DNA of 64,000 bases from a virus: positions 94,463 through 158,462 of the IMG/VR virus record IMGVR_UViG_3300043395_003072; one strand, given 5' to 3'. Below the pieces are notes generated by a model. That model was not told where the DNA came from, did no database searches, and saw only the letters and a program-made list of their open reading frames with translations. Both the position numbers and the translations under genes were made by a program. Numbering within the stretch: the stretch's first letter is position 1; every line of letters begins with the position of its first letter. Of this stretch, positions 1 to 64,000 are shown piece after piece.

Positions 1-1997
1 GCATCAGGTATCGCTGAAAAATTCTTTGCATAGTATTGAGAGTTAGCTCTTCCTTGTTCAAGAAAGCTTATAATATTTAAATCTACTGCAATATTATCTT
101 TTGCTATGATATTGATCTGAAATTCAGGCTCAATAGATCCTAAAAACTGATGTGTTGGGTATTCTTGTCCAAGGATTGGGATAGAACTAATTATATTTCT
201 TAAACTACCTGATACTGCTGTTATTGCATGCCTAGTCGTTTTTAGATCTTCTTCTGCAATTCCGTATTGCAACATCTCCTCATTTAATATCTCCCTACCA
301 ATAATTGCTTCTAAATCTTCTTTACTAAAATCTAAATTCACTTCACTTATAACTTTTTCTAAAACATTTTCTAGACCTTCAACCCCACTGTATATACTAA
401 AGTTATCATCTATATATTTTTTTAATTCTTTAAAATCATTTGCATAAGTTGTTTTTGTTTTCTCTATTCTTGAACTCGAAGTATTAACACCTCGTATATA
501 ATAATCTACAATTTCTTTTGATGTAGTGATTGAGCTTTCTTCTTGATCAATGAAGCCAATTAAAGTTCCTTTTTTTATATTTGCTCTTGCCCATCCATTT
601 TTAACACGCTCAAAAGCACGCAAGTTAAATACTCTATCCAAGATATTCATTGGGCAGTACATACCTTCAACTTTAAACTCAACATCATTCTTAAACTTTG
701 CTACAAAAAGATTTTCGTCCCAAACTAAAATCTTACCATCTTCAGGACAAAATAAAGGAAATATTGCATATCTATCTGAACCTAATTTTCTTTTATTACC
801 AACTATCAAGTTGGTATCACTTGCACGCTTATAGTAAGGAGTATCTGTTATTGGGTAATAGGTATATTTATTTGCTTCTGTTTCTGGAATAATTGGTATT
901 TCAAAATTTCGCTCATTAGGTTTTAAACTTTCAAAAACAACTTCTTTTGAACTGAACATCTCTGGTTTAATTTCTCCAGAAATGCCTTTTAACAAAATCT
1001 CAAAATTCTCTTTTCTTTTTGCTTGTTTCTTTTCTAAAATATCTTCTGGGCTCACTCCTTCATCGATAATACTTCTTAGGTATTTATAAAATTCTGGAGT
1101 GTATTTTAACAACGCAAAACTTCTAAAATAAAAAACAGTAGTAGAAGATTTAAATAACATCTTCTCAATCAATTCATTCCTGAACTTTAATAAAGCATTA
1201 TCTCTTACTGAATGGAAACCTTCAGTGCCTTGCTCGAATTTACTCTTTACTAAAGAGTATTCATTTAAATTTTTAATTACAATCCCAAAATTTTCTTCTA
1301 AAGAAACTGATTGCAAATAATTAGAATATCTTACGTAGGCTTTAGAATCTTTGGGTTCTGTTACTGCAAACGAAACTATCGGATTTAAAGCACCAGCCTC
1401 TGATTTTAGAGAATTCTCTATTTCTCTAATAGACAAGTTCCCTGACTCTTCTTGTTTTGTGATAGAAATTATATTTTCTTCACCTTCGATACAGCTAAAG
1501 CTAACTCTTTGCTTTTGATCATTTTTTACTAAATCGTACCCCCAATCTTCTACATATCTTAAATTTGCATCATATACTTTTTCATTAAAATATCTAAGAT
1601 CTAACTCAACATTATAACTTCCAATTGAGCTTGGATGATTTATAATGTTGAGTCCCATTACTGTAAAATAAAAAACATCACCATTTGATTTTGTATTATC
1701 TATTGTTTTTTGTATCCATGAATTTTTAATAAAAACAAATGGATTATTTTTAATTTGACAAATAAGTCTATGTAATTGAACTAAACCATCTGGTGGAAAG
1801 GTTAAGTTTATTTGCGCATGATATATGCCATTACCCGATAAAACTTTTGTAGACACTCTAGTCCTTAATGACTTGATTGAATAATTTAAACCTTCTTTAT
1901 GCATAGATATACTTGTTGGAGGAACAAATAAACCTATATCGTTTATCCAAAAGTTTGGGTCAATATTCAAATTAATAATATTATCAAGTCCACGCAT
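1..1997 (-). CDS. Putative baseplate/tail-associated structural protein, 3'-truncated by the window edge
   Basis: ATG at 1997 directly follows the stop of the 3046-aa gene and reads MRGLDNIINLNIDPNFWINDIGLFVPP.... It is absent from the ORF track, consistent with no stop before position 1. Function is inferred from position only. Confidence 0.6.
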   Translation of the reverse strand, partial: MRGLDNIINLNIDPNFWINDIGLFVPPTSISMHKEGLNYSIKSLRTRVSTKVLSGNGIYHAQINLTFPPDGLVQLHRLICQIKNNPFVFIKNSWIQKTIDNTKSNGDVFYFTVMGLNIINHPSSIGSYNVELDLRYFNEKVYDANLRYVEDWGYDLVKNDQKQRVSFSCIEGEENIISITKQEESGNLSIREIENSLKSEAGALNPIVSFAVTEPKDSKAYVRYSNYLQSVSLEENFGIVIKNLNEYSLVKSKFEQGTEGFHSVRDNALLKFRNELIEKMLFKSSTTVFYFRSFALLKYTPEFYKYLRSIIDEGVSPEDILEKKQAKRKENFEILLKGISGEIKPEMFSSKEVVFESLKPNERNFEIPIIPETEANKYTYYPITDTPYYKRASDTNLIVGNKRKLGSDRYAIFPLFCPEDGKILVWDENLFVAKFKNDVEFKVEGMYCPMNILDRVFNLRAFERVKNGWARANIKKGTLIGFIDQEESSITTSKEIVDYYIRGVNTSSSRIEKTKTTYANDFKELKKYIDDNFSIYSGVEGLENVLEKVISEVNLDFSKEDLEAIIGREILNEEMLQYGIAEEDLKTTRHAITAVSGSLRNIISSIPILGQEYPTHQFLGSIEPEFQINIIAKDNIAVDLNIISFLEQGRANSQYYAKNFSAIPD

Positions 1998-1998
1998 A

Positions 1999-4900
1999 TT
2001 AATCCCTTATGGATTTTGTAATATAAGAATTAGAGATAGGCATTCTTCCATCTTGTATACCAAGAAATGCATTGCCTCCAGCGCCAACTACTTTTCTTGC
2101 AGACATCATCGCTTCTGAATAAGTTGGTGCTTCTCCATACATTCTGATTGAAGAGTTTCTAGTTACCATAGTCTCTCCTAAATTGATAGGTCTATCGTAA
2201 GTATTCATAGGTTCTTCAAATCTACTGGGTGCTACATTAGCATGCTCTTTATGGTTCATATTGTAAAGATGACGACCGCCTAGTGACTCTCTCGCTCTCA
2301 TATCAGAAAACTTATTTTCTGCCTCAAGAACTTCAGGAGAATTTTTTACTCCAACTAAGTATCCTGCTCCCATTGCAGCCGCAGCTAAATACCCACCACC
2401 TCTCTTTGAAATAATATCCATATTCATCGCTACAGTCTCTCTAAGGTTCCTTTGAGCATTCATAATTTCTTCAATTCTATCAACATTAATATCTCCGCTG
2501 AATCCACCTTCCATTGAAGAAGCTAAGAGACTCATTACTTGCCTCATTGAGAAAGCATCTCCAGATTCTAACACTTTATGCAGTCTTGAGTTTGATCCTA
2601 AGTTATGCAAGCCTCTTTCTTTTACAGTTCTTGCCATTACATCAAATGTTTCTCTTAAACTATCTCTGTTTAACTGAACGTTATTTAAAGATTCTCTTAG
2701 AGACTTGCTTGCTTCTCCTTCTGGAATATTTAGAAACTCAATATTTCCTAATGTAACGTTGCCTCCTGTTTCGTAAGCAGTTCCCTTAAAAATATTCTGA
2801 TCAAAGAAATTAAATATAGCTTCTCCACTACCAGAACTATAAGAGGTTTTTAGGGCTGATAAGAATTCCACACCAACGTCTGCTGCTACCTGTAAGTGCT
2901 TAGCTTTAATGATCAAAGATTCCTGAGCAACCGCAACTAAAGATGCGCCAGCTCTTAATCTATTGAAATAGGTTCTCATAGCGTCTTCTCCCCCTGCTCC
3001 ACCTTCATCTACTGCTGCTTGAGCTAAGCCCAACATACCTACTTTTATTTGTACGTCTAAGCCACCTACTGACTTAAGAATTCTTTCTTTTTCATATTGA
3101 TCTAATCTGAAATCCATTATGTTTAATGAGCTAGCCCCCATTCTTTCTCCGTAAACATCCATACCTCGACCTAGCTCTTTCATATTGATCAAGAATTCAG
3201 CACCAGTTCTATATAATCCGTGGAAAGACTCAGCGTTGTTTTTGAAACGCTCTCTCATGACATTAGTGGTGTCATGATAGACTTGATATATATCTGCATC
3301 GAAGTCACCAATTGAAAATCTGCTAAAGTCCATACGTGATTCATATTGTAAAAGTTTACCTTTAGCATCATACATTTGTTTGCCTTCTTTAAGTAGATCA
3401 GCTTTCACATCTATCTGAGGAAAATAAATTATACCTCCACCAACGTCTCCATATGTTTGATGGTAACTAAGTCCTCGCATTAACAGCTTATTTATTCCCT
3501 CCCTTACAGTCGTAGTTTGCTCTCCTTCAGCTGTAGTATATTTTATCTGCTTATCACCAAAAGTTTCGTCTAATTTTTTTAAATCTTCAAGTCGTGCAAT
3601 CCTCTTACTCTCTGTTGCTTCTTGTAAAGCCAAAAACAACGAGTTAACTCCACCAACTTTATTCCCAGTAGTTTCTATAAATTTCCTGCCTTCTTGACCT
3701 ACAGCAGCTCTTACAGCTGCATCTTCTTCTGGAGATATCTCGTATTGCCTATTTTTAAAGATTTGCCTTCCATCTATTACTACGGGTTTTCCAGCCTCAT
3801 CTAGCACTGGTGTTTTTCCTTTATTTACATCAGCCATCAACCTACTTAAGTCAGAATCATATAGTTCTTGCAATTGTGCTTTTATACTTGCAAATTCCGC
3901 CCTACTAGCTTCGTACTCTGCTTTAGATGGGAGCGTATCTAAGGATTCTGTAAGTTGTTGTAGTCTTGCTTCTTTCGCTTTCACAACATCATCATATTCT
4001 GTTTGTACAGCAGCTAGCTGAGCGTTTCTCCCCGCTATTAGCTCTTCACGTTTTGCTTTGTAAGCTGCTTTTGCTTGAGCTTGTTCCTCTTTTAAGCTTT
4101 CAAAATGAGCAAAAGCATCATTAACTTGTCCTCTTGCAGCTTCTATTTCTGGACTAGTCATTACTCTTTTAACACTTCCATCTTTATCAGTAATGTCTTT
4201 AAAACTTATTCCGCCTGACATTACTGAACTTAAACTTCTCCTTAGTTCATCTGCTTGTTCTCCTTGAAGATCTCCTCTCAAGACAAAGAATTCAATTACA
4301 TTATTGCTTTTTATTCCTGAGCTTTTGCTTCCTCTTTCAATACGCTTAGCCATGTTCTCTTTGAATGCATTTATTCTGTAACTTTTATTCCTAATAAAGT
4401 CTCCAACCGTAAAAATACCAGCTTCTTTTAGTCCTGCTTTATTATAAAGTCCGTAAAATGCTCCTAGTTGTTTTTCAAAACTTGTGCCTGATTTAAACCT
4501 CTGAGCAAAATCACCTATCGAAACAAGGTCGTCTGCTCTGGGCAAGTTCCTTCTTTCTAATTCAAATAAATCTTCTACTTGTTTATCTACAAAAGACAAT
4601 CTTGCTCGTTCTCTTGCTCTTCTTTCTAATTTTTCTAGCGCACGTTTCTCTTTTGTAGCAACATTACCTCTTCTTTCTTCACTAGCAGCTTCTCTTTGTT
4701 GAAGGTTTTCTTCTTCAACTCCTTCTAATGAACTTAATCTTTGCGCTGCTCTATTTTCAGCTCTAGTTAAATCTGCAACCTTAGCTGCCTTTGCTTCACT
4801 GTCTTCCTCTTTTGCTAAAGCTGCAAGTCTTGCTCTTATATCTCCTAGGCTGCGTCGTCTTTTTTCGATTTCCGTTTTTACTTTAGGCTTTATCTCTCTT

Positions 4901-7900
4901 GTTACTATTCCTGCTTCTCTTTTTTCAATGATAGCTTTTGTTTTAGCAATAAACTCTTTTTCTTTTTTTGTATAAGGAATAACTCTATCGTCGCGAGTTC
5001 TACTTAAAATATCATTTACTTCTCGAACAATGTTTTGATTTACTCTACCTTCTGTAAAAAAAGAAGATGCCAGTCTATATGCTTTGGCTATTTCATCTGA
5101 TAGTTGATATCTTGTTTTTCCTGAAGTGCCTTGTCCAAGTAAATTTAATCTTAACTCTGAGAAAGTTTTACTTAAAGTATCGATTGTTTCGCCTGCTTGC
5201 GTTTGTGTAGTTTCGGCCACTAACTGTCTGCTTGTTTCTATTACATTCTGAAATAAAGCCCCGGAGATAATAGCATTAGTAATCCCAATCCCCTTATACT
5301 CAATGTGTCCGTAACCTTCTATTTCTTGAAAAAAACGCCTACTTGAATCTTCTGGAGATATTTTCATTTCAAGACCAAGAATGCTTCTTAATGTACTTTC
5401 TACTTGTTCAAGATGCTCTCGATTAGTGTCGTATTCTTTTAATTTATTTTGAGCTTTTCTGACAGTTTTCAAAACATCTAAATCTTGAGAATCTGGACCT
5501 CCAGATAAAGTATATCTATCATTCTCTGGTCCATATCCAAAAATGTACTCACCATCACCATGCCTGACTATTGACTTAGTAAAAAGATCAAATACATCTT
5601 CTCCTCCTTTAAAAGTACCTGGAGATTCAGGGTTGAAAATAGGTTCTCTGGCTAAGCCCCTATGTTCCAAATACGATACTTTACCCTCTCCTTTTCCTAC
5701 ATAATAACCTGTAGGCTTTAAATACCCCTTATCTATTAAAAATTCTTCAAACGTATTTCTATATTTTGAATCCCCACTCAAATCTATATAATCAGTTATT
5801 GCTTGCTTGAATAAGGTTTCATTTCCCTTAAATACATCTTCAAAAACATTAAGTTTATTTTTTGTTTTTCGTAGTATAGGATCACCTTGTTGGATCTCGA
5901 ACTTCTTTAAAGTTAATCTTTGTTTAGCTGATTCAAAAGCTTGATTAACTTGATCAACATAACTGCTTCTAGTACTTTCTCCAATTAGTGGTTCAGAACC
6001 TATAATTCTATTTTCACCTAATAAAATATCAGTATCAGTTTTAACAACTTTTCCTTCTGAAGTTAAAAGCTTAGCATTTGAATCTCCATCACTATCAACT
6101 CCCAAGTGCCTTGCATAAGGTTGATTACTAACGCGTTCTAGCCTTAGGTTAGGGACTTGCTTCATTAACCTCGCTAATCTTTCGCGTTGCCTTGTGATAT
6201 AATCTGTTTGGGAATATTGAAGCTCAAGGATTCCACCCCTAATAAAATCTGGGATGTTTTCTCCAAAGCCACTTGAAAAAGGCATTCTAAAACGAATCGA
6301 ATCTAAAATATCTAGACCTTTATTATACCCCAGAGTAGAATCAGTTGGATTTACTCTATATTTTACAGCTGCTTGTTTAACTAAATTATTCACAATATTT
6401 CTTGCATTAATGCGCTTTTCATAAGCTTCTCTTTGTACCCTTTTAAGGTTATCTTTTGCTTGGTCTATTCTTTGTGATGCGCTAGCAAAACGACCCTGAA
6501 CACTTTCTACGACAGCTTTAGCGGCTTTTAGCTCTGTTTCAAATCGCTTAGCGTAACTACCTGTAGCGATATTCCTCTCTGCTCTAGTTCTTGTAGCTAC
6601 AAAGATACTTTCTCCAGCTTTAGTTTTTAAATCTGATTCTTGAATAGAATCCAAAAGTTTACTTTTCTTTTCTATTTGAAAATCTAAGTTCTTTTTTTGA
6701 GGATCTGTATCTTCTAATGCTTTAGCTTCAGTTCGCAAAGCTGCAATTTCTTCAGTCAGCTTAGTTCTTAAAGCTTCTGCATCGCTAGCAAGTCCAACTC
6801 TATAAGTCTCAGTTACAAGTTTAACCCCACCACTTCCATCATCTACATAACCTCCCATAATATCTGCTCTTCTTGCATGAAGAGTTTCTCTTGCTAATCT
6901 TAGTTCCCCATATATTCTTGCTTTTTCTTGATACACTGCAGTTACGTCTCTTATATAACTGTTTGTACCGTCCGTTCTCGACTCTATTTTGTATTCGAAG
7001 CTATTTTCAATTAGCTCACTCCCAACTACCTCATATCTTCCTGTTATTTTATTAAACTTTCTTTTTTCTCTAGTCCTCTGTCTATCTACAATTCTATTTC
7101 CTTCACTATCAGTTTCAAAAATAGTTTTTCCAAGGATTCCATGTAGCTCTGCTTTTCTCTCTTTTAGAGCTACAATTTGTTCGAAGCGACTAAGTTTTGC
7201 TGCTTCATATTCTTCAAAAGAATTAAATTTAAACTTATCTCCATATAAGGTTTTTAATTTTTCATACTTAAGTTGATTCTTTCTTCTCTTTATTTCTGCT
7301 TTTCCTTCATCTGTAAATTTAGTCTCATCATATTCGGGACCGCCTGAAATTAGCTTAATGAACGGATCGTCCTCTCCTTCTAAGAAATCATAGCGCATGA
7401 TCTCCATGCCAGGCATAAAGTGAGCAAAATAAATATTTGGGTTACGCTGTACTGTTGCAAAGATACCTTTCTTTTCTTTATCGTACATTCCAAAATAAAA
7501 GTTGCGCATAGCTTCTGTAGTTCTGCGTTCAATTTCTGCAGCTATTTCAACTTCGTTACCATTAGCAAACTTATCAAATCTTAGTTGACGAGCTGTAGCT
7601 TCTTTGAAAGTAGTCATACTATCTAAAAAGCCTTGGCTATCTTGAAACAGTACATAGCCTCTTTTCTGGTTGAATGCATCAAGCAAACCCTGTCTTATAG
7701 CTGATTGCTCCCCTCCACCTAGCGTTGGAAGTAAAGAAGAACTAGCTGCATCTTTTCCAAAAACAATTCCTTGCCCCATATAAGTCCCTGATCCACTAAT
7801 CCTCCCAGTCAATGCATCTCTAAGAGCATATCCAGAAACCTTTGCAATCGAACCTCTAGCTGCTTTGAATCCGCTTAAAGCGTATCCAAATTTCACATCG

Positions 7901-10900
7901 TTTCCACTACTATCAAACATTCCTGAAATAGATGCATTTAAGTCTGTAATGTATCGTGTGAATTCATTTTCTATATTTATATTGTCTCCGCTTTTTCCTA
8001 CTACGAATCCTTCCAGATTTTCTAAAGTTGAAGCTCCTGGAAGATATATTTTACTTTTTCCACCTGTAATATCTAATATTCTTTTTAGATCCGTTTGATT
8101 AGTAAAAAGCTCTTCCAAATTTAAAATAGATCCAGATGCTCCACCCCTATTTATCAGGAAGTTTTTAACACCTGCTTCATCAGCTCCAAGCCTTATTAAC
8201 TCTTGAGCTTCAGCTCTACTTAGGGATTTTAAGCTTGAGATACCTTTTATTTGATTTTCAAAATCAACATTTCCCATTTGACTTAAACTAAAACTAGTTA
8301 ATTTCATTCCAAGTAAAGCTTCGGGTCTTCCACCAATATTATCTTGGCGAGCCAAAAATGATCCAAGGAACCTAGTAGCACTAGACTCATCTAGCCCAAA
8401 ATTCATTCTCAATGATGAATACAAGTAATTCATAAAGCGCGGTTCTATCTTTGCAAGATTTCTTGCGTAGTCTGTATGTACGCCACCGCTAGAAACATAA
8501 TGCGCAGTAAAAGTAATACCTCTTTTAATCTCTTGCATAGTTTTATTTGAGTTAAGCCTTGCTCCGCTAGCAAGTCTTTGCTGCACGATAGTTTCAAACT
8601 CGCTAGTAGTTAAAAACTTACCAGACCTATCATAAGCCCCTCCGAGTATTCTCCCCACATCAGCCTCAGTTAAACCGTGAGTTTCTGCAAGATTTAAAAC
8701 AGCTTGTACTGAAGCACCCATATATGCTTTCTTACGACCTAAAGCTCCTGCAGAATCAAGACTGGTGTACGCTTCTCCAGTCATTGAATTGATTGCTTTT
8801 AAATAAGCATCGTCGCTTCCGATTAATTTCTTCATCTCAGCTTCATAAAGATTTCTACCGACTCCAAACAACTCAAGAGACCCAGCTATTTGCGAGCTGA
8901 TAAATTGAGGTCCTTTCTTAAGTTGTTCAGTTGTAGTTAACAATGTTTGATTATGTTTCACATTCAAGTCTGTAAAGAAGCTAGATATTTCACTATCACT
9001 CAAACCAGCCTGCTTTAACTTTTGTTGCATTTGTGCTTCTGTAATACCAAAAGTAGTATCTTTTAAGATTGTAGAGAACATCTTAGTTCTATCTAACCTT
9101 TGGACCATCTCACCGCTTATATGTGATCTGGTTCGACCACTCTCAAAAGAGCTTTCAACAATCCCTAATGTGAAATTCATAATTCCTTTTTTTCTAGAGA
9201 TAGCAGCTACATCTTCATCGCTAAGCCCTAAAATAGCTCGACCTTGCCTATCTCCAAATTCTTTAAAGAATTGGTCAACGCTATAGTCCCCCCCCTCTCC
9301 AATTACCAAGAAGGGGTTCTTGGTGCCAACTCTGCTTTTCAAAGTACTAAATAATTTACTTTCAGTTAATCCATCATCATATACAGTCTGATTAATTGAA
9401 GATTTTACTTCTAGTGTCCCTCCAAAGTAAGACATACCTTCACCAAGACCTAAGCCTTGACTTACATTACTACTTAACATTATTGCTCCAAGATTTACTC
9501 CATGAACTCTCGAGGCTGTCTTATTTATACCAATCAAATCTCCACCACTACCTACGCTTGCTATTGTTCTATTCTTACCAAACCTATAACTTTTATCTAC
9601 TCCCACTACTCCTGCACCTAATTCATAACGTCCAACCATCTGAAAGTCACGTGCAGTTTGCTCGTTGATAACTTCATCTATTCTCCCATAAGGAGCCATT
9701 ACATTAAATGCAGATTCATTTGCTCTTGCCATTGTTACATCAGTAAAAGAAAGCGTTTTATTTCTATTAAATGGATCTTCAACTCTTGTTATTATTGGAT
9801 ACCCTGTTCCTCTCACATCTTCTGGGTACATTTGCATTAAGCGCTTAACTAGGTTTTGTTGCATTTCTCCAGGAAAATCTTCTAACCCTGCTATGAGAAA
9901 TCTAGCACTTTGAACGCTTCTTGCAAACTGCATATTTTCTTGAAATTGCTTACTTATTAAAGATACTCCTCTTTCATTTTGTATCTCACTAAAATTTGTG
10001 AACATTCCTCTTGGAGCATCAAGTCCAGGCATTCTTAAGAATTCGTAAAAGTTTTTAATGTCTCGCCTAGACATATTATTTAAACTACCAAAATCACCAA
10101 ACCCCTTAGATACTCTTTGAAAAATATACTCTTCATAAGAGTAAGAACCCTTCCCTGAGTAAAGATTCCCCCCTCTTGCGGAGGTTAAATCTATATTATT
10201 AAATATTTCAGGAGCATTTAATACTCTTTGTGGAGCAATATATCTTGTGCTTAAATTCTCTGTAGCTCTAACAACTACCATTCCATTTCTATCTCTAGAT
10301 AAATAAAGTGGAACTTTTACTGAAGAAGCTTCGTTACCTACTCTTAAATATAAATTTTTAATTCCTGTCTTGTCAGCATTATCTTCGAATCCAAGCAAAC
10401 TTACATTATCTGCTCCACCTGCCATTTTTACATAATTGGCATATCTTGTACGAACTTCATTAACGTCAGCCCCCATATCCTTCAACGTTGCAGCCAACCT
10501 TGAGTCTCCTAACCCTGAAAACTCTTCCATCTTAACTTGTCTCTCTAAGTTAAGAATCGTAGAGCTATCTCTTCCAGATAGAGTGCTTTTTATTTTATCT
10601 AATTGCGCAAACTTTCTTCTAAATTTAGAAAGAAACTTATCGTTGCTAGCAATGTAAGAATTATAAGAGCTTTCAAGTCTATCAATTTGTTCGCTTGTTA
10701 GATTTCCAGTATTATATCCTGATTTTATGATTTCTTTTAAATCACTTGATCCTAATTCTTTTAAAGAATCATAAAGGCTGCCTAGTAGCGCTCTTTTATC
10801 TTCTATTGAAGCATCTGAACTTTCCAATACAGTTCTTATTTGAAGATCGTTTTTAAAATCAGCTAGAGCTTGTGTTTTTGCTGCGTTTTGCAATTCTTGC

Positions 10901-11139
10901 AAAGCCATTGAATCTCTTCTTAAAGAAGAACCTACTCTATTAAATTCACCAGAACCCGTACTGCGGAAAGATCCTATTTTAGAATTTACTTCTTGAACAA
11001 TATTAGAGCCTTGAAAACTTTTATATCCTGCATACCCAAGCGCCCCAACTGTTAAAGCTTCTTTACCTATAGAAGACATCTTTTCTTTTACTTCGCTATT
11101 ATCTTTATTAAATAAGCTTCTTAAAAGTTCACTCGCCAT
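1999..11139 (-). CDS. Giant virion protein, candidate virion-packaged two-barrel RNA polymerase
   Basis: 3046 aa. Contains GDFDADIYQVY (DxDxD Mg-binding loop, nt 3292-3306), an upstream VQRNP motif and a K..STILKD segment resembling the two-lysine barrel. It lies in the tail module after the tape-measure-like gene. Confidence 0.6.
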   Translation of the reverse strand: MASELLRSLFNKDNSEVKEKMSSIGKEALTVGALGYAGYKSFQGSNIVQEVNSKIGSFRSTGSGEFNRVGSSLRRDSMALQELQNAAKTQALADFKNDLQIRTVLESSDASIEDKRALLGSLYDSLKELGSSDLKEIIKSGYNTGNLTSEQIDRLESSYNSYIASNDKFLSKFRRKFAQLDKIKSTLSGRDSSTILNLERQVKMEEFSGLGDSRLAATLKDMGADVNEVRTRYANYVKMAGGADNVSLLGFEDNADKTGIKNLYLRVGNEASSVKVPLYLSRDRNGMVVVRATENLSTRYIAPQRVLNAPEIFNNIDLTSARGGNLYSGKGSYSYEEYIFQRVSKGFGDFGSLNNMSRRDIKNFYEFLRMPGLDAPRGMFTNFSEIQNERGVSLISKQFQENMQFARSVQSARFLIAGLEDFPGEMQQNLVKRLMQMYPEDVRGTGYPIITRVEDPFNRNKTLSFTDVTMARANESAFNVMAPYGRIDEVINEQTARDFQMVGRYELGAGVVGVDKSYRFGKNRTIASVGSGGDLIGINKTASRVHGVNLGAIMLSSNVSQGLGLGEGMSYFGGTLEVKSSINQTVYDDGLTESKLFSTLKSRVGTKNPFLVIGEGGDYSVDQFFKEFGDRQGRAILGLSDEDVAAISRKKGIMNFTLGIVESSFESGRTRSHISGEMVQRLDRTKMFSTILKDTTFGITEAQMQQKLKQAGLSDSEISSFFTDLNVKHNQTLLTTTEQLKKGPQFISSQIAGSLELFGVGRNLYEAEMKKLIGSDDAYLKAINSMTGEAYTSLDSAGALGRKKAYMGASVQAVLNLAETHGLTEADVGRILGGAYDRSGKFLTTSEFETIVQQRLASGARLNSNKTMQEIKRGITFTAHYVSSGGVHTDYARNLAKIEPRFMNYLYSSLRMNFGLDESSATRFLGSFLARQDNIGGRPEALLGMKLTSFSLSQMGNVDFENQIKGISSLKSLSRAEAQELIRLGADEAGVKNFLINRGGASGSILNLEELFTNQTDLKRILDITGGKSKIYLPGASTLENLEGFVVGKSGDNINIENEFTRYITDLNASISGMFDSSGNDVKFGYALSGFKAARGSIAKVSGYALRDALTGRISGSGTYMGQGIVFGKDAASSSLLPTLGGGEQSAIRQGLLDAFNQKRGYVLFQDSQGFLDSMTTFKEATARQLRFDKFANGNEVEIAAEIERRTTEAMRNFYFGMYDKEKKGIFATVQRNPNIYFAHFMPGMEIMRYDFLEGEDDPFIKLISGGPEYDETKFTDEGKAEIKRRKNQLKYEKLKTLYGDKFKFNSFEEYEAAKLSRFEQIVALKERKAELHGILGKTIFETDSEGNRIVDRQRTREKRKFNKITGRYEVVGSELIENSFEYKIESRTDGTNSYIRDVTAVYQEKARIYGELRLARETLHARRADIMGGYVDDGSGGVKLVTETYRVGLASDAEALRTKLTEEIAALRTEAKALEDTDPQKKNLDFQIEKKSKLLDSIQESDLKTKAGESIFVATRTRAERNIATGSYAKRFETELKAAKAVVESVQGRFASASQRIDQAKDNLKRVQREAYEKRINARNIVNNLVKQAAVKYRVNPTDSTLGYNKGLDILDSIRFRMPFSSGFGENIPDFIRGGILELQYSQTDYITRQRERLARLMKQVPNLRLERVSNQPYARHLGVDSDGDSNAKLLTSEGKVVKTDTDILLGENRIIGSEPLIGESTRSSYVDQVNQAFESAKQRLTLKKFEIQQGDPILRKTKNKLNVFEDVFKGNETLFKQAITDYIDLSGDSKYRNTFEEFLIDKGYLKPTGYYVGKGEGKVSYLEHRGLAREPIFNPESPGTFKGGEDVFDLFTKSIVRHGDGEYIFGYGPENDRYTLSGGPDSQDLDVLKTVRKAQNKLKEYDTNREHLEQVESTLRSILGLEMKISPEDSSRRFFQEIEGYGHIEYKGIGITNAIISGALFQNVIETSRQLVAETTQTQAGETIDTLSKTFSELRLNLLGQGTSGKTRYQLSDEIAKAYRLASSFFTEGRVNQNIVREVNDILSRTRDDRVIPYTKKEKEFIAKTKAIIEKREAGIVTREIKPKVKTEIEKRRRSLGDIRARLAALAKEEDSEAKAAKVADLTRAENRAAQRLSSLEGVEEENLQQREAASEERRGNVATKEKRALEKLERRARERARLSFVDKQVEDLFELERRNLPRADDLVSIGDFAQRFKSGTSFEKQLGAFYGLYNKAGLKEAGIFTVGDFIRNKSYRINAFKENMAKRIERGSKSSGIKSNNVIEFFVLRGDLQGEQADELRRSLSSVMSGGISFKDITDKDGSVKRVMTSPEIEAARGQVNDAFAHFESLKEEQAQAKAAYKAKREELIAGRNAQLAAVQTEYDDVVKAKEARLQQLTESLDTLPSKAEYEASRAEFASIKAQLQELYDSDLSRLMADVNKGKTPVLDEAGKPVVIDGRQIFKNRQYEISPEEDAAVRAAVGQEGRKFIETTGNKVGGVNSLFLALQEATESKRIARLEDLKKLDETFGDKQIKYTTAEGEQTTTVREGINKLLMRGLSYHQTYGDVGGGIIYFPQIDVKADLLKEGKQMYDAKGKLLQYESRMDFSRFSIGDFDADIYQVYHDTTNVMRERFKNNAESFHGLYRTGAEFLINMKELGRGMDVYGERMGASSLNIMDFRLDQYEKERILKSVGGLDVQIKVGMLGLAQAAVDEGGAGGEDAMRTYFNRLRAGASLVAVAQESLIIKAKHLQVAADVGVEFLSALKTSYSSGSGEAIFNFFDQNIFKGTAYETGGNVTLGNIEFLNIPEGEASKSLRESLNNVQLNRDSLRETFDVMARTVKERGLHNLGSNSRLHKVLESGDAFSMRQVMSLLASSMEGGFSGDINVDRIEEIMNAQRNLRETVAMNMDIISKRGGGYLAAAAMGAGYLVGVKNSPEVLEAENKFSDMRARESLGGRHLYNMNHKEHANVAPSRFEEPMNTYDRPINLGETMVTRNSSIRMYGEAPTYSEAMMSARKVVGAGGNAFLGIQDGRMPISNSYITKSIRD

Positions 11140-11140
11140 A

Positions 11141-14100
11141 TTATCCTCCTAGTGCTCTTGCAATTAACATTTGCATTTCAGGCATTCTATCATCAGTGTA
11201 ATGTATCTCTGCTCTAGATTGTTCTCCAGTACTAATTCTATTTAATACAATTTTACTTGAATCTAAATCTGATACATAATTGCTATTTCTAATTAAAGCA
11301 TTACGAGTCGCATTTCTATGCATACCACCAGGCTGATACATAAAAAGATCAGCCCCTTCAAGATAAGGTTTTCTTGATACGTTTCTCACTTGAGATTCCC
11401 ACATGTCGTAATCGTGTATTTCTTGACCTGAATTATCTACATATTTGACTTTAATATCTTCTATATCCACATCCTTATGCCAGCCTATCCAATCTACACT
11501 AGGCATTGGTTTATTTCTAAAATACTCTTCCATAAGGTACATTTTCTCTCTCATATACTCTTCATCAATTACTGCCTTATCACTAGATAATAAAGAAACA
11601 TTCTCACCAGAATCTATCCTTGACCATATATTCTGATATAAATGCTTTTGATCTTCAGGTACTAGCTCAAGGATTCTTTCTCTTTCATCTTTTTGAGCAT
11701 TAGCAAAAGCATCAAAAAATCTCTTATCTGCATTTGGTAACGCCAAATAAACAGAAAGTGCATCTCCATTAGGATTCACTCCTGTTCTAGTTCTAGCTGC
11801 TAAACTTATATATCTATTTCTATCTTTTTGGTTTTCAGCTTGCTCTGCTAATTGCATGTATTTCATAAATTGAAGTTTATCAAAATGCTCATTGATTTCT
11901 TCTTTTTTCGTAACATGCATAGGTTTGCTATCAACGCCCATTATTCTCGCTGCTGAATACATTGCTGGCCTGAACCAGTCCCTTATAGGAGAATCCCAGA
12001 AAGGGTTAGCTGTACCGTAAATTCTTTCTGTTTCATAGACTTCTATAGCATCTCTAGTGTGTCCTAGAAGTTTAGAAGCAGGTCTAAAACCACCAGGAAC
12101 TAAATACTCTGCAGCAGATAATCCAGTACGTATTGCACTAGTGCCTTTTTCGTACATATATTGAGTTATATCGGAAGCTATAGGGATTCTAATAGCGTTA
12201 GGGTGTGGCTCATAGTCTCTTGTAGCAGCAAGTCTTTTTTGATGGTTCTCTACAATGTTATCGAGCATTTTAGATTCATGCTCTGTTAAAATTCCAGCAG
12301 CTTTTCTTTCGTAAAGCTCTTGTTGCATTTTAATTGTTTGTCTGCTTTGCGGAGCTACATCAGCTAATATCTTATACTTATGAATTAATGGATAGTCTTC
12401 AGGGTCTAGTCCAGCTACATCAGGATTTAATGCTTCGTACCCTTTACCAGGTAATCTTGCTGAGCCATTAGCTATTGCTCTATAAGGGTCTCCTCGTTTT
12501 AACTTCTCCGGGATATAAGAAGGCATTGAGTTTATTAATGGGTTATAAGCCTCTATTTCTGCTCTTGGTCTTGGGAATAAACGTCTAATTGGCTCTGACA
12601 TAAAACCAAAGCCACCAAGTTCTTTTTCCCAATAATCTCCAATAGAAGAATCCATTGCAGTAGAAGTTGCATACACCGGACTCATCGTTCCTAATACTTC
12701 TCTACCAGTAAAAACTTTTTGTATTATATTTTTTGTATAACCAGTCAAACCTTCTATTTCTCTAAATGCATACTGAATTCTACCAAGTGCAGGCATTCCT
12801 TGATACGGAGAAACTGGTGATCCTGGAGGTATCTCTCCTAACTCAGGAGAAGAACCGTAGCCTTTAATATAAGCTTGCTCCACTTCTCCACTCTCTTGAT
12901 TCAATCTAAAGAGCTCATCTTCATGCATCAGTTTAGGTGGTTTTAATATCTGCCCAATTGTTGATGATAGTAAAGGCCCAAGCACTGGCATATCTTCAAA
13001 AGCTGCACCTGTCATTGGGTAGGGTCTATCTTGATAGTTCTTTTCCTCTAAGTAATAGGTGAAGTTCTTAAGCATGAATCTTGTTATTGGGTTAAAGTTC
13101 TCATAATCTTCCCCCCAAACAGATTTCTCATCAGACTTAGTCATTAACATCTTATAAGCGTGGGGTCTAAAATATGAAGTCTCCCCGCCTTCATAAGGAG
13201 TACCTCCAGCTTCCCACCATCGACCTTTCTTTATCTCTACAAGCTTCTCTCCTTCATATACTGCTTTAAGCTCATCAGGATCCTCCATCATTCCAAAGAA
13301 TGCGCCAGTCATCATTTGGTGTATAAAGGCAGTACCTAATACTAATGCTCCAAATCTTTTAACAATTGGAGCTGCGCTTAATGATTCTGCTACTTCTTCA
13401 TAAGTTTTATTTCTAACAAAACTTCCATCTTTAGCTCTTACATCTTGCTGAACTCCCCCTAGCTTGATATCTACTTCACCTTCAAGGGTAGCTCCAAAAA
13501 AAGAATGCACCATTTCTGCACCAAATATTTCAGTGCGCCTCATCATATTATTAATGAATCCAGATCCTGTTGAATATCTATTATTAATTTCTACGATTTT
13601 ATTTAATAAAGATTTATTTAAATCATTATCTTTATAATACCTTGTGTGAACTTCAGATCTTGTTGCGTGTGTTAATTTATAGTTCGTATCAAGTATTATT
13701 GATTTCAACCTTCCGCTATCTTGCTCATTTAACATTTCCCTTAAAAGCACTTCATTGTCTGAAAAGAAGCTTCTTAACTTTGATCTGGATTCTTTATCTA
13801 GATTATCTAAACTAACATTCTTTATTATAGAATCTAGCGAAGACTGATACCTTTCTAGAAGTTCTGTTTTTATCTGACCTTTCTGTAGTCTTTCTGCAAT
13901 TGGATTATACTTTAAGAATTCTTCTGTATGTTTATCTGCAATTTTCCCAAAACTAATAGCATTAAAAAGTGTTCGCATTTGGATATCTTGTCTTGATCCA
14001 GGCAAAGTCACGGATCCGACGATCCCAAGCCTATTTTCTATTGCTCCATAAACTCCTCTAAAAGCATTATCAAAAGAAGATGAAATTCCTTGCTTTGGTA

Positions 14101-15577
14101 CAGGTTTTCCTTCGGCTCTAGCTTGTTCTCTTAAAAGAAAGTCTTGGCCATAGTTGGTATAAGATAAAGCAGCTGCTCCAAGTCCTAAAAATAATCCAGT
14201 CGTAGTTTCTGTAAATCCAGGGAATAATCCTTCTATTCCCCTCCTGATATAAGACAATCCTGTATATTTTCCAATATAAGAACGCGCTATATCTAAATTT
14301 ACTGCTGTTGTTGCAATACCTTCTTTAATACCTTCATTAAATCCAGGAAGCAACATCTGTACTGCAAATGCTGCAGCCCCTAACTTGGCTGTTCCTTTTA
14401 AATCTTTAGTTGCATTGAAATACATTCCAGCAAGACCAAGGCTTATTCCTGTAGAAGCAACAAGATTTCCAGCAACTCCAAACTTTCTTCTATAGTGATC
14501 TACCGTTTCGAGCCCCATATAAACTGCACCTATTTTAGATGCTTTTAATCCTAACGAAAGAAACTGTTTATAGAATGGTCCTGGCTCTGTTTTTAAAGAT
14601 AAACCCGTATACTCACTAAACCTACCTAGCAGTTTTCCAACTACAGGCATTTGATTAAGCGTAGCATCTATTAATCTATTGTAACGTTGTATACCCGCAG
14701 TCAGTTGGGCTGCAGGTATAGCGGTTCTTCTTTTTAAATCACTTAAACTCTCGAGTTTTCCTCTCACTGATGGAACTAAAGCTAACCTGCTAGAATCTTC
14801 TGTGACCGAATCCACATACATGTTTGCATAGTTAATATCTTTTACATCCAAGTTTTGTAATATAGCTTGAGTTACAGGATTTAATTTAGTACGTGAGCTT
14901 GATGCTTCTAATGCATCAAGAGGTTCGTATGCATAACCTCTGAGCTGTACTGCTACATCATTAGATATTAAAGTTGGCTTTTTTGTTTTAGATGGTTCTA
15001 ACTTTATTTTCTTTTCAATGACTTTTCCTGAATCATCTTCAATTTTTTCAACTGTTTCATCTAGTTCTTCAAAAAATAAACTCCCCCTACCTCTTGCCTC
15101 TATGTCTTGCTCATAAACAAGCCTGTATCTATCTGTATTTATTCTATGACTTATTTGAGCATAAGCTTCATCTCCAATAGTTGCTCTTAAAATATTTTGA
15201 CTATCTTTGTTATTCTTTATAAATCTTGATTCAAATACATATCTCCCAACTTCTTTATTTGGATCTTGTAAAGAAGCAGCTTTTTCTAATTCTAATGCTG
15301 CTGGACTTAATCCTATTGAAGCATACTCTGGAATTCTTAAAGTGTTTAATAGCCCACCAAGCTTTTCATTAAGAATATTTCTTACTTGTTTTTGACCTAT
15401 ATCATATACACTATATTCGCTTCCTTGCGAATAAGCTTTAGAAGCTAAATAGCGCCCACCAAAGTACAAACCACCATAAGGCAACAAGGACATTCCAGCT
15501 TCTACTAAAGGGTGCATTTCTGGCTCTTGTTGAAGTGCAGAGTAGTATACCCCGCCTTGTCCTTGCTGAGTATACAT
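11141..15577 (-). CDS. Tape-measure-like / ejected virion protein
   Basis: 1478 aa, helical-looking, with several Gly/Ala-rich hydrophobic segments. It follows the tube and chaperone-like genes. Confidence 0.5.
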   Translation of the reverse strand: MYTQQGQGGVYYSALQQEPEMHPLVEAGMSLLPYGGLYFGGRYLASKAYSQGSEYSVYDIGQKQVRNILNEKLGGLLNTLRIPEYASIGLSPAALELEKAASLQDPNKEVGRYVFESRFIKNNKDSQNILRATIGDEAYAQISHRINTDRYRLVYEQDIEARGRGSLFFEELDETVEKIEDDSGKVIEKKIKLEPSKTKKPTLISNDVAVQLRGYAYEPLDALEASSSRTKLNPVTQAILQNLDVKDINYANMYVDSVTEDSSRLALVPSVRGKLESLSDLKRRTAIPAAQLTAGIQRYNRLIDATLNQMPVVGKLLGRFSEYTGLSLKTEPGPFYKQFLSLGLKASKIGAVYMGLETVDHYRRKFGVAGNLVASTGISLGLAGMYFNATKDLKGTAKLGAAAFAVQMLLPGFNEGIKEGIATTAVNLDIARSYIGKYTGLSYIRRGIEGLFPGFTETTTGLFLGLGAAALSYTNYGQDFLLREQARAEGKPVPKQGISSSFDNAFRGVYGAIENRLGIVGSVTLPGSRQDIQMRTLFNAISFGKIADKHTEEFLKYNPIAERLQKGQIKTELLERYQSSLDSIIKNVSLDNLDKESRSKLRSFFSDNEVLLREMLNEQDSGRLKSIILDTNYKLTHATRSEVHTRYYKDNDLNKSLLNKIVEINNRYSTGSGFINNMMRRTEIFGAEMVHSFFGATLEGEVDIKLGGVQQDVRAKDGSFVRNKTYEEVAESLSAAPIVKRFGALVLGTAFIHQMMTGAFFGMMEDPDELKAVYEGEKLVEIKKGRWWEAGGTPYEGGETSYFRPHAYKMLMTKSDEKSVWGEDYENFNPITRFMLKNFTYYLEEKNYQDRPYPMTGAAFEDMPVLGPLLSSTIGQILKPPKLMHEDELFRLNQESGEVEQAYIKGYGSSPELGEIPPGSPVSPYQGMPALGRIQYAFREIEGLTGYTKNIIQKVFTGREVLGTMSPVYATSTAMDSSIGDYWEKELGGFGFMSEPIRRLFPRPRAEIEAYNPLINSMPSYIPEKLKRGDPYRAIANGSARLPGKGYEALNPDVAGLDPEDYPLIHKYKILADVAPQSRQTIKMQQELYERKAAGILTEHESKMLDNIVENHQKRLAATRDYEPHPNAIRIPIASDITQYMYEKGTSAIRTGLSAAEYLVPGGFRPASKLLGHTRDAIEVYETERIYGTANPFWDSPIRDWFRPAMYSAARIMGVDSKPMHVTKKEEINEHFDKLQFMKYMQLAEQAENQKDRNRYISLAARTRTGVNPNGDALSVYLALPNADKRFFDAFANAQKDERERILELVPEDQKHLYQNIWSRIDSGENVSLLSSDKAVIDEEYMREKMYLMEEYFRNKPMPSVDWIGWHKDVDIEDIKVKYVDNSGQEIHDYDMWESQVRNVSRKPYLEGADLFMYQPGGMHRNATRNALIRNSNYVSDLDSSKIVLNRISTGEQSRAEIHYTDDRMPEMQMLIARALGG

Positions 15578-15580
15578 TTA

Positions 15581-16294
15581 TTAACCTTTCTTTCTTGCGT
15601 CTAGCTTTCTCGCCATTGCTTCTTTAGATAACCTAGCTCGCTCTTCTTCTATGAATCTTTGCTGAGCTTCTTGCACTTCCCAATATCCGAGCTGCTGTTC
15701 TTCATACATAGGATTAAAAGCTACTTCTTGTTGAGGCTTTTCTTTTTTCTTTTCCTCAACAACTGCAGTTTCTTCTATCTTTCCGTAAAGCTCTTCATAA
15801 ATCTTTTTAAGATCCATTCTTTGGTAACCAGGTACACTTTTACTTAACTTGTTCTCAGCTGATACAAAGTTAGATATAAACTGTTTCTCGGTCATCTCTT
15901 CTATATCTTTAGGAACCATAGAGGAGAAGGCATAGAATATAGTGCTTTTCATATGTTCGTATAGAGAGTCCGGAGACTTCTCTTGTCTTTCTTTTGCTAT
16001 TTCTAGTAAGAATTCTTCACCACTTTTAGCTCCTGATAATTCAAATATTAAACCACCAGTAGATATGATATATCCAGCTGGGATATTTTTATTTAAAAGC
16101 TCTACTTCACCAAGAAAACAAATATTAAAAACTTCTTCATAAATAAAAAAAGGCGGGATCTTGCCTGCCTTAATTAACTTATTAAAGAAGTTAAACTCTT
16201 TTATTTTTAAGAGTTTAAAATCAAAACTTAAATAATCATCAAATACTATTCTATAGAGCTCAGAATTTAATTCTAAAGCTCTTGTTAATTTCAT
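15581..16294 (-). CDS. Putative tail assembly chaperone
   Basis: 237 aa, between the tube genes and the tape-measure-like gene; overlaps the upstream stop. Confidence 0.4.
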   Translation of the reverse strand: MKLTRALELNSELYRIVFDDYLSFDFKLLKIKEFNFFNKLIKAGKIPPFFIYEEVFNICFLGEVELLNKNIPAGYIISTGGLIFELSGAKSGEEFLLEIAKERQEKSPDSLYEHMKSTIFYAFSSMVPKDIEEMTEKQFISNFVSAENKLSKSVPGYQRMDLKKIYEELYGKIEETAVVEEKKKEKPQQEVAFNPMYEEQQLGYWEVQEAQQRFIEEERARLSKEAMARKLDARKKG

Positions 16295-17181
16295 AGCTGA
16301 GTCGTTAATAGCATCGCTTGTTGAGGTGTTAAGAAGCCGCTATTAAGTAGTATCATCTGATACAGAGAATCTAGCACTCCAGCCTTACAATACTCAAGCC
16401 AGTTATTATTGAGGCTAGGATAGAGTACGCAATACATTACCACTTTCTCTTTAAGCTTCTCCTCTACTTCATCAGCATCCTCGCTTTCACGAAGCTTATT
16501 CATTAGCTCTTTAATCTTCTTCCATTCGCTTCTAGTGAGATGGTGATATACATATACTTCGCCTTCTCCAAAAGCCATTACATGAATACCTGTCCTCCCA
16601 TAACGATCTTTCCACGCTTGGATAGTATCGTATGAAGGAGGATTAGGTTCTTGAGCAAGTAGCTCCATAATTTGGTCTCTAACTACAAATGGCTCTTGTC
16701 TTGGAGTTTCTTGAACTACTGGAGCTGGGGGAGGAGCTGGAGGAGCTTTCTTTCTTTCAATTTCATTAGAAAGTTTATTAAGCTCTGCATCTAAATCAAT
16801 CATAGGTTCTACCTTTTCAATAGGTTTAATTAGCTGCTCAATTATAGTCTTGGGCTCTTCAACTATAGGAGCCTCAATAGGCTTTAGCAACTCTTTTTTT
16901 GCTTCTAAAGCTTGTTGCCTTTTTCTTTCTCTGCGATACTTTGGAGCGTTTAATAACTCTTCAGTTTCTCTTTTTTTTTGAGCCTCAAGTTCTATTGCCC
17001 TTACTTCTTCTTCAATAGCTTTTACTTCTTGATCCATAGGAATAAAAGCAGAAGGAGGCAATGACTTGATAATAGAATCTGCACTAGGAGATTTTCTTTT
17101 AAGTGCATTAAGAGCTTTTTCTGAAACAGGGCTTCCAAACATTACTAAGTTGTCATCTAGTTTTCTGCCTTCAAATCCCAT
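16291..17181 (-). CDS. Putative tail assembly chaperone
   Basis: 296 aa. Charged N-terminus, C-terminal IQAWKDRYG...VYVYHHLTRSEWK...CVLYP...SGF pattern as seen in myophage tail chaperones; consistent position. Confidence 0.5.
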   Translation of the reverse strand: MGFEGRKLDDNLVMFGSPVSEKALNALKRKSPSADSIIKSLPPSAFIPMDQEVKAIEEEVRAIELEAQKKRETEELLNAPKYRRERKRQQALEAKKELLKPIEAPIVEEPKTIIEQLIKPIEKVEPMIDLDAELNKLSNEIERKKAPPAPPPAPVVQETPRQEPFVVRDQIMELLAQEPNPPSYDTIQAWKDRYGRTGIHVMAFGEGEVYVYHHLTRSEWKKIKELMNKLRESEDADEVEEKLKEKVVMYCVLYPSLNNNWLEYCKAGVLDSLYQMILLNSGFLTPQQAMLLTTQL

Positions 17182-17182
17182 A

Positions 17183-17611
17183 TTATCTTACTCCATTTAT
17201 TAAGTTTCTTCCAATAAAAGAATATTCCTCAAGAATTACCTGCTCGCTTATTTGAATAGTTTGACCCATTGATACAAGAAAGCAACTTTGAATTATTCTG
17301 CTTTTTGATTTATCATTTCCAAATATTATACTTATATCAAATTTTGGCAATAAAAAATTGCTATTAGCACTATTGTCACCACCTAAAAGATTAATTATAT
17401 AGTTTGGCTCAGTATAGTTGATTACAAAATTTCCTTGAATTATTTCTCTTCCAGGAAGCATAGCGTCAAAACTAGTCGAGCCATAACCATATATTGGTTG
17501 CTGACTATTCTGAAGAGAATAAGATATACCCGCGCACTCTATCAATTTATTATTATTGACTTCTATATAAGTATTGGCACCTGAAAAATATTGATAGTTG
17601 CTAAAATTCAT
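17183..17611 (-). CDS. Tail tube-like protein (paralogue 3)
   Basis: 142 aa. Shares YFSGAN / ISYS.Q..QPIYGYGS / G.EIIQG / LPKFDI motifs with the 19234-20193 product. Confidence 0.65.
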   Translation of the reverse strand: MNFSNYQYFSGANTYIEVNNNKLIECAGISYSLQNSQQPIYGYGSTSFDAMLPGREIIQGNFVINYTEPNYIINLLGGDNSANSNFLLPKFDISIIFGNDKSKSRIIQSCFLVSMGQTIQISEQVILEEYSFIGRNLINGVR

Positions 17612-19161
17612 TTACTTTCTCCAAATAAGTAATCTGTTAAACCACGGCGTTTTCCAACATTTATCTCTTCTTCAACGTTTCCAACATTTATTCTTTCTAC
17701 AATATTTTCTGCTCCACTTGATATTGTGTACGCTTCTTTTATTGTTTCTTCAGTGTCTGTTTTTGACGCCCTAAACATTGCTACATCTTCCGCTACAAAC
17801 TGAATTACAACTTCCGTTACCATGTCGTTTACCGAAGTAACAATACTTTCTCCAGTTATCTCAATACCCTTAATGATCATAGAAGCTCCACCGAAGTTAT
17901 TTTCTTTCTCGTTATAAACTTCTGTTTGATATCTTAACATCAAATTAAATTTGCTTATCAAACTGCTTAGTTTTGAAGTACCAAAAAAAGATGTGTTAAT
18001 TTTTCCTGTCAAACTCCCTCTTCCTTTTTCTTGATCTAATGAATAGTAATAGTAATTCAAATCAATATTTGACGGATCTTTTGCTATTAAACTTCTTAAT
18101 GGATGATCTTCAATAATTAAAAATACCATAGTTCCAGCAATAGTTCTTATTGCTTTTGTAAAGCCTGAAACCCCTACATGCCCAAGTCTTCTAACTGGAG
18201 CCTTTGCATCATGTATTGATACTGAGATTGTTGCTAAAGAACTTAAGCGCACAGGACTATTTAACCATTTAAATAAAATTTCGTCTTTATAACTCTCGTC
18301 AACTATATCACTTTTTATCAATTTTTCTTCTTTTATTTCTTTCATTTCCATAAATTTTCCATACTGTGTTTTATAAACTTTAAGTTTATAATCGTAAACT
18401 TTAATGTCACTATCATACTTTTCTTTATCTATTTTATATTTTTCTAAATTAGCTAAATGGTTAGCTAGTAATATATTATATGCTATAACCTCTGCATCAT
18501 AAAGAAGTTGCATGTCTAGATTGTAAACGAGTATTAAATCATTTGCACTTTCAAAAAGAAAAGATCGAATATCACCTTCTAGTAAACTCTTACTTTGATC
18601 AACAAAATCTTTTCCTTCTGGACCTAAAGATTCTCGAGCTGCTATTAATAAATTCAAAAATTGATCTATAATGTTTACATAATCATTTAACTCAGTATCA
18701 TCTGCCAACCCATCAACTTCACTAAAATATGTATTTTTTATATAATCTGGTTTAAAACTACTTAAAGTTAAACTAATTAAATCTTCTATTTGTTCTTTTT
18801 GTGCCTGGCTAAGACTTCCATCATTATTAGGATCAGAGGGTAAATTTAATATTTCATCTATTTTATTTAAAATAGTATTAGATATATTATTTAACTCATC
18901 ATTATTAGGGAGGTAATTTAATGCTTTTAAAACCGGTGGATCTTTTCCTAACTCCCCTGGATCTAAAGGTTCTGTTGGTGGCGCTGGCTTTATAGGCTCT
19001 TCCATGTTAGGATATCTTTTTTCATATCTTGTTACAGTTTCAAAATATTCAATAGTTTTAGTTTTTTTTCTTTTACTCGCTTCTTCGTATATCTTGTCTG
19101 TACCTTCAAACCAAGCATACGCTTTGCAGTCAGCTCCTGAGTATGAATAAGTATATGTCAT
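17608..19161 (-). CDS. Tail tube-like protein with a large insertion (paralogue 2)
   Basis: 517 aa. N-terminal YSYSGAD and C-terminal KAPVRRLG..GFTKAIRTIAGTM match the tube paralogue, separated by about 280 residues of Pro-rich and helical sequence. Confidence 0.6.
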   Translation of the reverse strand: MTYTYSYSGADCKAYAWFEGTDKIYEEASKRKKTKTIEYFETVTRYEKRYPNMEEPIKPAPPTEPLDPGELGKDPPVLKALNYLPNNDELNNISNTILNKIDEILNLPSDPNNDGSLSQAQKEQIEDLISLTLSSFKPDYIKNTYFSEVDGLADDTELNDYVNIIDQFLNLLIAARESLGPEGKDFVDQSKSLLEGDIRSFLFESANDLILVYNLDMQLLYDAEVIAYNILLANHLANLEKYKIDKEKYDSDIKVYDYKLKVYKTQYGKFMEMKEIKEEKLIKSDIVDESYKDEILFKWLNSPVRLSSLATISVSIHDAKAPVRRLGHVGVSGFTKAIRTIAGTMVFLIIEDHPLRSLIAKDPSNIDLNYYYYSLDQEKGRGSLTGKINTSFFGTSKLSSLISKFNLMLRYQTEVYNEKENNFGGASMIIKGIEITGESIVTSVNDMVTEVVIQFVAEDVAMFRASKTDTEETIKEAYTISSGAENIVERINVGNVEEEINVGKRRGLTDYLFGESK

Positions 19162-19179
19162 TTTGCTTTCCTCCTAATG

Positions 19180-19200
19180 AAAAAGGGGCTTACGCCCCTT
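19180..19200 (-). terminator. Intrinsic terminator after the major tube gene
   Basis: Minus strand reads AAGGGGC-GTAA-GCCCCTT-TTT: a GC stem, GNRA loop and U tract. Confidence 0.7.
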
Positions 19201-19233
19201 CAATTACATTTTATATTTTATATAACTTATTAA

Positions 19234-20193
19234 TCAAATTCTTTGACGAACCCAATCAACCGCCCCATCGATAGCAATGCTTGCGGCATCAATTGCACTG
19301 TCTACGCGTCCGCCTATAGTTTGTTGAGCAGAGCTCGGTTGTGTTTCTACTTGTGCTTGCTGAACTTCAGAGTAGCCACTAGCGCCCTTTAAACCACTTC
19401 CATTTCTATTGCTACTACCATTATTCCAATTATAAAGCTGTTCACGTGCTGAATGGCCACCAATTTGCATATCAAAAGTTCTCCAAGGAAGAATTGTGCG
19501 GCACACATAAGTCATTTGGTTTTCAATTACGATATCATCAATCGAGAAACCAGAACCCTCATTAAGAATCTCACAACCATATAAACGCATTTGAGCCGAT
19601 TGGCCATATTCATTAACTGCAAGAATTGTTATATCAAAAGGAAGTATTTGATCTACATAAAATACAGGGGCAATAGCATAGTTATTACCAACCTGGTTAA
19701 CATCATATGTTCCTCCAACTTGTAATCTCTGATACGCTCCGCTTGCAGTTGCACCACTTTCTCCAATTTTACCCTCGTTATTATTTAAAGTAGATCCAAA
19801 CTGAGCGCCTCCAACATTTACTAATGCTACTGAAGTGTCGGTCTCGTTGTTAACATTTCCAAGTGCTTTTGTATCAGCTGCTCTATCTTTTCCATTTCCA
19901 ACTTGAGCAAACACTTCATCCTTGTCTCCCAGGTATTTCTCTCCAGTAAATACTGGAGACATTAAGATGTGAGTATCAAGCATTAGTGAAATCATAGTAC
20001 CAGCAATACCACGCTTACCGCGAGAGTAAGAGATTGGATCTACTGAGCCCATGACGTAGATAGGAGCTTTCTCACGCTGAATAGCATAAGACAAAGCTTG
20101 CATTGATCCAGCTTGCTTGCCGTTGATAATTACACGAATATCAACGCCAGAATAAGATGTATAAGTTCTAGAAAGATCTAGTGAAGTTGCCAT
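19234..20193 (-). CDS. Major tail tube protein
   Basis: 319 aa, immediately downstream of the sheath. Contains REKAPIYVMGS..SRGKRGIAGT and LPFDITI..NEYG motifs and is followed by a terminator. Confidence 0.75.
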   Translation of the reverse strand: MATSLDLSRTYTSYSGVDIRVIINGKQAGSMQALSYAIQREKAPIYVMGSVDPISYSRGKRGIAGTMISLMLDTHILMSPVFTGEKYLGDKDEVFAQVGNGKDRAADTKALGNVNNETDTSVALVNVGGAQFGSTLNNNEGKIGESGATASGAYQRLQVGGTYDVNQVGNNYAIAPVFYVDQILPFDITILAVNEYGQSAQMRLYGCEILNEGSGFSIDDIVIENQMTYVCRTILPWRTFDMQIGGHSAREQLYNWNNGSSNRNGSGLKGASGYSEVQQAQVETQPSSAQQTIGGRVDSAIDAASIAIDGAVDWVRQRI

Positions 20194-20222
20194 GTTTCTT
20201 TATCCTTTATAATTAGCGTTGA

Positions 20223-22766
20223 TTAAGCTGCAGGAGGTGCAAGAGTAATATCGATTGTAACAGCCTCGATGGAGAGAGGAGGTACAAAAGTAACCGATGC
20301 ACGAAGCACGCCGTTAATACGATCAAGCTGAGATGCCGTCAGGTTCACTGTGATTGACTGTGCATATCCAGCAATAACCATAGCTCTCATCTGACCATCA
20401 ATGCTTGAACGCAATGAAGCGATTTGCTCATCACGATAAGCAGTACCAATTACGCTATTGCAAAGCCCTCTCAGGCGAGCGATGATTGCGTTTGCAGATA
20501 GAATTGAAGATACCTTTGAGTAATCGGAAGTGCGTAGCGCTGCAGTGTAAATTGAAGAGATCACGCCAGTCTGATCAACCATACAAACTCTTAGAGCTGC
20601 AAGGTTATCAAGTACTGCGCGAGGTGTACGCTGCTGAGGAGTGAAGCCTGTGATTCTGCCTCTTACTGGGCCTATAGGCTCTGTTCCAGGAGCAAGGTTG
20701 GCAAGGATAGCGGCGATAAGAGGTCCAGCTGAACCAAACTTAGAACCTTGCTGAGTTGGGATTAGCTGCCTGCCACGCTGGCCAGGGAATAGAGTCTTGG
20801 GATCAGGAGTAAATCCATAAGCTCCTACGACGACTACATGCTTGCCAAGATCGATAGGATTGCCTGAACGATCAAGTGCTTCATCTTGGTCATCAATGCC
20901 GTAAGGAGTTTGGTTAGGGAGACTATCGCCATTGGTGAGGATGATACCACCGAAAGCAGCACCATCACGATAATCAACTGCGCCAGCAAGTAACTTGGTT
21001 CCAAGCACCCCAGTACCATTTTTAGTTACCTTAATAGCGCCATCTGCCTGAACAGTGTAAGTTGCAGGATCTCCAGCCCAAGTAGCAACACCGCTAGCAG
21101 AAGCAGGTGCGGGGCTTGTAGGAACGATAGCGATAGTCTGAGAATAGTTTGTTGAAGCGCGATAAGCAGCAGTGGCAGCCTGGTGCAAGAATGACACTTC
21201 GCGAACTTCCTCAGCAGAAGCAACTAGCTCGACAGAGCTCTCGGCTCCATCAGAAGGGAAGCTCATTAGGCGTAGTGTTACAGCCTCAGGTACGAGCTCG
21301 CCAGTTAAAGCAAAGTGACCATAAACAAAAGGATCATTGTTTACGCGCTCTGGGCTGGCAAGTAGATAATCAGAAACAGCTCTGCTTGCGCCAATTAGTG
21401 AGGGGCGAAGGCGAACGGTAGAATCTAGGCCATTAGTAAGCACTCCTCCGATGATGCTCATTGAGCAGAAAGGGGTCTCTACAAGAAGCGCATCCTCACC
21501 TTCAGAAGGAGCGTTCAAAGTTACGTGACACTCAATCATACCCTTGTCATTAGGGAAGCACTCGATTGCAGTCTCAGCTCCAGCAACAGCATGGAAGTGA
21601 ATCTCAACCATGTTGAGTAGATCGCCTACGAGCTTCTGGTCAGCGCTAAAGCTATAAGAGATTCCATCATGGGTATAGTTGCCTACGTTAGCTGCTGCAA
21701 AAGGATCTTTGCGACCAAACATATACATGTAAGGGAGTCCATTAAATTGAAACTTCCAGAAATAACCAAGTTTATGCTTAGCCCAATCTAGAACTTCCTG
21801 AAGGCTGCTTGAAGCACTAAGCTCTACAGCAGCTGTATCAGCATAGCACTTCTCACAATAAATGAAATCTACATTCTCAAACTCAAGCTTCTCATAACCA
21901 GCTTCATTCGCAGCATAACGCTCGCAATGATCAAGATACTCTTTGGCAGAACCATCAATCTTGCTAACTGTAATTGCTGGATCTGCATCTGCGAGGCTTA
22001 CGACTGTTCTGCTAAACATATCAACTAGCTCTAGTTGGCTAGCCAGGCTAGTTGTGCTATTGAGATTTCCAACGTTAGAAAGTAAGAAAGACGACTGACT
22101 TGATAATACGCTAAGATCAGAGTCAGAGAATCCATCAGAAAGTCTATCGGCTACTGCGAAAGCATCCTTAGTATAAAGAACGTAACCAGTAGGAACATTT
22201 AGCTCTACGCTGAATACTGAGTCGCCATCAATCCTGATTAGTCTCTCAGAGTCAAAAACTACGAAAGGTCTCTCTCCCTTACGATTGCCAGAGTAAATAA
22301 TTACGCGCTGACGGACCAGGTTACCTTCTTCGAAAGGAAGAAATACCGCCTTAAGTCCTTCAAGAGTATTGATGATACCCCTGGCACTATCAGCCTCTTG
22401 TACTGGAAGAGGTTGAATATTAACAAGAGTATCAAGTTCAAAAGAGCCAGGGATAGCTTGTTTAATTTGAACATGGAAAGGCTTTGCGCCAATGCGAGAA
22501 ACTGAAATGTTTGCAAAAGGATTGCTTTGCTTTGCAGCAGTAACCACTTGCATGATTTCTGAACGGCTATCAAACTCTTCTACTGTCGAAGTAGCGTTTG
22601 TTACGCGGAAAACTTCTTTAGCCAAACCGCTTAAAGCAGTTGCTTGAGCATGAATGCGTAATCCAACTGCAGGATCTGCAGGTAGATTTCTACGCATGTT
22701 GTTATCATTGTAGGTGGTAGTGATTTCACCAGCAATGTTACTCAACGTAAGGTTTGTATATGGCAT
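20223..22766 (-). CDS. Tail sheath protein
   Basis: 847 aa. The C-terminus is sheath-like (I...LR..C...IG....; LRASVTFVPPLSIEAVTIDITL) and the gene precedes the tube gene. Confidence 0.8.
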   Translation of the reverse strand: MPYTNLTLSNIAGEITTTYNDNNMRRNLPADPAVGLRIHAQATALSGLAKEVFRVTNATSTVEEFDSRSEIMQVVTAAKQSNPFANISVSRIGAKPFHVQIKQAIPGSFELDTLVNIQPLPVQEADSARGIINTLEGLKAVFLPFEEGNLVRQRVIIYSGNRKGERPFVVFDSERLIRIDGDSVFSVELNVPTGYVLYTKDAFAVADRLSDGFSDSDLSVLSSQSSFLLSNVGNLNSTTSLASQLELVDMFSRTVVSLADADPAITVSKIDGSAKEYLDHCERYAANEAGYEKLEFENVDFIYCEKCYADTAAVELSASSSLQEVLDWAKHKLGYFWKFQFNGLPYMYMFGRKDPFAAANVGNYTHDGISYSFSADQKLVGDLLNMVEIHFHAVAGAETAIECFPNDKGMIECHVTLNAPSEGEDALLVETPFCSMSIIGGVLTNGLDSTVRLRPSLIGASRAVSDYLLASPERVNNDPFVYGHFALTGELVPEAVTLRLMSFPSDGAESSVELVASAEEVREVSFLHQAATAAYRASTNYSQTIAIVPTSPAPASASGVATWAGDPATYTVQADGAIKVTKNGTGVLGTKLLAGAVDYRDGAAFGGIILTNGDSLPNQTPYGIDDQDEALDRSGNPIDLGKHVVVVGAYGFTPDPKTLFPGQRGRQLIPTQQGSKFGSAGPLIAAILANLAPGTEPIGPVRGRITGFTPQQRTPRAVLDNLAALRVCMVDQTGVISSIYTAALRTSDYSKVSSILSANAIIARLRGLCNSVIGTAYRDEQIASLRSSIDGQMRAMVIAGYAQSITVNLTASQLDRINGVLRASVTFVPPLSIEAVTIDITLAPPAA

Positions 22767-22785
22767 TTAAATCTCCTATTAAGGA

Positions 22786-23505
22786 TTAAGAATTAGGTAA
22801 TATTCCGATATCAACTAGGATTGTTCTAATGATTGAATCTGCTTTTGCATCAAACTCTCTGAATCTTAAAAAGAATCTGAGAGGTCTACTAAATAGTCTT
22901 TGTCCGCTAATTGTTTCAAATTTATCTTCCATTCTTTCTTTAAAGAAAAAACGTTCAGCTCCACGTACTTCATATGCAAATGCAGAATTTATTAATAACT
23001 TTTCTAACCATATTGCACGTTTATTTGCAAGTTTATTAGACAAAGCCCAACAATTTAATTCTATTACATGATCAACAGGTCTACTTTCAACTGTTATTAC
23101 TTTATTAGGTAAACCAGGGCGCATTTCTTGATGTGAATAAGTTGCTTTCCTATGGGGTCTTGAAACACCTTTAGTATCCATCATACCAGGTTTTCTCTCT
23201 ACTACTTTGAATGATATAACTTCATTTCCATAAATAGAGATATCTTCTGGTGGGTACTCCTCTACTACTTTAATTAAAGCTGTTTCATCAACACCTTCTC
23301 TTAATTGAGCATCTTGTACTAGCTTTTGAGTTATTGAGAAAAACAAATCTAATGTCATTGGCTCCGTATTAGGAAGGAATGTACTAGCTATATTTACATT
23401 GTATGGATTGCCTATAGTGAATTCATTTAATACTAAATTGTTTAGTATCTCCCCATTACTATCTACTACATTGATAATTACAGTTTCTTGTAAATTTCTA
23501 GCCAT
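22786..23505 (-). CDS. Putative tail terminator/completion protein
   Basis: 239 aa, immediately upstream of the sheath; DHVIELNCWA.SNK.A pattern. Confidence 0.5.
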   Translation of the reverse strand: MARNLQETVIINVVDSNGEILNNLVLNEFTIGNPYNVNIASTFLPNTEPMTLDLFFSITQKLVQDAQLREGVDETALIKVVEEYPPEDISIYGNEVISFKVVERKPGMMDTKGVSRPHRKATYSHQEMRPGLPNKVITVESRPVDHVIELNCWALSNKLANKRAIWLEKLLINSAFAYEVRGAERFFFKERMEDKFETISGQRLFSRPLRFFLRFREFDAKADSIIRTILVDIGILPNS

Positions 23506-23507
23506 CT

Positions 23508-24062
23508 TTATCTTCTCTCTCTAATAGAATTAAACTCTTTACAATATACAGCAATATACTCAACACGACCATTATCTGCTCTATATTTTTGTATACTTTC
23601 TGGTCTATAGATCTTTTCTCTTTTATAAGGTATTATAAGATTTCCTTCTAAATCAAGACTCAATTCTACGATTTTATCATTATATGATATTTTTTCGTCA
23701 TATCTTAGATAAAAGATCTTATAGTCAGTAGCAAGATTACCAGGTCTATAATCCTCAATCTTATCAGCTTTACCTCCTACTGATCCGCTAAGAGTAGAAT
23801 AACATCTAGTAAATCTCTCGTTCCAAATGAAACCTTCTCCTAGACAATATTTGCATTGGTTTTCTTGGTCAGGCTCATCAGTTAACTTTGAACTACAAGC
23901 GCATTTTATTTTCTTTCCAGAAACATCAATAGCTGTTTCTCTTATTAAAGCTAAATGATTATGAGGCATATTATTATTCGCCCCATAAACTAGCTCATCA
24001 AATTCTTTTCTAAGATCAAGCTCTCTAGTCCCAGGGCGTTGTCTTCGAATAGGAGGGATCAT
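23508..24062 (-). CDS. Putative head closure/neck protein
   Basis: 184 aa. Contains CxC...CxxCxGxG and a C-terminal R.DNGRVEY; lies in the neck position. Confidence 0.55.
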   Translation of the reverse strand: MIPPIRRQRPGTRELDLRKEFDELVYGANNNMPHNHLALIRETAIDVSGKKIKCACSSKLTDEPDQENQCKYCLGEGFIWNERFTRCYSTLSGSVGGKADKIEDYRPGNLATDYKIFYLRYDEKISYNDKIVELSLDLEGNLIIPYKREKIYRPESIQKYRADNGRVEYIAVYCKEFNSIRERR

Positions 24063-25135
24063 TATCTGCCTCCTCTTTGAACTCTAGTAACTGAGGAATA
24101 ATAGTATTCATTCCATCCAGAGTATCCATGCTTGTACTTCTTCTCTCCATGAGCTCTATACATAGAGTTTTGAGTAGGTTGCAAGAATGGTTCGTTCCAT
24201 GGGTCGTGCCATTCTCTTGAGCGTTGATTCTTATCAGCTCGCTTATCTCCTTTAAGGGCTGAAGTGGGACCGAGCCCTTGACCAGGTACAATACAACCAC
24301 CTGCATTGACCACTCTCCACCACTCATCTCTCTCTGCTTTTAACTCATCTATTAGTTGCTTAAGATTAAAATCTAAGCTTCCTCCATTTTGAATTAATAA
24401 ATCTCCAAGTTGCTTTTGCTTTCCTGAACTTGGAGATGATGCTCCTACTGGCATGCTAAATAACTTGATAGCCGCGTCAAACATTACAAATCTTGTTCTA
24501 GCAAAGAGATATCTCTCTGATGTTGGGCGTACCCCAGTTATATTATCAGCTTCTAAAGAGGACCAATGTATTGCTAGAGCGAGAGTATCATCACGTACTA
24601 AATCTACCCAATTACCCATTTCCATACGAAGCATTTCTGTTGAACAATAAAAAGGATTATATTCCGTTGAAAATGAATAAAAGAGATCACTATTTAAAGA
24701 AATTCCATCTTCGCTTGATATTTCTTTAAACAATTTAACCACTATTAATGAATTAAAATCTAAACCACAATCAGCTGCACTAATTACCGGATTATTAATT
24801 ACTTTTATATCTTTTTCAAAAACAATTGCTTCACCATTAATTGATACAAGCCAACTCTCTTTCCAATCACCAAGTATCGGAAAGCTAGTTTCATAATAAT
24901 AGAAACCTAAATCTACTCTTACAGGATCAATGTCTAAGATTACTGTTCCATCAGGTCTTGTTAGAAAAACATTTAATTCTGCTGGGTCAATTAGTTCTCC
25001 ACAAGAATCTTTAAATAACATCTTTGATTTATATGTTTTGTTTAAAACATAACAATCGCATTTTACTTTTGTTGTTTTTCTAGGTACTTGTGTTGGATTT
25101 GCACAAGAGCTATTTCCATTTGAGCAATTTGACAT
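24062..25135 (-). CDS. Putative head-tail adaptor with an N-terminal Ig-like domain
   Basis: 357 aa. N-terminus is beta-rich (RVDLGFYYYE...GDWKESW); KQKQLGDLLI resembles adaptor motifs; consistent position. Confidence 0.5.
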   Translation of the reverse strand: MSNCSNGNSSCANPTQVPRKTTKVKCDCYVLNKTYKSKMLFKDSCGELIDPAELNVFLTRPDGTVILDIDPVRVDLGFYYYETSFPILGDWKESWLVSINGEAIVFEKDIKVINNPVISAADCGLDFNSLIVVKLFKEISSEDGISLNSDLFYSFSTEYNPFYCSTEMLRMEMGNWVDLVRDDTLALAIHWSSLEADNITGVRPTSERYLFARTRFVMFDAAIKLFSMPVGASSPSSGKQKQLGDLLIQNGGSLDFNLKQLIDELKAERDEWWRVVNAGGCIVPGQGLGPTSALKGDKRADKNQRSREWHDPWNEPFLQPTQNSMYRAHGEKKYKHGYSGWNEYYYSSVTRVQRGGR

Positions 25136-25146
25136 CTTATTTCTCC

Positions 25147-26328
25147 TTATAGCTCTAATATTATTTTGTTATCTTCTACTGATATTATTTTAAATACTTT
25201 ACGCTCTCTATCAGATCTAGTTCCATTTGGACCATCAAAGGTTCCGCTAACTGGATAAGATAATAACTCAACGCTCGACTGAGTTATTGTAGATGCATCT
25301 AGATTTTTGTTAAACTCAATAACTATTTGTTTCAAACCAAGATCAACATTAATTGCGCCATCATAAGGGGTGATTGATACTACTCTTAATTCTTCTGGAT
25401 TTACTACGCCTCCAGGTAATTGAGGAATCAGGCTTTCATCTACTCCTATTGGACTTGTAGAAGTATACTCTGGATACACATAAATTGAATCTGTACCAGT
25501 TTTAAAATTAATCAAATAAGAATTAACAAGCTTAACCTTACTGTAGCATTTAATAGTAAAGCTTTCATTTAAACTAAAACTTGATTGCTCAAACTTTACC
25601 ATCACTCCTCTATCGCAACTTCTCCACCTTTGTACGCATCTACTTAATCTCTGAGAGTAATACGCTTGGGCAGGTGCAGGTTCCACCTCATCACTAAACC
25701 ACCAAACATATTTAGCTTCAGAGCCAACTCCTGCTGTAACTATCTTTATATTTAAAGTAGCTAGTTGCTCATTGTTTTTAGGCTCGTAACTTCCATAACT
25801 AGATACTCTTGTCTCTAAGACTCCAAGCTTACTAGGTGAATAAATGGTTCTTTCAGTTATGCATTTGTTCTTTGATATAGGCACTAGTACGTCTGGAAGA
25901 CCATCTATATTCTCAATATTTGAACCAACCAAGAATAATGAATAGCTTGTATTTTCTTTTAAAGGCTCCTTAGGAGTTACCTTTATAAGAGTTCTTATCT
26001 CGCTTCTATCTATTAGATTGACTCCTTCTTCAAAAGATACAGGTGTAGTGTCTAGTACTGTAAGCTCTTCAAACTCACACTCTACAAAACCTTTAAATCC
26101 TGGAGATCTAAGAAAATAAGGATTCTCTCCACTAGAAGCGTTAATCCATAAAGAGTTATTGGGCCCCGAAGTTCTATCAAAGTCAGGCCCATATACAATT
26201 ACAGATTCTTTTACCGACTTTAAATCTACTGCATTATCAAATGCTAAATAGAACTGCTGCCCAATAGGAAATTGAGTTTCATTGTTCTGAGGGAAGCTCA
26301 GGTCTGCTAGTAGTTGTATCGCCATCAC
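25147..26328 (-). CDS. Ig-like (Big_5/SbsA-type) domain virion protein
   Basis: 393 aa with two Ig-like signatures: VTPKEPLKENTSYSL and VVSITPYDGAINV...IVIEFNKNLD. Confidence 0.6.
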   Translation of the reverse strand: MMAIQLLADLSFPQNNETQFPIGQQFYLAFDNAVDLKSVKESVIVYGPDFDRTSGPNNSLWINASSGENPYFLRSPGFKGFVECEFEELTVLDTTPVSFEEGVNLIDRSEIRTLIKVTPKEPLKENTSYSLFLVGSNIENIDGLPDVLVPISKNKCITERTIYSPSKLGVLETRVSSYGSYEPKNNEQLATLNIKIVTAGVGSEAKYVWWFSDEVEPAPAQAYYSQRLSRCVQRWRSCDRGVMVKFEQSSFSLNESFTIKCYSKVKLVNSYLINFKTGTDSIYVYPEYTSTSPIGVDESLIPQLPGGVVNPEELRVVSITPYDGAINVDLGLKQIVIEFNKNLDASTITQSSVELLSYPVSGTFDGPNGTRSDRERKVFKIISVEDNKIILEL

Positions 26329-26470
26329 TGTCCTCTTCGTTTCGTTTTATTTTGATGAATTCGCCTTCATCTTCTATAGTAAATTTATTATAAATTTCAT
26401 CATCTGCATATTTAAAGTTTTCTTTGATATAAATCTCTAAATCAGTTGGTTCTGTTTTAAAAAATCCCAT
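26279..26470 (-). CDS. Small hypothetical protein
   Basis: AAGGAG Shine-Dalgarno upstream of ATG 26470 (MGFFKTE...), a shorter start than in the ORF track. Confidence 0.5.
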   Translation of the reverse strand: MGFFKTEPTDLEIYIKENFKYADDEIYNKFTIEDEGEFIKIKRNEEDSDGDTTTSRPELPSEQ

Positions 26471-26488
26471 AAATAGCTCCTTAAAATA

Positions 26489-26518
26489 ATAAAGGCAGAT
26501 ATTGCTACCTGCCTTTAT
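26489..26518 (-). terminator. Terminator-like hairpin after the major capsid gene
   Basis: Minus strand ATAAAGGCAGG-TA-GCAA-TA-TCTGCCTTTAT followed by a T-rich run. A second hairpin, GACCTTC/GAAGGTC, lies just upstream. Confidence 0.6.
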
Positions 26519-26560
26519 ATTATATTTTGTTGACCTTCGCAAGGAAGGTCTTGCTAATTA

Positions 26561-27898
26561 TCAGAGGTTAGCGCGAACAGCAGCCTCAGTGAGATCAGCA
26601 ATATCGCTAGGAGCAGCATCGATTGAGCCATCCCAGCGGTTCTCAGCGCGCTTGACGTTCTTGAAGACGCCAACGCCTTGACCCTCATGAGCAACAGCAA
26701 AGCCGTAACGCTCACGGATCTTGACCTTGACAGTCTCAGTGTTCTCATCGCGCCACTCAACAGTAGTAGCCTCCTCGTCAACGAGGTGGAAACCAACGTT
26801 ACCTGAAGAGAGAAGGAAGATATCGCCAGTCTCTGACTCAGGATCGTAGGGGCAGAGAGGAGATACAATGATACGGAAGTTAAAGGGGAAGTAGCTGGGG
26901 AGCTTAGGAGCAGAGGTCATCATCTGACTACGCTCAAGGTTACCAGTTACAGACTCACCTGAAGCTCCAACACCAGAAGTACCAATGCCGCGAGGGTTGA
27001 CAACGCGAGTGCCCATTGTAGGACCGCGTGAACCCATTGAGCCATTGCTGTAAGGAGCAAGAGGACCGGGATCGCCAGTGTAGGGATTGAAGATTGAGCC
27101 GCCACCATGAGCAAGCATCATTGTACGGAGTACAGGATCTTGAACAAAGGTGTAGTAGAAGAGGGGGTGCATAAGTAGGGTGTCAGGAGTGAAACCCTCC
27201 TCGCTCATGTGAGCCATTGCACGCATGAGGTTCTCCATGGTTAGAGAGCCATTAGCGACAAGCTGACCACCAACAAGGCCACGACCGCTGCAAACGCCAT
27301 AGATTGACTGCGCAGGATTGAGGTTGTCAAAGAGTGAAGTGCCGAGTTGCTTGAGGAAAGCAACAGCCTTCTGCTCCTTGTGACGAACGAGAGCAGCGCC
27401 CATGAGCTCGAGGTTCTTGGCCATGATATCGAAAGTGCTGTAACGGAGAGCCTCATCGGTGAAGCTTGCAGCGATACCGCTCTTACCGATATAAGCAGTG
27501 CTTACAGCGCCACCCATCTGGAAGCTTACCTCAGGGTAAGTACCAGACTCTTGCACGTCGCCAGCGTAAACAGCGCCCATTGCGCCAGCAAGGATCTGAG
27601 TATTGAGACCCTTAGCAGCTACGCGAGTAAAGAGGGGTGTGATGGTGAGCATAGGCTCTACGGGCTCACGAATAAGGATCTCCATTGACTCCTGAAGGAA
27701 AGGAGTAATCTCTGAAGAAGAGATTGCATCACGATTCTTGGGAGAGATGGTATTCGCAAAAGACTCCCAACTTACAGATTGCTCTGAGTCAGGAAGCTCA
27801 CCGCGATTACGAATCATGTCTGCGAGATAACGAGCAGCAGCCTTGCGTGAACTAGGAAGCTGAAGCTCCATGCCGTCAGTTAGCTTTAATGTAGCCAT
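26561..27898 (-). CDS. Major capsid protein (HK97 fold)
   Basis: 445 aa. Contains K.G.A..FTDEALRYS.FD, PDTLLMHP and KIRERYGFAV motifs, has strongly biased codons, and lies downstream of the protease gene. Confidence 0.88.
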   Translation of the reverse strand: MATLKLTDGMELQLPSSRKAAARYLADMIRNRGELPDSEQSVSWESFANTISPKNRDAISSSEITPFLQESMEILIREPVEPMLTITPLFTRVAAKGLNTQILAGAMGAVYAGDVQESGTYPEVSFQMGGAVSTAYIGKSGIAASFTDEALRYSTFDIMAKNLELMGAALVRHKEQKAVAFLKQLGTSLFDNLNPAQSIYGVCSGRGLVGGQLVANGSLTMENLMRAMAHMSEEGFTPDTLLMHPLFYYTFVQDPVLRTMMLAHGGGSIFNPYTGDPGPLAPYSNGSMGSRGPTMGTRVVNPRGIGTSGVGASGESVTGNLERSQMMTSAPKLPSYFPFNFRIIVSPLCPYDPESETGDIFLLSSGNVGFHLVDEEATTVEWRDENTETVKVKIRERYGFAVAHEGQGVGVFKNVKRAENRWDGSIDAAPSDIADLTEAAVRANL

Positions 27899-27932
27899 AT
27901 TATATTAATCCTTTTTGTATAATTCTAATATA

Positions 27933-29201
27933 TTATTGGAGCTTGACGTTGATGACAGCGATCTCGTCAGCAACGGTCTCACCAAAGTGAGCAGGGAAAG
28001 TGATGAGGTCAGAGAAGCCACCAGTTGCGCTACCAGGCATCTTGGCAGTAGCATCGAACTCATCGCCATCCCAACCAGTACGAACGCGCTCAAGGTGACC
28101 ACGAGGCTCCTTGAACATTGCAAGCAGACGACCCACTACGAGGTGATCAGCATGATCCTCATCGCTAGCAACTACGAAGTTGCTCATCGCGTCGAAGCTT
28201 ACGAAATCGCCAGGACGACCATCGCCAACGAACATCACCATACGCTCCTGAGAAGAAGCTGCAAGGGTATAATCAAACACTGAGAAGCCAGTGAGTCCAG
28301 TAGGAAGCCCATTGCCACCTTGCTCCCAAAGGAGAATGATTCCAGCGTCAGCATCAAGAGTCCAATCGCCAAGCTTAGCAAGTAAACTAACATCTGCACG
28401 ATGACGAGTAGAAGCCATTCCGCTCACAGTCACAGGGGTGCGTGAAGTGTGTGAAGCGACCTTGCCAAGTCTGAGATCATAACCAACAACATTGTCGCCA
28501 GAAGCAATGAGTCCAGCATAGCGAGGCATTGCTGAGAGCTCCGCTGAGGTAAGAAGTGTTGCTGCGCCAACAAGTACAGTAGTAGCTTCCTCAGCACAAA
28601 CGTGAGCAGCCTTCATCTGGATATCAGTGAAGAACTGAATTAGATGCTGCTTCTGATAGTTGGTGAAGTGAAGGTTTGCAGGATCGTCACCAGCCCAGAC
28701 AAATACGTCATAGGCAAGGATACCTACAGGAGCAGAAATGAATGCGCGAGCAATTGCCTTTGCGCCAGCAAGATCATCAGCAGCCTCATCAAAAGAAGTA
28801 CCTGCCCAACCAGAAGCCTTCACTGCAGTTGCAAAGTCCTCAAGGCTTACAGTGTCAGCAGCTGTAACGAATGCGCCAGTACGAATATCAATTACGCGAG
28901 CAGCAACATCGTTAGCAGTATACTCAAGAATTGTGTCCGCAAGTGCGCCAGCATCAAGGCAACGACGGAGAAGCCCTGAAGGAACAACTCTGCCAGCGCC
29001 GTCAAGGCTTACAACCTTGCCAGAAGACATAACAAAGTAATCCTTGCTACGCTCATTCTGCCAAAGTACGGGAAGCCAAGCAGCAGGCTTCCACTCGCCG
29101 TGAGGAACTGAAGCGTTCATCTGCACGACGTTATTGGGTGTTAAGTGATCCATTAGATCAGTACGGGTCTTGAAACGACTCTGGAAGCGACTAATAGCCA
29201 T
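27933..29201 (-). CDS. Putative head decoration/minor capsid protein
   Basis: 422 aa between the protease and the major capsid gene, with the same high-expression codon bias. Confidence 0.55.
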   Translation of the reverse strand: MAISRFQSRFKTRTDLMDHLTPNNVVQMNASVPHGEWKPAAWLPVLWQNERSKDYFVMSSGKVVSLDGAGRVVPSGLLRRCLDAGALADTILEYTANDVAARVIDIRTGAFVTAADTVSLEDFATAVKASGWAGTSFDEAADDLAGAKAIARAFISAPVGILAYDVFVWAGDDPANLHFTNYQKQHLIQFFTDIQMKAAHVCAEEATTVLVGAATLLTSAELSAMPRYAGLIASGDNVVGYDLRLGKVASHTSRTPVTVSGMASTRHRADVSLLAKLGDWTLDADAGIILLWEQGGNGLPTGLTGFSVFDYTLAASSQERMVMFVGDGRPGDFVSFDAMSNFVVASDEDHADHLVVGRLLAMFKEPRGHLERVRTGWDGDEFDATAKMPGSATGGFSDLITFPAHFGETVADEIAVINVKLQ

Positions 29202-29235
29202 ATTTATTCTCCTAAAAGATTAAATCTTTTTTCTA

Positions 29236-31920
29236 TTAAAAATTCTTAGGATTAAAGCCACGGGGTAGGTATTTGGCTTGAGTTGAGAACCAATTGTCTG
29301 CGAACTCTTCACCATCTTTATTTAGGATATTTCTATAAGTATCTAGAACTTTTTTCTCATAAGCTCCCAGATTATCATCTAGGCTCTTAGTTGTAATAAC
29401 AGTTGTATCTTCAGTAACTACTTTTTCTTCTTGTGCATGATTAGAAGGATTCTCTACTTTTTTGTCAAGAATATTATTAGATACAGGATTATTGTTAATT
29501 TCAAGTTCATTTACAATATTATTATCTACAATATCAATTTTTTCTTCTGTTTTATTATCAGAAGCCTTAACAAGATGATTTAGCAGTTCTTTGAATTGAT
29601 TTGCAAGATTATCATACTTAGCTTGCAATTCTTCGAAACGAACATCAAGTGAATCCTTACTCTCAGAAGACTCACAGCTCATTCTAGAAGCCTTCTTATT
29701 TACGCAAGCCATGATCTTAGCTTTGGTTGCATCAGAAGCCTTAGCTCTGCCAATCAAACGCTTAGCTGCAGTTACATGTGCGCAATCAGGGATGGGGAAG
29801 CTTCTGTTGGGTCCGCAGAAGGAAGACTCAGGTAATGAGTTGCGCTTCTCTGCCGAGAGCATTGCATCCATCTCAATTGTTAAGGCTTGTAATGCAAGAT
29901 CAAGAATTTCCCAATCGATATCATCATCGACAACAACTTCAGAATCTTCCATATCAGGAGCTTCATCGAATTGAGCTTGCTGAGCCTCTGTAGGCTCATC
30001 AGCTACTTCAAGAAGATCCTCATTACCTTCTACTTGAATATCTAGCTCTTCGTTATCCATGTTCTTCTCCTTCTTCGCAGAACTCTTTTTAGGATGCCCT
30101 GCTGGTAATAGATCATTATCTACGGTGTATTTAGGGTTAGATGGTCTTCCACTAGCTACTAGCTTCAAGAACGCATTTACTCTAGCTACACCCCAACCAG
30201 AACGAGACATTCCAGGTCTATGTGTACTTGAGAATGCGCCGGCTCCTCTACGATATACAGCCTTGAGCATACCGAGAGAAACCTTCTTGCCTTTCTCACT
30301 GCCATGCTTTTCATTGTGAGCTTTAGCTTTCTCTTTCAGAGAGTTAAGCACAGAGCCAACTTCGATCTTTCCAGAAGCTTTAGAAGCAGAGCCTTCAGCA
30401 TTAACCTTAGAGCCTTTGATTCTCTCGGAGGGCTTAGCTGGAGTCTTAGCTCCTTTCCCTTCAGGGGAGGAGCGAGAAGCGTCTTGGCTTAATGACTCAG
30501 TTTGGGCTGAGTCATTTGCGGCGCTGATCTTGATTGCCCAGTCAACTCCGGTAGTTCCTCCCCAGCCGAGCCAAGCTACGTAGCCTCTATCCTTCCAAGG
30601 CTCACTCTTGTACTCAGGAGCGACTACAGCGTTCTTCCTGTGCCTGTTAAACGCTGCCATGCGTTTAACTGTCGACAAGCCAATCTCAGCTTTGCTAGCC
30701 AGTTGTCTGGCTCGGGCCCAGCCAACCGGCGTCATTCCCTTAACTTCGGAGCCGTACTTAGCTTTCCAGTCGAGTACCTGTTGAGCATTCCCTTTTGCCC
30801 CGGCGGGGACTTTAAAGGTTTTCTCATCTTCGATCAGCCCTGTCAAGGAAAAAATCTCTTCCGTCTCCAGAAAATCTTTTTCCATGCTTCCAGAGTAAGT
30901 TACTTTAATAACCATTCTCTCTTTGCCTGAGCTTTGTTGAACATATGTCTCTCCATTCTCATGGAGCTCCATCATGTTTTGATCACTCAGAGCCATAGAG
31001 TGGTCATACTTTACTTCATCTTCTTTTTCTTCGCTGGAGCTTTCTTCTTCTTTGGTGGCATCATGGGTGCGTTCTTGGTTTGCTTGTAAGCCATTTTGAT
31101 CTCCTGTATCAAATAGTGAATCGGTTAGAATGATTTCTTGTAGATTATCTCTCTTGGTATCTTGAGTATTATCAAGAGAGTCTGTGATTTCCATTGCTAG
31201 GACTTGTGATAGATCATCAGCAGGGGTATTAACAATACTACCCTCAAGAACAATGAAGTCTCCTGTAATGAATACACAGGTTTCTCCATCGTATTGTTCG
31301 CCATGTCTATGCTCACAAATTCCGTCTGTAGCCCAGTCGTTGTCACAAATAGAGCATACGTGGCGGTTAGTAGTGCTGCCTGCGCTAAAAGTAAGATAGC
31401 GACCATCAAGAAACTTTTTAATCGCGTCTTCATCTGTGATATTTGCCTGCACTCTCATGCGACCTAAGCCGGGCCACTTCTTATCATTTAAAAGGTTATT
31501 CTTCTTTAAAGACTGATAGATCCTCTTAGGATTGTCTTCAATAAAAGCGTTCCTAAAATCAACAAAAGAATCTTGGCTACTAAAGAACTGCTCTAACCCG
31601 TCAGTAGTCTCTTGCCAAACACCAGATACAAAACGACCTACAGGCTCGCTATGTTGATCATGGTTCTTTAAGATTGGCTTTGGATAGGGGTTAGTAAGAG
31701 AGTCAATACCTCTCTGTTGTCCTTGAGTAGAATAAACTCTGTTATTGATCTTTCTACCTGAATGAGAGAGATCATAAGTTACAAGCAAACCTTTTCCTTG
31801 AGTATAAGCTCTAGTAAGAAGAGAATCCGTTAAGACAATCTTCTGCTCTTTATCTAAAGTTAAAATTCGTTCATCTGGATTGATTTGAATGTAATCATTA
31901 TATTTAATAATTTTAGACAT
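29236..31920 (-). CDS. Prohead protease/scaffold with inserted accessory domains
   Basis: 894 aa. Contains PILKNHD, KFLDGRYLTFSAG..CSIC and EGSIVNTPAD (HK97-type maturation protease motifs) and an acidic/coiled-coil C-terminus. Confidence 0.8.
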   Translation of the reverse strand: MSKIIKYNDYIQINPDERILTLDKEQKIVLTDSLLTRAYTQGKGLLVTYDLSHSGRKINNRVYSTQGQQRGIDSLTNPYPKPILKNHDQHSEPVGRFVSGVWQETTDGLEQFFSSQDSFVDFRNAFIEDNPKRIYQSLKKNNLLNDKKWPGLGRMRVQANITDEDAIKKFLDGRYLTFSAGSTTNRHVCSICDNDWATDGICEHRHGEQYDGETCVFITGDFIVLEGSIVNTPADDLSQVLAMEITDSLDNTQDTKRDNLQEIILTDSLFDTGDQNGLQANQERTHDATKEEESSSEEKEDEVKYDHSMALSDQNMMELHENGETYVQQSSGKERMVIKVTYSGSMEKDFLETEEIFSLTGLIEDEKTFKVPAGAKGNAQQVLDWKAKYGSEVKGMTPVGWARARQLASKAEIGLSTVKRMAAFNRHRKNAVVAPEYKSEPWKDRGYVAWLGWGGTTGVDWAIKISAANDSAQTESLSQDASRSSPEGKGAKTPAKPSERIKGSKVNAEGSASKASGKIEVGSVLNSLKEKAKAHNEKHGSEKGKKVSLGMLKAVYRRGAGAFSSTHRPGMSRSGWGVARVNAFLKLVASGRPSNPKYTVDNDLLPAGHPKKSSAKKEKNMDNEELDIQVEGNEDLLEVADEPTEAQQAQFDEAPDMEDSEVVVDDDIDWEILDLALQALTIEMDAMLSAEKRNSLPESSFCGPNRSFPIPDCAHVTAAKRLIGRAKASDATKAKIMACVNKKASRMSCESSESKDSLDVRFEELQAKYDNLANQFKELLNHLVKASDNKTEEKIDIVDNNIVNELEINNNPVSNNILDKKVENPSNHAQEEKVVTEDTTVITTKSLDDNLGAYEKKVLDTYRNILNKDGEEFADNWFSTQAKYLPRGFNPKNF

Positions 31921-31953
31921 GAATTAACCTCTTTTGTATTTAAAATAAATTAT

Positions 31954-33612
31954 TTATTTATTTATTTCAAGATTATGCAAAAGATCAAGTATATTTTTTC
32001 CAGATTCAATTTCTTTAAATAAAGATTCAACATCTGAGTTATATTTTGGAGCTAATCTCTCTCCATTTTGATTAGCAGGTCTTGATCTATTATTAGATAA
32101 GTTCCTAGCCCCTTGAGGCTCTCCAGGTTTAGCTCCTCTAGTCTCTCTAGAAACATTCATTGCTTGAGCCTCTTCTTTAGCAACACCTTCCTTAGTAATA
32201 GCTGAGGTTGGTGATTCTGCTAAGGCTTGTGAGCTTGCTGTGAATGCGCCCATAGTTTTTAATAAAGCTAATGGCTCCTGATAAAGCTTAAAGTAAGTTA
32301 AGTCTCTATCTGCATCCTCTACTGGTTGTTCTCCTAAACGCTTACGAGCTTCTTTCTCACCAATGAGATTGTTAAGCCAAAGCTGAATAGTCTGGTTCTC
32401 ATCTTTAGCGCGCTCTTCTTTATCTACAGTACCAAATCTAATATAAACCATCTTCTCTGGATTGGTTAAAGCATCATCATAACCGCCTTCTAGCAAAAGC
32501 TCATTAACCACGTAAGTCTCAATAAAAGTCTTAACATTCTTCTGTAAAGCTTCTACATCTTGAGTTGCTATCTTAGATAAAGTATTTGCAGTGCTTCTAT
32601 TAGCCATATCACCTTCGCCCATATCTATAGGCGATACTCCAAGCCCTGCATAAACTCTCTTCTTAAAGTAATCTAAGTAATCTTTGATATCTAATGCTTT
32701 ACCCTGTGCACCTACTACTTCAATATTATGTCTATGGTCAGATACAAATACGCCTCCAGAAGGCATATACTCGATTGTCTGCTTAACTAAGTCAGACTCC
32801 TTAATACCATCAGGACTATAACGCTCAGGCATATTATCGTTACCAACCTTGTAATGAAACAAAGGATGCAAGTTACTATCAATCATATTCTCAATAGACT
32901 CTTCCATCCTTCTAAGCAAAGCTAAATCTTCTAGTACTGGAAGTATCTCTGGAGTCCCCATAGTGAACCCAGGTTTTCTATTAGTATAGAAGTGAATAAC
33001 ATCTTCAGGAGAGAACTCTTTCCACTCACCAGTATTAGGTTGCTCTTGCATTACTTTCTTGATCTCGCCATTCCTCTTAATCTTAAACCAAAGATTCTCA
33101 AATGGCAGAATATAGTAACCTGCAACTGGATCTAAAGCAGCCCCATCTAGCTGTCTAATTTTGCCTGTAGATGCATCTTTACTACGCACCTTTACCCAGG
33201 CACAGTTAGAGTATCTAATGAGATCGTGGGCCAAATCAGACATCAATAAATCAAAGGGCTGACCAGAGACCAACTCGATCTCTTTAATCCTGCGCTTAAT
33301 ATAATCAACAGTCTCTCTGTCATTACCTACGAACTCCCAACCTGCTAAAACAAAGCGCTGTACTTTCTTTTGAATAGCTTTGAACAAGAAAGCATCAGTA
33401 TCTTGAGCTATTTGAATTTCAGTTAAGTCGTACTCAGGCTTGAACCAATTACCTCTATGTCTATCTGCATAAGGCATAGACCTAGCATTGATTCGCTTGA
33501 CGCGCACCCCAGAGATTCTTTCTGCATTAATAGGCTTGTTTCTATCCTGGAGTATAATCTCTCTACTATCTGATAGAACCTTTAAAGCTTCACTAATTAA
33601 TAAATTGTTCAT
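31954..33612 (-). CDS. Portal protein
   Basis: 552 aa. Contains FSPEDVIHF...G.P...P, RVYAGLGVS...G..NRSTA and EARKRLG; lies upstream of the protease. Confidence 0.82.
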   Translation of the reverse strand: MNNLLISEALKVLSDSREIILQDRNKPINAERISGVRVKRINARSMPYADRHRGNWFKPEYDLTEIQIAQDTDAFLFKAIQKKVQRFVLAGWEFVGNDRETVDYIKRRIKEIELVSGQPFDLLMSDLAHDLIRYSNCAWVKVRSKDASTGKIRQLDGAALDPVAGYYILPFENLWFKIKRNGEIKKVMQEQPNTGEWKEFSPEDVIHFYTNRKPGFTMGTPEILPVLEDLALLRRMEESIENMIDSNLHPLFHYKVGNDNMPERYSPDGIKESDLVKQTIEYMPSGGVFVSDHRHNIEVVGAQGKALDIKDYLDYFKKRVYAGLGVSPIDMGEGDMANRSTANTLSKIATQDVEALQKNVKTFIETYVVNELLLEGGYDDALTNPEKMVYIRFGTVDKEERAKDENQTIQLWLNNLIGEKEARKRLGEQPVEDADRDLTYFKLYQEPLALLKTMGAFTASSQALAESPTSAITKEGVAKEEAQAMNVSRETRGAKPGEPQGARNLSNNRSRPANQNGERLAPKYNSDVESLFKEIESGKNILDLLHNLEINK

Positions 33613-36600
33613 CTAGTTCCCCCATTGATAGCTTCTGATGTTTCTTGCCTAACTTGATTACCATCCCTAGATACTTGATCATTTAATTGATTTAACTCTC
33701 CACCTAATCTTTGAGTTTGCAATATAGTTTCAAGTATTCTTGGATCTTCTCTTTGTATTTGAGTTTGATTTCTTCTAGGTTGATCAGTTGGTGGATTGGC
33801 TGCTCTCTGTATACTTGGTGTAGGACTTACAGATTTATAAGTAATTCTGAAGTTATTTGCAGTGTTATTTGTCATTTCTTCATCATAAAACAAATTAAAT
33901 CTATCATTATTACTAAATACTACTTTAAAAGCAGGTATTTCACTATAAATATAAAAAATATTTTTATGTCTTATGCCGTCGTCTATAACTTCTTCTTTTT
34001 TAAAGAAATCATCTTTTATATAACTACTAAAATTTATATCTGAAAATATATCAATTATATTTTTAAAATTAACATTAAGTTCAATAGATGCTAAAGTATC
34101 CAATCTTTTAATAATCCTAATGTAATTTGCATACTTTCTGTTGCTTACTAAGAAATACAAATGAGATGCATTGTCTAGTATGTCTAGTTTAAAAGACTGA
34201 TTCTTCTCTCTAAATACAACTTCAGTTAAATAACTAGCCAAACCTTCAGTTATTACTCGTAAGCTACCTACAGTAAAAGCTTTCTCTACAAGCAGTGATT
34301 GTAGAAAAGCCCCAATGTAAGAACTTCCTTCTGCAAAGAAAATACCTTTATAATTTTTATAAAAGTCATAAAGCTCTAAAACAAAATTATTTATAAATGT
34401 TGGATAGTCTACTTCGTCTGCAATATTTATTTGAGGTTTTAACTCATAAAATTCAATATGCTCTTTGTAATTTTTACCTCCAGTAAAAACCCCAGACTCA
34501 TAAAAAGTAGCAATATCTTCGTAATCTAATAATGTTAATATCCATCTAGCTAAATAGAAAAAACGATATTGATCAGCATCTAAACTAGTTAGGCTTTTAC
34601 TAGTAAGTAATGCATGATCTATTGATTCTGAATCTTCAAATAAAGCTTCTTTGTCTGGAAAGTTCCTATTTCTCACAAAGAAGTTCGTACCCATAGATTG
34701 CAAAACATGTATATGCTCATGAAACAGCGTAGAGAAAAGCTTATTGAATGTGAATTGATAGTTCTCATTATATGAATCTATTTGTTCGAATTGCATTACA
34801 AACTGACTCGGATTAATTCTGTCAGTAATTATTTTCTCAGTATATAGCTGAGTATCTTCAAATTCTCTATTTGTAATGTAGCCTATACAGTGGAAATCAG
34901 AATCTAACCAATTCTCATTCTTATTGTTAAATTGAACCTCTATTACTGATTCTTCGTCTTGTCCCCTTTTTACTCTTGCTGCTACATTGTCTTCTATTGG
35001 ATCACTATCAGTAGAATCTTCTCTTGTTTTTATTATTAAATTTCTAGGTAATTTAAAATCTACTTCGTATTTATTTGAAATTTGGTTTTCATAATCATCC
35101 AAAACATAATTGTAATAATACTTTAAAAAGAAATCTTTATTCTTAAATCTTTTTAAAATAAAACTGTCTAGAGAATAACCAAAGAAAGCTGATACGAAGA
35201 AATGCCTTAATCCTTCAAGTGGTAATGTTACTACTCCATCGCTTAAAGATATTTGTTTAAATGATATTGAATGCTTTTTTAAATAATCATCCATCACAGT
35301 TCTAGAGTTTGGAATTAACTCTCCAGCTTCTTCATCTTTTATATAAAAGACCCTAACTCTAGATTCCTCATTAGTAATCAAATTTTCTTCTTCAAGTTTT
35401 TTAAATATACCTTTTTCTAATTTTAAACTTGTTCTTGGTGTTTCTTGTTTAAGAACATTTTGTAGCTTTTTAGCTAATTTATATTTTATAAAAGGAATTG
35501 CTGAATTTAATAAACTTTGTGGAGAAAAATTACCAATAACAAAATTATTACCTTCTATTTTATAAAAGTTATTTATGTTTTTTAATAAATTGATTAAGTC
35601 TAAAGCTTTTAATTTATTAAAGAAGTTATCTATAACAAAGTTGCCTTGATCCTCTTTTAAGAAATTACTAAAGTTTAAATCATAAAAAGGTGAGTTGGGA
35701 TTGAACAAAACAAACTCACTATCTGGATCATTATTAAGCTTACTAGCTTTTGGCCAGTACTCTGAGTTTGGTTTATTTTCTTCTGACTCCTCTTTGTAGA
35801 AGTTTAATGGATAATTTAGCTGCCTCTCATTTACTTCTGAGATTGCATCTAAGTTTATAAAATCAATAGATACTTCTTCTTCTTTTTCTCTTAAGAAGAT
35901 TTCGTTTTCTATATTTTGAAATAAAGGGTAATCATTCCAAGTCAAAGAGTCATAGTTAAAATTATTAATAATAATATCTTCTGGTGACTCTTTCTTAATA
36001 GTCTTCCAGTGTATTGCTGAATATTCTTTCTCTATGTAAACCCTTACTTCTTCATTTGGTTTTACAGTTCCTAAAATATTTTTTATTTCACTACTATTAT
36101 TTATTCCAAATATCTTATCTCTAGTAAGTACTGAAATTAAGTTTTCAAACCAAGCTTTTGCTGAATCTGATTGGCTTTTTGGAACCTTTAAAACTATAAC
36201 AGTAACGTTAGTCTTAATAGGTTGTAGCGGTTTCCTATCTCCGCCGACTAAATTGTCTACTTTTATTTCAGTAATAGTTTCTACTTTAGGAATCTGTTCT
36301 GTCACGTAAAGAACTCTAGCTCTTTCTGCTAACTCTTTTGCTTTTTTATTTTTATATTCATCATCTAATCGGAAATAAGCTTCTTCTACAAAGCGCTCTA
36401 CATTTGCCATTTCATTGGCAGTCATAATACCATTAAGTCTCTCTTCTTGATCTGCTCTATAGATTCTATCTATCTCCCTACCTCTTTCTTTCCACTCGCT
36501 TACTTGCCCTACTAGACCTGTTGCAGCAGGGGTTAATTTCTCCATATATGTTTTTACATTCCCTGGACTATAAGGGTTTATTTGGGCTCCTATACTTTGA

Positions 36601-36641
36601 ATGTTTTCAAATGTATTACTAATTCGACGTATAGATGCCAT
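33609..36641 (-). CDS. Large protein with a zincin (gluzincin-like) metallopeptidase motif
   Basis: 1010 aa. TLFHEHIHVLQ (HExxH) with a downstream TEGLASY. Very AT-rich. Confidence 0.55.
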   Translation of the reverse strand: MASIRRISNTFENIQSIGAQINPYSPGNVKTYMEKLTPAATGLVGQVSEWKERGREIDRIYRADQEERLNGIMTANEMANVERFVEEAYFRLDDEYKNKKAKELAERARVLYVTEQIPKVETITEIKVDNLVGGDRKPLQPIKTNVTVIVLKVPKSQSDSAKAWFENLISVLTRDKIFGINNSSEIKNILGTVKPNEEVRVYIEKEYSAIHWKTIKKESPEDIIINNFNYDSLTWNDYPLFQNIENEIFLREKEEEVSIDFINLDAISEVNERQLNYPLNFYKEESEENKPNSEYWPKASKLNNDPDSEFVLFNPNSPFYDLNFSNFLKEDQGNFVIDNFFNKLKALDLINLLKNINNFYKIEGNNFVIGNFSPQSLLNSAIPFIKYKLAKKLQNVLKQETPRTSLKLEKGIFKKLEEENLITNEESRVRVFYIKDEEAGELIPNSRTVMDDYLKKHSISFKQISLSDGVVTLPLEGLRHFFVSAFFGYSLDSFILKRFKNKDFFLKYYYNYVLDDYENQISNKYEVDFKLPRNLIIKTREDSTDSDPIEDNVAARVKRGQDEESVIEVQFNNKNENWLDSDFHCIGYITNREFEDTQLYTEKIITDRINPSQFVMQFEQIDSYNENYQFTFNKLFSTLFHEHIHVLQSMGTNFFVRNRNFPDKEALFEDSESIDHALLTSKSLTSLDADQYRFFYLARWILTLLDYEDIATFYESGVFTGGKNYKEHIEFYELKPQINIADEVDYPTFINNFVLELYDFYKNYKGIFFAEGSSYIGAFLQSLLVEKAFTVGSLRVITEGLASYLTEVVFREKNQSFKLDILDNASHLYFLVSNRKYANYIRIIKRLDTLASIELNVNFKNIIDIFSDINFSSYIKDDFFKKEEVIDDGIRHKNIFYIYSEIPAFKVVFSNNDRFNLFYDEEMTNNTANNFRITYKSVSPTPSIQRAANPPTDQPRRNQTQIQREDPRILETILQTQRLGGELNQLNDQVSRDGNQVRQETSEAINGGTR

Positions 36642-39447
36642 TCAATATCCCCTCATAAATTGAATCTAGATTCGTATCATTAACTACCAGGTGATTAGCT
36701 ACATCCTGGCAATCGTTTAAATCTATCTTAATTAAGTTATTAGCATCTATAATAGCTACTTCATCCGGATTTAAAGTAAATACAGAGCCATTTGAATTAT
36801 CAAAAGATAGTGTGTCTTTTGATTGATTCAATTTAACTTCAGTACCAGGCTTTGTTTTCTCAATAATAGATTTAAATACTTCTTGGTTTTCTTTAATCTT
36901 TTTACAATTCGAAAGCCCATTAGTTATTAATTCCCAAACAGCTCTTAATAATCTAATTAGATGCAAGAGATTCTTTATTTCTCCAAGCAAAGAGATCTCA
37001 AGATTAGCGAACTCTCCCAAGAAAGCTTCGAAGCCTTTAAATGTAGCAATGATGTTATTTACCTGAGATTGTATATAGTTCTTTAATTCATCAAGCTTAG
37101 TAACTACTACTTTCTCTATGTTACTAAAAAACTGAGTTACTTGAGCGTCTGACTTTCTTAAAGCTGCGATAATATCACTACTCTTCTGACCTCCAAAGAT
37201 TTTATAATCTCCTTCTACGTAATTAGAAGAGATATCTAAGCCATATTTACCTAGTAAGAAATCAGCAAGATTCCAGCGATCACCTTCAGCAGTGCTTTGA
37301 AGATTTAAGTTAGCAGGATTTCTATTTAGTCCTAGGCGTTCTCTACGATAATACTCGTCTATTAGTGGGCCTCCATAAACACGCTCACCCATCATAAAGT
37401 CTCTATCTACAGTTCTAGGCGTTTGATTTGCTGCGTTCTGAGCAGTGCCAAGTATAGAAGCCGCCTGTCCTCTATCACCATAATCTCTTGGGTTTACACT
37501 TAGTCTTAAATCTGCCTTCTTAACTGTACTTCTATAAATCATTGGTCTAACTTTTATCTTCATCTGTTCGGAGATAACTTGTTTCTTTCTCTTCTCTGCC
37601 AGATCTAATAAAGATTGCTTTGCTGTTGAATCTGTAACTAAGCCAGCCTGCCTTACATATGCTAAATAAAGTGCGTCCTTTTCAGCTATAGCTATCGCTC
37701 CTTGCTTATAAGCATCATAGTCAGGAACTTTTCTGACTGTATCTTCAGCAACTAACTCTATTTTAGCTTTATTCTGAACTACTGGGTCGCTAAGAGTTTC
37801 TATTAATTCAGATTCTCTTCCAGCTAATTCATGTAATCTTTTCTCAGCATCATACACTCTCTTTGCTGCAGCTTCTCTAGCGCTATACATTACTTCTAAA
37901 TCATTCAGCTCTCTCTCTATCTCCGCTGGAGGAAGTCCTGCATTCAAGATAGTATTGAGAGTCTCTCCACTCTGTTCAGCTAACCAGCTTAGAAATAATA
38001 ATTTAAAATTCTCAAAGCTAATATACTTCAACTCATCATAGCTTAAACTATTAAGCACTGTTGCTACGTTAACAGCAGGCGTTGGGTTTGAAGCCATGTC
38101 TAAAAATTCACTACTACTCATGTAATTTAACAAGCCTACTTCGCTTCTCCCAATACGTCCGACTACTTGCTCTCCTGACTGTCCAGCATATATATTCCTG
38201 TCAATAAGGTCTTTTACCCAAATAATAAAATCAACTAAAAGTTTGACCCATTGATTATCTACTTCAACCTTTTGGTTCTCCGTATAATCTTTTAAGAAAT
38301 TATAATCGTTCGTAGCAGTTATTAATTCCTTAAGAGCTTCATAGATTTTTGCATCTAAAGATTTCAATTCAGACTCATAGGAATCTACTACTCCTAAGGT
38401 CTCAAATAATCTTCTACCAGCTAAGAATGCTTTATAACCTGCATCTGTAATCTTATTAATTAGCTTAGTGCCTTCTTCTAGTATCTTCAGTTGACTTCTA
38501 TAAAGAGAAGCCAACGCTTGAAGCGTTGTAGATACGGCGTTTCTTATACAATCAATAAAGGGGAATATTAATCTAGGAATATTCTCTACAAAAGAAACAA
38601 GACTACCTACTATTGTTTTAATAATAGGTCCAAGTACTATGCTAGGATCTAATCTAAACTTTAATAGATCTGCAGAGTATTTAATAAATAGTGTCGGTAA
38701 CAGTAGGTTCAAGCCTTTTAAGTTTGCTGGACAAAGCAAATTCTCTCCAAAAGAAATTGCAAAGTTACAAACGTATTTCATTAGCTCAAGAGGATTCATA
38801 TCTAAATCTATTTGCTTAAGAAGATCTTTGATTTTATTAATCATCTTCCCAAGATCAAATAAAAACTCTAATGCTGGAGATATGAACTCTAGCTTGATAT
38901 CAATAAAACAATTGAAACATTTCTCTAAGCCAAAGTTTTGATTTCCAAATACTTTTCCATCTTCACCAAACAACCAAGTATCTAAAGTCTTACTTACTTT
39001 TAAACCTGCATTTGCATTAACACCATTAGTAAATCTTTTCTTATAAAATACTTCTGCTGGCTTATCATTAAATAAATTAAAATCTGATTTAGATCTTTCT
39101 TCATTAACAAAAAAATCTACTTCTTCTTGACGCTTGCCATCTATGTCTGTGATTGAGCAATCAGCATAGCTATTGTTAATAAATATCTCTTTAAATGTTT
39201 TTTCTTTTTTATTGTCTACTTCGTTTTTTATTTCAGCTAAAGGTTGAACTAAGTTTTCTAGAGTATTGTTACTAGCAACTACTGCCGCGCTCAATCCTCT
39301 TTGTAATTCTATAAGTACAGGCAAATAACTAATAGATGAGTTAATATCAATTTCATCTAATGAAGAGTTACTTAAAGACTTAATCAAGCCTTCTTCATAA
39401 GCTCTAATTAGCTGATCAATATCAATTAACAATAGATCTTCGTTCAT
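36619..39447 (-). CDS. Hypothetical helical/coiled-coil protein
   Basis: 942-aa ORF coupled to its neighbours; no motif recognised. Confidence 0.6.
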   Translation of the reverse strand: MNEDLLLIDIDQLIRAYEEGLIKSLSNSSLDEIDINSSISYLPVLIELQRGLSAAVVASNNTLENLVQPLAEIKNEVDNKKEKTFKEIFINNSYADCSITDIDGKRQEEVDFFVNEERSKSDFNLFNDKPAEVFYKKRFTNGVNANAGLKVSKTLDTWLFGEDGKVFGNQNFGLEKCFNCFIDIKLEFISPALEFLFDLGKMINKIKDLLKQIDLDMNPLELMKYVCNFAISFGENLLCPANLKGLNLLLPTLFIKYSADLLKFRLDPSIVLGPIIKTIVGSLVSFVENIPRLIFPFIDCIRNAVSTTLQALASLYRSQLKILEEGTKLINKITDAGYKAFLAGRRLFETLGVVDSYESELKSLDAKIYEALKELITATNDYNFLKDYTENQKVEVDNQWVKLLVDFIIWVKDLIDRNIYAGQSGEQVVGRIGRSEVGLLNYMSSSEFLDMASNPTPAVNVATVLNSLSYDELKYISFENFKLLFLSWLAEQSGETLNTILNAGLPPAEIERELNDLEVMYSAREAAAKRVYDAEKRLHELAGRESELIETLSDPVVQNKAKIELVAEDTVRKVPDYDAYKQGAIAIAEKDALYLAYVRQAGLVTDSTAKQSLLDLAEKRKKQVISEQMKIKVRPMIYRSTVKKADLRLSVNPRDYGDRGQAASILGTAQNAANQTPRTVDRDFMMGERVYGGPLIDEYYRRERLGLNRNPANLNLQSTAEGDRWNLADFLLGKYGLDISSNYVEGDYKIFGGQKSSDIIAALRKSDAQVTQFFSNIEKVVVTKLDELKNYIQSQVNNIIATFKGFEAFLGEFANLEISLLGEIKNLLHLIRLLRAVWELITNGLSNCKKIKENQEVFKSIIEKTKPGTEVKLNQSKDTLSFDNSNGSVFTLNPDEVAIIDANNLIKIDLNDCQDVANHLVVNDTNLDSIYEGILNGIYTSN

Positions 39448-39737
39448 TGGCCCACATCTTTGTATTTATTGCGTTTATTTCTAGGCTTACTTAGATTCTC
39501 TTTATACTCTATTGCTTGATTGATAGCTTCTTCTGAGAAGGTATCAATGCTAGTCTCATCTATAGGTATCCCTAATGCTTTAAAGAGTAAGAAGGTTTGT
39601 ACTAGTGATTCTCTTAAATCATTCCTGTGCACAAAGTCTCTAGCAATCTTTTTATATAATCTTTCATATAATTCTTCTAGTTCATTATCATCTTTTTCAT
39701 AATCATTATCTTCTCTATTTAAAAGATTCTTTAACAT
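39444..39737 (-). CDS. Hypothetical protein
   Basis: 97 aa, with start/stop overlaps to its neighbours. Confidence 0.6.
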   Translation of the reverse strand: MLKNLLNREDNDYEKDDNELEELYERLYKKIARDFVHRNDLRESLVQTFLLFKALGIPIDETSIDTFSEEAINQAIEYKENLSKPRNKRNKYKDVGQ

Positions 39738-40225
39738 TATTTATAAAGCTCCGAGATAAGATCGTTTGCTTCTTTATACTGAATTTCTTTTCGCATTTCT
39801 AAAAGCATTATGTAGTCTTCATAAGTGATACTAGTTTTATTACCACCAAAAACTGCATTAGCATGTCTTTTTAGCGCAGTGTTTTTACTAATGTCGTGAG
39901 TATACTTATGTGGAGACTTTGTTGCTAAGTTATCAATTTCATCTTTTTTATTCTTCAGCTGATTAATTATATCAACAGCTTCTTTTTTCAAAGACTCTAA
40001 TTTCTTTTTAACTGCATTTACCTCCGCCTTGGTAAAAGCAATACTAGGGTTCTCTCTAGCTTTCTTTAATAATAAAGCTAATTCTAAATCAGTATATTCA
40101 ATATTTTCTTCAATAGAATCTTTTACACTTTGCATTTCTTCTTTAGAAGAAGAGATGCTTTTGAATAGATTTCTATTTTCTCTATTTAATTTATTTAAAT
40201 AAAGATCATCAAAGAATTTACTCAT
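39737..40225 (-). CDS. Hypothetical protein
   Basis: 162 aa, with start/stop overlaps to its neighbours. Confidence 0.6.
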   Translation of the reverse strand: MSKFFDDLYLNKLNRENRNLFKSISSSKEEMQSVKDSIEENIEYTDLELALLLKKARENPSIAFTKAEVNAVKKKLESLKKEAVDIINQLKNKKDEIDNLATKSPHKYTHDISKNTALKRHANAVFGGNKTSITYEDYIMLLEMRKEIQYKEANDLISELYK

Positions 40226-40653
40226 TAAATATCACCTATAACTCTTTTAACAAAAGTTAGTTTAAGGTTTATATCGTTTTTAACTTTGGGGCTTTCATGT
40301 CCAGGGCAATATATCCTTACCCATATAGGTATAGCTGTCTCTGTATTAGCTACTAAGTTATTACCTAGCCCTGGTAAATCACAAGCCGAATTAATTAAAA
40401 CTTCTCCCCACTCTTTATCAGTAGGCTGCTCCTCGCCGTATCTTAGCTTAACTGACCAGCCTGTGCTTGAGAATAAATCTCCTTCAATAAGCTCAGGCAT
40501 CTCAGGTTTAATTTTAAGATTCGTATAGTAGAACTCAGAAGAGTAATTTCTTATATAGATTTTCTCTTCATGAGCGCCGCCAGTAAAACCATTATGAGAA
40601 CTCATTAATTCAGTTAATGGCTCTAGTTCTGAATTCAAAATAACTAAGCTCAT
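40225..40653 (-). CDS. Hypothetical beta-rich protein (possibly structural)
   Basis: 142 aa, operon-coupled; IYIRN and PIWVRI strands. Confidence 0.55.
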   Translation of the reverse strand: MSLVILNSELEPLTELMSSHNGFTGGAHEEKIYIRNYSSEFYYTNLKIKPEMPELIEGDLFSSTGWSVKLRYGEEQPTDKEWGEVLINSACDLPGLGNNLVANTETAIPIWVRIYCPGHESPKVKNDINLKLTFVKRVIGDI

Positions 40654-41876
40654 ATCTTGTTTCCTCTGTTTTTATTAAACCCACTACTATGGTCATTTCT
40701 TCTACCAGTAAATGGAACTCCAGCTAACGCCGCACCAGATACGGTCATTATTCTCATATTTGTTCCCATATTACCTTTATCTTTACTAGTCAACATTTTT
40801 TGCGCATAACTTGCTCCGATACCTCTCCCTTTTACTTCATCTGGTGTCATTTTTCCAATTGCATTTAAAGCTTGAGTTCTCACTGATTCGGCTGCTTGTC
40901 CCAGCACTGCAGATCTATGCTGTTGAAGTACTAGGTCTTCATTACCTGCTTTAACGGAGAGTGATAAACTATCATCGGATCCAGCAAAATAATCTTTAAG
41001 TTTCGGTTGGTTTATATCTCCTCCTGCATGTAATTCTCCGTATTCGCCAGTTCTAATTTCTCCAATTGTCTTTCCATCAAGCTCTCCAAGTTTTATTTCT
41101 CTTAATTCTGCTTGTGCTGCAACTGCTGGTTTATTAACTAAAGCACCATAAGCGTCTTCTCCCATAAGCTTTTTCATCATTCCTACTTCAATATCTCCCA
41201 TTGATTGCTGAACCATCCTTCCCGCTCCTCTTAATCCTACTGCAGCTAAAGCTCCAACTCCAGCACCAGATTCAAACTCTCCTCCTGCTGCGTAGTTAAC
41301 TAATCCACCTAAAGCCCCAGCAGTAGCTAACATCCCTACTTCTTGGCCTAAAGTTTTATCTTCTAAACTAAAAAGATTAGTTAATGGTGAAGTTGCTCTT
41401 GTTTGACCAGCTCTACTGTATCCTGAAAATAACTCTCCAGTCTCATTAAGATTTCTTGCCATATCTTCGAAAGAACCAAGAGTCCCGTAATTCCCTTCTT
41501 TTTGAGAAGCTAAAAAATTATCTCTAGCTTTAGTAATATTTGCAAATTCAACATCAGATAAATCTCTTCCTGCAGCAGTATTTAGTTCAGATCTGAGATT
41601 TGTCGCATCGTACCCACTCCCAAGACTATTTTTAAGTGCCGCATTAGTTGCATTTTGTTGCGCATCACTTAATCCCGAAATCAATCTTCCACCCATTACA
41701 CTTGTGAAATCATCCATAGCTCTTGTAACATTTTCGCTACCCGCTCTTATTGCTGCACCTGATCCAAGAACAGCATTACCAATAACATCTGGAGTTATTG
41801 AAGTTACAGCATTGTAACCAGATTCTATTGCAGCTTTAGCTCCACTCATTTTAGCTAAAAGTTTTGCTATACTCAT
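40650..41876 (-). CDS. Gly/Ala-rich protein, possible ejection/inner-core protein
   Basis: 408 aa with GxxxG-rich hydrophobic segments; function is inferred. Confidence 0.45.
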   Translation of the reverse strand: MSIAKLLAKMSGAKAAIESGYNAVTSITPDVIGNAVLGSGAAIRAGSENVTRAMDDFTSVMGGRLISGLSDAQQNATNAALKNSLGSGYDATNLRSELNTAAGRDLSDVEFANITKARDNFLASQKEGNYGTLGSFEDMARNLNETGELFSGYSRAGQTRATSPLTNLFSLEDKTLGQEVGMLATAGALGGLVNYAAGGEFESGAGVGALAAVGLRGAGRMVQQSMGDIEVGMMKKLMGEDAYGALVNKPAVAAQAELREIKLGELDGKTIGEIRTGEYGELHAGGDINQPKLKDYFAGSDDSLSLSVKAGNEDLVLQQHRSAVLGQAAESVRTQALNAIGKMTPDEVKGRGIGASYAQKMLTSKDKGNMGTNMRIMTVSGAALAGVPFTGRRNDHSSGFNKNRGNKI

Positions 41877-41879
41877 GTG

Positions 41880-43997
41880 TTATTTCCAACTTCTAGAAGC
41901 GCGTTTTCCAAAATGGCCTCTTTTTTGTGCGTGTTGAATTTCACTTATAGGAGTCATTCCTCTACTAGTATTATGATACTTATTGATTCCATCTAATATA
42001 ATGCTTTTGGATTTTTCAGGATCTTTTTCTACGTTTTGTCTACTAATCTCTAATAAGTGATATAAACCAGGAACGCCTTCTTTTTTATTCTTATCAAATA
42101 AAGCGGAGGCTTCATCTTGCTTTGCTAGTTTATTAATAGCCTCTAACTTATGAAATGTAGGTACTGAAGGAAACATATGCTTACCTGAGTAAACTGATTC
42201 TTCTAGTACTAAGGCTCCTAAAGCTAACATAAATGCGTCAAGCCTGTGGTCTCCTACAAGTTCGTTTTGCTTACCATATATAGGCTTATTATTTTGGGCG
42301 TTATATTTCTCTATTACATAATTAAAGAACTGGTCTGTTAATGTCTTGTCAGTTACAGGATATTTAAACAAATTCTCTTGTAAAATTCTAGTAGCGTTCT
42401 CTACTAAGAAATGTTTCCCTGTTTTCTTTATATCTTCGTTAGTTACAGGATCTTTTAGAATTACATTCGATGAGAAGTTAAAAGCTTTTAATCTATCGTA
42501 GATCTTAACAGCTTCTTCCTCCATAGGAGTTTTGTTCTGCTTGCTTCTAAGAGCATAAGACTCCCATTTAATATCTTCTATAATAGTATGCCCATAGCCC
42601 TCGTCAGCATATATATAATCTGGCCGCCATTTATAATTGAGATTCATTAACTCTTTAATCCATCTCTTAGCAGAGAACTCAGAAGATGGAACGTTTACAG
42701 CATCTAAGCCAATCCAAACTTTATCTTGTGGAAAATATCCAACAACATAAAACTCAGTACCTGCGTTTTTATTCCAGTCTATACCTATAGCCTTGATACA
42801 GTCGTTAACAGAGCGCAGCCCTAACTTCTTTTGCAGAACATTTAACTCTGCAGCATCATCATAGCTGTAATCTAGCCTTGCATGGTTTATCCAATTCTTC
42901 TTGAAAACACCTTTCTCATCATCAGTAAATACAGCCATATATTCTGACATAAAAGACTCAGGTGTAGAATCTCTTATAATATCAGCTTTGATCTGCTCCC
43001 AGAAAGGCAAGATAGAAGTAGGTAAATGATCTGATTTGAAATCAGAACGCTTTTGAGTCCACTCGTGAAACTTGCCTTTCTCTCCGATAGGCGTAGAGGT
43101 GGCAATTAATATCGTATCTGGAGTAGTAGCAAGTATAGGGTTAATCACCTTAGTTAATACTTCTTCTGGAATCATATCCATCTCGTCTAGATAAACTACA
43201 TTCGCAGAGAAACCACGCATAGTACCACCACCAGAACCATCTTGCCTTACACCTATACCTGATACGAATCCTTGAATTAAACCGCCATTCTTAAACTCCA
43301 TCTTAAATGTAGGAGTCTTAATATATAAACTGTCTCCAGTACCAGAAATTACTTCTTGTCTAAGCTCTACATTTCTTTTTAGAAGCTTTTCCATTTCTTC
43401 AAAGATGTTAGTTAGCTGAGCCTGATAAGGAGTAACTACCATTATAGAAGGCCCAAGATAAACAATATTACCTTGCGAGTCACGACCTCTATCTAGCTTC
43501 ATGTTAAACGCGTAATAAATAAGCTTTAGAGCCATGGCAAAGCTCTTACCTGCACGACGCCCTTCAAGTATAGCAATACGCTTACTAGTGCACCTTATTT
43601 GCTCTTTCTGATAGCTTCTAATAAACCACTTAGAGTCTTCATCGCTAAAACCAAACATGAGCTCGCACCAAGTAACAGGATCGATAGAAGCTTTTAGCAA
43701 CTTAGTGGCGTGCTCTTGAGTCATGCCTGTTTTTTCAGACAGCTCTTCTATCTTAGAAGCAGCCCCATCAGGCAATTTCCTAGCAACAAAATTACATTTA
43801 ATAGTATTTTCGCCATATTTATAATGTTGCCTAATCTGGCAATTGATACAACCTCTAGTTGTATCCATATTTATCTTATCTTTAAAGTAATCCAATATTT
43901 CTTCAGAAGCTTTTGCATCTGGATTTTGATGCTCAACTCCATACTCATTTACAGTGTAAAGTTCTTCTTGAATTAAAGCTCTAATCTTTGGGTGCAT
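41880..43997 (-). CDS. terL: Terminase large subunit
   Basis: Contains YQ (Q motif), GRRAGKS Walker A, VYLDEMD Walker B, TSTP motif III, and nuclease motifs IGIDWN and DHRLDA. Confidence 0.93.
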   Translation of the reverse strand: MHPKIRALIQEELYTVNEYGVEHQNPDAKASEEILDYFKDKINMDTTRGCINCQIRQHYKYGENTIKCNFVARKLPDGAASKIEELSEKTGMTQEHATKLLKASIDPVTWCELMFGFSDEDSKWFIRSYQKEQIRCTSKRIAILEGRRAGKSFAMALKLIYYAFNMKLDRGRDSQGNIVYLGPSIMVVTPYQAQLTNIFEEMEKLLKRNVELRQEVISGTGDSLYIKTPTFKMEFKNGGLIQGFVSGIGVRQDGSGGGTMRGFSANVVYLDEMDMIPEEVLTKVINPILATTPDTILIATSTPIGEKGKFHEWTQKRSDFKSDHLPTSILPFWEQIKADIIRDSTPESFMSEYMAVFTDDEKGVFKKNWINHARLDYSYDDAAELNVLQKKLGLRSVNDCIKAIGIDWNKNAGTEFYVVGYFPQDKVWIGLDAVNVPSSEFSAKRWIKELMNLNYKWRPDYIYADEGYGHTIIEDIKWESYALRSKQNKTPMEEEAVKIYDRLKAFNFSSNVILKDPVTNEDIKKTGKHFLVENATRILQENLFKYPVTDKTLTDQFFNYVIEKYNAQNNKPIYGKQNELVGDHRLDAFMLALGALVLEESVYSGKHMFPSVPTFHKLEAINKLAKQDEASALFDKNKKEGVPGLYHLLEISRQNVEKDPEKSKSIILDGINKYHNTSRGMTPISEIQHAQKRGHFGKRASRSWK

Positions 43998-43998
43998 A

Positions 43999-45084
43999 TT
44001 AGTATCTCTTATAGTGGCTAAACATATCTCTATTCATATGTACTATATTAGCTTCTTGACCAAAAGCACTTCTTGCATTCATATGAGACTTATTCATTGC
44101 TTGTAGTGCGCGCTCTCTCATTGTTACTGCATTCTGAGTAAAGAATGCAGCAGTATCTCCTGCATAATTTAAACCCTTATTTCTTTGAGCCCTAGCGAAT
44201 CCACCTTCCACCATTGCATAAGTGCTCGAAACTACTTCTTTCATTGCATAAATTCCCGCACCCGCTATTGCTAAACCTGCTAAGCTTGAACCAATATTTG
44301 CACCTACCGCAGCACCCCCAGCAGCACCAAAAATATAACCGAACATTCCAGTTATATTTTCATTTAAAATTTCCATTCCTACATAGTTATTTACTACTGA
44401 AGCAGCGCCACTCAAAAAAGCCGATCCAGCAGTAGCGCCAATACTTGCTGCTGTATGAGCAACCATTATACTCGATGCTCTAGCAAGCAAAGGCATTCTT
44501 GCATACGGTCCAGTTAAACCAGCTGCATATTGATAAGACATAGCTGTTCCAGTATTAACTTTTAAAAACTTATCAGCTTTTGCTCTATCAATAATATCTC
44601 CACCAACTACAGTCGCATTCATTGCAGAATAGTTTGCGAAAGCATCTCTTACTAAATATCCCGGAAGCCCTTGTACGCCTTCTTCTGCAACAGCTTGAAT
44701 TCCAAAGACAGCAGATAATGCTAAAGGAAGCGCTACGCTTAGTTTGCTACCCTGAATAATTCCTCCAGGAATTAAATTAGAGCCTACTGCCGTAGAGTAA
44801 TTTCCTGGCAAATTAGCTTCAAATTTTAAAGGGTTACTAAATAATCCGGTGCCATTTGACGGCATTATATTTGTAACACCAAACTTCGCTTGTCTAGATA
44901 AATTGGAAAAATTTTGATCACTAAATACAGCGCCAAAACCTAAGTTTCCAACAATTTTTTCAGCACCTACCGCATAAAAAGCGCCAGATAGAGCTCGCTC
45001 TCCAAGCATCTTTCTAGTAAGCATTGCCGCTCCAGTACCTTCTGCAACAGCAGCTCCATTCTCAAGTAAAGATATCATATCCAT
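43999..45084 (-). CDS. Gly/Ala-rich membrane-like protein, possible ejection protein
   Basis: 361 aa with glycine-zipper-like hydrophobic helices (FGAAGGAAVGANIG). Confidence 0.45.
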   Translation of the reverse strand: MDMISLLENGAAVAEGTGAAMLTRKMLGERALSGAFYAVGAEKIVGNLGFGAVFSDQNFSNLSRQAKFGVTNIMPSNGTGLFSNPLKFEANLPGNYSTAVGSNLIPGGIIQGSKLSVALPLALSAVFGIQAVAEEGVQGLPGYLVRDAFANYSAMNATVVGGDIIDRAKADKFLKVNTGTAMSYQYAAGLTGPYARMPLLARASSIMVAHTAASIGATAGSAFLSGAASVVNNYVGMEILNENITGMFGYIFGAAGGAAVGANIGSSLAGLAIAGAGIYAMKEVVSSTYAMVEGGFARAQRNKGLNYAGDTAAFFTQNAVTMRERALQAMNKSHMNARSAFGQEANIVHMNRDMFSHYKRY

Positions 45085-45086
45085 AA

Positions 45087-48000
45087 TTACATCCTATGAT
45101 GGCCAATTGGAGAGTTAAATTGATTACGCAATGCGCTTTGCTGCATAGCCGCCATTGTTTGTTTTCTTTTAAAAGATTCAATTTCTCTTATTTTAGCTTC
45201 TGTAGACTTTTGATTCATTTCTGACTCATATACAGAATCAGAAGTAATCAACTTAGCCATCTCTACATTGTTTTGATTTACATTTCCAACCTTCATCTTC
45301 TCAGTTAATCTATCGGAACCTCGAGTCCTCATAAGTCTGCCGATCTCATACTTTTGCTGATCAAGTACACTTGTTATAGAATTGCTAGGTTGTCCGTAAG
45401 TCTCCAGATTCATTGCTGAGAATTTAGGATCGTCTGCAAATGGCTTCTCAAGACTACCTATCTTCTTACCTAGAATCTCTAATTCTTCTTTATTTATATA
45501 GCCTTGTCTTTGAGCTTTGTTCATTTCTGCAAACATGCTCATCATATTACTACTATTAACTACTTTAGCGGGATCATTTAACATGTTAAAGGTTACTGTT
45601 TGTCCACTAACTTTTGTTATCTCTTTATAAGCTTGGAAATAAGCCTCTGACCACATTCCCTTCTTAGCTTCATAAGCTTGCTCTTCAGCTATTTCAAAAG
45701 CTTTTTGGTCATATATAGGCTGCTTACCTTTACCCTTATAAGGAAGATAAGCAGCAGCGCCTCTCTTTAATAATTCTAAGTTCAAGTTTTTACCATCTAC
45801 ATAAACAACACCTACTTGACGACCATAAGTCATATCTCCCGGCTCAGTTACTACTTTCACTTCCTTAGCGTTGGCTAATAATTCTTGAGCTATCTGCTTC
45901 GCAGCTTCTGCATATGGCTGAGCAGCTCTATATTCGTGAGCAGTTTCTGGAGCATCTATACCTGCTAAGCGGAACTTAGCTTGACCAGTAGTACCCATAA
46001 ATTTATTCAATGGATCAATAATTCCACCATCTCTATTCACAGTAATAGTGTCTGCATCTTCTACTGTGATTTGTGTAGGATCAATACTATACTCTATTAA
46101 GTTTTTACCTTTAAGAGATGAATACCTTTCTGGATTAACTGGATTTCCCATAGTTACTAGGCTTGGTTGTTCTATAGAGAATCCATATTGTTTTCTAAAA
46201 GCAGAGTCTATGTGTTTCTTAAAGAAAAGCCCTATATCTCCTTCTTCAGAAAAGTGCCTTAACATAAACTGTCTATTAATATAATTCTGACGCTCTCTCC
46301 TTAAATTATGATCTTCAAGTACAGAGGAAGAATAACCCATACCTTGGTAAGGGGAACCGAAGTCTGTATTCAGTTTACGCATGAAAGCAGCCACACCAGA
46401 TTCTGACATACCTTCTATAGTGTTTCCATATTTTATATTTAAGTCTGCTTTATAGGCTTCTTCGCTTCCGTACTCTTGAGCCTTAACATTCAAGAATTGC
46501 TCATAAGTAGGAGTTAGCAAACTTTTACTAGCTTGTCTTTCTGGAGTAGCTGCCCCAAAACCAGCTAAACCTAAAACAAGCCCGACATAACCTCTCTTTG
46601 GAATACTACTTATAATCTCTCCTAAGTTTCTAATACTTGGCGCTTCGGGCATTGAAATAGCTTGCGCTGGATTAGTTCTTGGTACTAGTGGCACTTCTGC
46701 TTGCGCTATAACAGTAGGACTTGTTGTCGGCGTTACGGTTGGTATTGTTTCTGGTACTGGAGCTTCTGGTTCACCAAAGCTAACTCTTATTGCATTTTTA
46801 AGAAAATCACTTAAAGAACGACCTCTCCTCTGTCTTTGATTTAATTTCGCGCCTCTAGTTATTCTTCCACTTCCAGTTTTTAAAACTACTGCTTGAGCTT
46901 TAATAGTAGCGTCAAACTCTGCTTGATAAGTTCCAGCAGCACCAAATCTTCTTTCAAATACTTCAATCTGTTTACTTGCAGATTCTGAATACTCGCTACC
47001 TATCCTGCTTAGCTCGCCTCGGTTCTCTGGAAGCAACTCTCCGCTACTACCAAAAAGCCCTGAGATTCTTGGTATTATCTCGTCAAGTATTCTTCCCCTA
47101 TCAGCGCTGGCATAATCATCTAACCCTCTCATATTTTCAATAAACTTATCTAAAGTAAATATCTTAGTACTTTGAGAAGCGGCTATAGGTGTTGCTTCTG
47201 TAACTGCAAGCCCACCAACTTCTCTTGCTTGCTGTACTACCCCCAATCCAGGCTTATATTCTTTTACATTAAAGAATCCACGCTCTGCTAAATCTACTAA
47301 GTCACGACCAGCTCGTTGCCTATACAAGACATCTATTAAAGAATCATCTGAACCTGAAACTCGTTTAGTTAAAGCTTGAAAGGCTCCTGCATATTGTTGC
47401 GCTTCGTAGTAAGCCCCTCGACCTTGAGTCGCCTCATCTATCAACCTTCTCCCAACTTCTGTATCTTTGCTTACTTCGTCTATGGCCTGCAAGTGCTTTA
47501 AACCTTCAGATAATACAATCTTTTCAGAAATAGCTGTATCTGCAAAGCCTGCGTGAAGCTCTTTTGTGTCTGTTAAGTATTTAAACGCATCTTTTTCACC
47601 ACGTCCCACAGCTGCTGCATACGAATAAAGTCTAGCCTGAACTTCTACACCAAGCGCTGCTGGCTTAGAAACATTAGTAATCAATCCTTGTTTAATAAGC
47701 ATAGACTGTTGAGTTCTGGCTATATCTAATACGTCTCTTACATCGCCTTCTTTTGTATGCTTAATTAAAGCTTCATACATCCCAGACCAATCACCACTCT
47801 TTTGGGCCAATGCTCTTGCTCTTGAAAACTCTACTCCAGTAACGAAGAATGGTTTACCTGTACTAACTGAAATACCTCCAGTAGTTCCGAAGAATGGGTT
47901 CTTTGTTTGAAGCTTCTCAGTTCTGCCTGCATTCAGTGCTTCTATTTCTTTTTCATAGCGCCCATACTGATAGCCTCTAACAAAGTCTGACTCATCAATA

Positions 48001-49034
48001 GCTTCTAAGTTTTTACTTGCTCTATCTGCATTTAAAGCTTCAAATGCTTCTTTTGAGTAAGCATCTATATGCCCGCCAAACTCACCTGATTCGAAGCTAG
48101 CGTTAGCAATCCAAGTAACCTTACCTCTTAATAACTTAGGTAACTCATCCTGCAATATCTTTCTGATACTAAACCCCTGTTTTAATTCTAAGTTTTCTCC
48201 TTGTTTTCCAAAATAAGTTTCTGAATCATAACCCGCTGCTTCTACTTGAGCTATAAGTTGTTGCTTACTAACGTTTTGTAAATTTATAGCATTAAATAAT
48301 GCTCTTTTATGAATTACATCTTGGCTCAAAGCTTCACCACTACTATCTACTCCTACTTTCGCTTTTATAAGCTTAGCTTCATCTTCTACCATTTGGACAG
48401 CTTGGAACTTATCAGTACGAATCATCTCGTCTTCAATAGCTGATTTTAACACCGGATCTTTTCTAATAGCTTCTACCAGCTTGTCAGTATTCCCCCCTGC
48501 ATAACTTCCATAAACTGTAGGATTCCTTAAAGCCATTTGTCTTAAAGTATCACTATATTTTATTTCTCTAAAAGTAGCATCCCCGAGATTACTATCTAAA
48601 ACCGAACCTCTAGATTTATAAGCAGCCTCACCTAACTTAGGTTCTACACCTAACAAAGCATTAGACGTCGGTACAAACATTGTAGTTTTAGCAGATTGAT
48701 AATCGTGCACAGCAATCTGTGTAATACTATCTCTACCCAACCTACCTGTAGTTTCAATATCTAATAATACTGAATTCTTCAATATCTCTGCTGCATTACC
48801 AAAAGCAGAACCAGATATTGGAGTTCTAGTATTAGTTTTAGGATCAAATACAGTTACAGATTGTACTTCTCTACCTTGTCTTAGATACAAATTATATACA
48901 GTATCATCTGCAATTTCTTTTGGAGCTAATCTAAAAGTCTCAGTAACCGTTTGCCCATTTGGCAACTTAACTACATATTCTATTTCTTTATACGTATCTC
49001 CAGTATTTATAAAAGTAAAATGCTTATTCTTCAT
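45087..49034 (-). CDS. Fusion of a DEDDh exonuclease-like domain and a thermonuclease (SNase) domain
   Basis: 1315 aa. N-terminal LLDIETTG / ANASFE / LHAGFAD; C-terminal VEDADTI, RLAGIDAPE and YGRQVGVVYVDGKNLNLELLKRG (SNase signature). Confidence 0.75.
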   Translation of the reverse strand: MKNKHFTFINTGDTYKEIEYVVKLPNGQTVTETFRLAPKEIADDTVYNLYLRQGREVQSVTVFDPKTNTRTPISGSAFGNAAEILKNSVLLDIETTGRLGRDSITQIAVHDYQSAKTTMFVPTSNALLGVEPKLGEAAYKSRGSVLDSNLGDATFREIKYSDTLRQMALRNPTVYGSYAGGNTDKLVEAIRKDPVLKSAIEDEMIRTDKFQAVQMVEDEAKLIKAKVGVDSSGEALSQDVIHKRALFNAINLQNVSKQQLIAQVEAAGYDSETYFGKQGENLELKQGFSIRKILQDELPKLLRGKVTWIANASFESGEFGGHIDAYSKEAFEALNADRASKNLEAIDESDFVRGYQYGRYEKEIEALNAGRTEKLQTKNPFFGTTGGISVSTGKPFFVTGVEFSRARALAQKSGDWSGMYEALIKHTKEGDVRDVLDIARTQQSMLIKQGLITNVSKPAALGVEVQARLYSYAAAVGRGEKDAFKYLTDTKELHAGFADTAISEKIVLSEGLKHLQAIDEVSKDTEVGRRLIDEATQGRGAYYEAQQYAGAFQALTKRVSGSDDSLIDVLYRQRAGRDLVDLAERGFFNVKEYKPGLGVVQQAREVGGLAVTEATPIAASQSTKIFTLDKFIENMRGLDDYASADRGRILDEIIPRISGLFGSSGELLPENRGELSRIGSEYSESASKQIEVFERRFGAAGTYQAEFDATIKAQAVVLKTGSGRITRGAKLNQRQRRGRSLSDFLKNAIRVSFGEPEAPVPETIPTVTPTTSPTVIAQAEVPLVPRTNPAQAISMPEAPSIRNLGEIISSIPKRGYVGLVLGLAGFGAATPERQASKSLLTPTYEQFLNVKAQEYGSEEAYKADLNIKYGNTIEGMSESGVAAFMRKLNTDFGSPYQGMGYSSSVLEDHNLRRERQNYINRQFMLRHFSEEGDIGLFFKKHIDSAFRKQYGFSIEQPSLVTMGNPVNPERYSSLKGKNLIEYSIDPTQITVEDADTITVNRDGGIIDPLNKFMGTTGQAKFRLAGIDAPETAHEYRAAQPYAEAAKQIAQELLANAKEVKVVTEPGDMTYGRQVGVVYVDGKNLNLELLKRGAAAYLPYKGKGKQPIYDQKAFEIAEEQAYEAKKGMWSEAYFQAYKEITKVSGQTVTFNMLNDPAKVVNSSNMMSMFAEMNKAQRQGYINKEELEILGKKIGSLEKPFADDPKFSAMNLETYGQPSNSITSVLDQQKYEIGRLMRTRGSDRLTEKMKVGNVNQNNVEMAKLITSDSVYESEMNQKSTEAKIREIESFKRKQTMAAMQQSALRNQFNSPIGHHRM

Positions 49035-49731
49035 CTATCAAAATCTCTTTTGGTAATAACTTCTTTGAGTCAACCTCGTATAAAGCCTGCCTCAACATAG
49101 ATATTTCCTCCAGAACTCTAGAGTTGTTATTATTCTCTTGAATCTTGGCCATCATCTTAGCCTTAGATTCTCTAGTCTCCACTAACTTCTCTAACCAGCG
49201 TTCCCTGCGGCGCTCTAATTTATCAATCATATCTACTACAGGGTGCAACTTAGTAGTCTCAGCTTTCTCACCATTCTCATTAAAAGCTACCACATCACTA
49301 ATAAGAAAATCTCTACCTTCTCCTTTTTTATCTCCATTAGATAAAATCAAAACGCATCTATTCTTATACAAATCAATTAAAGATAATTCATTAACAATAC
49401 TCATCTCTACAGGATTACTAGGGTCTACATTTAAATAACTAATATAGTCTATTAATTTTTGTTCAACAAAAACAGTCTCCATAATACATTCTCTACCAAT
49501 AGGATAATCACTCTCTTCTCCTAATACTAAAGCGCCATTTACATCTCTCTCTGGTATAGGACATTTATTAATAAAAGGACACTTCTTACATCCCATACAC
49601 ATAATAGGAGAAGAAGTATAAACTCCATTCTTATAGTGATTAGACTTAGCTACAATCCTAGCTGCTTTCTCTGGAGGTAGAGAGTTCAAGTATTCATTAT
49701 GAGTGCCGCCGAAGAATTTAATAAGATCCAT
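49024..49731 (-). CDS. Putative terminase small subunit
   Basis: First gene of the operon. AGGAG Shine-Dalgarno precedes ATG 49731. Cys cluster followed by helical LHPVVD..DKLERRR..LEKL; function is inferred. Confidence 0.45.
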   Translation of the reverse strand: MDLIKFFGGTHNEYLNSLPPEKAARIVAKSNHYKNGVYTSSPIMCMGCKKCPFINKCPIPERDVNGALVLGEESDYPIGRECIMETVFVEQKLIDYISYLNVDPSNPVEMSIVNELSLIDLYKNRCVLILSNGDKKGEGRDFLISDVVAFNENGEKAETTKLHPVVDMIDKLERRRERWLEKLVETRESKAKMMAKIQENNNNSRVLEEISMLRQALYEVDSKKLLPKEILIDEE

Positions 49732-49824
49732 ATATAACTCCTGAAAATATATAATAAAAAATTTAAAATAAATAATAACATAAATCAATAATTAAATTTC
49801 TAAAAAGACCCCGGGGGTGAATTG

Positions 49825-49924
49825 AAAATATTTGGGAGTAAGAGAGCGCGAGAAAGTATAAAAAATATTTGGGAAAAAGCTGTTACCTATGACGGCAATT
49901 AGAAAAATATAAAAAATATTTGGG
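49825..49924. repeat. Three direct repeats AAAATATTTGGG in the divergent intergenic junction
   Basis: Exact copies at 49825-49836, 49862-49873 and 49913-49924. Copies 2 and 3 extend upstream to AGAAA..TATAAAAAATATTTGGG. Confidence 0.75.
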
Positions 49925-50021
49925 GGTGTTATTTTTATAGTGGTTGGCACGATCCAAAAGATCCGTGCCCACCCGGGGGGAGTAAGCCCCTGGCCGCTGT
50001 GGCCTATAGCTTGAACACACC

Positions 50022-50387
50022 GTGGGTATGCCCCACAGAAAGTTCTGTGATCACATCATGATCAAGAACAAGCTCGAGAGTATTAACAACAATCCCTGGA
50101 ACTTCCGCAAGGTCTTCAAGATCGAGTGGTGTAACCGCAATGAGGGCGTCTCTGGTTGGGCTTCGGCCCCTGCCAACATCCCTGACTTCAACGGCAGCAC
50201 CGACGACCATGAGGACTTGGGTATCATCCTCGCCCTCCAGCGCCACTATGGCACTGCGCAGGTCGACGGGATGTATGTCTCGCCTATGACGGCCCGTTGG
50301 GCCGAGGCGTGCACGGTGGGTTTCGTGGTGGATGGGTGGCGCTACGGGCAGGCCTTCGGGCTCGCCTGGCGCGTCCGCGTCCGCTGA
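50022..50387 (+). CDS. Hypothetical protein (first plus-strand gene; start uncertain)
   Basis: GC3-rich codon bias like its neighbours; ends at the start of the repeated spacer. Confidence 0.6.
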   Translation: MGMPHRKFCDHIMIKNKLESINNNPWNFRKVFKIEWCNRNEGVSGWASAPANIPDFNGSTDDHEDLGIILALQRHYGTAQVDGMYVSPMTARWAEACTVGFVVDGWRYGQAFGLAWRVRVR

Positions 50388-50498
50388 GTCGCTGTTGTCT
50401 GATCTCTAGCCGCTTAGGCGGCTCAAAAATAAAGTCCTAGGGTCACCATACCTAGGCCGAAACGCCGTGAGGCGTCCGGGGAAAGCCCCGCTGATGAG
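50381..50498 (+). repeat. ~115-bp intergenic repeat, copy 1 (copy 2 at 51758-51872)
   Basis: Near-identical run CCGCTGAGTCG.TGTTGTCTG...CTAGCCGCTTAGGCGGCTCAAAAATAAAGTCCTAGG...GCTGATGAG. Confidence 0.9.
50434..50498 (+). ncRNA. Hammerhead ribozyme HH1 (type II-like permutation)
   Basis: Hairpin CCUAGG/CCUAGG, then CC-GAAA (50459), stem III CGCC-GUGA-GGCG, UC (predicted cut after 50476), stem I CGGGG-AAAG-CCCCG, CUGAUGA-G. Confidence 0.88.
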
Positions 50499-50620
50499 AA
50501 TTCACTTGTCAGAATGCCCTTTGCAACAGGACACACACGACCATCATAGCAGCTATCAAGCTGTGTCGTGCAGTGTATGAGACTGGGCTCACCTCCCTCC
50601 CGTGCAAAAAGGAGAATCCA

Positions 50621-50881
50621 ATGCACAATCAGTTTGATCCAGAGAATCGCCAGTGGTGCGGGGAGTGGCCCATCGTGGCCATCCCCGCACCTGAGCCTGA
50701 GCCCACCCCCGAGCCCACGCCTGACCCTGAGCCTGGTATGGTCACGCGTGTTGAGCGCGTGGCCCAGGAAGGGCTTTCTATTGGTGAGATGATTGCTGAG
50801 GGGGTCTCCCTATGGACGCTTGCGTCTTGGGGGATTGCCATCATTGCGAACCTCGCTCGAAAGTTCCGTAAGAAGAACTAA
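50621..50881 (+). CDS. Small protein with a Pro/Glu repeat and a C-terminal hydrophobic helix
   Basis: AAGGAG Shine-Dalgarno before ATG 50621. Contains PEPEPTPEPTPDPEP and ends LWTLASWGIAIIANLARKFRKKN. Confidence 0.65.
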   Translation: MHNQFDPENRQWCGEWPIVAIPAPEPEPTPEPTPDPEPGMVTRVERVAQEGLSIGEMIAEGVSLWTLASWGIAIIANLARKFRKKN

Positions 50882-50886
50882 GAGCA

Positions 50887-51006
50887 CCGCTGCCAGGTGT
50901 AACTCCTGGCGAAACGACTTCCTCTCGCTTCAAGTGAGAGGTTTGCTGTGAGGTGGAATCACAGCTGTAATAGTTGTCAGGGCTTAGCCCTCTGACGATC
51001 CAGCGG
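50887..51006 (+). ncRNA. Hammerhead ribozyme HH2 (variant with branched stem III and an outer closing stem)
   Basis: GCCAGG/CCUGGC hairpin, GAAA (50911), stem III CGACU/AGUUG enclosing two hairpins, GUC (cut after 50978), stem I AGGGC-UUA-GCCCU, CUGACGA. Flanks CCGCU/AGCGG pair. Confidence 0.75.
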
Positions 51007-51224
51007 GGTCCAATCAGCATTCTTTGCTCCAAATACCTGCGTTTGTTTGCTTTTCGTTAAAAGCAGGGATATGGGAGTCACACCCATTGCAAGTGGCCAC
51101 TCCTTTCTGAGTCGTAGTCCAGTCGCTACTTATGCGGCGGTACAGTTGATGCCTCAATCAACCCTGTTACTCTGAAATCAGGTTAAAATTCAGAATCTAC
51201 TAATACGCATAAAAGGAGTATCCT

Positions 51225-51764
51225 ATGCGTAATCTTGTGAAGATGATCCTCGTGAACAACCTCCTCGTCTCTGAGACCCAGGTCACCCAGGGGCTCTTCG
51301 AGGAGGTGATGGGGTGGAACCCCACTCGCAAGGTCAGCCGCTTCTCGCCCCCCACGCCTCACCGCTGTGTAAGGGACGTGTCGTGGTTTCAGTGCGTACG
51401 CTTCTGCAACAAGCTGAGCGACCTTGAGGGGTTGCAGCGAGCTTATTTGCTTGATGAGACTGCAGAGGTAGCCTTTACAATTGAGGGTGCCAATGGCTAC
51501 AGGTTGCCCACAGCAGCCGAGGCCAAGGTCTTCGCCAACAAACTCCTCGTAGCAGTTGCCAATAGGAACTCAGAGTTCCTTCTGGATGTGCATAATCACC
51601 GCCTCAATGACCTTGGCCTCAAGGGCGTGGGTAGTTCATGGGAGTGGACTATCCAAGATGCGGATAGAAAGTTAGATAAAATTGCCACCTGCGACTCTGA
51701 GGCCAGAGGGTGGTTTATGGGTGGTTCAGTGGCGGTGACCTTCCGGGTCGTCCGCTCCCGCTGA
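51225..51764 (+). CDS. FGE-sulfatase (formylglycine-generating enzyme-like, C-type lectin fold) domain protein
   Basis: Contains ETQVTQGLF..VMG.NP, VSWFQCVRFCNKLS..EGL, GYRLPTAAE, WEW and FRVVR; AAGGAG Shine-Dalgarno. Confidence 0.8.
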   Translation: MRNLVKMILVNNLLVSETQVTQGLFEEVMGWNPTRKVSRFSPPTPHRCVRDVSWFQCVRFCNKLSDLEGLQRAYLLDETAEVAFTIEGANGYRLPTAAEAKVFANKLLVAVANRNSEFLLDVHNHRLNDLGLKGVGSSWEWTIQDADRKLDKIATCDSEARGWFMGGSVAVTFRVVRSR

Positions 51765-51808
51765 GTCGTTGTTGTCTGGTCTAGCCGCTTAGGCGGCTCA
51801 AAAATAAA

Positions 51809-51872
51809 GTCCTAGGGTCACCATACCTAGGCCGAAACGCCGTGAGGCGTCCGGGGAAGCCCTGCTGATGAG
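51809..51872 (+). ncRNA. Hammerhead ribozyme HH3
   Basis: Same layout as HH1. GAAA at 51834, GUC cut after 51851, stem I CGGGG-AAG-CCCUG (G-U wobble), CUGAUGAG. Confidence 0.88.
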
Positions 51873-51945
51873 CACCCGCACATAAACGTTACAGGCTGCG
51901 TTTACTGTGAACCTTCCAAGCCTAAAGAGGAGGAGTTCCTCAAAA

Positions 51946-52626
51946 GTGAAAGGCTGCGACTTTACTGCAGCCGAGAAGTGTCCCGTGTTCGTGGGAGACA
52001 TCCACGCTCGTCCAGAGCTGTTGGAAGCCGTCCTCCGCGATTACGGGGATTTGAGGGTCATCCTGCTAGGTGATATCCTCGACGGCCCCGGTGGGGCTCG
52101 TGGCTCTGCTGAGCTTGTCAAGATGGCGCGTAAAAACGCCGTTGAGATGGTGCTCGGCAACCATGAGCTGTATCCGATCTTCGCCACAAGCCGGCAACAG
52201 CTGGCCCAGTGGTGGGGTGAGGATCCTCATGGGAAGACCGCCGAGAGGATCTGGCAGGAGTGGATGGCGATCCACTCTCTCCTTGATGATGAGGACATGG
52301 CATGGCTTCGGTCGTGCCCCCTCTATCTGAGAGGCGAGGGCTGGATTGCCGTTCACGCAAAGACCCTTCCCATCCTTCCTGCCCAGTACGTGACTGGTGC
52401 TCCGACCCAAGCTCAGATCGAGCTTGTGGATCACACGGAGAGCACCCCGTTCTGGGCTGAGGCGTACGATGGCCGTTTCGGCCATGCGTACTTTGGGCAT
52501 ACCCGCCTTTCCAAGGTGGGGCGCGCCCAGTGGCCTCATGCGACCCTGCTCGACTGGGACGCAAAGAAGGATGGTACCTGTGGGGTGTGTGTGCTCGGCG
52601 GCACACCCCACGCGCTTCTCGGCTAA
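51946..52626 (+). CDS. Calcineurin-like metallophosphoesterase (PPP / lambda-phosphatase / ApaH-like)
   Basis: Contains GDIH, GDILDG, GNHE, VHA and FGHT motifs. GTG start at 51946 follows AGGAGG. Confidence 0.85.
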   Translation: MKGCDFTAAEKCPVFVGDIHARPELLEAVLRDYGDLRVILLGDILDGPGGARGSAELVKMARKNAVEMVLGNHELYPIFATSRQQLAQWWGEDPHGKTAERIWQEWMAIHSLLDDEDMAWLRSCPLYLRGEGWIAVHAKTLPILPAQYVTGAPTQAQIELVDHTESTPFWAEAYDGRFGHAYFGHTRLSKVGRAQWPHATLLDWDAKKDGTCGVCVLGGTPHALLG

Positions 52627-52729
52627 CGCCGAGTTCCCGAACCCTTAAGCTTTTGGGTTAATAAAGCAACAGCCCGACCCCCTAGAGTGGTCACTTCCTG
52701 AGCATGAAGGAAAAAACTGCTCACCAAAC

Positions 52730-52812
52730 CCTAGGGTTCACCATACCTAGGTCGAAACCATGCTGGGGGGGTTACACCCCCAGGCATGGTCCGGGGAAGC
52801 CCCGCTGATGAG
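52730..52812 (+). ncRNA. Hammerhead ribozyme HH4
   Basis: CCUAGG hairpin, UC-GAAA (52754), long stem III CCAUGC-UGGGGG...CCCCCA-G-GCAUGG, GUC cut after 52791, stem I CGGGG-AAG-CCCCG, CUGAUGAG. Confidence 0.88.
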
Positions 52813-52860
52813 TCAAGCTCACAGATTAAAAAACAAACCGCGCACACAAGGAGAATTCCA

Positions 52861-53556
52861 ATGCGCAACCTCATCGTCACCGCCCTCGCGATCCGCGAGT
52901 TCACCCCCACCGCCCCCATTGCTTGCTCCCTCGCCCTCCCTGCCCACACCGATACCACCACCATCGTGGAGCCCCCTGCCCCCGACATGGCGCCCATCTC
53001 TACCCCGCCGCTCATCGACATCTCGATGGGCAACATCGTAGAGCAGATGCGGGCCTTTGACCCGCCGCTCTGGGTGCGTCCCGGGGTGGCGGGGTTTAGG
53101 GTGGTGTGGGGTGAGGTCACGCCCCCAGTCCCCCTCGAGGTGGAGGTCGGGGGTGTTGGGGGTTGCCTCCCTCACGTGGCGGGGGTGTGGGACGGGAAGC
53201 GGATCAGGGTAGCCACGTGGGGGAAGAAGGGGAACAAACAGTTCCACCGCGGCGGACTGGAGGGCACGATAGTGCATGAATTTGCCCACGTACTTCAATG
53301 GTATGGGGCCGGCAACAGCATCGGTGATTGGTACTATACCAACCACCACGATGAGCAATCCCACTTGTTCAAGAAGTGGGAAAGTGTCTTGTCCCCGTTC
53401 TACGCGGGGTCGCACGAGGCGGAAAGCACCGCCGAAGTGTTCAGGGTGTTAAAGGGGTACCGTTCCGATGAGGAGTGGGAGAACAACTCCCAACTCCTGA
53501 AGGAATGGGAAGGTTTCCTTAGGGGGAACGAAGTGTTCAAGCACTTCTTCCCCTAG
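52861..53556 (+). CDS. Putative zinc metallopeptidase
   Basis: TIVHEFAHVL (HExxH) with a downstream Y.....E.TAE; AAGGAG Shine-Dalgarno before ATG 52861. Confidence 0.65.
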   Translation: MRNLIVTALAIREFTPTAPIACSLALPAHTDTTTIVEPPAPDMAPISTPPLIDISMGNIVEQMRAFDPPLWVRPGVAGFRVVWGEVTPPVPLEVEVGGVGGCLPHVAGVWDGKRIRVATWGKKGNKQFHRGGLEGTIVHEFAHVLQWYGAGNSIGDWYYTNHHDEQSHLFKKWESVLSPFYAGSHEAESTAEVFRVLKGYRSDEEWENNSQLLKEWEGFLRGNEVFKHFFP

Positions 53557-53589
53557 TCTTCCGACCTGAAGAGGTCATTAAATATACTA

Positions 53590-53660
53590 GTCCTGGGGTC
53601 ACCATACCCAGGCCGAAACGCCTCCCTTTTGGGGGCGTCCCGGGAAGCCCGGCTGATGAG
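53590..53660 (+). ncRNA. Hammerhead ribozyme HH5
   Basis: Covarying hairpin CCUGGG/CCCAGG, CC-GAAA (53615), stem III CGCCUCC/GGGGGCG, GUC cut after 53639, covarying stem I CCGGG-AAG-CCCGG, CUGAUGAG. Confidence 0.9.
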
Positions 53661-53714
53661 AGTTGTAATTCAGCACTCCTTCAGATTCAACCCACCTGCA
53701 TACAGGAGAATCCT

Positions 53715-55007
53715 ATGCAGACTAAGTCCTCGGCGGCTACCACCGCCCGCCCTAACACCCCCACCCTCCGCGACGCGGAGCAGGCCGCGCTCGCCCGGTG
53801 GAGGGCGCTGCCCACCACCACCGCCACCACCCCCACCACCCCCACCCAGGCCGCCGCGCTGCCCCCCGCTGCGCCGTCCACGGAGACCACCATGACCATG
53901 GCACAGATCGTTGGTCGCATCACCCTCAAGGTGAGCGCCAAGGAGCGCCCCGCCCGCCTCGCCCCGCCCCAGCGTGCCACCCGCCGCACCCCCCTCACCC
54001 GCGCCGCCCTCGCCACCACTCTCCCCATGCTCGAGACGCGCTACGAGCGCGTTGCGGGCACCCTGCGCCTCAACGACAAAGGGGGTGTCGTTTCGCGCCA
54101 CCCCGCTCTCACCCCCTGGGTGACTTTCGACCCGCAGTCGCGGGATTACAGCATCGATCGCTACATCGACGGCCCCGGGCTCCTCGCCCTCAGCCGCAAG
54201 GTGGGCGCCAAGGTGGTGTTCGCCAACGCCACCTTTACCGCCCTCGCCGCCCTTACCCCTGAGCAGCGCGCCCTGCGCCGCGCCGCCCGCCGCGTCGCCC
54301 GCCGCACCGAGGCCGAGCGCCTCGACGCCGAGCGCACCGCCCACGCCCTCGCCGCCGCCCACGCCCGCGCCGCCGCCCTCGAGGAGGAGGCCCAGCGCCG
54401 CGCCGAGCGCGCCCTGGCCCGCAACACCCTCAAGGCGGAGCGCACCGCCCTCGCCCTCGACCTCGCCGGCGAGATGGGCGTGACCACCGCCGCCGCCCGC
54501 CGCGCCCTCCTCGACGCGGACTGGAGCATAGAGGACGCGCGCAACGCCCTTGAGCTCGCCGCCATGAAGGCCGAGGAGCGCAAGGAGCGCAAGGAGGAGC
54601 GCAAGGAGGCCGCCGACGCCCTCGCCGCGGCCCCCGCGAAGGTAAAGACCGCCCTGAAGGGCATCGCGAATCAGGCCCTCAAGGGCCGCATCGCCCTGGT
54701 CCTCGACAGCCTCAAGGGCCGCCTGCTCGGGGTGGCCCTCAAGGCAGCCCTCGCCGCCGCCGCCACCACCCCCGACGCCAACACCACCCTCACCACCGAC
54801 CGCCTCCAGTGCATCATCGCCAGCGCTGTCGACGAGGAGCGCATCCGCCGCGATCTCGCGGTGGAGCGCAAGCTCAAGATGAAGGCGGCCATCAAGGCGC
54901 GCAGCGAGGAGGTCACCAACCTCTTCGCCCGCGCCAAGGGGGGCGACAAGGGTGTGCCTCAGGCACTCACCCTCGCCATCACCCTCGCCCGCAAGGTGCG
55001 TGGCTAA
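53715..55007 (+). CDS. Ala/Arg-rich protein with a UBA/EF-Ts-N-like helical domain
   Basis: 430 aa with an AGGAG Shine-Dalgarno. EMGVTTAAARRALLDADWSIEDARNAL matches the UBA-like pattern. Codons are extremely C-ending. Confidence 0.6.
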   Translation: MQTKSSAATTARPNTPTLRDAEQAALARWRALPTTTATTPTTPTQAAALPPAAPSTETTMTMAQIVGRITLKVSAKERPARLAPPQRATRRTPLTRAALATTLPMLETRYERVAGTLRLNDKGGVVSRHPALTPWVTFDPQSRDYSIDRYIDGPGLLALSRKVGAKVVFANATFTALAALTPEQRALRRAARRVARRTEAERLDAERTAHALAAAHARAAALEEEAQRRAERALARNTLKAERTALALDLAGEMGVTTAAARRALLDADWSIEDARNALELAAMKAEERKERKEERKEAADALAAAPAKVKTALKGIANQALKGRIALVLDSLKGRLLGVALKAALAAAATTPDANTTLTTDRLQCIIASAVDEERIRRDLAVERKLKMKAAIKARSEEVTNLFARAKGGDKGVPQALTLAITLARKVRG

Positions 55008-55008
55008 G

Positions 55009-58000
55009 ATGTCTGCTGAGAACAACAGCAACATCACCGCCACCCCCGCCAACGAGCAGGAGAGCACGATGACCACCACCACCACCACCACTACCGCCGC
55101 CCCGGCCACTCCCGCCACCGAGCAGGAGCAGGTTGTGCACACGGACAACGTCACCCTCCCCAAGGCCACCCCGTGGGATGCTTCCTTCCTTGAGGCTATC
55201 AAGGACCGGGACTTCCCTGAGGCGTTTAAGACCTTGGTGCTGGCGCACTTCAAGGAGCGCCAGCTGCACCCCATGTTGTGCTGGGGCCACCATTCCACCA
55301 AGCAGCTTGAGGAGTTCATCTCCAACCAGTTGCCCTTGGACAGCGCCTTGCGCGCGTTCCAGCTGGACACCTGGGGCAGCCGCAGCTTCATTGGGCGGCA
55401 CTTTTCGCCGCTCTTCAAGGCTCGCTGGGAGTCCCTCAAGAAGAGCCAGGAGGAGGAGGAGATGGCTGAGATCGAGCGCCTCAACAAGCTGGAGGAGGTT
55501 AAGCAGGCCGAGCGTGACGCCGATAAGGCCCAGCGCAAGGCTGAGCGTGAGGCTCAGCGTGAGGCCGAGAAGGCTCAGCGCAAGGCTCAGCGTGAGGCTC
55601 AGCGTGAGGCCGAGAAGGCTCCCAAGAAGCCTTGGAGGAATGTGCCAAACCTCCACCTCGACCGCACCGAGCTGTCCACCTACACGGTGGAGCAGCTCAA
55701 GGCTCTGGCGGTCATCAACGCGACCGCCCTCCTTGTGCAGATCGACAGCACCCTCAGCCTCAAGCTTGTGCAGACTGAGGATGGCTTGGTCATGCCCGAG
55801 AGTCCTGCGAAGCCCACGCAGATCATGAAGGGCTTCGGGACCGCCAAGAAGGCGGACCTCATCAAGCTCCTCAACTGGATGGGCTCAGGCGACATGAGCA
55901 TGCGCCCGGCAGGAGCCACCAGTGACCTCGTCAAGGCGGTTGCCCAAAACTACCGCCCTGAGGAGGAGAAGCCGGAGGAGTCCCTCGCTGAGGTGATGGT
56001 GATCGGGAAGGCCGAGAGGCAGGAGAGCGCGAAGGCCAAGAGGCGTCGCCGCGAAAGCATTGTGCAGCTTGAGGAGGCCATCAAGGCTTTCCCCGCGCAG
56101 GCTGACGCCATCAAGCCCATCAAGGAGATGGTCTCGGCGGGCGGGGATACCCCGACCCACATTGACCTCGAGCAGGTTGACCGCGCCAGCAAGGCGTTGG
56201 AGGGTAACACCCTGGAGCAGGTCAGCTCTCAGGTGGGAGCCACCTACTGCCTGACGCTCCAGGTCTACCCGACCAACGAGCGCACCGCTCATGGCGATGG
56301 CAACCATGCCCAGGTCATGAAGGTGGCCTTGGTGCCCAGTGTCGCCTGGCGCCAAGGTGCCAGCTTCTTGGTCAACCAGTTTAACAACTGGATTGGCCTT
56401 GAGCAGAACCAGGACTTGGCGAAGAAGCTCAATGCCAAGCCGTTTAAGGTCGAGGTGGACGATTTCATTTTCGTCCAAAACAAGACCGACGAGAACGGCA
56501 ACGAGTCCGCCATCCCTGAGCTCAACAGGGTATTGACGAAGCTCGGGTATTTGGCGGTCACGCCGGGCTTCTGGCTCAAGAAGAACCACCCCTACTGCGC
56601 GTGGATCAAGAGCGTTTTCAAGACGAACTTGGTTGTGCGTGGGCGTGCCCGCAGCATCGCTACCACCCCGTATCAGGCTCAGCTGTCTTTCCAGCTTGAG
56701 CGTGATGCCGAGGGCAATGTCATTGGTGTGAGCAACACCCCGGTGTTCGTCGCCGACCTCACGAAGTACGGCCATGTGGGTCTTGATGGTAGCAATATCA
56801 TCAGCAAGAACCTCATGGGTACGGGGTGGACGCCGGGGGTTGTCGCGCAGATTCGCCTGCACACCAACCCCTACATCGCCCAGTCGTACGGCGTGCAGGG
56901 CAAGGGGCTGGCTCGCGCCCACAATGCCTGGGCGGTGCACACCCAGAGCGGGTGGGTCATTAAGACCGACTTCTATGCGAAGAAGTCGATCATTGACCAG
57001 GACGACAACCTCTCCCCCGCCGAGAAGGAGAGCGCCATCAAGGCGTTGAAGGCAGAGTACCTGCCCGCAATCATCCTTCACTATGACAACGTGAAGGGCG
57101 CGGGCTCGAAGGAGCTCGAGAAGGCGGTCAAGGGCAAGACCACCCTCTTGAACCTCAACCAGTGGGGCATGGAGGATGGTTATGAGTCTGCCCTCTTCGG
57201 TGGGGTGATCGCCGAGGATTACCGCGGTCAGAGCACCACGAGCTGGCAGAACGGCCAGCTCTACAGCCCCGAGGTGCTCGACGCCAACAAGGCCTACATC
57301 CACAAGCTCCTCGACACTGCCTTCAAGAAGCTGGCGGTTTCGGGAGAGAGTGCACTCTCCGATGTTGAGGGGTTTGATGTTGGCCTGCGGCAGCTTATCG
57401 CTGCCCAGCAGGCTAGCAACCACAAGTGGGTGACGTCGGTTGCTTTTGGTGCAAACCAGAAGTGGCCCACGTTCTACTGCGAGCAGATGGATATGCCCGC
57501 AGGCTTTGTGGTCGCAGGCTCCAAGATCGGTGGGAAGGCTGACAAGCTGGCAATCACTGGCCAGCCTCAGCTCTACCACCAGTGCTTGGTGGTCGCCAAC
57601 CGTCTCAGCTGGGACGATGTCAACGCCGTCATCGAGCACCTTGATGGCGAAAAGGTCACCCTCACTGAGCTCCAGGTTAAGTGGCTGGCAGCTTGGGGTA
57701 AGATGGGGGTGTCCGATGATGATATCCTCCATCGCCTTCGCTGGATGGCTGGTGGCTTCGTGCCCAATGGCACTGAGTCGCTGATCTGGGTCTCTACTGT
57801 AGACCAGAAAACCATGCAGCGAGATTCGGACGGTGACCGCCTCTTGGTGCTTTGGGATAAGGATATGATTAAGCTTGTTGAGGATCACAACAAGTCGATC
57901 GAGGCCCTCCTTAAGCCCCACCTGGAGGTGGACAGGAAGACCGCTCTGGATGGCGACCAGAAGTACAAGGACTTGGCCAATGGCGATTGGGGCAACCCAG

Positions 58001-61000
58001 ATATCGCTGAGGAGGCCAATGAGTACATCTGCGCGCCAAACGCAGGTCAGGGGCCCACGGGCGAGTTGGTTAACGCCAACAGCGCTGTGTTGAACCACTT
58101 TGTGTGGCAGCAGGTCAACGGCACCTGGCAGCCCGAGTCAGACAAGATGCACCACATCTTGAAGCTTTACGGTTTCATGTGCCTCTTGATCCAATGCTCC
58201 ATTGACCGCCAGAAAAAGGTCTGGGCGGTCCCGGCTCTGTGCCAGTGGCTGGCGCTGGACTTATATAGTGGAGAGATCACGTCCTACGAAACCCTTGCTC
58301 CTGGTGTGGAGAAGTACAGCTTCTTCATTCAGACTAAGAGCGGCGACAAGTCCATCCGCGAGATCCCTGTGCGTACCGGCTACGCCGATATGTTCAACAG
58401 GAGCATCATCAAGCCTTGGTTGGCAATGATGATCAACTTGGTGAATGCCAAGAGCACCTGTTTGAACGACACCACTGGGGCTTCTTTCCAGAAGGTGTTT
58501 AAGGATGTCGCTCAGGCGTTCTTGGACTCCTCGAACAACCCTGGCGGGTTTGACTGGGCGGCGATCGCTCAGGCAATCGGTGCGCAGGTCTCGGCCGAGG
58601 AGCTCAAGAGCAAGTGGGTTTTCCCCGACGAGCTCTACAGCTTTAAGGATCAGGCCTCGCTCTACGTGCCTGTTCCCAAGGCTGCCCCGGGGATCAAGTG
58701 GCTCACCACCAAGGCCACCGAGGTCTACTCGGGCTGGCGGAAGGAGAAGGGTATTTCCAACTACCCCTCCAGGCAGCTCTTCTTGAAGTTGAGCGGCCTG
58801 ACTGCCGACTGGATGGCAAAGCCCAATGCCCACTTTGGCGACGATTCCAGCGCGCTGGACTTCGTCAGGGAGTTCTCGAGCATGATGGCCCGTTCTGTCG
58901 CACAGAACCTGGCTAGCGTCGCCAACAGCGAGATCAAGCAGGGGCGCGGCGGCGACACCGCCCGAGAGGCGTTGAAGGAGATCCGTGCCGCGTTGACTGT
59001 CTTTGATGTGTACCACCCCGTCAGCAAGCTTATCAAGTATGCTGTGGGGAGGGACGCCAAGCCGGCCAACGTGAGCATGGCCTGTCTCGGTCTCATCCGT
59101 ATGTGGACCAAGTCTTGGTTGACCTCAGCGGCGACAAACTCCCTGATCGAGTACTTCTCTGTACTTAATCTTTACGGGCAGATCGACGCCAACTTCGACT
59201 GGTCTGTCCAGGAGGAGACTGAAGCGACTCGGTCCGTGAAGGAGGAGGTCACCCCCATTGAGGTCGCGAAGAACGTTCTTCGCAACTTGGAGGTGGTCTG
59301 CAACGAGGAGAATAAAACCCTCCTCATGCAGATGATCGATGACGTCAATAGCGACGTCAGCCTTGCCACCCTTGTGGAGAAGAACCGCCTTGCCGCTCAG
59401 CTTCACGAGTACAGCATCGCGGCTGAGCCCACTGGTGCCGAGCGCATCCTCACCGAGTGGTTGCCTGCGCTGGAGCTGGCCCAGGACAACATCGATATGG
59501 CCACAGAGAGGCGTGAGCTTTTCCTGGATGATAGCATATTCCAGGACTTCTGTGGTCTTGTCGGGGATCCCAGCATCGTCACCGAGAGGGCGTTCCTGGA
59601 TTTTGCCCAGAGGAAGATCCTTCCCGTGTTGAGCAGGAAGCTGCTCAGCCTGACGAAGAGCCAGGCCAACCTGGCGAACCAGGCTGACACCTGCATGCTC
59701 AACTGGTACCGCCTTGTGGCGAACCAGGCGGGGTGGGACGCCACGAAGCTTGTGAATAATCTCGCAGGCTTCACCAAGCTGTACCTGCCGCACATGCTCC
59801 CTCGCACCCGCGAGATTGTGGATCTCATGACCCCCTTTGTGCAGGCCTATCGCACGAAGGTGTGGATCCTTGACATGTACGGCAAGGTCGGGTCTCTTGG
59901 TACGAGCGATCCGCAGGTCCACAATCAGCGGATGGTGACCATGGTCGAGGAGGCGGTCTTCAACATGAAGCACGTCTTCGACCCCACCAGTGGCACTCTC
60001 CGCAAGGAGAAGACGATCAAGAGTCGTCCCGAGGTGGCAGTGAGCCCGGCGCTTCGTGCCAAGTTCACCTGGGAGCTCCTTTCTGAGGGGCTTAGCCATT
60101 ACGGTCTCCACACCACTCGGCGCCCGGCGTTCATCGATACCAAGGATGGTAAGAAGATGATCGTCACTCGCACCGACCGGTGGGTTTACATGGACTCCAA
60201 GATGCCCCGCAACTTGGACATCCTGAATAAGGCCTGCGAGCAGGGTCTGGTCATCGGCCACATCTTCAACCCTGACTGGTTGAAGGTGATGTTGGAGTCG
60301 GTCAAAAACCAGCTCAATGTCCCGGAGCTCTCGGCTGATGAGAAGGTGAACCTCGAGGCGAAGAAAGACGTGCTTGAGTACGCTCTCGCAGACGTGCTTA
60401 GCATGTACGTCATTGAGGACACCTCCCCTCGCACCCACGAGAGGCAGCTACTCGGCTCGCTGGCCTTCCCTGCCTGGTACGGTGGTCGGGATAAGTGCTT
60501 CCAGCACACCCCCTTTGACAGCTACCGCACCAGCGCTCACCGCTCGGTGTGGCGCTTCATCATGAGCGTCATGCCCTTGCAGGCTGAGTTTCAGGACAAG
60601 GCAGAGCTCTACGACCGCCTGACTGGCTGCCAGACGCTTAACGCGTCGAACAGACGTGGGTTTGCGGTCAGTGAGAACACTGACTGGGTGAACGCCCTCA
60701 GCACCAGCTCTTGGGGTACGAGCACGGCCAACTCGGGCTACTCCCGGGCTCCTCGGGACTTCAACACCACCCCCGGCGACATGTTCATCAATGGAACTTG
60801 GTCGAAGCCCAATCGCAGCCCTGCTGCGGAGAACCTCGGGATGCTCGACATCCAGGTCGGGAACATCTCGTTCCAGATGAGGACCGACGCTTACGTCTCT
60901 AATGCGGGCTGCACCTTCCAGGTCAGCTCTCGCTCCAGGGAAGATTCGGAGAACTGGGTCGAGAATGCCCCCTCCGGGTTTGGGGAGTCCAAGGGAATCC

Positions 61001-61368
61001 GCGAGATGACCATCATGGCGATGAGGTCGAATGTGGTGACTGGCCGCATCAACGGCCTTGAGGTGAGCAACATTGTTGCTCAGCGCATCGCGGAGCTCCG
61101 TTACCAGGACATCAAGGGCTGCGTGGTCTCCGAGGTGGACTTCGAGAAGTTCAAGACGGAGGCGATCATCGGCTGCTGGGGTGCCACAAACGCCCTCGAC
61201 AGCATCGTCGTCTCCAAGATGTCTGACGACAGCACCTGGGGTCGCTTCAGCGCTAAGACGAGCACGGCCTGGCGCGACTTTGCCAAGGGCAACAATAGGA
61301 GCTTCAAGATCCTGCCCCCGGTGAGCTCGCGCTTTTACCAGCTCCTCTTCGCCGCGAAGGGTAACTGA
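55009..61368 (+). CDS. Single-subunit two-barrel RNA polymerase (YonO / cellular RdRP-like)
   Basis: Ordered motifs DGSNIIS, QIR...KG, RDSDGDRLLVLWD (57823-57837), GELVN and SIDRQK mirror the cRdRP motifs DG.G.IS, FQIR..G.KG, DLDGD...V.WD, G.I.N and AVD.AK. Start is ATG 55009, or 55069 which has a Shine-Dalgarno. Confidence 0.8.
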   Translation: MSAENNSNITATPANEQESTMTTTTTTTTAAPATPATEQEQVVHTDNVTLPKATPWDASFLEAIKDRDFPEAFKTLVLAHFKERQLHPMLCWGHHSTKQLEEFISNQLPLDSALRAFQLDTWGSRSFIGRHFSPLFKARWESLKKSQEEEEMAEIERLNKLEEVKQAERDADKAQRKAEREAQREAEKAQRKAQREAQREAEKAPKKPWRNVPNLHLDRTELSTYTVEQLKALAVINATALLVQIDSTLSLKLVQTEDGLVMPESPAKPTQIMKGFGTAKKADLIKLLNWMGSGDMSMRPAGATSDLVKAVAQNYRPEEEKPEESLAEVMVIGKAERQESAKAKRRRRESIVQLEEAIKAFPAQADAIKPIKEMVSAGGDTPTHIDLEQVDRASKALEGNTLEQVSSQVGATYCLTLQVYPTNERTAHGDGNHAQVMKVALVPSVAWRQGASFLVNQFNNWIGLEQNQDLAKKLNAKPFKVEVDDFIFVQNKTDENGNESAIPELNRVLTKLGYLAVTPGFWLKKNHPYCAWIKSVFKTNLVVRGRARSIATTPYQAQLSFQLERDAEGNVIGVSNTPVFVADLTKYGHVGLDGSNIISKNLMGTGWTPGVVAQIRLHTNPYIAQSYGVQGKGLARAHNAWAVHTQSGWVIKTDFYAKKSIIDQDDNLSPAEKESAIKALKAEYLPAIILHYDNVKGAGSKELEKAVKGKTTLLNLNQWGMEDGYESALFGGVIAEDYRGQSTTSWQNGQLYSPEVLDANKAYIHKLLDTAFKKLAVSGESALSDVEGFDVGLRQLIAAQQASNHKWVTSVAFGANQKWPTFYCEQMDMPAGFVVAGSKIGGKADKLAITGQPQLYHQCLVVANRLSWDDVNAVIEHLDGEKVTLTELQVKWLAAWGKMGVSDDDILHRLRWMAGGFVPNGTESLIWVSTVDQKTMQRDSDGDRLLVLWDKDMIKLVEDHNKSIEALLKPHLEVDRKTALDGDQKYKDLANGDWGNPDIAEEANEYICAPNAGQGPTGELVNANSAVLNHFVWQQVNGTWQPESDKMHHILKLYGFMCLLIQCSIDRQKKVWAVPALCQWLALDLYSGEITSYETLAPGVEKYSFFIQTKSGDKSIREIPVRTGYADMFNRSIIKPWLAMMINLVNAKSTCLNDTTGASFQKVFKDVAQAFLDSSNNPGGFDWAAIAQAIGAQVSAEELKSKWVFPDELYSFKDQASLYVPVPKAAPGIKWLTTKATEVYSGWRKEKGISNYPSRQLFLKLSGLTADWMAKPNAHFGDDSSALDFVREFSSMMARSVAQNLASVANSEIKQGRGGDTAREALKEIRAALTVFDVYHPVSKLIKYAVGRDAKPANVSMACLGLIRMWTKSWLTSAATNSLIEYFSVLNLYGQIDANFDWSVQEETEATRSVKEEVTPIEVAKNVLRNLEVVCNEENKTLLMQMIDDVNSDVSLATLVEKNRLAAQLHEYSIAAEPTGAERILTEWLPALELAQDNIDMATERRELFLDDSIFQDFCGLVGDPSIVTERAFLDFAQRKILPVLSRKLLSLTKSQANLANQADTCMLNWYRLVANQAGWDATKLVNNLAGFTKLYLPHMLPRTREIVDLMTPFVQAYRTKVWILDMYGKVGSLGTSDPQVHNQRMVTMVEEAVFNMKHVFDPTSGTLRKEKTIKSRPEVAVSPALRAKFTWELLSEGLSHYGLHTTRRPAFIDTKDGKKMIVTRTDRWVYMDSKMPRNLDILNKACEQGLVIGHIFNPDWLKVMLESVKNQLNVPELSADEKVNLEAKKDVLEYALADVLSMYVIEDTSPRTHERQLLGSLAFPAWYGGRDKCFQHTPFDSYRTSAHRSVWRFIMSVMPLQAEFQDKAELYDRLTGCQTLNASNRRGFAVSENTDWVNALSTSSWGTSTANSGYSRAPRDFNTTPGDMFINGTWSKPNRSPAAENLGMLDIQVGNISFQMRTDAYVSNAGCTFQVSSRSREDSENWVENAPSGFGESKGIREMTIMAMRSNVVTGRINGLEVSNIVAQRIAELRYQDIKGCVVSEVDFEKFKTEAIIGCWGATNALDSIVVSKMSDDSTWGRFSAKTSTAWRDFAKGNNRSFKILPPVSSRFYQLLFAAKGN
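55525..55620 (+). repeat. In-frame 45-bp tandem duplication in the polymerase N-terminus
   Basis: Two near-identical units (55525-55569 and 55570-55614) encoding KAQRKA(E/Q)REAQREAE. Confidence 0.85.
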
Positions 61369-61370
61369 GC

Positions 61371-62150
61371 ATGGAGATCAAGAGCATGAACTCTGTCCTG
61401 GCCCTCCTCCCGGCCTCTGACCGGAAGAACTTCGTCGCGAAGCTGATGAAGCTTAGCGTCGATGCGACGGAGCTGTGCAACTTCCTCAACCTCTTTCCTG
61501 AGGATGAGCGCGTCGAGGCTCTGAGCAGCTTCCTTGACGGGCAGGTGGAGAAGCCCGCTTCGGCTGGCAACACCACCTACAACGGCACCGTTAACCGGTA
61601 CGAGATCTCTGGCGGTAGCAATAACCGTATCGAGATCTCGTACGCTGGTGGCGGGTATGCCCGGCAGAGCTCCTCCACCTCAACGCCCAAGCAGGCTGCT
61701 GACCGCAGCGCTTGGAACGTCAAGGGTGAGCTCGTCTACCTCAAGGATGAGTGGGTGAGCGTCATCAAGAGCCTCATCGGCGACGGGAAGGCTCTCAACC
61801 TCTCCGCCGTTGAGGGCCTGAAGTTCTTGGCCGCCCACAAGGGTGAGGTCTGGGGTTCGATCAACCCGAGCAACTTCATGTATGTGTCGCAGGCCGCTAC
61901 CAGCATTGATGGCTTGGTTTGCGTTCCTCACACGGATGTGAAGTACGCTTCCGGTCCCGCCTGCTTCCTCACCATGAAGGCGGAGCTCTATGATGCTGCC
62001 AAGGCTGCTGGCTTGATCGTGGGCGGGGACAGCGTTGCTTCTCCGGCTGCGCCGGCCCCCAGCGCTGCTGCTCCCGCAACCAAGCCCGCCTCCGATCCCG
62101 TAGCTTCGGTGCAGAACTCTCAGGACCTCAACCTCGGTACTGCCTGGTAG
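61371..62150 (+). CDS. Hypothetical protein coupled to the RNA polymerase gene
   Basis: 259 aa, starts 2 nt after the polymerase stop, has the same codon bias and an Ala/Pro-rich tail. Confidence 0.7.
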   Translation: MEIKSMNSVLALLPASDRKNFVAKLMKLSVDATELCNFLNLFPEDERVEALSSFLDGQVEKPASAGNTTYNGTVNRYEISGGSNNRIEISYAGGGYARQSSSTSTPKQAADRSAWNVKGELVYLKDEWVSVIKSLIGDGKALNLSAVEGLKFLAAHKGEVWGSINPSNFMYVSQAATSIDGLVCVPHTDVKYASGPACFLTMKAELYDAAKAAGLIVGGDSVASPAAPAPSAAAPATKPASDPVASVQNSQDLNLGTAW

Positions 62151-62156
62151 ATCTAA

Positions 62157-62268
62157 ACTGAGCTGACTCGGCACTCCTTTCGAGGGGTGCCGAAATGGCC
62201 TCAGCTTCGGCTGAGGCCATCGGGGACTAAGTCCCCCTGACGACCCGCTTGCGGGGAGTCAGCTCAGT
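62157..62268 (+). ncRNA. Hammerhead ribozyme HH6 (five-way junction variant)
   Basis: 13-bp outer stem ACUGAGCUGACUC/GAGUCAGCUCAGU; hairpin GGCACUCCU-UUCG-AGGGGUGCC; GAAA (62192); stem III UGGCCUCAGC-UUCG-GCUGAGGCCA; AUC cut after 62221; stem I GGGGAC-UAA-GUCCCC; CUGACGA; hairpin CCCG-CUUG-CGGG. Confidence 0.8.
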
Positions 62269-62525
62269 CTTCTTTTAACTTATGGCTTTTCTGATTCGAA
62301 GCACAAAATGCAGCATCGACACTCCGCCACCGCTCCGCGGTGAGAGTGTTGCTACGCAACACTCCGCCACAGCCTCCGGCCGTGGCGTGCGTAGCGCCAC
62401 GGGCGCTACGGCAGCTGTGCCACAGGCAACAGACATACATTGTATGTCGATGGCGTCGTTGATGACAGAACGGCGCCACTGCAAGGACTCTCCTTGTAGT
62501 GCCAAGTCTCTTGAAAGGAGCACCT

Positions 62526-62849
62526 ATGTCAAACTCAGCTAACACCCCCGCAACTGCCGAGGACCTCCTGAAGGCCAAGGTGCTCTCCGCCGCGGCGACG
62601 CTCACCCAGATGGGCGCCAAGGTGAACACTAGGATGGACGAGCGTGAGACCGCTAACGGCTTGACTCGGTACTTCCAGTTCGAGACTAGCCTCGCCTCAA
62701 TCGCCACCCTGGATGCGGCCCTCCTTGAGGGTTTGCTGGTCACCGTGACCGTAGCGGCCTACCAAGGCAGCTACACCGGCAAGGAGGCCCTTGAGAAGAC
62801 AGCGGCTACCTCCGCTGCAAACGCGTTTGCCAATTTTGGCAAGCGCTAA
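62526..62849 (+). CDS. Hypothetical protein
   Basis: AAAGGAG Shine-Dalgarno before ATG 62526; 107 aa with GC3-rich codons. Confidence 0.7.
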   Translation: MSNSANTPATAEDLLKAKVLSAAATLTQMGAKVNTRMDERETANGLTRYFQFETSLASIATLDAALLEGLLVTVTVAAYQGSYTGKEALEKTAATSAANAFANFGKR

Positions 62850-62857
62850 GAAGCGGC

Positions 62858-64000
62858 CGTCCCACCACCATGGGGACGTTAATTGTCATGGTTTTCTCGT
62901 TTTGTTTCCTTTTAAGGAGACGAGACGAGACGAGGAAAGCGTGCAATGCACACCTCGTAAAAAAAGTGGAATACCGTCGTGACGGAAGCCGTAAGGCTCG
63001 AGTCGCCTGTCGAGCTGTCTCCTGGGCAGCGAAACGGAAATGCCCACCAGTGGCAGGCCGAAGCGTGCTCCCGCTTCGGTCAATCTGGCCTCCTGCTCGC
63101 CGTGCAGGAGGGTCATCTGGCTAGACTATAGCCAGCATGATTAACCAAGGAGGCCCACCGAGTGGGACTTCGGCGAACCACTTAGTGGGCCTCGAAACCC
63201 TTTACCAGGAGGGGAGACTTCGGTCTGAATCCTGGTCCTCTGTAGCCGTGCAGGGGAGTCACTTCATCAGTGATCGAACGAGGGCCCACTTAAGTGGGAC
63301 TACGGCAACCACCTCGGTGGGCCCTCAGCTGTGCTGTCACACAGGATAAAAAACGGCAGGGTCCCCTCCAGGGGGACTTAAATAAAAACTGGCGGTGGTC
63401 TACCTGTATCGGTAGAGAAGCTGATTGCGCACCTAAGGGAACGAAAGGTGTGCGCCCAACAAGTGGGTACTCTCAACGCAAGTTGAGAGGGAACTGAATC
63501 AACGACTATACTAGTTATGTCGCTGATTGAAAGGATCGAGGGAGCTAAAGCTGTGCACAGCTATGCCCTGATGAACGAGGAGTAATTAACCTCAAGTAGT
63601 CGAAGTTGAGAGCCGCGCTGATGAGCGGCGAGACAACAGTCTGGAAAACTGTTGTCTTATACCCGTGGTTGATGGGCATCAAGTGGGGAGGATTTCTAAG
63701 TGCATGCTACTCCAAAGCATTGCTTAGTGAATATCTCCCTGCTGGAGGTGGGGTGTTTTGACACCTCACCTTTGGGCTCGCCAGTATCTAAACTGGCTGA
63801 GACTTGTGGCAGCGCGAACGCGAGCCCAAGCTAACCAAATCAACCTGGATGGAGACCTAAAAATCTCCTGTCGACGCCCTCATTGAGACGCCTCCACGTG
63901 GCGAGGGTGGAGCCCAGCGAAAGCTGCGGTACTAAGTCTCTGCATCGGGTGATCTTCGCAGAAGGTCATCTAGGTGCAACCGCGCAGGACGGATTTCCTG
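62858..64000 (+). ncRNA. Candidate large structured non-coding RNA (continues past the window end)
   Basis: About 1.15 kb with no ORF showing a Shine-Dalgarno site and the local codon bias. Nearly continuous hairpins, UNCG/GNRA loops and pseudoknots. Strand inferred from G-U pairs, tetraloops and context. Confidence 0.6.

What the first reader, a model, noticed from the sequence alone, without database searches (positions are those of the whole stretch)
62858..64000. More than 1.1 kb of densely structured, apparently non-coding RNA
Seen: back-to-back helices, including GGCCGAAGCG/CGCUUCGGUC, CCUCCUGC/GCAGGAGG, CUGGCUA/UAGCCAG, GCGCACCU/AGGUGUGC, CUCUCAAC-GCAA-GUUGAGAG, AGACAACAGU/ACUGUUGUCU, long-range AUGCCC/GGGCAU and UUGGGCUCG/CGAGCCCAA, and CAGC-GAAA-GCUG, plus pseudoknots. 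I could not match it to RNase P, tmRNA or group I/II introns. Established: some phages carry large ornate ncRNAs (GOLLD, ROOL). Inference: a possibly new large ncRNA class downstream of the last ribozyme.
Basis: partly seen in the sequence, partly recalled or inferred. Interest (0 to 1): 0.75.

Follow-up and report, generated by a model that had tools for sequence, protein, structure and literature searches.

The report
Ribozyme-bracketed large phage non-coding RNA

Summary
In detail: all listed helices are present, the stretch folds far better than shuffles (z -16), strain variants keep the pairing, no reading frame is conserved and Rfam gives no match. It is not one RNA lying downstream of the last ribozyme. 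It holds a variant type III hammerhead (cut after 62978) and a complete HDV-like ribozyme (cut before 63876), which would release an 897-nt RNA. The same hammerhead-HDV bracket sits at the syntenic locus in three related phages (568, 811, 997 nt); three others end the RNA with a hammerhead. The bodies are mostly unalignable apart from a 110-nt core shared by three lineages. In one metatranscriptome its contigs reach depth 275-1093, against 5 for the neighbouring gene and 0 for the polymerase gene. Cleavage and function are inferred, not shown; the 5' hammerhead carries an A6U change and may be slow. Best reading: a new family of GOLLD/ROOL-like abundant phage RNA with ribozyme-cut ends, acting as a scaffold or decoy. 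This scan noted ribozyme-bounded large RNAs in other, sequence-unrelated phages; I found no paper describing this one.

The parts
62979..63875 (+). Predicted excised non-coding RNA, 897 nt, 5'-OH and 2',3'-cyclic phosphate ends; about 24 hairpins, 64% paired
   Evidence: Ends from ribozyme motifs; z -16; hairpin count; metatranscriptome contigs
62974..63037 (+). Type III hammerhead ribozyme, variant core CUGUCGA (A6U); stem III 62974-77/63034-37, GUC cut after C62978, stem I 62979-83/63002-06, stem II 63014-20/63024-30, GAAA 63031-34
   Evidence: Only hit of a strict descriptor in 158 kb, both strands; stems pair with different sequences in L022, L023, L003, L018, L020. Not recognised by Rfam RF00008 at E<=10
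63876..63940 (+). HDV-like ribozyme: G1 63876 (G.U), P1 6 bp, P2 63885-89/63936-40, P3 63890-92/63900-02, L3 UCCACGU, GG, P4 63915-18/63923-26, catalytic C63932
   Evidence: Only strict hit in 158 kb; weak Rfam HDV-F-prausnitzii hit, E 2; same fold with different P1/P2/P4 in L003, L018, L020; 21-base core identical in three unrelated IMG/VR phages with covarying P2
63391..63500 (+). Conserved core of the body: hairpin, GAAGCUGAUUGCG linker, three successive hairpins
   Evidence: Aligns with L003 and L018 with compensated stems; a model of it finds no other lineage
63150..63326 (+). Two imperfect copies of a hairpin module enclosing three hairpins
   Evidence: Self-match; copies look homogenised differently in L022 and run X18
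63329..63392 (+). Two small H-type pseudoknots with A-rich linkers before the core
   Evidence: variant T63337C turns U.G into C-G in the first (my reading of the register); second read from the sequence only
63563..63679 (+). Internal domain with hammerhead-like words (CUGAUGA twice, GAGAC...GUC) but no valid hammerhead geometry; probably structural
   Evidence: not found by hammerhead descriptors
62896..62929 (+). 15-bp leader hairpin carrying the family motif UAAGGAGACGAGAC (starts 62913), a sequestered Shine-Dalgarno-like word that also precedes early genes and a tRNA
   Evidence: Present 60-130 nt after the small gene in all nine lineages
62930..62970 (+). Hairpin with A-rich tail (probable pseudoknot) just 5' of the hammerhead cut; would end the upstream fragment
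   Evidence: 6-bp stem compensated in L022, L023, L003, L020; weak SAM-II-long-loop resemblance only, E 3.2
62858..62892 (+). H-type pseudoknot right after the stop of the 107-aa gene
   Evidence: Sequence; kept in L022, L023, L003
63941..64000 (+). Hairpins after the HDV-like ribozyme: start of the next fragment, which runs beyond the window through a 39-aa ORF and about 400 structured bases to another hammerhead (L002 10019)
62526..62849 (+). Context: 107-aa gene of unknown function, syntenic in all relatives
55012..61368 (+). Context: 2118-aa single-subunit two-barrel RNA polymerase (DSDGD), QDE-1 / crAss virion polymerase-like fold; marker used to find relatives

Best explanation
The stretch is the gene of a stable, abundant non-coding RNA of a 160-kb freshwater phage. 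It is transcribed with the plus-strand (probably early) gene cluster that follows the phage RNA polymerase gene. As elsewhere in this cluster, self-cleaving ribozymes punctuate the transcript: a type III hammerhead cuts after 62978 and an HDV-like ribozyme cuts before 63876, releasing an 897-nt RNA with a 5'-OH end (a poor substrate for 5'-end-dependent decay) and a cyclic-phosphate 3' end. The released RNA is a string of hairpins and pseudoknots around a small conserved core, and it accumulates. It most likely works through its fold and abundance, not by base-pairing to a target or by catalysis: a scaffold or decoy that binds host or phage proteins during take-over, in the manner proposed for GOLLD and ROOL. 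Shown by computation: fold, non-coding status, ribozyme motifs and their covariation, synteny, presence in RNA libraries. Inferred: actual cleavage, timing, stability, and the scaffold/decoy role (about 45% for that last step alone).
For: Each ribozyme motif is the sole strict hit in 158 kb and both face the same strand. The pair brackets the syntenic gap in window, L003, L018, L020, whose polymerases are 63, 30 and 29% identical to the window's; all stems pair with different sequences. L004, L005, L014 end the gap with a type III hammerhead instead, one with the known U3-A8 covariation (PMC3088659). L005/L014 bodies share 152 predicted pairs, 32 changed on both sides. RNA-library contigs cover this region but not the polymerase and 259-aa genes, while the DNA run covers all evenly; run X16 depth 275-1093 in the body against 4.9 on the 107-aa gene. 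No antisense match to the genome above chance. Hammerheads flanking phage genes were shown to cleave polycistronic RNA (PMC3088659). GOLLD, ROOL, ICP1 and phage K RNAs are of similar size, abundant, often near tRNAs (PMC12286853, PMC7567579, PMC9241854); tRNAs follow within about 2 kb here.
Against: No cleavage is shown. The window's hammerhead has A6U; a natural A6C variant cleaves at under 0.1 per minute (PMC3088659), and L022, L003, L018 also have non-canonical cores (only L020 is canonical). An X16 contig runs across the HDV site at depth 275, so uncut RNA exists, and flanking sequence can pair with the ribozyme. In run X6 (same strain) the body is no deeper than the 107-aa gene (52 vs 48). 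Contig depth cannot give level, ends or strand. Bodies of window and L003 align no better than a shuffle outside the core (0.68 vs 0.66), unlike GOLLD/ROOL. L019 shows no ribozyme and L015 only a partial HDV fold. No direct evidence of any partner or of oligomers.
Confidence: 0.6

Rival explanations
1. The ribozyme-cut ends are ligated by a host RtcB-type ligase and the working species is a covalently closed 897-nt circle.
For: 5'-OH plus 2',3'-cyclic phosphate is the RtcB substrate (established knowledge); a circle would explain accumulation. The bracket is kept in four lineages.
Against: No RtcB or T4 Rnl1 in the contig (contig lacks 2.1 kb). No 63875-to-62979 joint among contigs, and an X16 contig passes the 3' site without a break (weak, the 5' side is not covered in that run). 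The two ends do not pair with each other. Perreault et al. looked for circles from clustered phage hammerheads and found none (PMC3088659). Three relatives have no recognisable 5' ribozyme.
Confidence: 0.12
2. The gap is a cluster of independent small elements (decay roadblocks, small RNAs, ribozyme relics) released as one precursor or simply slow to decay; there is no unitary large RNA.
For: Mostly local hairpins, few confident long-range helices; modules are duplicated, shortened or swapped between strains; bodies differ in length from 568 to 997 nt and do not align; uneven contig depth across the body.
Against: The slot and its brackets are kept over large distances; pairing is under selection along the body; an X18 contig spans 572 nt of it; a core is shared by three lineages.
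Confidence: 0.2
3. The RNA is a template or partner of the adjacent QDE-1-like polymerase, a viroid-like or retrozyme-like replicon embedded in the phage.
For: Fixed position two genes after a polymerase whose fold is closest to cellular RNA-dependent RNA polymerases; size and ribozymes resemble viroid-like RNAs.
Against: No ribozyme on the minus strand; branched, not rod-like; phage relatives of this fold (crAss gp66, P23-45-type) are DNA-dependent (titles; established knowledge); the same ribozyme types punctuate protein genes nearby; the body is not conserved with the polymerase.
Confidence: 0.05
4. It is a diverged member of a known family (GOLLD, ROOL, OLE, RNase P, tmRNA, group I or II intron).
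For: Size, phage origin, abundance and nearby tRNAs as for GOLLD and ROOL (PMC12286853).
Against: No match at E<=10 in cmscan or in family searches for GOLLD, ROOL, OLE (the last two had no positive control); ARAGORN finds no tmRNA; not inside a gene; eight relatives also unmatched.
Confidence: 0.03

Closest known systems
GOLLD (RF02032) and ROOL (RF03087) large ornate phage RNAs
   Same: 0.6-1 kb, highly structured, non-coding, phage-encoded, abundant, tRNA genes nearby, function unknown (PMC12286853).
   Different: No covariance-model match; sequence and most of the fold turn over between related phages; ends apparently made by self-cleaving ribozymes; oligomer-forming contacts not shown.
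Clustered hammerheads flanking prophage genes (Perreault et al. 2011, PMC3088659)
   Same: Same-strand ribozymes cut a polycistronic phage transcript into units; the upstream cluster here is punctuated the same way.
   Different: The unit released is a long non-coding RNA, not an mRNA, and two ribozyme classes (hammerhead 5', HDV-like 3') are combined.
HDV-like / theta ribozymes of phages (Kienbeck et al. 2024, PMC10879173)
   Same: Nested double pseudoknot, G1 cut site that defines the 3' end of the upstream RNA, catalytic C in J4/2.
   Different: Has a P4 stem (not minimal) and trims a 0.9-kb RNA, not a tRNA.
Orphan abundant lncRNAs of ICP1 (about 800 nt, PMC7567579) and staphylococcal phage K (PMC9241854)
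   Same: Large lytic phage, ORF-free kilobase, very abundant transcript, unknown role.
   Different: No sequence similarity found in 50,697 phage records; those RNAs were not reported as ribozyme-bounded in the passages read.

Membership tests
GOLLD | Match to RF02032 / conserved 3' domain | tested here: not met
   No match at E<=10 in the genome or in cmscan
ROOL | Match to RF03087 | tested here: not met
   No match; the family search had no positive control
GOLLD/ROOL | Large, structured, non-coding, phage-encoded, near tRNAs | tested here: met
GOLLD/ROOL | Abundant transcript | tested here: inconclusive
   High contig depth in X16, parity with the flanking gene in X6; contigs only
GOLLD/ROOL | Homo-oligomeric cage through conserved kissing loops and A-minor contacts | not testable with these tools
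   Palindromic CUAG loops occur in several lineages but are not enriched (29 observed, 27 expected)
OLE | Match to RF01071 | tested here: not met
Group I/II intron, RNase P, tmRNA | Rfam or ARAGORN match; introns lie within a host gene | tested here: not met
   intergenic
Hammerhead type III (5' element) | Three stems in type III order, GAAA, A15.1-U16.1, NUH site | tested here: met
   covariation in five relatives
Hammerhead type III (5' element) | Canonical CUGANGA core | tested here: not met
   CUGUCGA (A6U) in the window; canonical in L020 only; no RF00008 hit here
Hammerhead type III (5' element) | Self-cleavage | not testable with these tools
   Contigs give no ends
HDV-like ribozyme (3' element) | P1-P4 nested pseudoknot, G1, L3 UCC, J1/4 GG, catalytic C in J4/2 | tested here: met
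   L018 counterpart scores 37.4 bits, E 1e-4, on RF02682
Theta ribozyme | Minimal (no P4), cut site at a tRNA 3' end | tested here: not met
   P4 present; no tRNA upstream
Viroid-like RNA / retrozyme | Ribozymes of both polarities or tandem identical ribozymes in direct repeats, circular product | tested here: not met
   Plus strand only, two different classes, no junction seen

The most novel reading that the evidence does not exclude
These phages keep a fixed 'RNA slot': a leader motif and self-cleaving brackets are conserved across lineages while the 0.6-1 kb folded payload between them is rebuilt or swapped, as expected for an RNA-only effector (a decoy against host RNA-binding defence or regulatory proteins) in an arms race, possibly stabilised further as a circle.
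Probability: 0.2. Interest if true: 0.85.

Novelty: new variant of a known kind. Interest (0 to 1): 0.62.

Why it matters
Large abundant phage RNAs (GOLLD, ROOL, ICP1, phage K) are a long-standing puzzle. This family adds a natural version of the hammerhead-RNA-HDV construct that laboratories use to make RNAs with exact ends. That gives exact predicted boundaries, so the RNA can be made and tested at once (cleavage, oligomer state, partners, circularity). The contrast between conserved brackets and a fast-changing body lets one ask whether such RNAs work through a shared shape or through lineage-specific targets. It also adds natural hammerhead core variants and branched forms.

Tried and rejected
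Rfam scans of the window and eight relatives: only tRNAs and HDV-like hits. blastn against 50,697 phage records: nothing. IMG/VR and GTDB scans for the polymerase or RNA motifs found no carriers; L024-L032 are chance matches. Joining the contig end to its start looked as if it completed a hairpin, but an identical assembly shows 2148 missing bases there: rejected. SAM-II-long-loop riboswitch at 62926-62981: E 3.2, lacks the SAM-binding tail: rejected. Pistol and twister consensus: not met by crude patterns. Internal 63563-63679 as an active hammerhead: geometry fails. Split or trans-acting hammerheads in L004/L005/L014: no target found; they proved to be ordinary cis type III with branched stem I. 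Kissing-loop palindromes: no enrichment. Antisense regulation of phage genes: no match above chance. CsrB-like GGA repeats: too few loops (by eye). Core covariance model: finds only its three training sequences. Holes in RNA contig cover (62957-63185 in X16; 63844-63956 in X18) were not used as evidence. Runs with small word shares were not used to name a habitat. Four literature searches found no description of this RNA; a 2026 preprint on intergenic clustering did not mention it in the passages read.

Full report
Setting. The window is the last 64 kb of a 158,462-base linear IMG/VR phage record. The finding lies at the end of a GC-rich plus-strand cluster (about 60% GC against 35% elsewhere), after a 2118-aa protein, a 259-aa protein and a 107-aa protein. 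The large protein carries an invariant DxDGD motif; its predicted core (pLDDT 71) matches QDE-1, RDR2 and the crAss and P23-45-type phage polymerases, so it is a single-subunit two-barrel RNA polymerase. An identical assembly (L002) shows that 2148 more bases, with small ORFs, more structured sequence and two tRNAs, follow the window end before the sequence at the start of the record.

Observation. All quoted helices are present. The stretch folds at z -12.6 against about -4.5 for the neighbouring coding DNA, and the central 897 bases at z -16. Short ORFs are not conserved. Rfam has no match, nor do GOLLD, ROOL or OLE searches or annotated phage records. Near strains support the fold: 17 of 23 substitutions in predicted helices keep the pair, 8.9 expected; helices change as often as loops, so pairing, not sequence, is what is kept. 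One hairpin is wholly rewritten in a strain with unchanged stability.

Alignment with relatives showed two ribozyme motifs inside the stretch. At 62974-63037 lies a type III hammerhead with a GUC site (cut after 62978) and a variant core, CUGUCGA. At 63876-63940 lies an HDV-like ribozyme with every element in place: G1.U, P1, P2, P3, L3 UCCACGU, the GG of P1.1, P4 and C63932 in J4/2. With strict descriptors each is the only hit on either strand of the 158-kb record. The 21-base HDV core recurs in three unrelated phage contigs with different, still pairing P2 arms. The two cuts would free 62979-63875, 897 nt.

Relatives. Eighteen homologues of the polymerase were found and the contigs of nine lineages read. 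All keep the order polymerase, about 250 aa, small gene, then an ORF-poor gap of 0.8-1.55 kb that opens with a UAAGGAGACG-type motif and folds better than shuffles (z -5 to -14; where a coding control from the same locus was run it was always weaker, but by only about 1 unit in L018). The hammerhead-HDV bracket recurs in L003 (568 nt), L018 (811 nt) and L020 (997 nt), whose polymerases are 63, 30 and 29% identical to the window's; all stems pair with different letters, and L020 has a canonical core. L022 and L023 show the hammerhead before their contigs end. L004, L005 and L014 have no recognisable 5' ribozyme but end the gap with a branched type III hammerhead 580-620 nt after the motif. L015 has a partial HDV fold and L019 none that I could find. 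The bodies are another matter: window and L003 align no better than a shuffle outside a 110-nt core; the core is shared with L018 only; L005 and L014 share a different body with 32 doubly changed pairs. So the slot and its brackets are old, while the payload changes fast.

Expression. The stretch is held by about 20 freshwater runs, six of them RNA. In three RNA runs contigs cover this region and, in two of them, the small gene, but not the polymerase or 259-aa genes, whereas a DNA run covers everything evenly. Run X16 gives depth 275-1093 in the body, about 160 after the HDV site and 4.9 on the small gene; run X6 gives about 50 for all three. Contigs show presence, not ends, strand or level. 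One X16 contig crosses the HDV site, so cutting is not complete, and no circle junction appears.

How it most likely works. Shown by computation: fold, non-coding status, ribozyme anatomy, synteny, presence in RNA libraries. Inferred: the cluster is transcribed as long RNAs, perhaps with an extra start at the leader motif, and punctuated by ribozymes, as shown for other phage hammerhead clusters (PMC3088659). Here the unit released is a non-coding RNA whose 5'-OH end and dense hairpins slow decay (established knowledge), so it accumulates. With no antisense target, no conserved catalytic core and no minus-strand ribozyme, a role through shape and abundance, as scaffold or decoy during host take-over, is the most economical reading; rapid modular turnover leans to a decoy. 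I give 0.6 to the whole account and about 0.45 to the functional step alone. The main weakness is the 5' hammerhead: a change at position 6 made a natural variant slow (PMC3088659), so the 5' end may be cut slowly or set by another process. Rivals: a cluster of small elements (0.2), a ligated circle (0.12; no ligase in the record), a polymerase template (0.05), a diverged known family (0.03).

Comparison and novelty. It works like GOLLD, ROOL and the orphan RNAs of ICP1 and phage K (PMC12286853, PMC7567579, PMC9241854) but fails membership tests for them. Its brackets belong to known ribozyme classes (PMC3088659, PMC10879173). I found no paper on a large phage RNA cut out by a hammerhead and an HDV-like ribozyme. 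Notes from this scan describe ribozyme-bounded large RNAs in other phages with no sequence likeness to this one; they are unchecked leads, and suggest the design may be recurrent. Verdict: real feature, new family, new variant of a known kind; interest 0.62.

Noticed in passing
window 62321-62510; L003 9968, L004 7993, L005 12624, L006 11902, L010 6190, L014 9514, L015 10196, L018 9781, L019 8864, L020 9066: A tandem ACUCCGC motif followed by 200-250 nt of GC-rich hairpins precedes the small gene in every lineage examined (z about -6). Candidate promoter, origin or second conserved RNA.
   Followed up: partly
G000 260, 571; L002 (gap) before a 113-aa gene and directly before tRNA-Glu 11202; L015 14288; L018 12807: The GGAGAMACGAGAC leader, often on the 3' arm of a hairpin that hides the Shine-Dalgarno word, precedes early genes, a tRNA and an HDV-like ribozyme; it may mark transcription starts of the phage polymerase.
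   Followed up: partly
L002 9243-10019 (window-equivalent 63876-64652): A second ribozyme-bounded fragment of about 780 nt follows: HDV-like head, 39-aa ORF, about 400 structured bases, then a copy of the opened-junction hammerhead seen at window 62158-62267.
   Followed up: partly
L002 9247-9256, 9369-9378, 9403-9412 (window 63880-63889, 64002-64011, 64036-64045): A 10-base segment can pair either with the J1/2-P2 strand of the HDV-like ribozyme or with an identical 10-mer inside the 39-aa ORF; a possible coupling of translation to ribozyme folding.
   Followed up: no
G000 contig end versus L002 9368-11515: The record is rated complete but lacks 2148 bases between its end and start, including tRNA-Glu and tRNA-Lys.
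   Followed up: yes
window 55012-61368 and homologues P0001-P0036: An unannotated family of about 2000-aa QDE-1-like phage polymerases with no Pfam, PHROG or PDB sequence match; most contigs carrying it break at 6-17 kb, and its coding DNA is itself over-folded (z -2 to -8).
   Followed up: partly
L014 10909-11026; L005 14016-14150; L004 9566-9680: Type III hammerheads with several hairpins inside stem I and, in two, an opened stem II; cores UUGAAAA (U3-A8), UUGAAGA and canonical.
   Followed up: partly
L019 10896-10912; L020 10642-10660 and 11024-11050: tRNA T-arm-like hairpins (GGUUCGA) near the ends of the gaps, one followed by ACCA; not called by ARAGORN.
   Followed up: no
G000 6127-8323: Adjacent genes resembling adenylosuccinate synthetase (PurA-type GDEGKG) and lyase, read from the translation only.
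   Followed up: no
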